This document shows, piece after piece, positions 1 to 64,000 of a stretch of DNA of 64,000 bases. The position numbers were made by a program, and so were the translations under genes. Source of the stretch: Ruditapes philippinarum (taxonomy: Eukaryota); assembly GCF_026571515.1 (NCBI RefSeq), contig NW_026855294.1, positions 186,001-250,000 of the forward strand, given 5' to 3'. The notes under the pieces are model-generated. The model did no database searches, was not told the origin of the DNA, and saw nothing but the letters and a program-made list of their open reading frames with translations. The number at the start of each line of letters is the position of its first letter. Position 1 is the first letter of the stretch.

Positions 1-3000
1 TCATCAGATAAATATGAATTTGGTATTAACTTTAATAAAATGGTACCAACTTGTAAAATTGTTAAAGAAAATTAATCAGAAATTGTAAGAAAATAAGAAA
101 AAATTGTTTATTTATAAATACGTTTTTGGATAATCACTCTCAAATCACATGCTATGGTAAATTGTTCACCCTTTCATGTTTGAAACAACACTCTTGTCTA
201 GTGAACACATTTTCTTAATGTAGCAAATTTATATGGCTTTATGATATTGAATTTCAAAAGCAATAAACTTTTCAGAAAGCATACATGGTGGCGGTTATGG
301 GCGTGGTTCGTTCTATTTTTAGCAATTTCTGCCGAGGATTCCCTCCGTTGCGATTATCCTTCAGTCAATGTGTGTTTGGTTGTATTTTTTGACAAATTGT
401 GTTTCTATTTGTTAAAATATTTGTCGTTGAAAAGCATTGCACATTGACGGGGGATAAATCATGACAGGGGCGGTAACTCTGTGTACGAGATTGTCTATTG
501 GTGAAGGTTGTTGCTTACATTGTTTTACAACTGTAAAGTGTGTGTATATAATTAAACTCTGGAGATAGGGGCGAGAAGGTTGAGGGCACGTGACTTTGTT
601 GGTACATCTATAGTAACCTGATAATGAAAGTTTTAAAAAAACATCACATAACAACCGGTGTCAGCACAAAAATCTGCTCTGTGGTTTGTGTTACTTCTTT
701 GGCAAATGGTCGTGTTAATATTGCAATAGCATCAATGGTCGTATTTTTTATGAATTATTTCTTCGGTAAATGGACACATCTTTAAACTTCTTAAAAAGTC
801 TTAACAGGTGAAAGGATTTATTAAATTGGATTTTAGAGTATGTTGTATAAATGTAATAAAAATTTAAAAAAAAACTAACCTGAAAGTGAAAAAGGGAGCC
901 CCGTATGTTTTTCACAGTACAAATGTACTTTGTACTGTATTCTTATATCAAAATGCTGTGATAACTTTTCTATTTTTGTTAAATAGACATTGTCAATTTA
1001 GACAAAAATACATTTTTATTTATTATTTACTTTTATGTTTAGATTATCAGTGATGCCATAAAAATAAACAAGTATTAAATGTTGAAATAAATATTTGCAG
1101 AAGATAGTTTTAAACGAAGTGTTAATTTGACCCCAGTGTAAGATGTCAGTTAATATTTGAATAGAAAATTCATGTTGATGAAAGTCGCATCCATTAACCG
1201 TTCATTTTCATTGGAAGCTATAAATAGAACAAAATCACGTGCTCTCAGCGCAACCTGCTGATTAAAACTGCTCCAGATAGTAAATAAATGTGTAACGTTT
1301 GAAAAATCTTACGGAAATCAACTATTTCGCGAGATTTTCGTTGCTTGTCCTTCATAACAGTGACGTCAGCAAAAGGTGATGGTGTTTTCGTTGATTTTCG
1401 GAGTTTTTCGTCAATTTCCGTCAATTACTGAAACTATTAATACTAGCAGTTAATGGACGTTGTACCCTTGGTGTTGCGTGCATGTCACTTGCATGATTTG
1501 TAAGGTTGAGGGATAAATAGCAAAGACTTCTGTGTTCAACAATCAACAACATAATTTTACTTTAAGGACTATAGTGTTATACAAATAGTCATTAGGTTGA
1601 ATTAAGAATATGTGAACCTTTTCCCCAGAATTTTTTGTTTTCATTTAGATCTACTAAACATATACTGTGTAGCTGTCTTTTTACTTTGTTTCAAGCACAA
1701 AATGATTGGCCAATTCATTTGATCCCATCCCTGACGTCACAAGTGATTTGTGTCTGTCTAATCAGAATCTAAAAAAATGTGAACATTTTGCATATGTGGG
1801 ATTGCATCTTTGTTTTCTTTGCAAAATTGTCAATTGAAATTTAAAAGTATTTTACTTAAATGCCAAGACTTTAGCACCAAAAGAATATCAATATTAGGTC
1901 AAAGGTTATCCTTTCCAAAATACAGGTGTTTGATTGGCCAGAAACCAGTACAATGTATATTGACCGATGAAAATCCCGGAATCAAAAAAGTTAGATAAAC
2001 AGGGCAGGTCTGTCTTTCACAGCGGATTTTACTACTATATTTTAGCAGCCTAAATTACCTTAGTATTTATCGGGTGTGCGGTGCAGAGGGGGGGGGGGGG
2101 TATTCTTTTTACATTACATTTATCTAATGACTATTTGTATAATGCCGAACCTTCAATTCTCCACAAAATAAACCATGACAAAAATGTGTTCAATCAATAA
2201 GGTGCAATAGCAATATAAAAGAAAAATTACAACTTCAAAGGAGAGACCGATAGTAAATAAAGGTTCTTAGTAGATACTAATAAAAATTGGGCTGAGGGAA
2301 TTCTTTTAATATGTTTATGTATTGTAAATAGCATTATTTATAATTTACAAAAAAAACTAGTCAAGATGAAATTTGCCTTTTTAAAAATATTATATATTAT
2401 GTAGATATTGTCAAAAATTTTATTTGAGGAAATTTTATCTCAAACTGTACACATATCTTTTAGCAGATTTGACATATCAGAAAAAAATCTGTTTTTTTTT
2501 CATATATTATATACATATATTTATTTTCTTGATTATGAGATTTTATATTTGTCATATCGCTAACAATGTCGTTACGAACGTTACAAGTTATTCAGTTCGA
2601 CAAAACTTTCCTTAAAGAGCTCCTACAAGAATAAAGCGTAGGGTTGAATTAAAATGATTAATTCCGTAGCAATTCTTGAAGCTTGTATTAATATTGAACT
2701 ACGTTACCAAATGTCGGGTTAAGAATTTTAAGTGATCGTAACGTAGTAATGTAACGTATCGTAACGTAGCAAATGCTGGACAGCACAACTATGTATGTGA
2801 GTGTGTGTGATGGACGCGTATTTTTATTTTCATTTTTTTATTCAACCATGACATATAATATTTTTCTATGACGTTACAGCTAGATTTTTTACTGCTAGCA
2901 TTTAACATGAACGTACCTTTTGCAATATTTGTAAAGAGTGTTTCAAGTATGATTTAGACAGATTGAAAGACCCAAAACATATCTTAATTTTTGTTAAGTC

Positions 3001-3568
3001 TGACGAATGAACGAGAAAAAAAATATTTTCAAAAAATACGATTGATTTACTTTTGCTTCTCTACAAACAAAACATATCATCATACATCCGTTATGATTTT
3101 TCGCCCAAAAAATGGTAAAACGGATTGTGTTGCCTATTCATTCAATATGGTTTGGTAGGCCTTAGCATTTGTACATGGAGGAAAATATCTCCAATTATTT
3201 AACGTTCCGTGAAATCTATTTGGTGGGACCCCTAAAAACTTTTAATTTCAACAAAATACCAAAGGATTATTTGACTTATTTGAGAAGGACAAAAACAATA
3301 GGCAATGCTTAATAAATGGTGGGGTAACTCAAAACCAAACCAACATAGTTAAAAGATTAGTGGAATCTATTAAACATGAATTCATTTATGTGGAAGATAA
3401 ATCCCTTTAATCGTTATTTCACAGATTTTAAAGACCAATCATAAATCGGCATATTCTTGTATTGTAACAAATATACTAAATATACAACGATTCATCAATC
3501 AGTTCCTGAAAAATCGGTATATTTCGGCATATTCCGTGCCTTATAAAGGGCATATATATAAATTATTA

Positions 3569-3704
3569 GTTATAAAGATTGTTCACAGGTTATATGTCCC
3601 TATATAAACGGTTGTTTGGAAATATAACCCGAGCAGCAAGGCGAGGGTTATATTGCAAACAACCGTTTATATACGGCCATATAACATGTCAGGAATATTT
3701 ATAA
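3569..3704. repeat. Long imperfect hairpin (probable transposon end)
   Basis: TATATAAACGGTTGTTTGGAAATATAACCC - loop - GGGTTATATTGCAAACAACCGTTTATATA, extending to about 60-bp arms. Confidence 0.65.
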
Positions 3705-5405
3705 CGGATTTATAATACTGGAATCTTCTTTTTTAGAGAAAAAAATGAGATTTCTTTATACATTGACAGCAGCCTTGTATATAAAACTATAGAAACGTCA
3801 CGATTATCCAATGAAAATTGACGTTACAAACGTGCAGTATTATAAGACACAGAGTAAAACACATAAACGCTTTGAAAGTGATATTAACAAAGTTTGTCTA
3901 TCAAAATCCTTGTATCGTATTGATAAATGGTATACTGTATACCACTAGAACCAAGTGCAGTTTTCAATATTTTCATCAAAATGTAAATTTTGTACAGCAG
4001 AAACCAAACGTTCTCTTTACATCCGCTCTTTTTTTAAAGTGCGCAAAATGTATGCTCTTCGATATACATGCATTTGTATATACGAGATTACTTTCCATTG
4101 TAGGCTTACACAACCTTTACAGTCCAAACCCAATCTGATCGATATGGAGAATAATGGATTTTAACAAATAACACATACAATCGGTTATACTAATGACATG
4201 AAACTTTTGTCGAGCTTTGACATTGAAATGGCTATATGAACTGAATGGCCGATTATTATTTTTTACAACCCATCTTTGGTTTGCAACCGTTTACACCTGT
4301 CTAAAAGAACCCAACGATTTAGAAAAAAAGTATAAAGGAATATAAAAAAATCTACAATAAACTGTAACCAGTTGTACATGGAAAACGCAGAATCTAATAA
4401 AACGAATGATATTCTTTTATACAGATTTTGTCATAATCAACTTTCATCTGAGAAATCTCGTGAGAAGAAAAATGTGTTGAAATTTTCATTATTTTGCCTC
4501 TTTATTTGTTTAAAATACTTCCAAAAACTAGTTGTAAACAGATATTCAGGAAAAATAGTAAGTCCGTGCCACGCTAATTGGTCAGTTCATCATACAAACT
4601 GGGGGCAAAAAACATTCATAATTTTAGGGAAATTTTCAAGCGAAGATTGCAGACCATCACCAGACGGCTGATCTTGATCTACACTGGTCACATGGGTATT
4701 TTCAGTAGCCACCAACAGGCTAAAGGGATTCTCAACAAAGACCGGAACCATTTTCACGTCTGAACAATAGCTTTCAGAGATTTATTTTCACACGTTCCAA
4801 TTATGCTGATGTAAAGATGGTGGAAATTTCTAAAAAAAATGAGATCCCTTTTACTAACAATGTAAATAGTAAGAACTGAAGTCTAAATTTACAGTTATGT
4901 AAGATGTACACACGGACTTCAGAACCACAAATAAATTGCAATAAAAAGATCCCAGTATTCAGATATAGAGGAAAAAAACTGGTAACAGAAAAAGCCTGTA
5001 TCATATTGTGTTCTTATAAAACAAAATTATGATCTCTTTATCAAATTTATTAACGGGCTTGGTTGATAAAACTTTGTGCTAACATTTAATATAAAGCCTA
5101 TCCATGAATAGATATATAGCGTCTGAAGAATGTCCCAATGTAGAATGTCCCGATCACCCCTTTACAACAACCGTAAACATTTTTTTTTGTCTTCCGATTA
5201 GTGTTCTGTTCATTGTAAAGCGATACCTTTTGCAAATAAAGCAGTCCAGCAGTAATTATCCGAGAAATAAATGTTAATTATAAATTCCTTTATCATTGGG
5301 TTAGGTATTCGGGTGCAAAATAACCAAAAGACCTGTTAAAACAACAAATCGTGCACTATCTAATGTTAATGCACGCGTGTGCTAAAAGAACGATTCATTA
5401 AATTA

Positions 5406-5846
5406 TCAAAAGAGTTTATAGTTGAGATCGTAAACTACCACAGCAGCTACAGGAAGCATCGCAATACAATCGGTCAAACCATCGCCATCAAGCAGCCACT
5501 GCTGTCCGGTATTCTTTTCGGGAGTATTTGTGTCTGACACAGCCGGTTTGTATATGTTCCAGAACCAGTGCATTATACTGCACGCCCACATAGAATAGCT
5601 GGAAAAGGAAAACAAACCTTTGTTGATCAATTTAATAAAGACTGGGTGACAGGCATGTATAATTGATTCAAAGTGAAACCATGTGTGGCGGCATGGTCAA
5701 TTGGTTTAACGCGTCGGACTAGCTATGGATCTCTAACCCTGTCGGTTCAAACCCCGTCAGGGGCAAGCCGTCGTTTCCTTGAGCAAGAGACATCACACTC
5801 GTTGCTCAGTACTTGTTGGTTCTAGGAACGAAATCGAGTGTGTGTT

Positions 5847-5881
<35 letters not shown>

Positions 5882-8800
5882 TAATAATAATAACAGTATT
5901 TAACGAGAGAACTCATTTGAACAACAAATCAGTCTTCCACAAGACCCTCAACAAGGAACAGTATAAGTTTAACATATTCAAACTATTTAAATATATTAAT
6001 GTTAATGCATACATGAGATTATCAATTTGCATACATCGATGTATGATAATATCTCAAGTATAATGTTTTCAAATGGTTCACAGATGTAGCAGACTTGATA
6101 TAATCAGGAAAGCCGTTCCAAATTAAACAAGAGACTTGCGCAATTGTTCAATATTTGTTCTAGGGGTATAAAGTTGAAAAAATCAGACGATGAACGCAAA
6201 ATGCGAGTATAATAACTGACGAAAAATGAAATCATTCAATAAATAGGAAGGTGCCTGATTCACGGTGCATATCCATATCGGTACCCTCTTTGCGAAATCT
6301 GCTGAAACGGTACCCTCTTTGTACATGCACAGGCCATTCTCTGCTCAAAACAAATCAAGCGATGGATAACAAGCCAGTAAAAATTCACTGTAATAAGGAA
6401 AGGAGGTATGACACGTAGAAAAGATGTATACCACGGAACACTAGAATGTTTTATCTATTTCCTGAATTTGTCATGTGCCCGTTTTTCATGTACTGCAACT
6501 TCACAATACGCTACAAAAAATCAACATGTCTTACCTCGCCCATCACCTCGACATACTTTTCTGGCTGAAATGAACCTGTGGCTTGATTATATATGCATCA
6601 TACATATCTAATATGTTCATTTACATATCATCTTCGGACAAATGGCAGTACATTGTCAAAATAATGGTAAAATTCATAAAAACACCCTACTTTCAGTTTT
6701 GCAGCGGCACGGGCTACCTCTCTTCATTTGAATTTTTATATCACAGGTACCGTCTCATTTTTTTTAACACATAGGTATACTCAATGCACGACATATGCTT
6801 TTAATTGCGCGTTAATCGTTAAGTATGTAATATTTACATAAATAAAGAAATGTTACATACCTAACGAATAACGCAAAATAAAAGCATATGTCGTGCCTTG
6901 AGGGTACCTATATGTGAAAAAAATTGAGAGGGTACCTGTGATATAAAAATTCAAATGAAGAGAGGTAGCCCGTGCCGTTGCAAAAACCGAAAGTAGGGTG
7001 TTTTTATGAATTTTTCATTTATTTTTTTGACACTATACTGCCATTTGTCCGAAGATGATATGTATATGAACATATTGAATATGTATGATGCATATATAAT
7101 CAAGCCACAGGTTTATTTCAGCCCAAAAAATATGTCGAGGTGATGGGCGAAGCAAGGCATGTCGATTTTTTGTAGCTTATAGGAATTTGTAGTACATAAA
7201 AAAACGGGCACATGACAAATCAGCACATAGATAACACATTCTAGTGTTCCGTGGTATACATCTTTTCTACGTGTCATACCTTCTTTCCTTAATATATTGA
7301 AATTTTAATGTATTGTTATCAATCGCTGGTTTGTTTTTAGCAGAGAGTGGCCTGTGCATGTGCAAAGAGGGTACCGTTTCAGCAGATTTCGCAAAGAGGG
7401 TACCGATATGGATATGCACCGTGTGATTATTCATTATCTTAAGCATCATAATAGCTATATGAAAGCGGAGTTCAGAAAATAGTTCAGCGGATGGAGTGTC
7501 ATGATCTTTGTCTAGAATTAGTCTTGCAGCTCTCTTTTGGAACTTAATTTAATGAGTTCATCTTCTAGAAAAGACGTACAGTTATCGTAAATTATGCAAC
7601 AATAATCAAGATGTGGTAAAATATATGCATTGTAAAACATTTAACGTACAGGTATTGGTATGAATAATTTTATACGAGATAATAAATGTAACAGTGAGTT
7701 GCATTTTTCGAGAACATTATCAATATGACTTTGCCAAGACAAGGCCGGTGTTATCAATTGTGATACCCAGTAATTTTTCTTCAGAGCTACAAACAATTTG
7801 CTCTGTTTTATACGAAATACAAGGATTACTTTCATAAATATAATTTTGCTTGTGTTTTGAGGAAATATACATGACCTGAGCTGTGTTAGCATTGATAGAC
7901 TCACACCATATGTTGACATTTAAAAGATCATGAGTAAGAGAATCAACTACCCTGTTAAGGGATACATCAGATGTTGAAAGGGTGGTGTCATTAGCAAAAA
8001 TTTCTGTTGTTTTTTGTTGTTGTTTTTTTTTCAATAGACAAAGGTGGGTCATTGATATAGATTACAAACAGTATAGAACTTGAGGAACTCCAGTAGTTAC
8101 TGAACTTGACTCTGAATATAACCTGGATATGCAGGCCCGTCGTCACGATTTTGTGAATGGTGCGGCCAATTTGGTTGGATTTAGGCAGAATCTAGGGGGG
8201 TACGGGGGCATGCTCCCCCGAAATTTTTTTTATTCTAGGATGCTCTCAGAGGCGTTTTCCCGTATATTTGGCACAGTGTACAGCTTGCCGCTAGTACATG
8301 TTATAGTAATATGTCAACGATTTTTTACAGATTTAAGTGCGTCGTAAGTTTTCAGGGTGAAATTTAAGGTTCGCATGACGGACGGACAGGTGTACATAAA
8401 AGATGAATACATGTAATTGATATTTGGCAAATGAAAAATAAACAATAACTGATGTTGTTTTAATTCTTTAGATGCATTTTTATCTGATAATTACAAATAA
8501 ACAATAACAAGAAATATTACAGTACATTGTACCACTTTTTGTTTAGCAGTAACTTGTTCACAAAAATCTTACACAACAGAGTCTCATTTTATGTAAATTT
8601 GCTGAGGTTGTCTGTAAATGCTAGGATGTCGTGTGCAAGCATTACACCGAAAAAGTACTCGAACGTCCTCATCTGAGCAGAAACACCCAGAATTCGCGCC
8701 CTGGTCTCGGAGTCCTTAGCGTTACACTCGTCCCATAGGTCCTTTAGTACAGTGTAATTATCAATCACACTTTTGAGACTTGCTGCACGGACTGCCCAGC

Positions 8801-11800
8801 GAGTAGGGCACAGAGTTCTAAAACCCGGCGTATCAGGTGCTAGATCTCAAGAGACTGTCACGTTTAGAAGAATACTTAAGTAAATTAGAAATTGCTTATC
8901 AGCGATGCGTGTTTTTTGTTTGTTTGTTTTTTCACTCATTTTTGGCCAAAATATTGGTCCGGCCAAGGCCGGACCGGCCGGACCATCGACGACGGCCTTG
9001 AATTATGTAAGTTTGTTCGGTTCTGTAATCAAATAGGAGGAAAACCAAGCAACTGATGAAGGGTTAAGGTTATACATTCTAAGCTTTTCAATAATAATGG
9101 AGTAAAATAATAATACATGTAGTGATAATAAAAGTAATTTTATCAAACTTCTGTAAATCAGGTTTATATGTAGATAATATGATTCACAAGTTATCGTATA
9201 TTTTTGTTTGTAATATTGTAAATGTAAACTTTATGTCATAATTCAAATTGTCTCTCTTTCGTTTTTGCTTGCTTTTCATGGTCTGTCGTTCCTCCTTTGG
9301 TTGCACGGGGGAGGAACTGTTACACGAAGGATGGAGTTTTTATGATAACTTGTTCAGGAGTTCTTGTGATAACTGTCACGGAGTTCGTCGGAAAACATAT
9401 GTATACACTACAAAAACAGTCGTCAAAAATGGTAATTTTCATTTTTCAAAAATGAATTTTAGGTGCTAAATTAAACTTAAATGATGAAGCTTGTCTTACA
9501 CTTGTATTAAGTGTCAAAAACTAATTCATAGGCCATTTTTCATCGCCTTGCTTAAAATCTGGTAGTTTTTAGTGAAATTTCCTAATTTTCCAATTCACAC
9601 GTATTGACCTGTTTATTTCTGGTCTTCATCCTTGCCATACATAATTACCTAATTATAATGCGAAATTGCAAACATAAAGCACCGACTAACAGATTTATAC
9701 CCGAGGAAGTTCACAGATCTCAGATACCCGGGAAATTAAACAAGGAAGTTTGTTTCCGATACTCCTTTAGACTATTTTATAAATTGGACGTGTATACTAA
9801 TCAGAGAGATTCTTTAAATTATTATACTAATTTTAGAATGACCAATGAGATTCCCGGATTTCAGGTTGTAACTTGAAACTGAGCAATGAAAATCATTCTA
9901 ATTATTCAGTTATTCTATGTATATTTTATAGTAGGTTAAACCGATGTCAGACAGACTTTTTCCGAAAGTGCTGATTCTAATTTAGTTACGAATTAGACCA
10001 CTCTAATGTATAGAAAATAAAGACATTGAATATTTCATTTGTGAGCAATATTAAATGTCATATTGGTATAAAACATGTTTACATCTAGCAGACCTATAAT
10101 GTCACACATTTTATAGCATATATTGTTGTACGTTGTAAGAAGAAATGAAATCTTATTTAAAAATGAAATTATTCAAAGCAATTTCATCGCCACATACGTA
10201 CCCAGATTTCACAGCCAGCCATCCAAGAAGACATACGGAATTTAAACATGACACACTTTGCACGATCACTGTTAGATATGGATACGAAGGTTTGAGTCTG
10301 TAATTCAACAAAATCATCACAGGCACGTGGAAGAGTCCACAAACAATACCACTTAAATAAAAGAGTAGAAATACATTTATTGTAAAGAAGACTAAAGAAT
10401 AAAAAAAGAACAATATTGAGAAAAAAATGAGGGGATATTTCTAGTTTTATTTCAAATGATTGGTTCGATGCACGCGTTCAATGGTTGGTTGGGGTTGGGT
10501 TTTTCGTCGCACCAAGACAGTAAAGGCGTCTTCTGCTTTTCTGGTGGAGGAAGGCCTTGTGTGCCCTTCAATGTATTTACGGACGAGCACCTGAGTAGAA
10601 CAGCCAACGTTCCGTAAGCTAGCTGGATAGTGTTCTCACATGAACGAATCCGAAGTCCCAAGTGAGATTCGAACCAAAAACGGTGAAGGGCAAATAGTTA
10701 CGTTTGTACTTTGATAGTAACAGTGTAATGTGTCACATTAAATTGTGCTTTATAGTAGAAGATCGTGCGCATGTGGTAAGTAAATAATAATGTTAAAAAA
10801 TCGGATACCGTCAGGGGTGTGCAAAGTGATTGTTTTGTTAACAAGGGAGACAAATGCGTGTTTCTTTTTATAAAGCATGTACCCCGGGAGTGTTGAGTAC
10901 AATAATATTCAAAATGTTGTCTACTTTTAATATTGACCTTCTTTTAAAAACGTTCCCAATATTATGTTCCATTTGATATGGCAAGTATTGAACGCTTAAA
11001 AAAAACTTTTTATAATCTTATTTATTTATTATAATCCTATTCATTCATTCATTCATTCATTCATTTTGTATTTATATGATAAATAAGAATACCTATCTAT
11101 CGCGCATTACCTTATAGTAAATGCAGTTAGAACAGAAAATCTGTCAAGCAGGCACGGTAGCAGGAAACATCGCCAACCAATCTCCTCACCAGCTGCCCGT
11201 AGAAAACCGAAAAACCTACTTTTATTGTGCTGTTTACGAATCTCCACTATAGCATGTAATGCAAGAAATTATAATAAGAAATGTGAAAATATATAATTGC
11301 AACGTGAAAAATGTAAAAATTGATTCGCGAAAAATGTAAAATTGATATGTGAAAATATAAAAATGATACGTGAAAAAATGTGAAAAATATAAAATTAATA
11401 TGTGAAAGATAATTGAAATGTGAAAAATATATAATTGTAAAGTGTAAAATATAATCAGATGGTCGATGAAACAACTCCTCTGTGTGCACAAAATGTAATA
11501 TGCCTATTAAAGTTCATCTATAAAGCTAATAAGACAAATGATCCGTGTCACGACAAAACCAACATAATGTGTTTGCGACCAGCATGGATCCAGACCAGCC
11601 TGCGCATCCGCGCAGTCTGATCAGGATTCATGCTGTTCGCTATCAGTTTCTCTACTTGTACTAGGGTTGGTAAGCGAACAGCATGGATTCTGATCAGACT
11701 GCGCGGATGTTGTTTATGTTGGTTTTGTCGTGACGCGGCTCAAATAGTATCCAGGTTGCAAGAATAAGGACAACATGCTCTCACTGTACTCCTCAATTTC

Positions 11801-14109
11801 TTTTTGTCACAAAATTTTAACTACTAAATGAAACATTGAAATTTCAAGAAATACGATCCAAACATACATTGTCGTAGGAACTATGGCATTGCAACAAAAT
11901 GAAATATGAATGTAGCATGTGCAAAATGTATATTGGAAATGAGAGCAGGATCGCTACAATGGGTTCACGTTACGAATACATTTTTGTTCATGAGTTTGCT
12001 CATTAAAATATTGTATATGAATGAAATCAAAATATGAGTATTGTAACGCAGGCAATGAGGTAACAGGTAATTTCAGGAACAGTCCTGACATTGTCTAAAA
12101 TGCTGTACAAAGAACACATGCAGCAGAACTACAAAACAAAAATCTGATAAAGTTTAAGGAGACCTGATCGACCAACTAACTCGCATGATTTTAAATAGAT
12201 CTGTTAGTTAGTGGCCTACTTGTCGTGGGACAGCAATGAAAATTACGTACGTCCGATAAAGCTTTGTTCATTTGGCTACCTAGGTTCCTTACTATATACA
12301 AGATAGAAGACATTTTTAAATGACGGGACTGGAAATAATTTTTCAAGGTAATTGTCCCATTTGATGTAGCTAGGTCTGTATGCAAAATTTTTGATCCACC
12401 CCGTTTTACAAGATTAATTTTTCAATGATCCAAATGTTCAACGCTTTTTAATCAAATCGGGCTAAGAATACATTTGTTATTTAGTCTCATTACATTTCTT
12501 AATTATCTTTTGCATATCTTTCTGTTTTCAGTGCCCCAGCTGATCTATATAGGAAATAAAAAAAAATATGTTTTAGGCTTTTGTACCTAAATGCATTTAG
12601 CTTGATACCAGGTACGGCAGCATTTATTTGTTGATATCGTGTTAGAATCGAAACAATATTATCCAAATCAGTGATTTTGTCGCTTGGATGCGCCCTCGTG
12701 ATATAATTACTTACATCCGAACTTCAAACAGTGATTTTATTAAGCGATAAAACTACTGTTTGGGATATTTTATTTCTTAAATAAAACACGGCAGTCAGGT
12801 ATATATGTATACGTATAATAGATAAGTGCCATAAAACAAATACTTCTATCTCTTGCACACGTTATCCTTAGCAAAAAGCTAATATCTCTGGATAAAAAAG
12901 TGTCATTTCGGCAAAATGCCTACGGCTGCATATTGAGCATATTGAGCTCTATAAGTCATCCAGAATTAAATAAATTCTCACCTTGGTTTGCCCACCCCAT
13001 GACAACAGCTAAAAGCACCGCCAGAGCGCTGAAAATGATGCACTTGACTTTCTGAAATGGAAATACACTTAAAGGCCTATTATGCACCGGAAATGTATGT
13101 ATTTATTGTTTGCGCCATTTTTTGGCAATTAGTACAACGATTCTGATTTAGTATTTGTATGGAAGTCAAAATACTACTCTGTTTACGTTTAAATTTTATT
13201 ACCTTAATGACAGACAATTTCACATTCATCGCTACTTTCTTTAGGTAACAAGCATCTGACATGCTCTAAAATCATTATTTAAACATTATTTAAACATTAT
13301 AATACTTTCTTTGCCTTTTCTAAAGAAGAAAAAAAGTTTCTGAGGCATAATATGCCTTTAAGAATAAATAAGATTTAACAAAACAAAAAAAAACGTTTTG
13401 TTTATGCCTTAACAAGAAAACGAAACAACAAAAGCATTTGTACCAGGCAAGCTAAAATATTTGTACCGAAATGACTGAAATGTTCATAATTTAACAACAA
13501 ATACATTTCTACCCTATTTGTTTAACACAACAACAAAAACATTAGTAAATAATTTGCTGTAATGTAGAAATGTTTATGAATTAACCACAAAATATTTGTA
13601 CCCCGATTACCTGATATTTACTCACATATTTAATAGCAAAACATTCCATATATATAAATTAATGAAAATTTGTTGTTGAATCTTTCAAATTATAGCCGAT
13701 TAATTATTCTAAATTTATTCAATAAAATAATAAGTAGTAGCATAATTCCTTATTGCATAAAGAATACAAATGTACATAGGACCCATTAATTTTCTACTCA
13801 TTCAATTTTTGTTTTTGTTGTTGTTTTCTGACAATCATATCGATCATGCCCTAAATAAGTCAGGTACTAATTATCAACGGCAGGTAAAGTTCACATATCA
13901 CTGCATTTATGGAAGTTTTTACTAACCTCATTTGCACCCGACAGTTTACTCATAAAAGACATCAATTCTCCATTTCCTGCTTCCCATATTAGTGCTGTCG
14001 CACCTGGGAAAAACATGGCCAAGGCCAGAAACGAAAAACTCGCGTTACGTAGAATGCAAACCCATAATGCAGTAATGCTCAAAACAAATGCTGCGAATTC
14101 CAAACACAT
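5406..14109 (-). CDS. CPBP/Abi (type II CAAX protease) family intramembrane glutamic endopeptidase, copy A, about 225 aa, 5 coding exons
   Basis: Exons (minus): 14109-13927, 13051-12982, 11192-11111, 10351-10202, 5598-5406. All introns are GT-AG with compatible phases (0,1,2,2). Translation contains GEEIGWR (EExxxR), GIVCGLFH (FxxxH region) and SMWACSIMHWFWN (HxxxN) among hydrophobic helices. An extra exon between exons 2 and 3 cannot be excluded. Confidence 0.85.
5683..5847 (+). mobile_element. tRNA-derived SINE (paralogous copy at 17277-17465)
   Basis: A-box-like TGGTCAATTGG and B-box-like GGTTCAAACC, followed by a TTTCCTTGAGCAAG..TTGCTCAGTAC..TTGGTTC core; same position in intron 4 of both CPBP copies. 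Confidence 0.7.
6261..7423. mobile_element. Non-autonomous foldback DNA transposon with Transib/RAG-like ends
   Basis: Almost wholly palindromic (arms about 570 bp). Ends are CACGGTG...CACCGTG with 5-bp TSD TGATT (6256-6260 and 7424-7428). Confidence 0.9.
8132..9000 (-). mobile_element. Internally deleted hAT transposon with a transposase fragment
   Basis: TIRs CAGGCCCGTCGTC / GACGACGGCCTTG. Minus strand about 8594-8846 reads ..GFRTLCPTRWAVRAASLKSVIDNY..RARILGVSAQMRTFEYFFGVML..ILAFTDNLSK, the hAT (ZMYM1-like) TRW region. No clean TSD. Confidence 0.85.
11536..11745. mobile_element. Palindromic MITE (GGATCC-containing family)
   Basis: Hairpin element GACAAAACCAACAT..GCGACCAGCATGGATCCAGACCAGCCTGCGC..ATGTTGGTTTTGTC; three copies in the window; absent from copy B intron 2. 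Confidence 0.8.
13069..13361. mobile_element. TTAA-target MITE family 2 (Kolobok-like)
   Basis: TTAA|AGGCCTATTATGC...GCATAATATGCCT|TTAA. Decayed counterpart at the matching position in copy B (about 22217-22438); related copies at 26383-26732 and about 31590-31918. Confidence 0.7.
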
Positions 14110-14544
14110 TATTCCTCGCGAAATGTAGCGCAATTGCAAGAAAAATGCTGTATTCTATTTATGCGATTATTTCAACATAATTGTACACCACAAGTCAGTG
14201 TGTTTACCTCGGTTGGTATGCGTAAATATTTACGGATGTTTAATATTACTTCCTTTTTCGCACGTTTAATTAGGCCATTGTTAAATAAAAGTTTTCCTCT
14301 CGTGTACTGATAGTTAATATGTTGTAGTACAAAGACGCTTGTACGAGATTAGATATTTTACTTCAGCTGAACAAGCATTGGAAACGCAGACATTTTTAAA
14401 ATCAACTGATGTGTTATACGTACGACCTTACTAGTGCATGTATGTGATGAAATTAATACCGATACGAACAGGTTATGTAGTAAAATTGATGAAGGAGATG
14501 CGTGCGATAGTCATTTAATCCTTACCTACACCCTTGAACACAAA

Positions 14545-14617
14545 CGCGCGCGCGCGCGCACACACACACACACACACACGCACGCATACACACACACGCA
14601 CGCGCACGTACGCGTGC
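14545..14617. repeat. (CG)n/(CA)n microsatellite
   Basis: Seen directly in the sequence. Confidence 0.9.
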
Positions 14618-14924
14618 AAAGAATAACTCGCAAGAACTTGCGACGCCCTAGTAAAATTTTCTAACTGCAGCTGAAATATGGGCTTGACTATATCCCCGAC
14701 TTATTTTCGCGAACATATACTCTTTGATATCTATGTGACATTGATCTTTCTCCATGGTCTTTAATTGAAGCAGTAAAAAATTCAAGTCTCGATAGAAAAT
14801 GTTTCCTGATTGGACAGTTCCAAAAAGTCATCTCACAAAAGAAACCCAAAAACAACTACATGTAAAGAGCAGATTTTTGAATATGATTTTTTCTTCGAAA
14901 CATAGCAGATACTTCCATCCGATC

Positions 14925-16085
14925 ACCACTCACACAGCAAGCACTGCTTGCTGAACACTACTCATACAACGGACACTTTATGCTGAGCACTACTTACACA
15001 ACGGACACTTCATTCTAAGCACTACTTACACAATGGACACTTCATTCTAAGCACTACTTACACAATGGACACTTCATGCTGAGCACTACTTACACAATGG
15101 ACACTTCATGCTGAGCACTACTTACACAACGGAAACTTTATGCTGAGCACTACTTACACGATGTACACTTTATGCTGAGCACTACTTACACAATGGACAC
15201 TTTATGCTGAGCACTACTTACACAACGGACACTTCATTCTAAGCACTACTTACACAATGGACACTTCATGCTGAGCACTACTTACACAACGGAAACTTTA
15301 TGCTGAGCACTACTTACACGATGTACACTTTATGCTGATCACTACTTACACAACGGACACTTCATGCTAAGCACTTCTTACACAATTGACACTTCATTCT
15401 TAGCACTACTTACACAATAGACACTTCATGCTGAGCACTACTTGCACAACGGACACCTTATGCTGAACACAACTTACACAACGGACACTTCATGCTGAAC
15501 ACAACTTACACAACGGACACTTCATGCTGAGCACTACTTACACAACGGACACTTCATGCTGAGCACTACTTACATAATGGACACTTTATGCTGAGCACTT
15601 CTTACACAATGAACACTTTATGCTGAGCACTTCTTACATAATGGACACTTTATGCTGAGCACTTCTTACAGAATGACAAATCATGCTGAGCACTTCTTAC
15701 ACAACAGACACGTTATGCTGAGCACTTCTTACACAATGGACACTTCATGCTGATCACTAATAACAAAATGGACACTTCATACTGAGCACTAATAACACAA
15801 TGGACACTTTATGCTGAGCACTAATTACACAATGGACACTTGATGCTGAACACAACTTACACGAAGAACACTTTATGCTGAGCAATACTTACACAATGGA
15901 CACTTCATTCTTAGCACTACTAACACAATGGATTCTTCATTCTAAGCACTACTTACACAACGGACACTTCATGCTGAGCACAACTTACACAACGCACCAT
16001 GCTTGCTCAGCACCACTCAAACAGAAAACACTGCTTGCTTATCACCACTCACACAGAAAACACATCTTACTGAGCACTACGCATA
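14925..16085. repeat. 32-bp minisatellite, about 36 units
   Basis: Unit CTTACACAAYGGACACTTYATGCTGAGCACTA, period 32 (e.g. 14991, 15023, 15055). Confidence 0.95.
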
Positions 16086-16286
16086 AAATTATGCTGATGG
16101 AAATATGATGAAAACTTCTAAAAAGTGATATTTCTTTTACTGGCAACAATGGAATTAATAATAGTTCGAGGCTTAGTTTGACGGAATCCGTCGTTGAAAT
16201 GTTTCCTTAAATTGCAAGACAGTCCACAGCCACCTATGTAAGATGTAACCGGATTGGAGAAGCACATATAAGTAGCATATCTAAGT

Positions 16287-16450
16287 TGCAGTGGCCTAGT
16301 GGTCAAGGTGTCTGCCGCTCAACCCAGGGGTCATGGGTTCGAGCCCTAATCGGGTCATATGACACCAGTACTGGTTGGTTCCAGGAAGCGAAAAAGTGAT
16401 TTATAGAAGTTGCAAGAACTTGTTTCGCAATTAAGCTTCAATAAATATAT
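16287..16450 (+). mobile_element. tRNA-derived SINE
   Basis: GTGGCCTAGTGGTCAAGG (A box) and GGTTCGAGCCC (B box); related copies at about 38851-39012 (+) and 47999-48122 (-). Confidence 0.7.
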
Positions 16451-16979
16451 TTAATCTACATAATTATAAGCTGCAATCAAAAGATCCCAGTATTCAGATA
16501 TAGAGAAAAAGCCTGGTTTATATTGTGTTCTAATGAGTCGAAATTATGATCAGTTTATCAAATTTATTTACAAAACTTTGTGCTAACATTTAACAATCCA
16601 TTAATAGGTACAACTATATATAACCTCTGAAGAACGTCCCTCTGTAAAGCAATCACCTCTTAGCAAAACCGTATTTTTTCCGAAGTAAGACTACAAAACA
16701 ATGTAACCCATTTTTTGTCTCCCGAATAGTGTTCTGTAAAGATTGTACTGTTTATTGTAACACGATACCTTTTGCAAATACTGCAGTCCATACATACCAG
16801 TAAATATCCGAGAAAAAATGTTAATTATGAATTCCTTTATCATATCATAAAACACGGGTTACGTATTCGGGTGCAATATAACCAAAAGACCTGGCAAACA
16901 TAGATTATCTGAACAACAAATCGTGCGCTATATGATAACGCACGCGCGTGCTAGAAGAATTATGCATTAAATTATCACG

Positions 16980-19900
16980 TTAAATCATAGTAAAGAGTTT
17001 ATGGTTGAGATCATAAACCACCGCAGCAGCTACAGGTAGCATAACTAGACATCCGGTCAACCCTTCACCATTGATCAACCACTGCTGTCCGGTATATTTT
17101 CCGGGAGTATTAGTGTAAATGCTGCCTAACACAGTCGGGTTGTATATGTTCCAGAACCAGTGCATTATACTGCACGCCCACATAGAATAGCTGAAAAAAG
17201 GGAAAAAAGAGTTCAATCAAGACTCAACAAAATGCATGTACGAGTATAACTTACTAGTCATTGCAGTAAAACGGCATGTGTGGCGGCATGGTCGATTGGT
17301 TTAATGCGTCGGACTAGTAATCTATGGATCTCCCTGTCAGAGGCAAGCCATTGTTTCCTTGAGCAAGAAACATTACACTCGTTGCTCAGTACGGGTTGGT
17401 TCCAGGAACGGATTCGAGAGCGTGCCTATAAGCTTATAGCGTCCTACACAATACTTCTAAAATAAATTCTGTATTTGTTTGTTTTCTTCGGTTTGTTTAA
17501 CGGAGCACAATCACAATTTAGGTCATATAGCGCTGAAGCAGGAGGGATGATTTTGGTTAACCTCGGCAAGGTTTTGAAGCATATAATGTTGTACGTTGTT
17601 AAAAAGAAATCAATTTTACTTAAAAAATAATTCACTCCATTCAAAGCAATTTCATCGCCATTTACGTACCCAGATTTCACAGCTAGCCACCCATGAGGAA
17701 ATGCGGAGAGTAAACATGACACACTCTGCACGATCACTGTTATATATGGACGCGAAGGTTTGAGTCTGTAAGTCAACAAAATCATCACAGGCACGTGGAA
17801 GAGTCCCCAAACAATACCACTGAAATAAAAGAGTAAAGATACATTTATTGTTAAGAAGACCACTGTGCATATCCATATCGGTACCCTCTTTGCGAAATAT
17901 GCTCAAACGGTACCCCCTCTGAACATGCACAGGTCATTCTCTGCTAAAAACAAACCAGCGATGGATACCAATCCAGTAAAATTTTATTGTAATAAGGAAA
18001 GGAGGATTGTCACGTAGAAAAGATGTATACCACGGAACACTAGGATGTTTTATTTTTGTGCTGATTTGTCATGTGCCCGATTTTCATGTACTGCAACTTC
18101 ACAATAAGCTACAAAAAATCGACGTGTCTTGCTTCGCCCACCACCTCGACGTATTTTTCGGGCTGAAATGAACCTGTGACTTGATTATATATGCATCATA
18201 CATATTTAATATGTTCATAAACATATCATCTTCGGACAAATGGCAGTATATTGTCAAAAATAAATGTGAAATTCATAAAAACACCCTACTTTCGGTTTTG
18301 CAGCGGCACGGGCTAACTCTCTTCCTTTGAACTTTTATATCACAGGCACCCTCTTATTATTGAACACATAGGTACCCTCAAAGCACGACATATGCTTTTA
18401 TTTGCGTTAATTGTTAAGTATGTAATAATTACATAAATTTAAAGTAAAAAGTATTACATACACACTTAACGATTAACGCAAATAAAAGCATATGTCGTGC
18501 TTTGAGGGTACTATATGTTACAATACCTATGTGTTCAATAATGAGAGGGTGCCTGTGATATCAAAATACAAATGAAGAGAGGTAGCCCGTGCCGCTGCAA
18601 AACCGAAAGTAGTGTGTTTTTATGAATTTTACATTTATTTTTGACAATATACTGCCATTTGTCCGAAGATGATATTTATATGAACATATTAAATATGTAT
18701 GATGCATATATAATCAAGCCACAGTTCATTTCAGCCCGAAAAATATGTCGAGTTGATGGGCGAAGCAAGACACGTCGATTTTTTGTAGCTTATTGTGAAG
18801 TTGCAGTACATGAAAATCGGGCACATGACAAATCAGCACAAAAATAAAACGTCCTAGTGTTCCGTGGAATACATCTTTTCTACGTGACATACCTCCTTTC
18901 CTTATTACAATAAAATTTTACTGGATTGGTATCCATCGCTGGTTTGTTTTTAGCAGAGAATGACCTGTGCATGTTCAAAGAGGGTACCGTTTGAGCAGAT
19001 CTCGCAAAGAGGGTACCGATATGGATATGCACCGTGAAGACTGTAGAATAAAAAGCATTACTGAAAAAAATGTAGGAAAAGATATGTTTTATTCCAAGTG
19101 ATTGTTCGATTAACAAGTTCATTGGTTGGTTGGGTTTTACGACGCACCTATACAGAAAATGTCAAATGGCGTCTTTCCAGCTTTTATGGTGGAGCAAGAT
19201 CTCAGGTATCCTTCAATGTCACTGACACCTGAAAACAACCACCACCAAAGCTAGCTGGATAGTTTTCTCATATGAAAGAATTCTGTCCCAAGTGAGATTG
19301 GAACTTATAGCGGTGAGGGCAAATGATTTAAGTTTATGTTTAAGTGATGTTTATACTTTGTCAGTAACAGTCTTAAAGCCTCCAGATTAATGCTAATTTT
19401 CATGAACAATTTTGAAATATGTGAAAACGTATAATAATGTGTAGTGACCAAAAGGAAGCAATTGCACCTAATTAATTGCACTTGCAATTCACGTAAATTA
19501 CTGAAATGAGGTAAAAATGTGCAAAAAAAGCCCTTACTGCATTAGTAACGCAGTACAAATATAGTCATAATATTGGAAAAATTAACCACATATAACATGT
19601 TAATTATTACTTGAATCTTTAACATTTTTACATTCCTGAAGTCTAAGTAATATATTTTTAAGTTATTGAAATATTTTGGATTATCTGGAGGCATGTAGCT
19701 TTAATGTGTCTATAGAAATGTGATTTATAGAATAAGGTAACAAAACAGAACCGTGTGGTAAGTACAAGTAATGTTAAAATAATTGAATACCGTCAGATGT
19801 GTGCAAAGCTTAGTAAACAAGGGAGACAAATGCATACAGACTGCAAGGTGTTCCTTTTTATAAAGCATGTATCCCGAGCTAGTTGTGTATTATAATATTG

Positions 19901-22900
19901 AAAATGTTGTTTACTTTTAATATTGATATCTTTTAATAACGGACCCAATTTTATGTTCCTTTTAATAAGGCAAGTATTGAAAGATTTAACAAAAGCACCG
20001 CTAGGCGGAGCATAATATGCCCGAAGGTGTTTTTTAGTAAGGATGAAGTATTTGTTAGGCATGGGAATTAAATAAAGTATCAATTGGGGTCTTGTGATCC
20101 CAAAATTAAAAGGGGTCTTATACCCAATATGACAATCATCCTATGAAGTTTGAATATTGTGGGCCAAATGCAACTTATGTTCTGGAAACTGTTTTCAGTT
20201 TTAAGGTACTAGTGACCTTGACCTTTGACCTTGTGACCCCAAAATCAAATCAATAGGGGTCTTGTACCAAATATGGACAATATGATCCGGAAACAAATTG
20301 CTAACGGACGGGCGCCAGGGGGTATAACATAATATGCCCGACATTCTATGCCCGACATTCTTTCGGGCATATAAAAAGCAAAGCGCAGATATTGCACGTT
20401 TTATAATCATATATATTTATTTATTTATTAACATAATAAACAACAAGAACGCCACACTCGCTCATTACCTTATAGTAAATGCAGTTAGAACAGAAAATCT
20501 GTCAAGCAGACACGGTAGTAGGAAACATCTCCAACCAATCTCCTCACCAGCTGCCCGTAGAAAACCGGACAACCTACTTTTATTGTGCTCATGTATGCTG
20601 TGTTTACGAATCTCCACTTTAACATGTGATGCAAGAAATAATAAGATGAAATGTGAAAAATATTAAATTGCAATGTGAAAAATATATAAACGAAAAATTA
20701 ATTATATTATTGTAAAGTGAAAACTATAAAAATGCACTGTGAAATATATAAACGAAATACGAAAAAAATATGGAACTGCAATGTGAAACATATGTAATTG
20801 CAATGCGGAAAATATATCATTGTAACGTGAAAATATGAAATTGCATTATGAAAAATATAAAATGTGAAAAATCACGGATTTATCCGTGGAAAAATATCAA
20901 AATCCAATGTGAAAAATATAAAATTGCAATGCAAAAAAATATAATCAGATCGTCGGTGAATCAACTCCTTTGGCAAAACATTAAATATAACAAGCCCGTA
21001 ACGTCTGATATATTGCACATAGAACGATTGACCCTTACGTTTTTTTAAATGCTGTTCAAAGAACACAAGAAGCAGGACTATGAAACAAAACACACAAAAA
21101 AATCATCTGTTAAACTTCTCTTGTGGAGTCCTGACCGACCTGACCATCTAATTCGCATGATTTTGAATACATTTATTACTCCGTAGTCCGTAACCTACGA
21201 TCGTGGGACATATAAATAAAATCTCGGGACATTTCGCACGTGGCCCATAATGTCCGACTAGCCTTTGTAGATTTGGCTACCTGGGTTTGATATTGAAATA
21301 CTTATATTTACGACATTTTTAAAGGGACTTCACTGAGATTTTTAGAAATGGCGGGACTGGAAATAATGTATTGAGATAATAGTTCCATTTGATGTAGGCC
21401 AAACCAATTACCTGTATGCAAATTTTTGGATCATTAGCTCACTCCGTTATTCCAGAATGATTATTGTTTTCTTGAAAAAATTATCCAAAATTGAAAAACA
21501 TTGCAACGCTTTTTAATTAATTCGGGCTAAGAATAGATTATCAATTTTATCATCTATGTATATTCTTAATCATCTTTTAAATACCTTTCCGTTTTCAATG
21601 CACCAGCTGTTTTATGTAGGAAATAAACAATTTGTTTTAGGCTTTTAGACCTAAATGGAGTTCCTTTCAGCTTTTAATTAAAGCTTCTTATTCAATCTGC
21701 ATTATTTATTATTTGTAATTATTATGTGAATAAAATACTGTTAAAACTTCACAATTCAAAATTTAAAGCCAGCCAAATCCGTATAATATATTTACTAAGA
21801 TGCAAAAGTTATAAGGTTAATAAATGTTGGTTTTAATGAATTATTAGACACGTGTTACTATAAACGTGACGGTACATCATAATGAAATAAAACAAAACAT
21901 TCAAGTGGGTATTATGACATAATAACTTACTTGAATTAGTGTTATAAAACAATTATTGGCTTGCCTCATTCTTTTGCAGTCTTTTTCGTAATCAAGTACG
22001 AAATTTCTTTGTTTTTTTTAAGAAAATAGAAAATAGTCATTGCATTCAAAATGCCCAAGACTTTGCATGGAGTCTGTATTAAGTAAATACTCACCTGGTT
22101 TTGCCCATCCCATGTTAACAGCTATAAGCACACATGCTTCTACGATGCAATAAACGATAGCAACCGCCAAAATGCTGAAAACGATGCACCTAACCGGCTG
22201 AAAAATGTAATATAATGTAAAGGCCCATTCTGCCCCAGAAATGCCTAATGTATTTCTTGGTGTCGATCTTGTAATGGTTTCCAAAGAGGATACTCATTGG
22301 TATTTTACCAGCATCATTTTTCATTGCATTTTTTTTTCAAGTAATAAGCATCTAACATACTTTAAAACCATTACTTAAACATTGTTATCACGTTTGCCTT
22401 TTCTAATTCAGTAAATAAATTAGTTTCTGTGCCTTTAAATTCAGCAAGTTTAAGAATAGATAAGTTGTAATAAAACAAAATACTTTTGTTAAGGACTTAA
22501 CAAGAAAGCGCAACAACAAAAGTATTTGTACCGGGCAAGCTAATATATTTATAATTCAATAACAAAAAATTTGTACCGAAATGGCTAAAATGTATACAAC
22601 GAATACATTTGAATTATCTGAAAACAAAAAAAAACATTTCTACCTGCATATAATTAAACCACAACACTAAAACACTTAAAATGTAGAAATGTTTATAATT
22701 TAACCACAAAATGTTTGTACCCGACTACTTTATTTACTTACATAATATGTTAAATATTATTTAATAGCAAAACATTCGTTATACCAAAATAAATGAAAAT
22801 TTGTTGTAGAAATTTCGATTTATAGCTGATTTATTTTATTCAATTACAATTAATTGGTAGCATAATTTCTTGTTGCATAAAGGGTAAATAGGACACATTT

Positions 22901-23229
22901 GTGCCCATTCAATTTTTGTTTCAGATGTTGTTTCCTAATGTAACGATCATGCCCTTACTAACTATCAATGACAGGTAAAGTTTACATATTGCATTTATGA
23001 AATAAATAATTACATTGGATAAATTTTATAACAAGTTTTAACTTACCTCGTTTGCACCCGACAGTTTGTTCATAAAAGACACAAATTCTCCATTTGCTGC
23101 TACCCAAATCAGTGATGTCGCACCTGGGAAAAACATGGCCAAGGCCAAAAACGAAAAACTCGCGTCACGTAAAACGTAAACCCATAATGCAGTAATACTC
23201 AAAACAAACGCTGCGAATACCAAACACAT
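16980..23229 (-). CDS. CPBP/Abi (type II CAAX protease) family intramembrane glutamic endopeptidase, copy B, about 242 aa, 5 coding exons
   Basis: Exons (minus): 23229-23047, 22197-22095, 20550-20469, 17819-17670, 17190-16980; GT-AG introns, phases 0,1,2,2. Protein MCLVFAAF...AMFFPG...AGEEIGWRCFLLPCL...SGIVWGLFHVP...WLAVKSGYSMWACSIMHWFWN...INGEGLTG...; same intron positions as copy A. Confidence 0.88.
17861..19036. mobile_element. Second copy of the foldback Transib/RAG-like element
   Basis: Ends are CACTGTG...CACCGTG with 5-bp TSD AAGAC (17856-17860 and 19037-19041). The paralogous empty site with a single AAGAC is at about 10388-10392. Confidence 0.92.
19373..19704. mobile_element. TTAA-target MITE family 1 copy in CPBP-B intron 3
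   Basis: Reverse-oriented homolog of 36479-36837, TTAA on both sides, absent from the paralogous site at about 10720-10735. Confidence 0.8.
19988..20376 (+). mobile_element. Helentron-associated (HINE/pearl-like) non-autonomous element
   Basis: 5' AACAAAAG..ATAATATGCCCG, GACCTTGACCTTTGACC core, GGACGG, and 3' hairpin TATGCCCG..CGGGCATA followed by A's; absent from copy A. Confidence 0.65.
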
Positions 23230-23656
23230 TATTCCTCGCGAAATAAAACTCAACTGCAAGAAAAATGCTGTATTCTATTTATGCGATTATTTCAACATTA
23301 TTGTACACCACAATTCAGTGTGTTTACCTCGGATGGTATGCATATAAACGAATGTTCTTACTTCCTTTATCATGTGCTTAATTAGGTCATTGTTAAATAA
23401 AAGTTTTCGTTAAATCTACTGATAATGAATATTCTAGTGCATATAAAGCTTGTACGAGAATAGATATTTTACTTCAACTGAACCAGCCATATTGGAATGG
23501 CAGATATGTTGAAAATCAATAACTGATGCGATTGTGTGGCATGTACGAGCTAATTGTCTGTGATGAAATTAATACAGATGTGTTGGAAAATTGGAAAAGA
23601 TAACTGAATGCGTGCATTATTTATTTAATTCTTCACACTCTGTCTGCTTAGTTCTA

Positions 23657-24440
23657 ATCACACAGCGGACACTGCCTACTGACCATCACTCGCACAACAA
23701 ACATTGCCTACTGAGCAACACGCAAACAGGAAACAATGCTTGCTGAACCCCACCTACACAACAAACACTGCCTGCTGAACCCCAACTACACAACGGACAG
23801 TGCCTGCTGAGCACTTCTCACATAACAAACACGTCATGCTGTGCACTACTTAACAACAGACACTGCCTGCTGAGCGACACTCACACGGAAAACACTGCTT
23901 AATGAGAACCACTCATACAGCAAACACTGCTTGATGAGACTACTCACACAGGGGACACTTCATGCTGTGCACAACTTTCACAACGAACACTGCCTGCTGC
24001 TTAGCAGCACTCAGCAGCACTTACACAGTAAACGCTACTCATATAACGGACACTTCATGCTGTGCACTACTTAAACAACAAACACTGCCTGCTGAACAGC
24101 ACTCACACGGCAAACACTGATTTCTGAGTACTACTCACACAACGGACACCTCATGCTGTGCACTACTTACGCAGAAAACACTGCTTGCTGAGCACCACTA
24201 ACATAACGAACAATTGATGTTGTGTACAACTTACACCACGGACACTGCCTGCTAAGCATCACTCACCAAAACAAAAACAACTGTTTGCTGAACCTACTCA
24301 CACAACAAACACTGCCTGCTCCGCAGCACTCACACAGAAAATACTGCTTGCTGAGTTTCACTCACACAACAAATACTCTTTTCTTACATTACTCACACAA
24401 CGGACGTTTCATGCCATACACTACTTACAAAACGGACACC
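23657..24440. repeat. Diverged paralog of the 32-bp minisatellite, about 24 units
   Basis: CACAACRRACACTKCMTGCTGAGCAC-type units upstream of CPBP copy B. Confidence 0.9.
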
Positions 24441-25115
24441 ACTTGATCTTGGTTTTTTCCCCTTATATAAGTCAATTAGTTAATCATGTTTAAGCAAATT
24501 CTTATAACTGGCACTGAACACTTTCGAGTCAGCTTCCTGAAAAGAATCAGTACTGTGATATGAGGAAACATGGTCATAACATGAGTAGAACTTTTTCAAA
24601 TGATCATTGAACATGTTCAGGTTAAAGGCCAAGTATGGAACGCAGTGATGGACTATTTTTGCAAGAGCGCATGCGCAAATAATTTTTGTTCGATGATTTA
24701 CATGACCTTGAAATTGCAGATAAAACTACTGTTAGTTAATAAGGCGGTCAATAGTCTCAAATTGATTCAAAGAACTATGTGTTTAAGTATTAATAATAAG
24801 AGGTCAGATTGGTCCAGAGCCGAGAGGCTATGGTTGATATAGACAACCATGGTATTCCTTGTTCAACAGACCGGAACCATTTAAGCATTTTTTTTTGTTT
24901 AAAACTACCAAATTATAACTGCTGAACATGTTCATCAAAACCTACAGAGTGGTAAAGGACGATGTGTCGTTTAAAGTGTTTTTTCTACTTTGGACTAAGA
25001 CGACCATCTTGTTCAGCCGAACGAACTCACAAGCTGTTTAATATAGAGGAACGCTAAGGATCATTCCTGTAAACTTACAAAATCATTGGCCAAGCAGTAT
25101 AAGAAAGTAAAATTG

Positions 25116-25430
25116 TTAAAGCTACATGCCTCCAGATGTATCAAAATATTTCAATAAAATCAAACTTCAGACAAATGTACTAAGATGTAAGCAAAAATAA
25201 AACGTTTCAAGATGCAAGTAATATTTTACATATTATGTGCGATTAATGACATAATTTTCAGTATTTACAACTTTATTTCTACTGCGTTACTAACGCATAT
25301 TTTAACCACTTTTTGATAATTTACGTGGTTTGTAAGTGCCATTGATAATGTGTAAATTGCTTCCTTTAGGAAACTTCACAATATTACACATTCAAATACA
25401 TTTTTAAAATTAATAGGCGTGCTGCTTTAA
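25116..25430. mobile_element. TTAA-target MITE family 1 copy
   Basis: TTAAAGCTACATGCCTCCAGAT...GGCGTGCTGCTTTAA; colinear with 36479-36837. Confidence 0.78.
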
Positions 25431-26382
25431 GATGATTACGACGGACGCTAGGCATTTGGGTATCACAATAGCTTTATGCTAATATGAGCTAAAAATGTAA
25501 AAAGAATAACGAAACTATAGGAAAGAGTTTTAAACAAATTGTAAAGATAATACTGTGTATTTATAGCAAACATATCTCATTCATAGCTCAAATTAAATCA
25601 CATAGACTTTTATTTACAGAAAATGGTACAACTGTTTTTCTACATACTCTCAGAAATTCAGAGAATTTCAGTATCAATTTGGAAAAAAATGATATCTGAA
25701 ATTAAAATTCGGAAAAAAGTTGGGAATAAAATTGAATGTAATTAAAGGGGATTACAATGATGATCATATAAAAAATGTACAGAATAAACATGTAGAATTC
25801 ATAATTTAAACCAATATGGCAGTAAAATCATCCAATAAATCACTAATTATTAAAAATAATACAAAAATAAAAACTGCTCAATGCAATTCTAAAAGTATTC
25901 AATTTATAAAACATACAAGAACAATGCAAAACATGCTATTTTCAGAAATAATTAAAGAGGTTAATTGAAATTCTAGTAAACTCAATCAACCCTTGTCTTG
26001 TTGGGTGCAAAAGTGATTAGCCTTTGCCACAAGTATGGTATGCATGCCCGTGACGTCTGACCAGACTCTATACAGTTGGCTGACCAACTTTTACTTTCAT
26101 CTTGAATTCCCCAAAATTGACAATGGAAAGTTCCAAAAATGGAACCTTGACAAGTTCATTCAAGAAATTCAGGGAAAAGCTCGATCGTGATGACAGCAAC
26201 GAGGCTCAAACTCTCGACCTGCAACTAACCAGAGCTTGTGTTATGTGAGAAAATGTTGAAATCCTATACGATATTTTTGACTGAGGCACAGACCCCTGAA
26301 TCATCCAAGCCATTTCGCCTCTCTCGTAAAGTAATAAACTTAATTGCAGCATCAATGAATTGTTTAAAGTATTATAGTATAT

Positions 26383-26732
26383 TTAAAGGCACATAATGTC
26401 TAAAAAAACAACATTTTTTTCCTTATTTAGAAAGAGCAAACATGGGTTTGATATTTAGAGCATGTTAATTAAATGCTTATCACCTGTTGATAGGAGCGTT
26501 GAACGTAAAATTAGTTGTAGTATAAGCAGCAAAATAAGCAAGTGGTATCAAAAAAACTTAAAATCATTATAACTGTACTAATTACCGAAAAGCAAGATAA
26601 TTACCGAAAAGCAACAGAGGAATAAGACTAACAGCTGGATGGCAAATGAGTAACTTTTTTGAAATTGTAACATGACATCAATAATAAGAAAATACAAATG
26701 TATAAGCTTTCCTAGGCATAATAGACCTTTAA
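26383..26732. mobile_element. TTAA-target MITE family 2 copy directly after the orphan gene stop codon
   Basis: TTAAAGGCACATAATGTC...GGCATAATAGACCTTTAA. Confidence 0.65.
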
Positions 26733-26740
26733 CTTAAGTT

Positions 26741-28806
26741 CTAAATGTCTATCAACCTCTGTCTTTTTAGGGTGAATAGTGGCATTTGGAATTTTCGCTT
26801 CCTTGTGTAGCTGCCCATTTCTATGTCTGACGGTTCTTCCGTCTGCTTATAGAATGCTTCCCATCCCCTCAGAAAAGTAGCCTCCGCACCGGCTTTGTCG
26901 ATGAATTTGTTTCTTCTGTAACCAGGCGTGTATGTCACCGACTGGTCCACCTCGTTTATCTGCAGGTAGCCTGCCTTCAGTAAAAGATTGATCAAGTTTT
27001 CTATAGGAACTGTGGTTTGTTCGCAAGCCAACTTCATCATTTCGTTAGAGAATTCATTTCCGCTCACACCGTTACACTCGGTAAGTGAACTCAAATATTT
27101 ACGTAGATTGTCTCTACATCGTTCATTAGCTTCTGCATCGTCAAACAACATAATTGCCCCGGTGCGTTGTGATAATTGCTTTACGGTCTTTAAAATATAT
27201 TCCTGAAATCCACGCAGCGTTTCTCGGGAAGTATCCGAAGACGTATCCATCCTGTCAAACATACTTCGAATTCTTTGGAATGATTTTCCCTTGGCTGGTT
27301 TACGTTTTCCAGGATATATCAAAACGGACCCTAGAGCGCTTGTATTATTTAGCTGGAACGTCTTCACAGAGATAGAAGACCCCAGTCGAACATTCAGAGT
27401 TATCTCATCTCCTTCATCGATTTTGTTTTCCTTAGATATCTTTGACATTAGAACATACCTGGGCGACGCAACATACGTAATGTGACCAACACTTTTAACA
27501 AAAGTTTTAAACTGATGCAAGGTTTCCGGTTTCTTTTCCGTTGCCCACAACTTAAGAATAACATGCACAACTTCCGGCTCGATTCCTACAGGCCATAAAA
27601 AGAGCGGCGAATTCAACAAACTTTGTTTTCTTTCTTCGACGTCGGCTGGTTCTTCTTGATGATTTTGATTTCCACAATCGTTGCTAGTTTCCATTTTCTC
27701 AATTTTCGGTTGATTCTTCGGATACGATTTATATGCTGGATATTTGTTTATATACATGTCCTCACAGTACGCTCCTATTGCTTCAATTCTGGCGTTCTGA
27801 ATAGAATCATTGGCCTGTTTAATAAACGAAGAAAACAAATGATATGTACAGGCTGATGCCTTTCCAAGATTAGCTTTAATCTCTTCTATCCATTTCTCCC
27901 ACGCGTTTGAAAGTTCATTCAGAGAAACAGTGTCCGGAAATTTGTAACTGACCAATTCCAGCCACTGGTGCATTATGTCAAGGTGCTCGAGATGCCTCGT
28001 GATTTTGTCGACATCTAAATGGGAGTCAACGCTGCATGCTGATGCAATTGCAAAAGCTGGGTTCTCTGTGTCTATCATACGAAGTTTCTGTGAATACCAG
28101 TCCTAAAGTGTAAAATAAATTATTGTATATTTTCTTTATGGAATGGTTTCCTTTATCTGCAACAAAATCAATGTGCATGTATTCTGAATGAATAAAGTTT
28201 TCTAACAGGTTAAATCTAACGTACTGGCTGACCTCAGACATAAAAGTTTGAGTGTAACTATTAAGTAAATAGATCTACATATACTAATATGGCACACATG
28301 TATAATGCTAAAATCGAAAGTAGACACAATTAGAAATTTTTACTTCCATTACTTGGAATGCTATAATTTTAAACAATGGTCAAAACTTACTTAGGCCTTA
28401 ACATCGACATGTTTGTTTCTTTGAATATCATGACAAGGTAGCTATATAATTATATAAAAGATTTACTTACGTGCACTTTACTTTCGATTTCAATGTGCAA
28501 ATCCGAATCACAAGGCAACACAAAGAAATGTCGCCCTTCATCCTGCGCTCGTTTAAACGCCGCTTCGGCAATTGCGATGTCCAGATCGGAATCTGTTTTA
28601 TGAACCACTTCCTCGTTCTTTAACGGAACTGCACTATCCGTGGTTAGTAAATAAATCAGAATCTGGTTCACAAAAATGACCTCTGATTCCTTTTTGAGTG
28701 TATTTTTCAACTTTTCTAAGGTTTTCGGGCGACACTCTGTTAATCCATGTGACATACTGTCCAGTTTGGCTACGCATCTTGACAATAGTTTATGATCATT
28801 TGCCAT
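26741..28806 (-). CDS. Uncharacterised protein, about 565 aa, 2 exons, with a basic NLS-like C-terminus
   Basis: Exon 1 is 28806-28471 (112 codons, donor GTAAGT, phase 0). Exon 2 is 28102-26741 (acceptor TTTAG, phase 0, 454 codons including stop) and contains the 445-aa ORF. A long ORF in AT-rich DNA with TATA and CCAAT boxes upstream. No family recognised. Confidence 0.75.
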
Positions 28807-28876
28807 TTTGCCGACTTATTCCTTTTAAAACAATGAAAACTTAAATTTGATTCAGGGTTTTTCCAACATGTTACTA

Positions 28877-29009
28877 TTTATAAGTACAACAGTACACACT
28901 CTTATCGATCCCGCCACAAATGTTTATTTATAGATCCTAAAACGCCGCTGTATAGGCTATAATGATTGGATAAACCGCTCGGTTGTCTCCGACAGGAATT
29001 ACTTATTGG
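28877..29009 (-). promoter_or_regulatory. TATA plus two CCAAT boxes upstream of the orphan gene
   Basis: On the minus strand: TATAAA at 28877-28882 (about 70 nt before the ATG) and CCAAT at 28965-28969 and 29005-29009. Confidence 0.5.
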
Positions 29010-30435
29010 AGGCCCTGACTGCGTTTATTTAACACAAAATATTGAAAATAATTTGCGGGTTTTCGAATAGTTTCGGTGTAAGCATTTCTGTTAGAATCTG
29101 GCAAATTCGTAAAACACCGATTTTTATAATTAAACATTGCAAAAGTACGATGTTATTGATAGTCCAACAACCCTGAAATTTTCTCATACCTATTAAATAC
29201 ATATATCACGACGTTCAAAAGGGCGAAAACCTCATGTATTAATTTATCTTTTAATAAGTTTCAATAAAAAAAAAGTTGGTTTTCATTTATAAAAAAAATA
29301 TGTTTGTAATCATGTACTATGCAACAAAATAGAGTGACATATCGCTTGTGCAAGCAACTAAATGCACTTATTGACTATAAATATAAAATATTTTTTATTA
29401 TATTTTATATAATATATAGTCCAGCTTCATCTGTGAAGCTGCATTGATCAAAGTATATTTTGCACGTTTTGAGTCCTGTTATTAAAGGCCCATTAAGCCT
29501 AAAAATACTATTATAGCTCACTTTGATATGTTTTGGTCAGTATTTTTATTTTCCTATTAAAAATATCCAACACCACCACATTCATAAAATACTTTCAGGA
29601 ATGTCCATAGTGAATTGATAAACATGTCTGCTTCTTGTTTTGCAAAAGTATACATGTACAGATTCCTAAGAAACGTATGTAGTGAGGTTGCTTGTAATAA
29701 ACATGGCGTACAACGGTTTGTTTATGTAACCAATGAGCTTCCAGCGCTTACATCATGTGATCACCCAAAATAAATCATTATTGGACCCAAACTTACCAAA
29801 GTAGCTTCATGATTATTTTGCCAGTCCAAAATACCAATTTTATTTCAATATTGTACTCCAATAAGACTCTTTTTTTGTTTTTCCAAACTTCCATATCAGA
29901 TCTTCTACGTGCTTTTAAGTATTAATTTTTTGACAAAATGTCATAATTTTGGTAGGTGGAAATCATATTAACATAAAACGAGTCAAAATATTTTTTTAGA
30001 AAAATAATTTTTTGCCAAAACAAATATTACAATAAAATGCAGAATTGAAATACAATATAAAATATGGCTGAAAAATAGCACTCTGATATTCACGCTAATT
30101 AATTATAGAACTGATACCATACGGAGAAAAACTGACATACCGTTCACCAGAATGGGTATCCTCAATTTATGTAATTTTCAAATTGAAAAATAAAAGCACA
30201 GTTTGATCTTGATTCATACAAGAAAACCCCATCCGAGTATGATTGTTCGTTAGCGTAGTGAGAAATGTGGCATTAAGTTCATTTCGCCATATTTTAAAAC
30301 GGATTCACCGCTGTGAAATTTCCATAAAATAAACATTGGTTGCCGTCCCACACAGAGCTCCGATCTTTGAAAACTATGCGGTGTGTTCACAAGTAATCAC
30401 TTTCGCTACATGGAGTGTTCATCCGTCATCTTCCG

Positions 30436-30546
30436 TGTGACATCACTTTCAAGCAGACGCTCATTAGATAATTGAAATAAAAGATGGCATTGTACTTGTG
30501 ACATCACTTTCAATCGGACGCTCATTAGATAATTGAAAATAAAAGA
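30436..30546. repeat. Direct duplication (period 61 bp) upstream of the Irx-like ATG
   Basis: TGTGACATCACTTTCAA...GACGCTCATTAGATAATTGAAA twice (30436 and 30497). Confidence 0.85.
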
Positions 30547-30669
30547 CAGCGAGTTATTCTGGCGGTTGTTTAAAACCAATGTTTCCTCGCAGTGTCTAAC
30601 CAAAACAATTCAAGATCTTTTAGCGAACAGTAATTATTCATTATCAAGATTTATAGTATTATTTAAAAT

Positions 30670-33600
30670 ATGGAAAAAGAAATATCACCTAGCCACCATG
30701 CGAGAGATTGTTCTATACCGTTTGGTGATTTGAATCTAGAAACTATTTTCCAAGGATCGTGCACTTCTAAAACGGTAAGAAAATAAGTTTATTTATATCA
30801 CTTTTCAATTAAAATGATACACCTTTCAAGGAAAATGCTCAGTATGCTTTATGGTAATAAAAATTGGTAATTTTAGAGTAATAAGTTGCAAAGCGTGCTT
30901 TGTGTGTATCTGATGAAATATTTGTAAATATTTAAAAACAGTAAAGTTAAGTTGTTTTCATAAACAGGATCATTTCTTAAAAAGATTTATGAAATAGAAT
31001 ATCTATGTTATTTAGTAAACATGAATGTTGTACGAAAACATAATAAAATGTTCCGGAACAAAATATTATATTGCTATTTTTAGCAGGGCTGGCGGTTGTT
31101 CCACGCATGCCCACCAACTCGCTTTGAATAAAATATATTTACATTTCTTTCATTCATTTCAATCACAATATGAAAATTAATTTTACAACCCTTAGACATG
31201 TTAGACAACAGTCATATAGCTTTATACACTTTTAAAATAGCACTATAACGTGACGGCGCACATATGCCTAAATGACTTGTTTCTGTCTAATTTTTTACCA
31301 TTTTATAAGAATTTGGACGAAATTACATGTACAACACAATCTCAAAAATACGATTATTTCATTTGAAAAGTTTAAATCGTTTGTCTACATTTTTATTGTA
31401 TTTTATATATGTGACTGCATAAGACTAATCTTTAAATAAGTATGATAGTATAAAGAGTGATATTTTTTATTACATATGACATAAAAAAAGAAGTTTTCGA
31501 AAACGCTTTCCAATCAAATTGGGCTAAAAATGCGGTGAATATCGATTTTCAAGTATACTTCTTTATCATCATTTTCCTACGTTTTCCTAGTGTCCATTTA
31601 ACCCCAGACATGCTTCAATTTTTATTCTCAAAAGATTTTATTTTATAATGTCCTGTTAATGTTTCTAAAAGGTTACTCACCGGTTACTTATTTTAACCAT
31701 CTTTTGCTACTGTTGCTTTTTTGGCAATTAGAAGAGTTATATACTAGTATATATAATAGTGATTTAGTATTTTGTACTTTGTTTACATTTTGTTTTTTTA
31801 TGACAAATAATTAATTTCACATTCACGCAGTGCTCATTTCTGAAGGTGTTAAGCATCATTTAAATGTTATATAAAATTCATGTTTGCCTTTCTAGTCTGA
31901 GGCATAATTTGCCTTTAAGCTTTTTAATCTCAGTTGAGCTTTTTAATAAAATGAGGGTACGTATATATGTATATATCATACCAACGTATGGGAAAAGCTA
32001 CTATTTCTAAAACGGCCTTTGTACAGATTTTACAAAATAAATTATCTTTGTCAAATTTATGTTTTGAAAAAGACTTCCATAAAATCAAGAGAGCCGCAAA
32101 TTTTGCTTTAATGTGATCATTTTCTTAATCTATATTTTCCTAAAAATGTTAGTTTTGTTACTGGTATGGTATCCTATAATTATTTAGTTTATTTTAATGG
32201 AAAGAGAAACAATAACGAGTAAAATAAATAACATACAAACAAAAATTTAACCTGCAACGATGCATTTTACTGTATCATATTTCTAACTTTATATCTGTCT
32301 GTTCTTCATATACTTGCAGGATAACTCAATTCCATTTTTAATATATTTGCAGGATTAATCAATTCCAATTTTTTCATATATTTGCAGGATTAATCAATTC
32401 CATTTTTCATATATTTGCAGGATTAATCAATTCCATTTTTCATATATTTGCAGGATTAATCAATTCCAATTTGTCTCATAATTATATTTACAAGATTAAT
32501 CAAGTCCAGTTTTCATATTTTTGCGATGTTTAATCATTCCCACGGTTCGATAAATCAGTCACTTTTTCATATTTTTGGAGGATAAATCAATCCCATGTTT
32601 GGTATATTTCCGTATAAAAAATTCAGTTTTATTTTCATGTATTTGCGGGATTAATCAATCCCATATTTATCCTGCAGAATTCAGAATATTTCTTTGTGTG
32701 TTTGGAACTTCTTCCATCCTGACGAATTTGTAAACAAAATTACCACGCCAAAATTCCGGACGCCCTTCCGGAAAACTTGCTTTCGTTCATTGTTCTGGAC
32801 ATATAATCGTCTGATATCAAAGGCAGTTGCTTTACTTTTCCTTTCAAAGTCTCAGATGTTGTGTGTGTTGTATTTTGTTGTTGTTGTTGTTTGTTGTTAT
32901 TTTTTCTATAAAATTATTTATAAAATAACCAAATGAATAAATATATACCTACCATATTAACCCTCTATGATTTACACACAGGAGTATAACAGACTCGGGG
33001 CTGTTGTGGAGAGCAGTCTTCCCTTTTGGTATATTCAAAACAACGCCATGACGTCACATTCGCCTTACAAACCATCGCTGTAAGAATGTTGCTACCTTTT
33101 CACATATTTATATATTATTTATTAAAGAAAAAGAGTTGAAATATCTCAAGTTACTACGATGCCTAACAAAATAACAAAAGATTTTTAAATAATTATCATG
33201 CTATAAAGATAAAATGAGCCGCGTCATGACAAAACCAACATAATGGGTTTGCGACCAGCATGGATCCAGACCAGCCTGCGCATCCATGCTGTTCGCTTAC
33301 AAATCCTACTACAAGTAGAGAAACTGATAGCGAACAGCATGGATCCTGATCAGACTGCGCGGATGCGCAGGCTGGTTTGGATCCATGCTGGTCGCAAACC
33401 CATTATGTTGGTTTTGTCATGACACGGCTCAAATGTCTAAATAAATGTTAACGCTTGCCACGCTAAATATCTTAAATGGCCTTGTCCATGATTACCATTC
33501 ATTTATTTTAATACGAAAAAAAAATTAAAATATGTACTGACTGAAATATCAGTGGAAATATTGGCCAGTCGCCGCCAGCAGCCATTAGAAATAGGGTCTT

Positions 33601-34119
33601 TTAAACAGATTTATTTTATTTGAAAGAGCCTAATAAATCTTATAATATTATTCATTATTACATTAATGTTTTTATTTTCTAAGCGACAATTAAAATACCA
33701 CAAAGGCACAGGATAAAGTTCATATAAAGACACATGTTGAAAACATTTTTATGTTTAATGATTTATACTCAAATAGTGTATATATAATAGCACGATACCG
33801 TAATTAATATGAATAACCATGAATATGACCATTTTACAGGATGTACCATGCAACTGATCACGTGAACATTATCAGGAGAAAGCCGGTCGCAAAAGACAAC
33901 ACGGGTGCCTTGAAATTGTGGCTACTACAGCATAAAAAGAACCCTTATCCAAACAAACCGGAGAAAATCATGCTCGCCATTTTGTCCAAAATGACCTTGA
34001 CACAGGTGTCCACGTGGTTTGCTAATGCCAGAAGGAGGCTGAAAAAAGAGTTTCCCGAGGATGATTTTGATATCTTAACAGATTCGTTACAAACAAACAG
34101 TTGCTTTTCCGACAATTAG
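30670..34119 (+). CDS. Irx-like: Iroquois-type TALE homeobox protein, short and divergent (about 160 aa, 3 exons)
   Basis: Exons 30670-30774, 32982-33079, 33840-34119 (GT-AG, phases 0 and 2). Homeodomain [59 protein letters not shown] has the TALE PYP loop and the Irx-diagnostic [28 protein letters not shown]. The homeobox exon is secure; the two upstream exons rest on splice and phase logic. Confidence 0.85.
32307..32670. repeat. 33-bp tandem repeat in Irx-like intron 1
   Basis: Unit CATATATTTGCAGGATTAATCAATTCCATTTTT at 32375, 32408 and 32441, plus degenerate flanking units. Confidence 0.9.
33212..33434. mobile_element. Palindromic MITE (same family) in Irx-like intron 2
   Basis: TGAGCCGCGTCATGACAAAACCAACAT...ATGTTGGTTTTGTCATGACACGGCTCA. 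Confidence 0.85.
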
Positions 34120-35595
34120 ACTTTAGACACATTCATGATGTAGTGGAAAGTGTGAAAAACTTTGATATTGTTTACGGAAAAAAAACAAGAAGTATCTTTA
34201 AAAAGATACTCGGCCGAAGTCAAACTTGTTAATTTGCATAGGATAAGCTACTACTAACCATGCTAACCGCAAACAGAACATTTATTCGTCCTCAATAGTT
34301 TTATTTCAGTTCATTTTACCCGGAACGTTTTTCCCCATTAATTGTCATCTTAGATTTAATCATTATTACTTACATTATTTGAGTTTAATCAAAATGGAAT
34401 TTGATTTGAATAGGAATTTATAATAAAACAAAGATTTGATAGATACTGTACACTTATTCCACGGAGAATTTTGCAACTGTAAATTAGTCGAAAGTTCGTT
34501 TCAATCGTCTTATGTCTGGTTCGGGAAGAGAATATAATGACTAGAACAGCTTAGATGAGAAACCCAATCGAACGCAAAAGTATCAAAAAGGCGATCTTTT
34601 ATTTTATATATTTATTGAAAAGCTGTTAGAAACATCTAGAAAATATCATTATTGTGTTTTTATATTTATTCTGACTTATATCTTTTTCCAACACTTCTTG
34701 CCATCGCGCAATCGAACAAACCTCTACCTATATTGGAAGCTCTTCTAAAGTATCAATCGAACAGGCTATTAGTGTTAAAATGACCAATGAAAATTCTGCC
34801 TATAGATATTCATTTCTTTACTGTTATTTTTAGCGGAAATCAGGGTGAAATCAGACGGCCTTCGGCCGAAAAAAAAAAAGAACAAAAAATGAAAAATAGA
34901 AACATGTAGAACAGCCGACATTTTGAAAATTAACTGAACAGAATTATAAGCAGTTGTTTCCTTTTTAGAATTCCAAGACGCAAAATGCAGTTTACTATTG
35001 CGTTCTATATATTTGATAACTGTTGTGTGTACTTTCTCGTTAAAAGCAGACGGTAATAGTGTTTCTAGAAAGGTTGGTGCTTATATCGTATGCCGCGACA
35101 CTGCAATCCCAAATATTTTAGGCACGACTTACACGAACTTTACGCTGCACAATTTCACAAAAGAGTCCTTTCTTACTTCTTATATTTCAGTCTTAAAGAC
35201 CTAGTTTGTTGGACGAAAACGATTTGTCTTTAGTGATTTATTTATAATGACGGAATATTTAAATGAAAACCTTGCAATATTATATGAAAAATGTCTTTTT
35301 CCACTCTAAAATGCTCCTAGAAATATTGTAGGGATATTCAGAAATGTCATGAACTATATTCAACAGAGAAGTAATTTAATTGATAACTTGACGTCATTTG
35401 GTAACGCCGTCACAGTTTTCGTCACGACGTGTCGACGCTACCATCTACCGGACAAAAATCAGACATTTTGTAGTATGGCTAACAAGCAAATCTTGGTAGA
35501 AGTAATTTATTTTCGTGTACATGTACTTGATTCGTTAAATAAATTGTATATCTAAATATATGTTCTTTGTGTTCGCTTTCCGAAATTTTCGTGTG

Positions 35596-35774
35596 CACGT
35601 GGGAGGAACTGTTACATGAAGGATGGAGTTCTAATGATAACTTGTCAGGAGTTCTTATGATAACTGTCACGGAGTTCCTGGAAAACGTTACGGACCTCGT
35701 CGGAAAACTTTATAAGAACTTCGGGCAAGTTATCATAAGAACTCCATCCTTCGTGTAACAGCTTCTTACCCGTG
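35596..35774. mobile_element. Short MITE with CAC..GTG ends
   Basis: About 50-bp TIRs (CACGTGGGAGGAACTGTTACATGAAGGATGGAGTTCT / AGAACTCCATCCTTCGTGTAACAGCTTCTTACCCGTG). Flanks GTGTG/GTCTG give a 5-bp TSD with one mismatch. A truncated copy is at 9304-9395. Confidence 0.75.
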
Positions 35775-36090
35775 GTCTGTAAATTGATTATACCCCACGA
35801 GGGCCTTAAAACCCATGCACACGCACTCGATAGGGAAATTTAAAACGGAAGAATACAATATGCCTTAGGTGACTAAGTATAATTAAGAGTAACGAACAAG
35901 ATGAAAAGAGTACAAAAAAACTACCATCAATGTTGTGAATATTCTACAAGCATATCTAAACATTTCTAATGTTACAAAAACATTTTATAACCAAGTAAAA
36001 GCTATATGAAATGTGAAAAAGGAAAAAAAAAACATCAGGTGCATAGTCCTGTCCAGCAGAGGGACGGAATCCAGTAGTCTATTATTTTTT

Positions 36091-36381
36091 ATCGTGGCTG
36101 ATTTGTGCCATGTCGCATTTTTGCTCGGCGGGTCACAATTTAAGAGAGAAAAAAACACGAAAATATGACAAAGTGATAACTTTATCGTATGTTCGTGTTT
36201 TCGCCTTATGCTCCGTGGGCGGGGCGCCAGACGAATCCACCTTGACGTATTTTGTTCCGCGGAGCGCCAGGTAAAAAAGTTACCACTTTATTGTTGCGAC
36301 AAGCGAAAACAAGAAAATACGACAAAGTGATCACTTGACAAAGCGGAGCAAAAATACATCATGGCACAAATCAGCCACCAT
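36091..36381. mobile_element. MITE, family unassigned
   Basis: TIRs GTGGCTGATTTGTGCCATG / CATGGCACAAATCAGCCAC. Confidence 0.7.
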
Positions 36382-36478
36382 TTTTTATAATAATTTGCGC
36401 TCGAAATAATTATTAAGTAGGCTTATAAAGAATTATTAATACTTTATTCTTTTGTTAATATACAATCGACACATAGTG

Positions 36479-36837
36479 TTAAAGCTGCATGCCTCCAGAT
36501 GAGCGAAAATATTTCGATATAATCAAACTTGAGAAAATGTACTTAGATTTTTGGAAAAGTAAATATATTCAAGATTCACGTAATAATTGACATGTTATGT
36601 ACGATTAATGACTGATTTTTTCAGTATTTATAACTATATTTCTACTGCGTTACTAACGCAGTAAGGGCTATTTTTGCATATTTTGTCCTCTTTTTCGAAA
36701 TTTACGTGGGTTGTAAGTGCCATTGCATGATAATGTGTAAATTGCTTCCTTTTGGTTATTTCACTTAATGATACGTTTAAAAACATTTTCAAAATTTTCA
36801 TGAAAATTAGCATGAATCTGGAGGCGTGCTGCTTTAA
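36479..36837. mobile_element. TTAA-target MITE family 1 (Kolobok-like)
   Basis: TTAA|AGCTGCATGCCTCCAGAT...ATCTGGAGGCGTGCTGCT|TTAA; related copies at 25116-25430 and 19373-19704. Confidence 0.8.
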
Positions 36838-39132
36838 TTTGCTCACATGAAAGGCTATCTTTTCGAAGAGTTATGTAAATTATTAAACAAAATATATTAG
36901 GTTTTTTGATGATCGAATTATTTGCATGGACAGTAAAATTTAAATCAATGGCTTAAAACAAGCATATTACCAAATTAAATTGTGGTAGTCAAAATTATTA
37001 ATAATTAGCAACTTGAGTTGATTGGCGTCCGCGCCGAAGCGCGGCGCCCTTATGGAATGAAATCAGATTTTGTGAATGGGCGACAGCAACTTCTCGAGCC
37101 TTTTAGTCGGTCATAATAAAAGCCGATCATTCCGATCGGTATGAGGGTGCTTGATTAAAAAAAATGTCTCGATATGTACAATGAATAGCGAACTGGAGAA
37201 TTTCGCAATGCATGAAATAACCTTTTCCGTCTCTTCGGTTTTTTATTTATCATTTTGTAGTACACAGTGGGTTATTATGGTATGTTAAAATAGAATGATG
37301 AGTTGATGACCTAAACATTCCGAAAATCTATTTATAGAGGGATGTACTGCTATCGGTAATTCCCGGTCTCTCCCGGTCTATTTTGACCGGGATTTACTAG
37401 TGACCGGCGAATAGTATCACACGTTTATTGTCCGGTCTCTCCCGGTTTTCGAGTAGATGTTTGATATCGTTACAGAACATAACAAATATTTTACAGATAA
37501 ATAAGCTTTTTTTCTAAAATGAATGTTTGTCACTTAGTTTGGTTACAATAATTAATAAACACAGATCAACTCTCAAATTTATTGATTACTATTATACATA
37601 AACATACAATTCGAAAAAAAAAACCAACAACAATAGCATGTTTCATTTTATCTATATGAGATAAAAACAATAAATATGTGCAATAATTGAGAAAAAGGTA
37701 CATTTTTATGGTATTGATATGACAGTATCAACTTTGAAGCATTTTATTTAATTTGTTATTCGTGTTTAGTAAAGATGCCGAGGAATTATTCAAAGTTACA
37801 AATTAGATTTTATGAATTATTCAATTGATTGATAATTTAAAAACTGATAAAGAAAAATACAAATGTACATGTACATTGTTTAAGAATAAACAATATTATA
37901 TATTGAAAGATTAAGTTAAGTTTTGCCTTATAATCGTCGGTCAATATGACAATTGAATTCTTAAAATTTATTTTACAATTTTGATAAAAAAAAGAGTAGT
38001 AAACGTAAAAACTCAGTATTAAAATAGAACATAAAACACAAAAATAGAGAGGAAAACAATATTCATAAAATCTGTATTTTCATATTAAAATAGATATTAC
38101 AATTATTGTATAATAAACAATTATGCTCAACATAATGAACATGGTAATATAACCAGTGTCATATTTTTACTAAGTGCGAACAGATACCTTAAGAGGGGGT
38201 CTTCGCTAATAGCGATAACATAATAAGAGACAATTCCACAAGTGTGGTGTTGATCATGCGTTACACATATGGATTATAAATGATGGTATACATGTATATC
38301 CTTTGCTATTTATAATCACGATCATAAAGAAATAACAAGTAATATTCTAATCTCTAGCATGCCAATCAAAGTTCATAATGAACAATGTCTTTCGTCCGTT
38401 CATTCTGGTAAAAACAAATTAACCATTGAAAAGTTTATAAGAATATCTTGTCATCATATGTCTACTAGTTCATCTTCACTTTCTGCATTTCTTGCTTGGA
38501 CGCCCTTTGATGCTTTGCATCAATGCTTTTCTTGTATATTCTATATTGTATTTTGTATAATGATGTTCTTTAAATGCCATATTAACCGGTCCGTGCCGAT
38601 ATTAGCCGAAATGTTCCGACTGGTTAGTAATTGAATAATAAACCAATGAAAACTTCCGTTTCACAAGTTATACAACTTTAGGCTAAAGTCTGTACCAAAC
38701 GTATTATAATAGCTGTGTCAATCGTGTGCATTATTATATCTAATATTTAAACAAGTTATAATAAATCTATAACATAAATGAATGGATAATAAATGACAGC
38801 TAGAGAATTAAGTGAATACTCATTCAATCAGAAATATGTAATGGGGGGGGGGGCTAGTGGATAAGGTGTCTGCCTCTCAAATCAGGGATCATGGGTTTGA
38901 GCCCTACTTGGGTCAGGACCATGTTGATGGCACAAATAACCGGTTGGTTCCAAAGTGGCTCAAAAGTGATTAGTATATGTTGTAATCCAGCTTAAATAAA
39001 TATGTTTAAACTTATTAAATTTGTAACAAAGGTCTTATGTTTTAAGATCTAGTCCTAACAAAAGTTAAAAGGAATTCAAAGTCTTTCACTATTTTTAATT
39101 CAAAAGTTCTATCTAAAGTGTATAACTTCCAA

Positions 39133-39136
39133 GTAT

Positions 39137-39195
<59 letters not shown>

Positions 39196-39198
39196 TTT
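39133..39198. repeat. (TATT)n microsatellite
   Basis: About 16 perfect units. Confidence 0.95.
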
Positions 39199-40349
39199 CG
39201 GTTGATATCAAATCAGGCTTTTTAGTTCAAACATATACAAATAAATTTATTTTGAACCAGTATTTTGAAAGAAGCGCCATCCGGTTACTACTGCTGTCGC
39301 ATATACAGTTACTATAGTTAACCTGCTCAGTTCTTTGCCTCTGGTACTGGTTAACTACTTAACAGATTTCTCAGGTGAACTTTGCTCTGGTGAATTAAAT
39401 GTGGCTCGCTGTTGTGATCCGTACTGTAAACTTCAAACACCACCACCACTATTTTGAAAGTTGTATTTCTAATGTCAATGTGTATCTTTAAGACCCACTG
39501 GCATGATTTGTGTGCTTTTTATAATGTGCAAATCAAAGATTGATAATGAACGATATATGTATATTCATGCTCGAAAGATTAATATCTTATATTCATACAT
39601 TCACATTATGTAAATGCAATTTTATTAAGACACCTTTACTTAGAAATATATATATATAACTATCACAGTAAGAGTAGCAATACAACGTGACATAGACGTC
39701 ATTTTCGGCATTAATTCCAAGACAAATATTGCTCGATTCGAAAAAGAAAAACCGTATTTTATTTCTGTACCGATTTCTTTGACATATGCACCATTCTACG
39801 GGGAAAATATAAACTTGACATATAATTTCGGATCTCTTTCAGTATATGAGCCATATTATCAAACACTTTGTAAAACCTTGAAAGTTGTTAGTATAAGAGC
39901 GGACTTCACTTGCAAGCTATTTCGTTTTCTTGCATTATCTGATTAAAAAGTTAGGTTTGCATTTCTTTTCCTTGTCACAGATTCTATTAAAAGAAAGAAA
40001 TGTTTGCACTGATAGCCTGTCTTATGAATTATTTATTTTATATTCATATGAATTATATAAACATACTAGCTAGTTAACTCATGCGCGAGGTTATTTTTGT
40101 CCAAGATAGAATCTGGGACGTGCGTCTTCCAAGACAGGATCACAATGTTTAGTCCACTATATATAGATATACGCCCCTGATAGAATCTGCATATATTGGC
40201 ATTTAAAAGTTTTCATTGACGTTTTTTTTTCAAATATATTCTGATGTTTTTCGTGTCTTACAGTCTTAATTAATTGTATACAAAACCTTAACCGCCTTTC
40301 AGATATGTACGGTTGTAAACGGACGTGACAGGATTTAACATAAAATTAT

Positions 40350-40482
40350 CTCCCGCCAATTTTTTGTCCAATCATTTTATCCGTTACAAAATTTTAAACA
40401 GCTGAAAGAAAACATTTGAAAACTAAAGAGGCAGAAAAAAAATCTTCGAAAACCAATAACTTATCCATACAAATATATTGGT
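40350..40482 (+). promoter_or_regulatory. Putative G2/M-type promoter and 5'UTR exon of Aurora
   Basis: CCAAT at 40356 and 40368, MYB-type CCGTTA at 40381, CHR-like TTTAAA at 40393 and TTTGAA at 40415, then donor G|GTGAG at 40480/40481. The first coding exon starts with an acceptor 2 nt before the ATG, so an upstream exon is expected. Confidence 0.5.
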
Positions 40483-40959
40483 GAGGTTTTAGATTTTATA
40501 TTATTTATTATATTTCATGTTTACAATGAGAAACTTGAGAGCAAGCTTTTAAATTGCAAGATATCTAAGTTCAAAGTCGCGAAAACATGTCTCTTCAGGT
40601 TTTTGGCTACAATTTGAAAAAATTTACGTTGTTTATTAAAGATTGTCTTCGATTTAAAACATCTTAGAAAGAAATTTAATAAAGAGAAATCTGATTTTAT
40701 TTCGATATAATCCGGCCATGGATAAAAACGAAGGAAAATTGATAGAAACCACAGATGGAGATTTTTTCTGTAACCAGCTCTAAATGTATAAATGAAAAAG
40801 TTATTTTTCACATCATGGCTTAATTAGTTACATCAGACATTTTGGTATACACTTGATTTGATAATCATATTTATTTACAAATTTTGTTTTCTTTAAATGA
40901 CAAAAATCATTTTGCTTTGTCAACTCAGAAATTATAATGAATTTCTTCTATAGCAAAGG

Positions 40960-41522
40960 AATCGGTGGTCAGCTCGGCCCTAAAACGTACTCGGCCCCCG
41001 AGTCAGCTTGGCCCTATTCCAACTCTGCACAGGTCAACTCGGCCCATTATTATATATTACTGGTAATGATTCCTTTTATTTCATTATTTAATGAAAGTAC
41101 CAATTTGTATGTGAATTTGTAGAGAAAGAACGAATTTACAATTTATACGCATGTTTTGCTACACCAGATTTTTTGTAAAAAATATCGTTAAAAAAGCATT
41201 GGGCGTATTAAAGAACAAACAGTATTAAAAACAATTACATTTATTGTCGCAAAAATTCAATCTAAAAACTCTATTTATTGATCAATATTTAACATATATT
41301 GTCTTGATATCTCTTCTTAACAAAGATAATTTCAAACAATATGTACAGGTACACTGCCAACTTTTTCAATTTGTGTTTGTAAGTGATCATATTTCTGAAA
41401 AACTTTATAGTAATTTTCTCCTTAAAATTTTTATTAACAAAACAATCTATATCCTAATATATGTTTTTAATAGAGGGCCGAGTTGACCTGTGCCGAGTTG
41501 GTATAGGGCCGAGTGGACCCTT
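40960..41522. mobile_element. MITE with GGTCAACTCGGCCC subterminal repeats
   Basis: Several CTCGGCCC motifs at the left end and inverted GGGCCGAG motifs at the right end around an AT-rich core. Confidence 0.65.
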
Positions 41523-42624
41523 TGCCTAGCAAAGCCACAGACACTTAGCCCTTTGGGGTGTCGAGCTCGAGCAGTATGTGCAAAAGTCAGTCCTCGGTCT
41601 TGGATGCATAAAAATCCTGTGGTCTGAGGCAAATTTCCTTACCATCCAAAAAAAAATAATGTTTTCACTTTTTTGTTTTCACTATTATAAATGGCTTTTA
41701 TGAGATATAAAAAAATTGTTTTTAAAGAAGTTAAGAACTTAAAAGACATTGACCAACATTGAAATGGACCAGTCAGATAAATACCATTAAACATTTTCTT
41801 CAAAATGTTCCATCAAACGCTATAAATTTTTGCAAAAATTACCATTTGAAATTTTCATAATAATAATAAAAAAAAACAATGTTTAATTTAATAATGCAAT
41901 TAAATTCAACAACAATCTCTAGTCTGGAGTCCAAGACATAAAAATAAATGTATTTTAACGTCTCTAAGTGGTCTGGAGTGAATCATAAAGAAAACAGCAT
42001 AAATAATGATTTAGAAATTATTCTTCAAATATTATGATGAATATCAATCATTTCTGTATAGTACAGTGTCAAACTTTTAACATATTTCCATTGTCTTTAA
42101 TTAGCTTTAACCATGTTCAAATTCAAACACTGCTTGCTGGTTCCTATAGTTTGGGCTAGAAAATAACCATCTGGCCCAGGAAATAAACCTAAAGGTGTAA
42201 GCTGGGAAAAAACTATTGCTGTTTTACTCCATTTATGATTTAGAAAAATCTTTCAACAAATTAATTTTGTTGTATTTAAATATGGCTTCAAATATCTACT
42301 TGTCCTGCATGCTTTGCTGCTCCTCCTGAATTTTTGCCTCAATTTTCAAGATAAACTTCGCAAAAGACTGTTAAAATTTCTCATAATTTCTTCACATAAA
42401 TTTAAGAAACAAAAACCGGAAACAAAGCTTGTGTTTAAGGTTATATATAAATCACACACTTTAAAGGGCAACATAGAAATATATATATAGTAAGGTGTGC
42501 TTATATGTTAAGTAAAAAAAAAAATTATTTGACAGTGAAAATTTTTGGAAAGAAGTGACTTTAGTGGCTAGGTAATGGGAGGGGATACACAATGCTTTAT
42601 TTTAGGTCTTATTTCTATTCAGGC

Positions 42625-49107
<6,483 letters not shown>

Positions 49108-50561
49108 TACAACTAAACGATGTGCTTTAAGAGAATGAAACCGACCTCTGTGATAATTTCCAGGCTATCAAAAGACGGGAGAAGAGTGTGAAAAGTCAAG
49201 AGAACATTAATTACTTGTATGCATAATTTTAGTCAGTTAAATTTGTGTTGGTACAGCTGTGTTAATACTGAGCAGTTGGAATCCCAATTTAAACATCCTT
49301 TGCATTGAGTTTTATTTAGTTTTGGTAAGTTTGTTTTCTGAAATTTTGACAGTTGAGTTTGTCATATATTAGCCTTGTAAAGGAAGACATTTAGACTGAA
49401 GTTATTTGTTCTGCATTTCCCCTTTTGACTTTTATGTTAATAATAATTAAGAGAATTTAGAAAGGAAAAAGAAAAGAAAAAACATTCCCAAGTTTGTGAA
49501 ATGGACCATTTAGGCATGATTATTGATCATGATCATGAATTAGTTTGGAAAGTGCATGTAAAAACACCATTGTGTTCAGTAGAATAATATATAGAGCCAA
49601 GTTGTTTTCATGAAAAATAATTGTATACTTTATTTTGGCTATTTTTGACTGTTTGAAAGCCGTGAAAGTGCAAAACGATTTCTTGCTAGTGCTTATCTTA
49701 TTTCTTTTTAAAGAAGTCTTTTCAATATTGATTGCAAGATCCAACTAACAAAGAAAATGTTTCAAAACAAATTCTAGTGAGAACTCATTAGGAACCCCCG
49801 AGTGCTTTGCTTATGTGAAATTTGTCATTAATTTTATATATTAATGTCATCTACTTGACAAAATTGAAGTTCTTAAACTTTTCAGATTTTTTTCATAAGT
49901 TTCTAATTTTTAAAAAGAAACAAGAGTATATAAAGTTTTTTTTGAAGAATCTATTACAATGCATAAAATTTTAGGAAGTTGACCATATTTATGAATTATT
50001 AATATTTTTATATGTAATGTAGCCATTGATTAAAGTGTTGATGTTTTTTTTTTTTTTTCTTCTATAAAAAGTACACCTTTGACAGTCATATAAATATTAT
50101 TTAAAAATTTGTTTGAATTCATTTCAAGTTTGAAGTTTATATATCATGTTTAAAGTCTGTCTAAGGCAACTACTATTACTAACTACAGTAAATTATTTAT
50201 CACAATTTAAAATATTCAAAGGTGGCTGTTCTATTCCATTTGTAAAAGAGTAAGGTAAACAAATTGATAAATAGGTCATATTTATTTTACAGAAAGAAAT
50301 ACATGGAAAGGATAAAATAGATTGTGAAAATATACTCATTTTCTAAATTCTTCCAATATCTTATTTTATTTATAAGGTGTGACTTTTAAAAAAAATTCAC
50401 TCATTTAGAGGTGCTCAGCTTGAAAATTTTGATTTCTCAGTTTATCTTTAGTTTCATATAACTTACAATAAATTATATCTGTGAACATAGCTGTTAGTTA
50501 TTTGTATGATAGATATAGTATGATCCACTATTGTTTGTTGATTCAGAGTTTTCTCCAGAAC

Positions 50562-50795
50562 ATATGAGCCGTGCCATGACAAAACCAACATAGTGTGTTT
50601 GCGACCAGCATGGATCCAGACCGGCCTGCGCAGTCTGATCAGGATCCATGCTGTTTGCTATCAGTTTCTCTACTTGTAATAGGGTTGGTAAGCGAACAGC
50701 ATGGTCCTGATCAGACTGCGCCGATGCGCAGGCTGGTCTGGATCCATACTGGTCGCAAACCCACTATGTTGGTTTTTTCATGATGCAGATCATTT
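50562..50795. mobile_element. Palindromic MITE (same family)
   Basis: Colinear with 11536-11745 and 33212-33434. Confidence 0.8.
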
Positions 50796-53700
50796 GTGCG
50801 TTCTAGCACACATTTCCCCATTAGAGCTATTGTAGTAAATTTAAATATTTGGTAAGCGCCAATGTAGGTGTACTTACTTACTTATTTATGGGCATACTTT
50901 TGCATTTCTTAAGTGATTACCAATTATTGTTAATTGTGAATTTGATTATCAATAAGTGTTAATTATGAATTGCATCATGTTATAAGCATGAAGATTATGT
51001 TCAGTGGTTCTGGTAAGGTGACTGTTTGTGCTTTAAATAGTGCAAGAATGGGCACCTAAGGTCTCCCTCCACCAGTTAAGGATGAAAGTTGCCGTATGAC
51101 CTTTACTGTGTTGGTATGATGTGAAACCCAACCCAAAAGAAAGGGAAAGAAAATGTTCATTTACTCTTCTTATTTGAAGATATAATTTCTTGAATGGCTC
51201 AGTATTAGATAAATTATTGAATATTTATAAATGGTAAAATTTAGTTTGTTGTATTGAAAATAAAAATCTTGAAAAGCTCCCTGGAAGTAAACATTTAAAG
51301 GGCTGCTTTCTAAAATTTCTGAGGGAAAACTCTTGACATTGATGTTTGTAAGTGAGTGATTGAATGAAAGAATGAGACAGTTTTATTTTTATTGTGTTTC
51401 CTTGAGTTACTCAGCCCTATTATCTTACATATGTTTTGTTAACAAAATTTCCATGGATTTTTTTTTCTTCAAAAAAAGTCAATAAATTTCAAAGGTTCAT
51501 TAAATTAGATCAATCCTTTGAAGTATTCATACCTAACCTTAAAGTTAACAGATCTTGATATTATAGTGTATCAAAACAGACTATGGTTAAGGAATATCAA
51601 AACAAATCTTACACTTGCATATTATCAAAACAGACCCTAAAGTATATCTTAACATATTTTGGGAGTCATGACAATAAATTCAATAATGTGTTAAATGATA
51701 TCAAAACAAGTGTTAAGGTATATCAAAACACATATAGATCTTGAAGTTGAAATATTATATCAAAACAGACATTATAGTTTGATCAAATCATAACATATAT
51801 TGAAATTAGGAAATATCAAAAACAAGGCTTGATGTTGCGAGTGAACTTTGTATACTTTGTATTTATTTTTTTGAATGAAATTTAAATGATGCTTTGCTAG
51901 TTTTCTTGTTGATAGATTTGTACATTGTTCTTATACATTTATATAGAAACACAGGTCGAAGGGTCAAGGTTAAATCAAACTATCATCAAATATCACTCTT
52001 GTCCTCATTGCTTAAGTTTTCCATTCATTTTCTCCCCACTTTATATCTCATAATTTCATACTGGTATTTATATGTCAGTCTTTACCTCTATAGATTAGAT
52101 CTGTTATCTTACTTTTTCTCTCCATTCCATTATATCTATTTATGATGAGAGACATAGTCATATAAAATTGTAAAATATTGATCATGTATACAAGTACACC
52201 GGTTTCCCATACCATGTTCTGTGTGAAGTTAACTGGTAAAATATTTGTGACAAAAACATGGAACTCAAGTCATTTCTTCACATGTTACTGGTAATTGGGA
52301 CATACTCAAAAAAATTCAAAATGTCATTTCTTAATTTGTTGCTCGTTAGACCTTCTCGAAAAATGTCAAAATGTCATTTCTTTATGTGTTGCTGGTAATT
52401 TGGACATACTCAAAAAATCTCAATAAGTCATTTCTTCATACAGTATGTGTAACCTAGATATTCTTTTTAAAACCTCTCAAAAGTTGTTTGTTAATGTTCA
52501 ATTACTATAAATGTTTCTCCCCTTTTCACAAAAAACTTTGGTTTTCATATTGCTTATTTTAAAACCCAAAAAAACTTACATATTTTTTTTAATTGGCGGG
52601 CGCCAAAATTAAATGAAAAAGTGGGATTAATTAGTCCTTTTTTTGTTTGAACCCAAAATTCAAAACCTTGTATAGATTTTAATTTTGACTTTTTTTTCCC
52701 AAATGCTTTGTAATAATAATTTTAAAAATTATTTCACTGAAATCTTTTTTTTTTTTTTTTCAGGACTAACAGGGGGCATTTTTCAAAGATTTAAAGAATC
52801 TTTTGGGGATTTTTCTTTCCCCTTTCAAAATTACTATAAAAAAGTGTTTCATACTTTTTGAAGTTATATATGTACTGATAAACCCTTTTTTTATGTGTAA
52901 TTTAAAAACTTCTTTTTTAAAAAAAAAATTTTTTGAATTTAAGAAGTTTTTGGTTTTCGTTGTCCACGGCTCAAGTTGTGGTGTTTTAGATAAACCATGA
53001 TTTAGGAGTGACACTTGAAATGCTGAAAATATGATTAATATCTTTTTGTCATTGAACAATAATGTATTGATAGTTTAGTCTATTATTTGATATGAAGGTA
53101 CCTTGCATTGACATCTACTCCTGTGTTGGGTTTGGCAATGCTATATTAAAGATGGAATTTTCTAAAGCTTCAGTTTTTGTTTTGTTACCACAAAATTGAC
53201 ATTTTTATTCATCTAGCTACCATTTTTAGCTTGACTTTTTAAGCTCACCAGAGCTGAAGGTTATGGTTAAGCTATTAGTATCAAAGGGTGATGCTCCGTT
53301 GCCGTTGTCATGCGGCAACATTCATCTCTGAAAGCACTTGGCAAATTTACTTCAAAGGTCTGTAGCATCCTTGTGACAGTCACATTTAAATTTGCTCGTT
53401 TTATTTCGATTGGCCGCTTTGAGTGGCAAAGAGCTAAAAGCGAGAAAAACATAGATTCGTCACCTTAAGTGCAAAAAACTCAAAAACTGCATATAAAATA
53501 GAAGCAAGAAATTGGAGTTCTTGCACTAAGGTGACGATATAAAATCTTCCCCTTTTAAAACTAAACTGGAAATTTTTACTAAAATCAAATAAACTTTTTT
53601 TGGGTTCTTGTAGCCTTCAAGTTCTTGAGTAGTACACCTAGTCCCTTTTTAATCAAAATTTGCTCCAATAATTAATTGGAGAGATTGAAGACCACTTAAG

Positions 53701-54339
53701 GGGGAAGCCTAAAGCTAAAACATACATGAATTGTTTAAACTACTGGAGCCCTATTGATGGATATCACCAAAAAACTTTTGTCTGAGTCGTCTTTATCAAA
53801 ATTTGTTCATATTTAATTGAATGGCCACTTTTTAGGTTTTTAAGTCAAATCCTTCAAATACGTTTAACATGAAAAACACAACTTCCACTTCATGTATTAT
53901 TTTTCAACAAAGCAACATAAATATCTATAGAGGCTACCGTGGGCACCATGTTAGAATCGTTGACTCTAAAACATTTTCCTCTCATGGGTTGGGTTTCACA
54001 TCACACCAACAAAGTAAAGGTTATGCAGCCATTTTCATCCTTTACTGGTGGAGGGAGAACATAGGCGGCCCTTCTTGCACTATTTGCACCTTAGTACTCA
54101 CCTTAACATATTTATTTTTTGCCTTATTTAATCATGACAGTATTGAAACCTAAAACTCAAAAAAATAAATTGTCTGAAGTCTCCAGCCTTTACCAAGCAA
54201 CCACAAAATTTGCTGTTGAAATGGGAAAAAAACCCACAAAAAACATATACAACCATTATTTTCCTTTCCAATAAAAAAACTTCCTTAAAATATATTGTTT
54301 ACTTGCTTTCCTCATACAGTACGCAAATTCATTTTACAA

Positions 54340-54880
54340 GTAAAAAACCTTGGTAACACTAAGGGTTTTTGTTTTAGCACAAATATCCTGGAAATTGGTC
54401 AGAAAGGTTGTTTTGTTAATTTCTAGGTCAAGATTAAATATGGGTCACTTGGGGTCAAAAATAAGGTCACACAGACTAAATGTGGAAAAACATTGTTAAC
54501 CCTTCTTGATCAAAATATCCTGGAAATTGGTCAGAAAGATTGTTATGATGATTTCAAGGTCAAGTTTGAATATGGGTCGCCAGGGATCAAAAACTAGGTC
54601 ACAAAGACCAATAATGAAAAACCTTGTTAATGCAATAGAGTCTACTTTTTCAGTTCAATTTTCCTGGAAATTGGTCAGACAGGTTGTTATAATGGCTTTA
54701 AGGTCCTGTTTGAATATGAGGTACCTGGGGTCAAAAACTAGGTCACATAGCCTAAATATGGAAAAAAACCTGATTAATACTCTAGGGGATACTGTTACAA
54801 TCCAAATATCCTGGAAATTGGAATTGAGCCTTCATAATTAGGTGAGCGATAAAAGGGCCATTATGGCCTTCCTGTTTCTA
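54340..54880 (-). mobile_element. HINE-like element with tandem cores
   Basis: Repeated CCTGGAAATTGGTCAGA...GGGGTCAAAAACTAGGTCAC units ending in AGGTGAGCGA..GGGCCATTATGGCC. Confidence 0.55.
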
Positions 54881-57279
54881 TTAGTGGCTATAACTTTGTT
54901 ATTTTTGAATAGATTTTCTTCAAACTTGAACACATCAATATTTAAGGACAGACCTTCAAGTTATCCAGACAGATATTGACCTTTACTCATAAATGATCTT
55001 AACATTGAAGGTCAAATTATTGAAATTTTCATTTTTGGTGTAATTGGTTATAACTTTGTTATTAATGAATGGATTGACTTCATATTAAGACTATTCTTTA
55101 GGATAAGTCCTGCATGTGTATCAAACTCAAATAGACATTGGCTTATTGATGACAATGACCTTGAGGGTTATATTATTGAATTTTCACAGATTTTTGGTAT
55201 AATTGACTTTAACTTGTTTTTTTAATATATGGATTATCTTCGTACTTGGATAAAACAACCTTTTGGACAAGACCTTCTAAACGGTTGAACTGACCTTGAG
55301 GTTTACTTGACCATCAAAGGTCAAATTTAATTTTGGTTAAATAACCATAATTATGTTGTTTATTTACCGATTTCATTAATACTTAAACAAAACAAGATTT
55401 GCTTCCAAACAATTATATTGAATAATTTAGATGTGACCTTGACCTTTAATTGACATTGACCGTCAAGGTCAAATTAATGAAATTCTTCTTTTTAGTTACT
55501 GACTACAATTTTTTCATTTACAAAAGGAATTTTAAAATTTTATATTTTAAAACATTTAATTTTTTTAGGTCAGGGTACTTTATTAATATTTAAACCAAAA
55601 TTTTACCTTTGGGGCAAAAAGTACAACAAAACAATCAAAATTTTTTTTTTTCATTGATTATTTTTTAAAAAACGGGTGTAACTTGGAGGTAAAACATGAA
55701 TTTTTTCTTCCAATATTTTTACCCAAAAACCCTTTTAACAAGACCTTCCCTTTTTGGTTGAACTTTCCTTTAACATTTAAAAACCGGACCGTTTTGAAAA
55801 ACAAATTTTTTTGAATTTGGGTAAATTTTTTCTAAAATTTTATTTATTAAGGAAAAGATTATCTGGACAAAAAAATTTTTATGTGGGCCAAACGACTTTG
55901 GAAATTTTTACCCTTTTTAATTATCTGGCCCCTCGGGAAGTAAGATTGAAATTTGCTTATTTTTCTTTAAAAATTTGGGAAATTTTTTTTAAATGATATT
56001 CAAAACCCGGAACAAGCAACAAGCGTCACTAGACAGACCTATTTAAATAAAAAAGGAAAAACTTAATAGTTTTTCTTTATTTTTTTTTAAAAAATATTTG
56101 TTTAACGGTTTATTTGTTTGCTTTTTTTTAAAAGTAAAAAATGTTGATCGTTGCTGTAATACTTGTGTGTGGGTTTGCGCGTGCGTGCGTGCGTGCGTGT
56201 TTGTGTGTGTGAATTAAAGGTACCTCATTGGGATTTAACCTTGACATATATATAGTCTATAGTGATAAGTCAATTGTGTATCGGCCACACTAATTATGGG
56301 TTATCATTCTGGAGGTCACAGTTTAATTGTAAAACATTAAGTTTAAGGTTAAAACATTAAGCTTAAAATGTTCACATTGTTTTCAAATTTTAAAACAGTT
56401 TTCTTTCCCTATTTTTGGTTTTGGGGTCCTCCTGTACGCTTGTTTACTAGGTCGGGTGGGGGCTGGCTTTCATGATGAAACGAACGGGGCCCGCCTTTCT
56501 TTGTCGATTCTTGATTTATCATATTTTCTTGCCTTAGTTTTGTCTGAAGTTTATTTCTGTCATCTTAAAATTAACTCTGATTGATCTGTTGGGTACGTGC
56601 CTTTAAAAGCTGGAATTTTTTGCCTTTTTTTGTTTGCCCCATAGTCAAAATGGCCAAGAATGTATTGTTAAATAAAATGTTACACTCGCATCTAAATAAA
56701 GTAAATATATCTGGAATGTACATGTTTATATTGAGTTGTTAACAAAAAAGAATAACAAAATTTAATGTTTATTTTAAGATAATATAACTTCGAACAAAAG
56801 AGATTAAATTGATGATCCAAGGGGGGGGGGGCATTTTTTTTTCACATTATTTGATGAACTGACAGTCGTCCGGGGTTTTTGTGAAGGTCTAAAAAATTTT
56901 AGGGAAAGCGTTACGAAAATACATGTGAAAAAAAATTTTTTCGTGTAAAAGAAGAAGCAAAATTTTTGGTGTCGGAAAGGGAAAAAGATCAAAATTTTTC
57001 TGTAAAATGTCCTTTTTGTATCCTTTCTTGGGGTATTGGGAAATTTTTTCTTCGCTAAAATATATATAGCAAATCCTTGATCTTTCCCCATCTTTAAAAA
57101 CAAAAGGAACAGATGCTTTTGTCGACAAAAGGGTTAAGAATAGCGTAATCGTGGGGAAAAAATCTGTTTCAAAAGTTTTGATTTGTCCTAAAATCTAAAA
57201 AATTTAAAAATTATACGAAAATGGAATAGCTCACACAAAAAAATTAAATAGTTTTAAATTTTCCCTTGACAGTACTAAA

Positions 57280-58700
57280 ATATATTTGGGGTTTTCTGTC
57301 GAGAGAAAGGGTGGAGGTTTTTAAAAAACAAATTTGAATCTTTTCGGGTTTAAAACAAGTGTGAAAAAAAAATAAAAGTCCCGAAAAGGGTTTACCTGTT
57401 AGCCAAGTCTCCGAGAAGAACAAAAAGTCCCAGCAGAAATTTCTGTTCGAAATGCCTTTTCCAGAAAGTAAGGGAAAGTGTGTGGGAAAAAACAAAAAGA
57501 AAATTACAAGCCTTTTCCCCGGCATTTAAACTTTTAAACTTGATACAAAGGGAAAGGAAAGTTTCAAAATTCAAAATTTTTTTAAAAAAACCTTTTAAAC
57601 CCTGTCCCCTGAGCACAAGACGGAAAAAGGGTTTGATAAAATCTGCAAAGACCAAAACGCCTTTTAAGAATCAGCGAGTGAAAAACAACCCGGAAAATTT
57701 TATAAAGATCTTTTATCCCAGACGAAGTAAACCAAGTTTGAAAATTCTGATAGGATTGGGGTTTGAGATTTTAAAAAAATTTTTCAGTCCCTTCCGAAAA
57801 AGCTAACTGAACATGAAGCAAATCAAAACCAAAATGTTGATAAGAGCTTCAAAAAATGATTTGGAAAAAAAAAGCTTAGAGATCTTAAGAAGTCAATAGA
57901 TGACAGCTTTGCCCAAATTTAAAAAAAGTAATGTTGAGAAATTATAACGAGAAAAGCTCTAGCATTATTTAAGAAAAAAAATATTACCCAGACCGAGAAG
58001 ATCAAGAAATTGACATCTGATGTTTAAACCAGTCCAATCAGTATCTAGATTTTACTGAAAGATGCGGTGAAAAACTGCATTCATTTCTGTTGAGGAGAAA
58101 ATTAGGAAAAGGAACTTGAAAGAGTATGAAAAAGATGTTTTCAAAGATCTCAGAGGTGCTGCGAGCATTGAGCAGTTTAGTGTTAGAAACTGATATTTCA
58201 GAAGAAAAGTTGAACGAAATCAATCGAGTCATGTATTCGACTTTGTAGAGGTAAAAAACGAAACTGGAAATACCCCAAAATACATGGAATGCCGAAACTG
58301 AAGTTAACTGGAAAAATTGAATTGAAAAACGAAATTAACTTAACAGATTTCAATTGCTTTTTGCCCGAACATGTGCTTGGATTGGGAATCATGTAATTGT
58401 CGGCCTGCAAAGAGAGGAATCAACTTAGGCTGTAATGATGTAAAAAATGAAACACTGGAATACAAAACTTCGAGATCTACGTCTTCAGAAACCATGGTCA
58501 GTCAAAAGAGTCGATGGTTTTTGAAGTTTGCTGTTTGTTACCCTAACAATAATACTATTGATATCATGGAAATTTTTAAAAATGAAATGTTTTCAACTCA
58601 ACAGAACATTTTAAAACTGAAAAGAGATATCTGGGAAGGGGCTTTGAAAAAAAATCCCAAACCAAAAATTCAAGGGGGTCCCTTTCACGGCCTTTTTTTA
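57280..58700 (+). pseudogene. Frameshifted TRIM/B-box-coiled-coil-like coding sequence (pseudogene or consensus errors)
   Basis: Stitched frames give coiled-coil-like LRDLKKSIDDSF..VMLRNYNEKSS..QTEKIKKLTSDV..NQSNQYLDFTERCGEKLHSFLLRRKL..KISEVLRALSSLVLETDISEEKL. The B-box itself is not cleanly readable, so the family call is by resemblance only. Confidence 0.35.
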
Positions 58701-59734
58701 TTGGGGATTTTTTTAAAATTTTGATGGTAAAAAGTCGGAAAACGGGTTTCCCCCCACAACCGAAACTAGGGGAGTTTCAAAGAAATTTGCAAAGCTATTT
58801 GTTAGTGCAGACAAAACTTTTACTCCATTTTTCATGTTTAAAGTCTTTAAAAATTTTTTGTCTATGACATTTGATGGGTACTGTAAATTTTCGAAATTCG
58901 ACGTTTTAGGGTTTTTAAAACCATGGCATCCAGTAAATTTCGTAAAGGGGAAAATTTTTTTTGCATTTATGGAGGGGTTCTTCAAAATTTATAGGCCCAA
59001 AGGGAAAAATTTGAAGAATCAAAGTGTTTAAAATTTTTTGCCTTTTTCATTAGTTTTTAAAAAGGGGAGGGAAAAAACTAAAATTTTTGGTTAGCCAAAC
59101 CCCCCTCCCTATGGGATCCCAATGTACACATTAAAATAAAACCCGGTGGCAATTTGTTTTTTCAGTGGTTTAAGAACCCCTCATTTAAAGGAATGGAAAA
59201 ACATTAAAAATTAATATTATGGAAAATTTGATTTTGGGGTTTAAAATTTCTTCATTGATTCACATTTTTGTGACCCCATAAAAAAAGAACAAAATTTAAA
59301 ACACAAAAATGTAGAAAAAAAATTTGAAATTGGGATACACAGTGAAAATAAAACAACATACAACATTTTAATTAAAGAAATTTTTTTATCATTTTTTATC
59401 AAAGGGACAAATCTAAATAAATTAAATTAAATTTTTGCTCGTTCCCAAAATATAAAAATGTATCTATGCACTTGCGGTAGAAAATACATGTATAGATAAT
59501 AAACATACAAAAAGATATTTGAACAAGTGAAAAAAAACTTCCTGTTGGACATTACATTGTATAGTAGTAACAATGGCAATTAGGTAATGCTGGGTTTAGC
59601 AGAAGCATGAGAAGTCGTACTGGTGGTGGTAGCAGTAGCAGCAGTACTAGTAGTTTTTGTAGTAATAAGAGCAAAAATAATTTAATTATCATAAAAAGCA
59701 GCGGCAGCAGCAGCATCATTATATGCAAAAGCAG

Positions 59735-60762
59735 CAACGGCAGTGATAAAACCTGCCACAGTAGAAGTAGTACCAGCAAAGGCAGTGATAAAACCTGCCA
59801 CACGTAGAAATTAGTACAGCAAAGGCAGTGATAAAACCTGCCACAGTAGAAATAGTACCAGCAAAGGCAGTGATAAAACCTGCCACAGTAGAAGTAGCAG
59901 TACAAAGCAACGGCAAGTGATAAAACCTGCCCACAGTAGAAGTAGCAGTACAGCAACAGCAGTGATAAAACCAGCAATAGAAGTAGCAGTACAGCAACGG
60001 CAGTGATAAAACCTGCCACAGTAGAAGTAGCAGTACCAGCAACGGCAGTGATAAAACCAGCAATAGAAGTAGCAGTACCAGCAACGGCAGTGATAAAAAC
60101 CTGCCACATTAGGAAGTAGCAGTACCAGCAACGGCAGTGATAAAACCTGCCACAGTAGAAGTAGCAGTACCAGCAACGGCAGTGGTAAAATCAGCAGCCA
60201 CAGAAAGTAGTATCAGCAAAAGCAGTGATTAAAAACCTGCCACAGAAGAAGTAGCAGTACCAGCATCGACAATAGTAAAACCAGCAGCCACAGTAGAAGT
60301 AGTACCAGCAAAGGCAGTGATAAAACCTGTCACAGTAAAAGTAGCAGTACCAGCAACGGCAGTGATAAAACCTGCCACAGTAGAAGTAGCAGTACCAGCA
60401 ACAGCAGTGATAAAACCAGCAATAGAAGTAGCAGTACCAGCAACGGCAGTGATAAAATCAGCAGCCACAGAAGAAGTATCAGCAAAGGCAGTGATAAAAC
60501 CTGCCACAGAAGAAGTAGCAGTACCAGCATCGACAATAGTAAAACCAGCAGCAACAGAAGTAGTATCAGCAAAGGCAGTGATAAAACCTGCCACAGAAGA
60601 AGTAGCAGTACCAGCATCGGCAATAGTATAACCAGCAGCAACTGAAGTAGTATCAGCAAAGGCAGTGGTAAAACAGCAGCAATAGAAATAGAGACATGAC
60701 CAACAATGGCAATAGTAAAACCAGGAGAAGCAGAAGTAGTAGCAGTACCAGCAACGGCAGTA
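59735..60762. repeat. 42/45-bp triplet-periodic minisatellite
   Basis: Unit CAGTGATAAAACCTGCCACAGTAGAAGTAGCAGTACCAGCAACGG and 42-bp variants, grading into (AGC/AGT)n at the left. Confidence 0.9.
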
Positions 60763-62021
60763 AGCTAGCTGAATAGTTTCCTCAGATAAAAGAAACCAAA
60801 GTCCCTAATGGGATTCAAAACACACAACGGTGAGGGGCAAGTGGTTTGAAGAAAAATGACCTTAACCACTCGACCACGGATGCCCATTTTTTTATCAATA
60901 TTAGAAATAAGTTCTTTTAGAAAATGTACTAAATTATAAACAAATCCACTTTAATAGTAACGCCATATTTTGTTACAGTCATATAGATATATCCTAAAAA
61001 TAACATAATCAAGAATACGAGAACAGTAAAATGTCTCAATATGGAACAAAAACTTATGAGTTTATTATCATTAGACATTGGATAGGATGGGAAGGTTTCA
61101 GCCTTCAAAATACTGTTGATTGTTTAACAAGTAATACCCTGGTAAGTCATACTCTTGTTTGTCTAATTCTGGTGGAAGTACAAGAACTCTGATCATAAAA
61201 TTATAATTTGTTAGAGTCATAATTTTTTTTAATAAAATTTATTTTTGTCAATACTTATGATGTTTGGATGATGTTTAAGGGTTTTTGGTTGTAGAGGGGG
61301 AACGGGGATATAGTGTATGTAATGGCCATGCGACGTTCACCTGTGATTTGACATACAAGACCCATTAAACAAAATATCTAAATGTATATATGTATGTAGT
61401 GACTGTATGTGAGGGTCCATCAGAATCTATTTTTGGAAAACATACAACTTCCATATGAATTTTACTTCTTTATTGCACATATTTTTTTGAAGTTATATAA
61501 CAATAATAAGATAAACATTTGAACCAGTTTTATGGTATACTTCAAGAAGTTTCACTCTGAAAATTTGGTAACATACTTATTTTTTTCATAAAGCATTCAC
61601 TTCTAGGAGTTGGTCTACACATAATGTTGTGTAAACACACACCAGTATGCCAACATATTGTAAATTCATATCAACATTTCTAATGCTATTGGCATCGGTC
61701 AAAAGGAGAGTTACAAATTTAGCATAAACAGGATTAAGATGACACTTGGCTAAAACTAAAGTTTCCAAAACAATTTTCTTCATACTAGGTGAACTCTCAC
61801 CACCAATCATTCTATTAATATGTTTATTAACCAGCATAATTTACAAGCTTGGTGCAAAATAATCATAATTCATCATCCTTTTAGTGCAGTAAATAGTTAT
61901 CTCCTATTAAATTCCAATAGGATTTAACTTGTTTCTGCACTAAGGTGTGATATGTTATAACTCCTATTATATAAGTAAGGAGATACCATCATATTGCTCC
62001 AAACTTTAAGTTTACATAATT

Positions 62022-63628
62022 ACACAAGAGCGATCAGTGATCACATGTGTCGCCTCATGATGGCCAATTTCATGTAAGGACAAGTTTTGTGACAGACAGA
62101 CAGACATACAGTGCACAACTAGACTTGGTACTGATCATTCCTGTAAAGTTTGATAAAATTGCACCAGTAGTTTATGATGAGTAGTCCGGACAAGCTTTTG
62201 TGTATCTGGCAACACACAGAAAAAACACCTTTTTATTAAAGGGCCATAACTTGGCCAAAAATAATTAAAATTGGTGCTATAGGCGCAAGGACTTGAGCTA
62301 CAGATCAATCCTGTAAAGTTTCATTGAAATTGCATTAGTGGTATAAGAGAAGTAGTCCGGACAAACTTTAAAAATAAGAATTATTAAAGGGCCATGACTC
62401 TGACAAAAATCATTGAACCGGAAAATACTGACAATATGCACAACTAGACTTGGTACTGATCATTCCTGTAAAGTTTTGATGAAATTGAACCAGTAGTTTA
62501 TGAGGAGTAGTCCGGACAAGCTTTTGTGTATATGGCAACACACAGAAAAAAACACCATTTTATCAAAGGACCATAACTCGGCCAAAAATCATCCAACCGG
62601 AAAACCCGTACAATATGCGCAAGGACTTGAGCTACAGATCAATCCTGTAAAGTTTCATTGAAATTGGATAAGTGGTATAAGAAAAGTAGTCCGGACAAAC
62701 TTTAAAAATAAAAATTATTAAAGGGCCATGACTCTGACAAAAATCATTGAACCGGAAAATGCTGACAATATGCACAACTAGACTTGGTACTCATCATTCC
62801 TGTAAAGTTTGGATGAAATTGCACCAGTAGTTTATGAGGAGTAGTCTGGACAAGCTTTTGTGTATCTGGCAACACACAGGAAAAAAACACCTTTTATCAA
62901 AGGGCCAAAACTCGGTCAAAAATCATTCAACCGGAAAACCCGTGCAATATGCACAAGGACTTGAGCTACAGATCAATTCTGTAAAGTTTCATTGAAATTG
63001 GATTAGTGGTATAAGAGAAGTAGTCCGGACAAACTTTAAAAATAAAAATTATTAAAGGGCCATAACTCTGACAAAAATCATTGAACCGGAAAATGCTGAT
63101 AATATGCACAACTAGACTTGGTACTGATCATTCCTGTAAAGTTTGGATGAAATTGCACCAGTAGTTTATGAGTCGTCTGGACAAGTTTTGTGCCGGACGG
63201 ACAGACGGACAGACAGACGACTGAGAATTGATCCCTATAATTATGTCGCCACTACTCCGTAGAGGCGACACAAAAATTGGTTAAATTGCATTAGTGGTAT
63301 TAGAGAAGTAGTCCGGACAAACTTTAAAAATAAAAATTATTAAAGGGCCATATCTCTGCAAAAAATCATTCAACCGGAAAACCCGTGCAATATGCGCATT
63401 AGGACTTGAGCTGCAGATCAATCCTGTAAAGTTTCATTGAAATTGCATTAGTGGTATAAGAGAAGTAGTCCGGACAAACTTTAAAAATAAAAATTATTAA
63501 AGGGCCATTAATAACTCTGACAAAAATCATTGAACCGGAAAATGCTGACAATATGCACAACTAGACTTGGTACTGATCATTCCTGTAAAGTTTGGATGAA
63601 ATTGCACTCCGTAGAGGCGACACAAAAA
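62022..63628 (+). mobile_element. HINE/Helentron-like element with an internal satellite array
   Basis: 5' ACAAGAG..TGTGTCGCC, about 334-bp dimeric tandem cores, (GACG/GACA)n at about 63195-63220, 3' hairpin TGTCGCC..GGCGACA followed by AAAA at about 63244-63275 and repeated at about 63606-63628. Confidence 0.8.
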
Positions 63629-64000
63629 TGTTAACAGCAACAACATATCATGGATCCTCCATACAGCAAATTTATGTAAAAGACAAAATAATAGGGTTTA
63701 CTGTAAGCAGGGTCCTTCAAATAGAATGTAACAATTCCATATTAATATAATGCTTATAGAACAATTGATGGTAAAATGTTTATATTTGACTAAGCTGACT
63801 GTTTCAAGCTTTCCTAAATTCAACACAATGTTGTTTAATATTATTTGTTTCCAATCAACAATTCTGTTGTGGCAAAAATTCTGAGGTGGCAAACTATAAT
63901 CTCCACAATTTCATCATTCTTGCATCATGGATATCACAGTATTATTAAATGACCTGAAAAAGTATAATATCAAACATGTATTTATGATTCAGAGATTGAT

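Follow-up and report, generated by a model that had tools for sequence, protein, structure and literature searches.

A tandem pair of clam genes from a probable, uncharacterised animal subfamily of CPBP intramembrane endopeptidases

Described members of the CPBP family (Pfam PF02517) include eukaryotic Rce1, the CaaX prenyl endopeptidase of the ER; MmRce1, the archaeal CaaX protease of Methanococcus maripaludis (PDB 4CAD); and the Abi/CPBP proteins of bacteriocin self-immunity. Some CPBPs whose motifs are intact, or nearly so, are reported to serve as non-proteolytic regulators or enzyme partners (SpdC, LnsB, CflP). Here we analyzed a 64,000-nt stretch of DNA from the clam Ruditapes philippinarum (the window), in which two five-exon genes, A (5406-14109) and B (16980-23229), lie head-to-tail on the minus strand; position 5406 is the first base of the gene A stop codon and 23229 the A of the gene B ATG. 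A first-pass annotation had proposed that such genes were captured from bacteria by molluscs. This is an attractive reading, which we correct to a conserved, unstudied branch of animal CPBPs that is absent from model organisms. Specifically, we judge, with a probability of roughly 0.7, that A and B are tandem paralogs within a so far uncharacterised subfamily of animal CPBP glutamic-type intramembrane endopeptidases, B being conserved and A relaxed, and that this subfamily descended mostly vertically from the early metazoan stem or earlier, with many losses and a deeper origin that was probably an ancient bacterial transfer. The advance is modest, since RefSeq and UniProt already list both genes as uncharacterised PF02517 proteins; a literature search did not find a paper on this animal CPBP family.

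Gene models, splicing and host repeats

The two genes have their intron positions in common, with phases 0, 1, 2 and 2 in each (Table 1). The exons of gene B total 264 codons, which is the length of its Mercenaria ortholog (P0073), and its first exon begins at the same start as that protein; its introns fall directly behind codon 61 and inside codons 96, 145 and 195. The exons of gene A total 243 codons, stop excluded. A and B are the only two copies in the genome of 1.4 Gb.

Table 1. Features of the locus, in window coordinates
Feature	Position	Strand	Description
Gene A exon 5 + stop codon	5406-5598 (coding 5598-5409)	-	motif 3 intact; LGSIY lost; NGEG changed to DGDG
Foldback element, gene A intron 4	6261-7423		related to, and 88% identical to, the element at 17861-19036
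Gene A exon 4	10202-10351	-	motif 2 with W>C; AFPHGW changed to VCLLGW
Gene A exon 3	11111-11246	-	motif 1 intact; HSIH (4 codons of the IHxHN motif) deleted; 100% match to P0091 residues 85-130
Gene A exon 2	12982-13051	-	70 nt; without 11 codons found in B and outgroups
Gene A exon 1	13927-14109	-	identical to P0091 residues 1-61
Gene B exon 5 + stop codon	16980-17190 (coding 17190-16983)	-	motif 3 HWFWN at 17148-17162; last TM helix
Subfamily loop NP..LGSIY..PG..G.QW.INGEG, gene B exon 5	17052-17141	-	
Gene B exon 4	17670-17819	-	motif 2 WGLFH, His codon 17795-17797; ends phase 2; joint 20469/17819, contig alignment end at 17670
Foldback (inverted-repeat) element, gene B intron 3	17861-19036		arms 95-96% complementary
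Dispersed, tandemly arranged host repeat, gene B intron 3	20120-20340		at least 1897 candidate genomic places; very high depth in 4 of 4 runs
Gene B exon 3	20469-20616	-	IHEHN motif; CPBP motif 1 GEEIGWR at 20528-20545; ends phase 2; contig joints
Gene B exon 2	22095-22197	-	103 nt; TM3; ends phase 1; contig joints 23047/22197 and 22095/20616 with GT..AG
Gene B exon 1	23047-23229	-	CDS from ATG; TM1-TM2, LWV..R..SF.FLA.AMFFPG; ends phase 0; ORF + alignment, contig joint 23047/22197

Logan contigs of runs X1 and X3, which come from two studies and are both only guessed to be RNA, join 23047 to 22197, 22095 to 20616 and 20469 to 17819. Three of the four gene B junctions are thus seen in contigs, all of them GT..AG on the minus strand, and the alignment of one contig ends exactly at the predicted donor of exon 4. 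In contrast, depth over the exons was very low in both confirmed RNA runs, with almost no coverage. The exons of gene A agree at the E1/E2, E2/E3 and E4/E5 boundaries with the RefSeq protein P0091 (LOC132742797 isoform X2, Ruditapes philippinarum), and because of this match the gene counts as already annotated, as uncharacterised. In this isoform an internal acceptor yields an exon at 10202-10297, from which motif 2 is dropped along with its histidine. An indirect hint on the intron positions comes from the Gigantopelta fusion model and from the short isoforms of Acanthaster and Saccoglossus, which start at the clam exon 1/2 boundary or close to it. Together, the open reading frames, alignment, contig joints and RefSeq match bear out the initial description of two five-exon genes with matching intron positions and phases.

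The contig bearing both genes is longer than 250 kb. Of the two related foldback elements, the one at 6261-7423 lies in a different host intron from that of its gene B relative and was thus inserted independently. Contamination as the source of the genes was rejected, since the introns are spliceosomal and filled with host repeats; integration in the host genome, as originally argued, is upheld on the same grounds.

Family membership, predicted fold and divergence of the copies

Both products contain GEEIGWR, (W/C)GLFH and HWFWN, corresponding to EExxxR, FxxxH and HxxxN. That all three CPBP catalytic motifs are present, as had been reported, is confirmed by the sequences themselves and by an alignment of 23 members, in which E120, E121, R125, H153, H205, N209 and N235-G238 are invariant. 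Against the curated PF02517 (Rce1-like) cut-off of 22.4 bits, the suggested Pfam check was passed by the gene A product (P0091, isoform X2; 27.2 bits) and by the full-length Mercenaria ortholog of gene B (49.7 bits); for gene B, the full-length Pfam and structure results stand on this ortholog, P0073, which is 85-90% identical in exons 3-5. Exon 3 alone scored under the threshold, at 17-18 bits (gene B exon 3, Rce1-like E 0.0068). A profile of gene B exon 5 pulled out the family in a profile search, and the family profile matched MmRce1 with an E of 1.6e-14, with EExxxR, H and HxxxN in register. The AF2 model of P0073 has a pLDDT of 95.6 and a pTM of 0.91, and Foldseek aligned it with 4CAD at TM 0.71-0.74 and with SpdC (6U0O) at TM 0.60. 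These results place genes A and B in the CPBP (PF02517) family, with a polytopic alpha-helical fold of the MmRce1 type predicted from the ortholog model.

By homology, the gene B protein would form an eight-helix bundle like that of archaeal MmRce1. As in that enzyme, water would be activated by the leading Glu of EExxxR together with the FxxxH histidine, and the transition state would be stabilised by the two HxxxN residues, His and Asn. Between TM7 and TM8, immediately C-terminal to HxxxN, the protein has a putative subfamily-specific beta-hairpin loop, NP.VLGSIYT..PG...G.QW.INGEG, which may shape substrate entry or binding. Because its catalytic residues are invariant, its fold is predicted with confidence and its loop is distinctive, the family is a tractable target in the search for a new substrate class of invertebrate intramembrane proteolysis. 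Alternatively, gene A, perhaps along with the family as a whole, could encode a non-proteolytic membrane regulator or scaffold comparable with bacterial SpdC, CflP and LnsB. The fold match to SpdC, the lack of the subfamily loop in gene A and of the motif 2 histidine in RefSeq isoform X2, the sensor kinases that adjoin the bacterial relatives and the published accounts of non-catalytic CPBPs all speak for such a role. However, the catalytic residues are invariant in 23 diverse members, including the ortholog of gene B, which is the pattern expected of an active enzyme, and bacterial-type histidine kinases, the would-be targets of such a regulator, are absent from animals. We consider a regulatory role improbable.

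Tandem duplication is supported as the origin of the pair. The proposed comparison of substitution rates gave a pairwise dS of 0.214 and dN of 0.095 between A and B, and the amino-acid changes, when polarised, were strongly asymmetric, with 34 of the 44 derived in A as against 6 in B. Three in-frame deletions were found in gene A, all in conserved elements. Its catalytic residues are retained; the signature loop and other conserved elements are lost or altered. Judged from these sequence comparisons, gene B appears to be the conserved copy and gene A a lineage-specific duplicate under relaxed constraint, and the clam pair is a natural setting in which to compare a conserved copy with one that is decaying or being remodelled. 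The degeneration of copy A had been overlooked in the first-pass annotation.

Distribution among eukaryotes and deep origin

PF02517-positive relatives were found in chitons, bivalves, gastropods, an annelid, starfish, acorn worms, bdelloid rotifers, homoscleromorph sponges and a nucleariid amoeba (Parvularia atlantis Nk52, P0062), adding Annelida, Echinodermata, Hemichordata, Rotifera and Porifera to Mollusca. The Parvularia protein was recognised in a homolog search in which just 2 proteins reached the scoring threshold. In a maximum-likelihood tree, built from a single gene with several sequences lacking a species name and with weak deep nodes, the eukaryote sequences formed one clade (100/100) in which Mollusca (83/95), echinoderms (100/99), hemichordates (94/91), sponges (97/82) and rotifers (100/99) were recovered and bivalve orders mostly grouped in accordance with taxonomy. 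The recovery of several phyla within one such clade fits old vertical descent with many losses. On this reading gene B would be the conserved clam ortholog of a gene shared by many phyla of aquatic invertebrates, inherited within animals mostly vertically from at least the early metazoan stem and lost many times. A scan of metagenomes did not find eukaryote-type contigs and returned ordinary bacterial CPBPs through the generic GEE.GWR pattern, which likewise mostly swamped the genome scan, again without eukaryote-type contigs.

The expected prokaryotic-type affinity of the genes was confirmed, the nearest non-eukaryotic relatives being bacterial and archaeal CPBPs. Those with the NGEG-type loop form, together with the eukaryotes, a subfamily that is separated from other CPBPs (100/99), and in the maximum-likelihood tree the eukaryotes are nested among the prokaryotes, joined to the NGEG-type proteins through a long stem branch (0.99), with a sister prokaryotic clade (91/85) and a Myxococcota clade outside. 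The closest Atlas clusters are all bacterial, and the named eukaryotic members among the matches listed, from searches limited to 8000 candidates, are confined to six animal phyla plus a single nucleariid. Among prokaryotes the subfamily is thinly spread, being present in 6 of 401 Bacillota genomes, and in haloarchaea it is carried on plasmids, which suggests that it is mobile. These observations argue for an ancient bacterial-to-eukaryote transfer into the animal or opisthokont stem, followed by intron gain and vertical inheritance. However, a tree in which the prokaryotes are one clade was not rejected (AU p 0.317), so that the nesting and the direction of transfer are unproven, and the eukaryotic range may be wider than the named members suggest, given eukaryote-type sequences without a species name. 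Our opinion on such a transfer is evenly divided. The idea is that of the first-pass annotation, pushed back by several hundred million years. An ancient bacterial origin of the family is plausible, and any transfer from bacteria must have been earlier than the animal radiation.

The same AU result leaves a sister position to all prokaryotic members unrejected. This would suit an old eukaryotic CPBP paralog, inherited vertically from an early eukaryote and lost in most lineages, whose likeness to the bacterial NGEG subfamily reflects deep shared ancestry or a eukaryote-to-bacterium transfer. The phylum-level clades and the presence of a nucleariid (Holomycota) member besides the animals are consistent with such a history, but it calls for a very large number of independent losses, the long nucleariid branch is placed among the animal sequences instead of outside them, and named plant, fungal or other protist members were not found among the matches listed. 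We regard it as unlikely.

A recent, mollusc-specific transfer from bacteria, giving rise to the toxin- or bacteriocin-inactivating system that was first proposed as a possibility, has in its favour the bacterial-type motifs, the bacterial top non-animal matches and one haloarchaeal relative that adjoins an ABC transporter, near an SdpI immunity-type gene. Among the other NGEG-type neighbourhoods, five of six Bacillota loci adjoin histidine kinases, which counts against such a role, and one relative has unrelated neighbours. No bacteriocin or toxin locus or partner gene was found beside the clam genes within the window, and a link to immunity is without support in the animal genes and anecdotal in the prokaryotic neighbourhoods. 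The nearest prokaryotic proteins are no more than about 30-38% identical, and orthologs in five other animal phyla fall, with the nucleariid, in the same clade as the molluscs. A mollusc-specific innovation is contradicted by this distribution and tree, and we give it hardly any credence. The alternative outcome named at the outset, orthologs across animals and their unicellular relatives, is realised in part: the clade spans six phyla and one nucleariid.

Tentatively, and with rather more doubt than belief, we speculate that animals ancestrally had, besides Rce1, a second CPBP protease of bacterial ancestry with a unique beta-hairpin beside the active site. It would have been kept in aquatic invertebrates, namely sponges, rotifers, annelids, molluscs, echinoderms and hemichordates and lost in vertebrates, arthropods and nematodes; it would process some class of membrane-associated substrates; and one clam duplicate would now be in the course of remodelling.

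Comparison with known systems

Eukaryotic Rce1 has the same Pfam domain and catalytic motifs as the clam pair but is a separate gene in the clam genome, where a canonical Rce1 exon, APISEEFIFRACMLP, lies on another contig (G000:C8953), and the window genes cluster instead with bacterial NGEG-type CPBPs; the distinction from Rce1 drawn in the first-pass annotation is therefore sustained. The Abi/CPBP self-immunity proteins share superfamily and motifs with the pair, a resemblance at superfamily level only. Microcystinase (MlrA)-like detoxification was also considered and dropped, NCBIfam having given no specific affinity. The closest clade in the tree, the prokaryotic NGEG-loop CPBPs, has in common with the clam family the core motifs, the length and a C-terminal NP..LG..Y..G..G..(W).NGEG..G loop, whereas its members lack introns, are 30-38% identical to the clam proteins and vary more in the N-terminal half. 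Examples are Neobacillus mesonae P0140, Pyxidicoccus P0017 and plasmid genes of Halobaculum litoreum and Salinirubellus, for all of which the sole annotation is 'CPBP family intramembrane glutamic endopeptidase'. MmRce1 resembles the clam family in its eight-helix fold, in the register of its motifs and in its length of about 260-270 aa. In contrast, identity is about 19%, and the NCBIfam equivalog model for MmRce1 gives 34 bits where its cut-off is 425. Features of the clam family that set it apart from MmRce1 are the additional conserved loop that follows HxxxN and, in TM1-TM2, the conserved elements LWV..R..SF.F and AMFFP.

Gene structure, transcripts and divergence of the two copies

The first-pass annotation described two five-exon genes with matching intron positions and phases, and this description holds. 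Both lie on the minus strand of the window, the peptides that it quoted were found in open frames, and alignment of copies A and B set exon boundaries at consensus GT-AG sites with identical intron phases (0, 1, 2, 2). A and B are the only copies in the entire 1.4-Gb assembly.

Coordinates of the gene pair and associated features in the window
Feature	Position	Strand	Remark
Gene B exons 1-5	23229-23047, 22197-22095, 20616-20469, 17819-17670, 17190-16983	minus	264 codons
Gene B stop	16980-16982	minus	
Gene A exons 1-5	14109-13927, 13051-12982, 11246-11111, 10351-10202, 5598-5409	minus	243 codons
Gene A stop	5406-5408	minus	
Duplication unit, A	roughly 4987-16095		
Duplication unit, B	roughly 16504-24439		
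Tandem satellite upstream of A	14906-16095		part of duplicated unit
Tandem satellite upstream of B	23637-24439		part of duplicated unit
Foldback element	17861-19036		gene B intron 3; 1.18 kb, long inverted arms
Foldback element	6261-7423		gene A intron 4; ~1.17 kb, long inverted arms, 88% identical to B copy
Repeat	20120-20340		gene B intron 3
ORFs	7641-8146	minus	gene A intron 4

The exons of gene A were matched in tblastn by P0091, the RefSeq 'uncharacterized protein LOC132742797 isoform X2' of the Manila clam, Ruditapes philippinarum; this places the window in that species, and gene A is therefore already annotated. Isoform X2 uses an exon 4 acceptor 54 nt internal and thus lacks SGIVCGLFHVPVMILLNY, the stretch holding the motif 2 histidine. 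For full-length analyses P0091 represented gene A, and P0073, the Mercenaria mercenaria ortholog (264 aa; 85-90% identical to gene B over exons 3-5), served as a stand-in for gene B. Splicing of gene B was supported in part: joints 23047-22197, 22095-20616 and 20469-17819 occur in contigs of two presumed-RNA runs from different studies (X1 and X3), reading CT..AC on the plus strand and GT..AG on the gene strand, whereas exon depth in two confirmed RNA-seq runs was well below 1x in the sampled fraction, which implies low expression in those samples. The alignment of one contig breaks off precisely at 17670, where the exon 4 donor is predicted; the exon 4-5 joint is absent from the joints listed. 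Some contigs extend beyond exon 2 into the intron preceding it, suggesting that they stem from unspliced transcripts or from DNA.

That the pair is a duplication is borne out by the non-coding blocks of the unit, which are collinear at 70-78% identity and include the 5′ tandem satellite. The two satellite arrays align with each other in many registers, at 67-72%, and their translation yields His/Thr/Leu-rich pseudo-ORFs. Over the summed in-frame exon parts, the dN/dS comparison proposed at first pass gave dS 0.214, dN 0.095 and omega 0.44. Polarised by five heterodont outgroups, 34 derived amino-acid changes fall in A and 6 in B (4 ambiguous); with dS split equally, the branch leading to A would have an omega of ~0.75 and that leading to B one of ~0.13. 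Gene A has also lost codons in frame at three places (11 aa of TM3, the HSIH within the conserved IHxHN motif, and part of LGSIY) and is altered at positions that are conserved elsewhere (W>C in VWGLFH, AFPHGW to VCLLGW, NP to KP, PGK to PEK, INGEGL to LDGDGL); it keeps the catalytic Glu, Arg, His and Asn. The A-biased changes, the deletions and the branch omega argue for relaxed or altered constraint on gene A. Judged by sequence, gene B is the predicted functional ortholog.

Host repeats in the introns, also claimed at first pass, are indeed present. At least 1897 candidate genomic sites were found for the repeat in gene B intron 3. Its unit of ~145-160 nt is tandem at many loci, with very deep coverage and many 'goes back' joints in all four runs, and it resembles a transcribed, abundant repeat of the satellite or SINE type. 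Foldback elements occupy different introns of the two genes, which argues for independent insertion after duplication; the gene B element stops 42 nt short of the exon 4 acceptor. Intron 4 spans 0.48 kb in B and is enlarged to 4.6 kb in A, where the ORFs resemble pieces of retroelement coding sequence.

Distribution and descent of the family

Word-indexed searches with full-length members named relatives that all carry PF02517. Within Mollusca these come from a chiton (Liolophura), bivalves (Mytilus, Solemya, Mizuhopecten, Argopecten, Pecten, Pinctada, Mercenaria, Mactra, Mya, Dreissena, Sinanodonta and Potamilus) and gastropods (Patella, Haliotis and Gigantopelta). Contrary to a mollusc-restricted distribution, others come from Annelida (Capitella teleta), Echinodermata (Patiria, Asterias, Acanthaster), Hemichordata (Ptychodera, Saccoglossus), bdelloid rotifers (Adineta, Rotaria), homoscleromorph sponges (Corticium, Oscarella) and the nucleariid Parvularia atlantis (EukProt Nk52). 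About 10 more eukaryote-type lineages appear on Logan, ENA or JGI contigs. An exhaustive exon 5 profile search gave 62 matches among 1.84 billion cluster representatives, and a metagenome scan returned generic bacterial CPBPs only. Vertebrate, arthropod, nematode, cnidarian, plant and fungal members were not found among the matches listed; the word-indexed searches covered at most 8000 candidates, so this is not equivalent to absence. In the Gigantopelta aegis RefSeq model P0003 (475 aa), a UBE2Q1-like ubiquitin-conjugating enzyme is fused to the CPBP gene at exactly the clam exon 1/2 boundary position; the fusion probably reflects read-through or mis-joining in the model, and its position indicates that a gastropod shares this intron site.

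In a maximum-likelihood tree (IQ-TREE, LG+C20+F+G4 PMSF; 78 rows, 281 columns), a single clade (100/100), on a stem of length 0.99, unites all eukaryote-type sequences. Within it Mollusca (83/95), echinoderms (100/99), hemichordates (94/91), sponges (97/82) and rotifers (100/99) are recovered, and among bivalves Pteriomorphia and heterodonts group largely as in taxonomy; support at deep nodes is weak, and the nucleariid, with its long branch, falls among animals. This is the pattern expected of vertical descent with many losses, not of a mollusc-specific acquisition. A recent transfer into molluscs is accordingly very improbable, since a single clade joins them with other phyla. The part of the horizontal-transfer claim that stays plausible is a bacterial origin at an ancient date, to which we give a probability of about one in two: the sister of the eukaryote clade (91/85) is prokaryotic, with Neobacillus mesonae and a plasmid gene of Halobaculum among its members, a clade containing Myxococcota branches outside this pair, and the entire NGEG-loop subfamily (sharing the C-terminal loop NP..LGS.Y..G..G..W.NGEG) is separated from other CPBPs at 100/99. 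However, an AU test did not reject placing all 24 prokaryotic members in one clade (delta lnL 4.6, p 0.317), so nesting within bacteria, and hence any direction of transfer, is unproven. Descent from an old eukaryotic CPBP paralog seems unlikely.

A bacteriocin-immunity role, suggested at first pass, is unsupported for the clam genes. On a Salinirubellus plasmid the subfamily gene comes right after genes for an ABC ATPase and permease, and an SdpI-family gene is close by; in Halobaculum its neighbours are unrelated. The region concerned in Salinirubellus sp. SYNS196 (locus L084, plasmid 150720-163247) holds three CPBP genes within 8 kb, the transporter pair and the SdpI-family gene, a possible island for peptide export or immunity on this haloarchaeal megaplasmid. 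Among Bacillota the subfamily is rare (6 of 401 genomes), and five of the six loci adjoin a sensor histidine kinase, four of those five looking closely related. Such leads are weak and mixed, none being safely transferable to animals.

Our full-text search of the published literature turned up no publication dealing with this animal subfamily, and RefSeq and UniProt already list its proteins as uncharacterised PF02517 proteins. We class the gene pair as predicted CPBP proteases of an undescribed animal subfamily. Besides correcting the transfer claim, the analysis brings to view an unstudied protease lineage that model animals seem to lack.

Fold, active site and relation to Rce1

In a single-exon Pfam scan the Rce1-like model was touched by exon 3 only, below threshold; at full length it was passed by both P0091 (27.2 bits) and P0073 (49.7 bits; cut-off 22.4), in agreement with the first-pass assignment. 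E120, E121, R125, H153, H205, N209 and N235-G238 are invariant in a 23-member alignment. The AlphaFold2 model of P0073 is confident (pLDDT 95.6, pTM 0.91), and in it the family-specific NP.VLGSIYT..PG...G.QW.INGEG after HxxxN folds into a short beta-hairpin placed between long helices 7 and 8. We show here a CPBP fold with an invariant catalytic constellation and a conserved extra loop adjoining the active site. From these features the gene B product would be an active glutamic-type intramembrane endopeptidase, and the hairpin loop may control substrate access or recognition.

The window genes were considered as Rce1 itself and rejected. A six-frame genome scan gave a single PF02517 match above cut-off, a separate clam exon on another contig (G000:C8953:218389-218535) encoding APISEEFIFRACMLPFLVP / APISEEFIFRACMLPFLVPQFGEGW, of which we take APISEEFIFRACMLPFLVP to be the motif context of canonical eukaryotic Rce1; the NCBIfam MmRce1 equivalog model gives 34 bits, its cut-off being 425. 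In a structure search with the P0073 model no meaningful match was obtained beyond 4CAD and 6U0O. The model resembles SpdC (6U0O) at TM 0.60 and MmRce1 (4CAD) at TM 0.71-0.74, and MmRce1 was also the sole PDB match of the 23-member alignment profile (E 1.6e-14), its FEELGWR, WSLWH and FHFLIN corresponding to GEElgwR, WglfH and mHlvwN of the family.

Follow-up and report, generated by a model that had tools for sequence, protein, structure and literature searches.

The palindromic element described here, from a window of 64,000 nucleotides of the Ruditapes philippinarum genome (contig NW_026855294.1, positions 186,001 to 250,000), carries CAC ends and 5-bp target-site duplications and was very probably moved not by a Transib or RAG-like transposase but by an enzyme with a predicted P-element fold and an inserted lambda-type exonuclease, of the type encoded by the coding element G000:C6802:107328-118865 (hereafter C6802) or by a lost sister of it. 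We infer this mobilisation from the ends and the duplication length that the palindrome and C6802 have in common, which point to excision and reinsertion with a 5-base stagger by a C6802-type enzyme. As an element, the palindrome is of a common kind: it has terminal inverted repeats, a duplication of fixed length, many dispersed copies and no coding frame (the family consensus holds no open frame of more than 81 codons), and is thus a non-autonomous element of the MITE/foldback type.

Copy 1 occupies 6261–7423 of the window (1,163 bp) and is flanked by the target-site duplication TGATT at 6256–6260 and 7424–7428; the structure originally placed at 6256–7428 is therefore real, although that span takes in both TGATT copies. 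The left arm (6261–6806, plus strand) and the right arm (6876–7423, minus strand), both derived from the right terminus of a parent family of 2.3 kb, are joined by an AT-rich centre (6807–6875) in which self-complementarity is loose. Copy 2 (17861–19036, 1,176 bp) lies between AAGAC duplications at 17856–17860 and 19037–19041 and belongs to a different subfamily: here the two arms cluster with each other and resemble the parent's right end more closely. When each copy was aligned with its own reverse complement, identity over ungapped columns was 90.7% for copy 1 and 95.5% for copy 2, in keeping with the description of the element as a foldback that is almost one long palindrome, and the exact 5-bp duplications claimed for both copies are likewise present. 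Each arm carries two pairs of GGTACCCTC boxes set approximately 29 bp apart, which are likely to be protein-binding sites: in copy 1 these are the outer pair of the left arm (6280–6317, plus strand; boxes at 6280 and 6309, spacing 29 bp), a left-arm inner box (6746–6754, plus strand) whose partner box is mutated in this copy, the inner pair of the right arm (6900–6936, minus strand; boxes at 6900 and 6928) and the outer pair of the right arm (7367–7404, minus strand; boxes at 7367 and 7396). The boxes at positions 20, 49, 485 and 516 have stayed in place in C6802, the coding element.

Across the 1.41-Gb genome the terminal 32-mer has 661 exact matches and the terminal 14-mer 919, with none for the reversed-pattern control in either case; both numbers are far beyond chance. 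A DNA search with the element itself returned 1,393 candidates, the best 40 of which were scored. CACGGTG is the family end, found at 26 of 29 left ends and 28 of 29 right ends, whilst the second terminus given in the original prediction, CACTGTG, reflects a substitution private to copy 2, at one of its ends. The first 29 copies showed an exact 5-bp duplication in 27 cases and a single mismatch in the other two; among the two-ended family copies the 5-bp duplication was exact in 44 of 52, with one mismatch in seven and three mismatches in one. Exact duplications of other lengths were rare in the same 52 copies (2 bp in five, 3 bp in two, 4 bp and 6 bp in one each, 7–10 bp in none). The tabulation of copy number and duplication length that had been proposed thus gives at least 919 exact ends and a family length of 5 bp, which prevails over the 2–4 bp published for Chapaev and CACTA (CMC) elements (PMC4079192; bioRxiv 10.64898/2026.08.26.747230). 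The 44 exact duplications have a G+C content of 17.7%, as against 33% in the window, and their flanks show a weak symmetric bias (C at −2 and −1 in 44% and 39%), with the lean towards C/G confined to the two flanking bases. Individual copies are 93–98% identical to their own consensus.

A sample of 40 family ends, most of them truncated arms, yielded a longer non-palindromic relative, the interior of which was used to find the 2.3-kb family. This family is older and non-coding, with 530-bp terminal repeats that are 86% alike and 5-bp duplications; its consensus derives from seven copies, two of which have imperfect ends. The palindrome arms match the right end of this parent at 94.9% and 93.2% and its left end at 85–86%: as both arms are nearer to the right end than to the left, the palindrome represents an inverted doubling of one parent end. 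Two loci, L175 and L181, are intermediates in which a copy of the right end stands in place of the left end. In an analysis of 28 copies the arms clustered by side (3 label changes, compared to 19 when shuffled), and this separate grouping of left and right arms shows the palindrome to have been moving as a single unit; one arm has occasionally been converted by the other. Long copies among the first 100 pattern matches were nested insertions and not parents, and a 610-codon frame with a Mutator domain in L132 belongs to a nested element with different ends. At first, no transposase was found for the 2.3-kb family in 30 interior matches and 16 loci that were extended, one of which, L174, later proved to be the right end of C6802; a search of the interior of this family for a relic of the zinc-finger gene carried by C6802 found none.

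C6802 was identified in a search with a YqaJ-containing sister element, in which the best 71 of 211 candidates were scored and 30 loci fetched: exactly one of these 30 loci bears the palindrome family end. The element is 11,538 bp long, with 572-bp terminal repeats that are 96.9% alike and an exact 5-bp duplication, TTTCG. The first 38 bases of the palindrome (6261–6298, plus strand, in copy 1) are identical to both ends of C6802, as are 48 of the first 50; over 500 bp the match is 82.5–83.1% and is highest at the stretches that bear the boxes. Furthermore, C6802 matches three pieces of the interior of the 2.3-kb family at 73–83%, in the stretch bounded by its zinc-finger gene and its right repeat. 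The transposase gene comprises three exons with two GT-AG introns and 1,317 open codons, in which the motif residues D236, D770, D(2)H at 1107 and E1272 and a YqaJ PD/ExK motif at 522/545 can be placed; the first exon, with the start codon, was sought and not found. Facing it is a convergent C2H2 zinc-finger gene (PF00096, E 5.3e-20), the frame of which contains five fingers by a strict pattern and seven by eye. An apparent RAG1L fragment within C6802 is a short, shared repeat that was inserted there and gave no RAG protein match. As to expression, reads from C6802 numbered two and zero in two runs resembling real RNA. Two runs labelled RNA have the appearance of libraries made by DNA ligation, with both strands represented, the intron covered and loose ends that begin at GATC, and are thus uninformative. 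With C6802 and the palindrome 17% apart, the main burst was probably the work of a sister of C6802, and the direct parent of the palindrome may be such a sister, now lost or unassembled.

A YqaJ search, which supplied the sister element used as query, revealed a class of elements with frames of 1,400–1,490 codons; these have 5-bp duplications, terminal repeats of great length and a zinc-finger gene that faces the frame. Six sisters match C6802 in layout (long repeats, a large frame containing YqaJ, a facing zinc-finger gene, a length of 10–12.5 kb, a duplication of 5 bp), with ends that are unrelated; one of them, C14003, nevertheless also starts with CACGGT. Exact 5-bp duplications were present in all seven class elements with both ends found, C6802 included (TTTCG, AACAT, AAAAG, AAAAT, TTTTA, CTCTC and GTTCC, which lean towards AT), and their ends begin with CAC in five and CAG in two; two further class loci showed no end pair in the DNA fetched. 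Ordinary P-like elements of the same genome have an 8-bp duplication at 9 of the 20 loci examined and a 5-bp duplication at none; with this duplication length and different ends, they were rejected as the partner of the palindrome.

In order to place the enzyme, structure models were built on 14 and 6 sequences and contain long stretches of low confidence. The model of the C-terminal part of C6802 (265 residues, pLDDT 67.6) aligned with the P-element transposase 6p5a over 152 residues (Z 15.1, rmsd 2.2), the sole chain among 48,161 to reach a Z of at least 8; amphioxus RAGL, RAG and HzTransib gave Z values of 6.6, 6.4 and 6.0, respectively. Foldseek with the same model returned the P transposase at E 6.7e-4, as opposed to 0.16 for RAG1 and 0.84 for HzTransib. 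The model built for a sister protein (1,200 residues, pLDDT 60.5) matched the lambda-type exonuclease 3syy (Z 16.1) as well as 6p5a (Z 13.2, rmsd 4.3, 266 aligned, chain residues 200–526), with no RAG or Transib chain among its best 50 matches. Pfam comparison of 14 alignment rows identified PF21787, the P-type RNase H domain, in eight rows at E ≤ 1 (best 2.5e-4) and YqaJ in nine (best 1.3e-9), whereas RAG1 was not among the 20 families listed and PF12940 was not matched. The D(2)H motif, which belongs to P transposase (PMC3698922), and the last E are invariant in all six aligned C-terminal rows; the catalytic residues of the Drosophila P transposase are D230, D303 and E531 (PMC7776569). A catalytic role is probable for the D/D/E and D(2)H residues of C6802. 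We therefore predict an enzyme with the P-element fold in its catalytic and insertion domains, into which a lambda-type exonuclease is inserted.

By sequence the C6802 protein is nearly an orphan, and this bears on the best surviving alternative, namely that C6802 is the right partner and its enzyme belongs to another or new superfamily, the P match reflecting a general likeness among transposases with an insertion domain. The profile-profile probability was 0.24% against the ordinary P-like proteins of this genome and 0.34% against Transib, cross-searches with HMMs of P and Transib gave nothing significant, so that neither approach tells P and Transib apart, and a PDB sequence search with the enzyme found an exonuclease alone (E 0.03). 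No THAP-like pattern was seen in the first 200 residues recovered, the start exon of C6802 excluded, nor was THAP among the Pfam matches of the recovered frames of C6802-class proteins; the 5-bp rather than 7–8-bp duplications add to this. On the other side, the structural match to 6p5a lies more than 8 units of Z above RAG, Transib and all other chains, and it is accompanied by the D(2)H motif and the PF21787 matches, so that we regard a non-P enzyme as unlikely.

The P superfamily (P element, 1360, Galileo and THAP9) is among the known systems closest to C6802. Shared between them are the split RNase H fold with an insertion domain (predicted for C6802), a DDE triad with D(2)H, introns and CA..TG ends, and both have abundant internally deleted and MITE-like derivatives, such as BuT5 (PMC7776569, PMC3698922); foldback forms of Galileo are indicated by the title of a work cited in PMC3698922. 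In contrast, C6802 has a duplication of 5 bp where P makes 8 bp and 1360 and Galileo 7 bp (PMC3698922). Its frame was recovered without a THAP-like motif, a YqaJ/lambda exonuclease is inserted, together with a long run of helix, between catalytic aspartates one and two, the transposase gene is faced by a C2H2 zinc-finger gene of its own, and proteins of this class reach 1,300–1,500 residues, compared to approximately 750–900 for the P type. The C6802 enzyme would thus work like P transposase, with strict membership of the P superfamily failing on the duplication length. The combination of a YqaJ nuclease with a DDE transposase also occurs in ISL2EU, where the nuclease is encoded by a second gene. 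In KolobokE a PD-(D/E)xK nuclease of the lambda type likewise accompanies a DDE transposase; there it is found downstream of the transposase domain, whilst in C6802 it sits inside the P-fold catalytic domain (PMC9587614).

On the original prediction, the palindrome, with its CAC ends and 5-bp duplications, belonged to a foldback family that is non-autonomous and whose mover would be a transposase of the Transib or RAG1-like type. The first part of this holds, with 44 of 52 duplications exact and no coding frame; the mover does not, as the C6802 protein has a P-element-like predicted fold. Some observations favour a mover that acts, as Transib or a RAG1L-RAG2L transposase would, via the heptamer-like ends. 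CAC ends combined with 5-bp duplications are published marks of Transib (PMC1131882) and of protostome RAG-like transposons, the ends of which follow CACTWMCAAA (PMC7204232). Moreover, the statement that the element has no nonamer-like motif was not quite right: bases 35–39 of the palindrome, AAATC, are the last five of the nine letters of the Transib nonamer consensus in a 7+23+9 register, a likeness that is most likely coincidence given that the partner found is C6802. Finally, the genome does contain RAG1L on seven contigs, and three complete RAG1L-RAG2L transposons with 5-bp duplications. Among named proteins, the one closest to this RAG1L, at 84%, comes from the clam Mercenaria, as would be expected of a clam-type bivalve host. 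However, the complete RAG1L-RAG2L transposons terminate in CACTAACAAA, which fits the published consensus for protostome RAGL, and share no sequence with the palindrome, while no piece of the palindrome lies within approximately 9 kb of any of the seven RAG1L loci. Searches with the RAG1 family and the RAG1L protein recovered RAG1L loci alone, none of them beside palindrome ends. A Transib gene was sought with two Transib-type queries, P0179 from a profile search and the L208 frame from metagenome contigs (subgroup labels drawn from a quick tree and motifs), which led to RAG1L loci only (7 and 2 matches, respectively); viral contigs held no Transib relative, and the available text of a survey of mollusc genomes reports one Transib frame and makes no mention of RAG (PMC10294476).

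The targets and the partner also speak against such a mover. The preference of Transib and RAG is for GC-rich targets (PMC1131882; PMC10629977), whereas those of the palindrome family are AT-rich, with 17.7% G+C. In comparison to Transib and its non-autonomous TransibN families (PMC1131882; Nozomi/Kodama, bioRxiv 10.64898/2026.08.26.747230), the palindrome has CAC…GTG ends, the 5-bp duplication and a partial nonamer register in common, and it differs in its AT-rich targets, in terminal repeats of 530–570 bp in its family and in a partner enzyme that is not RAG1-like by Pfam or fold. Protostome RAGL transposons resemble C6802 in their CAC ends, 5-bp duplication, length of approximately 10 kb and two convergent genes (PMC7204232), yet the ends of C6802 lack the CACTWMCAAA consensus and its genes encode P-fold/exonuclease and zinc-finger proteins instead of RAG1L and a kelch-PHD RAG2L. 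It has been argued that the enzyme should outrank features of ends and duplications in classification (bioRxiv 10.64898/2026.08.26.747230). The search for long copies with the same ends, which had been expected to enclose a Transib or RAG1-like frame, produced C6802 as the sole long coding element among the best-scoring candidates, a non-RAG element with the identical type of end. The discovery of a non-Transib transposase in the autonomous partner had been set in advance as grounds for abandoning the Transib/RAG reading; since the partner encodes such an enzyme, this reading fails, and we consider it very unlikely. Slightly less probable still is that C6802 is a chimera, in which ends of an unrelated CAC/5-bp family surround a P-like gene and the true enzyme is another: the last coding exon of C6802 is single-copy in the assembly, so that its boundaries lack a second full copy for comparison, and the 3.5 kb between its two genes contain other inserted repeats, but its terminal repeats are near-identical with an exact duplication, its layout is that of six sister elements and C14003 shares the start of its ends.

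Taking the P-fold/exonuclease enzyme of the C6802 type as the mover, the lineage would run from the coding element through the internally deleted 2.3-kb form to an inverted doubling of one end, likely through a switch of template while the gap left by excision was being repaired. The enzyme would pair both ends, cut them and insert the element with a 5-base stagger at AT-rich sites. As the recovered frame showed no THAP-like motif, the likely holder of the role of THAP is the zinc-finger protein; that this protein replaces the domain by binding the four boxes of each arm is a step for which we see the chances as roughly even. More tentatively, the exonuclease might shorten the ends of the transposon or act by resection on the donor site after excision, and such resection could favour repair from the sister chromatid, giving more copies and making end-doubled foldbacks common. 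Whether all of this amounts to a distinct lineage, in which a P-type DDE transposase acquired a lambda exonuclease and lost THAP, a separate zinc-finger protein reads the ends, a 5-base stagger is used, donor resection spawns foldbacks and the end signature of RAG/Transib was reached independently, is a possibility that we consider somewhat less likely than not.

The open-access papers searched contained no description of the P-fold/exonuclease class or of its end motif. This analysis adds a 5-bp duplication that seven families have in common, a comparison of structure with RAG and Transib and the link to foldbacks that look RAG-like. P-type enzymes are known for duplications of 7–8 bp and a THAP domain. 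The coexistence of ordinary P-like elements with 8-bp duplications and a branch that has its exonuclease inside the enzyme, its zinc fingers in a second gene and a stagger of 5 bases therefore offers a test of what determines the stagger, and also of the roles of accessory exonucleases in transposition; C6802 lends itself to assay, since its frame is open, its ends match and its natural substrates number in the hundreds. CAC ends and 5-bp duplications serve for Transib or RAG-like calls when the gene is absent. The presence of this signature in a P-fold lineage beside real RAG-like transposons means that in molluscs the enzyme is needed before such a call is made, as an end signature of the RAG type also occurs outside the RAG/Transib family.

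Both arms of the second window copy of the palindrome family (17861-19036) carry a single pattern, which lies near the right end of the parent, the older 2.3-kb non-coding family. At locus L028 of the same genome, the left arm exhibits the right-arm state at 16 of 19 diagnostic sites, a distribution likely due to arm-to-arm conversion. Another copy, L045 (G000:C698:5800-7475), is bordered by two flanks that are perfect mutual inverted repeats (254/254 bases), despite which its arms are just 91-96% alike: either the element sits at the centre of an inverted duplication, or the arrangement is an artefact of the assembly. Truncated copies sharing flanks on both sides were found for 7 of 40 sampled ends (L097, L098, L104, L116, L120, L129 and L134) and for 5 of 30 interior hits (L144, L145, L149, L150 and L161), and these are fragments carried inside other repeats or duplicated segments. 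One arm of the family hosts a nested 3.2-kb element (L132:543-3742) with GG..CC ends, an internal 29-bp direct repeat and a 610-codon frame containing the Mutator domain PF20700; our guess is that it is possibly KolobokP-like.

Elsewhere in the window there are two open frames on the minus strand, of 453 codons (26741-28102) and 121 codons (28450-28815), together with three tandem arrays: a 32-bp unit repeated 33 times (14942-15992), a 42-45-bp unit repeated 21 times with Pro/Ala/Val-rich open frames (59732-60674) and a 334-bp unit repeated three times (62112-63172).

Complete RAG-like transposons were identified at G000:C11460:23717-34130, G000:C7606:255170-265091 and G000:C11980:46048-55065. 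All three exhibit the ends CACTAACAAA and a 5-bp duplication (CGCCT, AACTG and CAATA, respectively) and encode RAG1L with a convergent kelch-PHD RAG2L, their reading frames being in part broken; the RAG1L core shares 84% identity with a protein from Mercenaria. C4313, C12925 and C8870 belong to a second RAG1L family; its ends, and those of a third RAG1L locus (C15024), are different or not clearly delimited.

Ordinary P-like elements, sampled at 20 loci within L246-L285, possess long terminal repeats, mostly of 600-700 bp, with an exact 8-bp duplication at 9 of the 20 and the end sequences CACAGG (7) and CAAAGG (2). C-terminal YqaJ domains also occur in 889-965-codon frames (G000:C13586, C7910, C15648, C10943, C13510 and C1438) that are unrelated to the class of C6802, the 11.5-kb coding element with the palindrome's ends; these may be KolobokE-like, a label that we infer from PMC9587614.

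The C6802 transposase exon matches, at its 3' end, a 283-bp segment elsewhere (G000:C10991:28306-28588) with 99% identity; this segment is possibly a young deletion derivative. Reads with this exon, most at least 99% alike, numbered 78 in run X21 and 88 in X22; both runs are RNA-seq by label and DNA-ligation (Hi-C-type) libraries by appearance. Six sister elements (G000:C14003, C4476, C4410, C10957, C15578 and C4313), each of 10-12.5 kb, share the two-gene layout of C6802; their proteins are ~30% identical, and they display 5-bp duplications and unrelated end sequences. The 75 matches from the genome search suggest dozens of such families in this genome, and the sister elements are likely the parents of other CAC/5-bp foldbacks in it.
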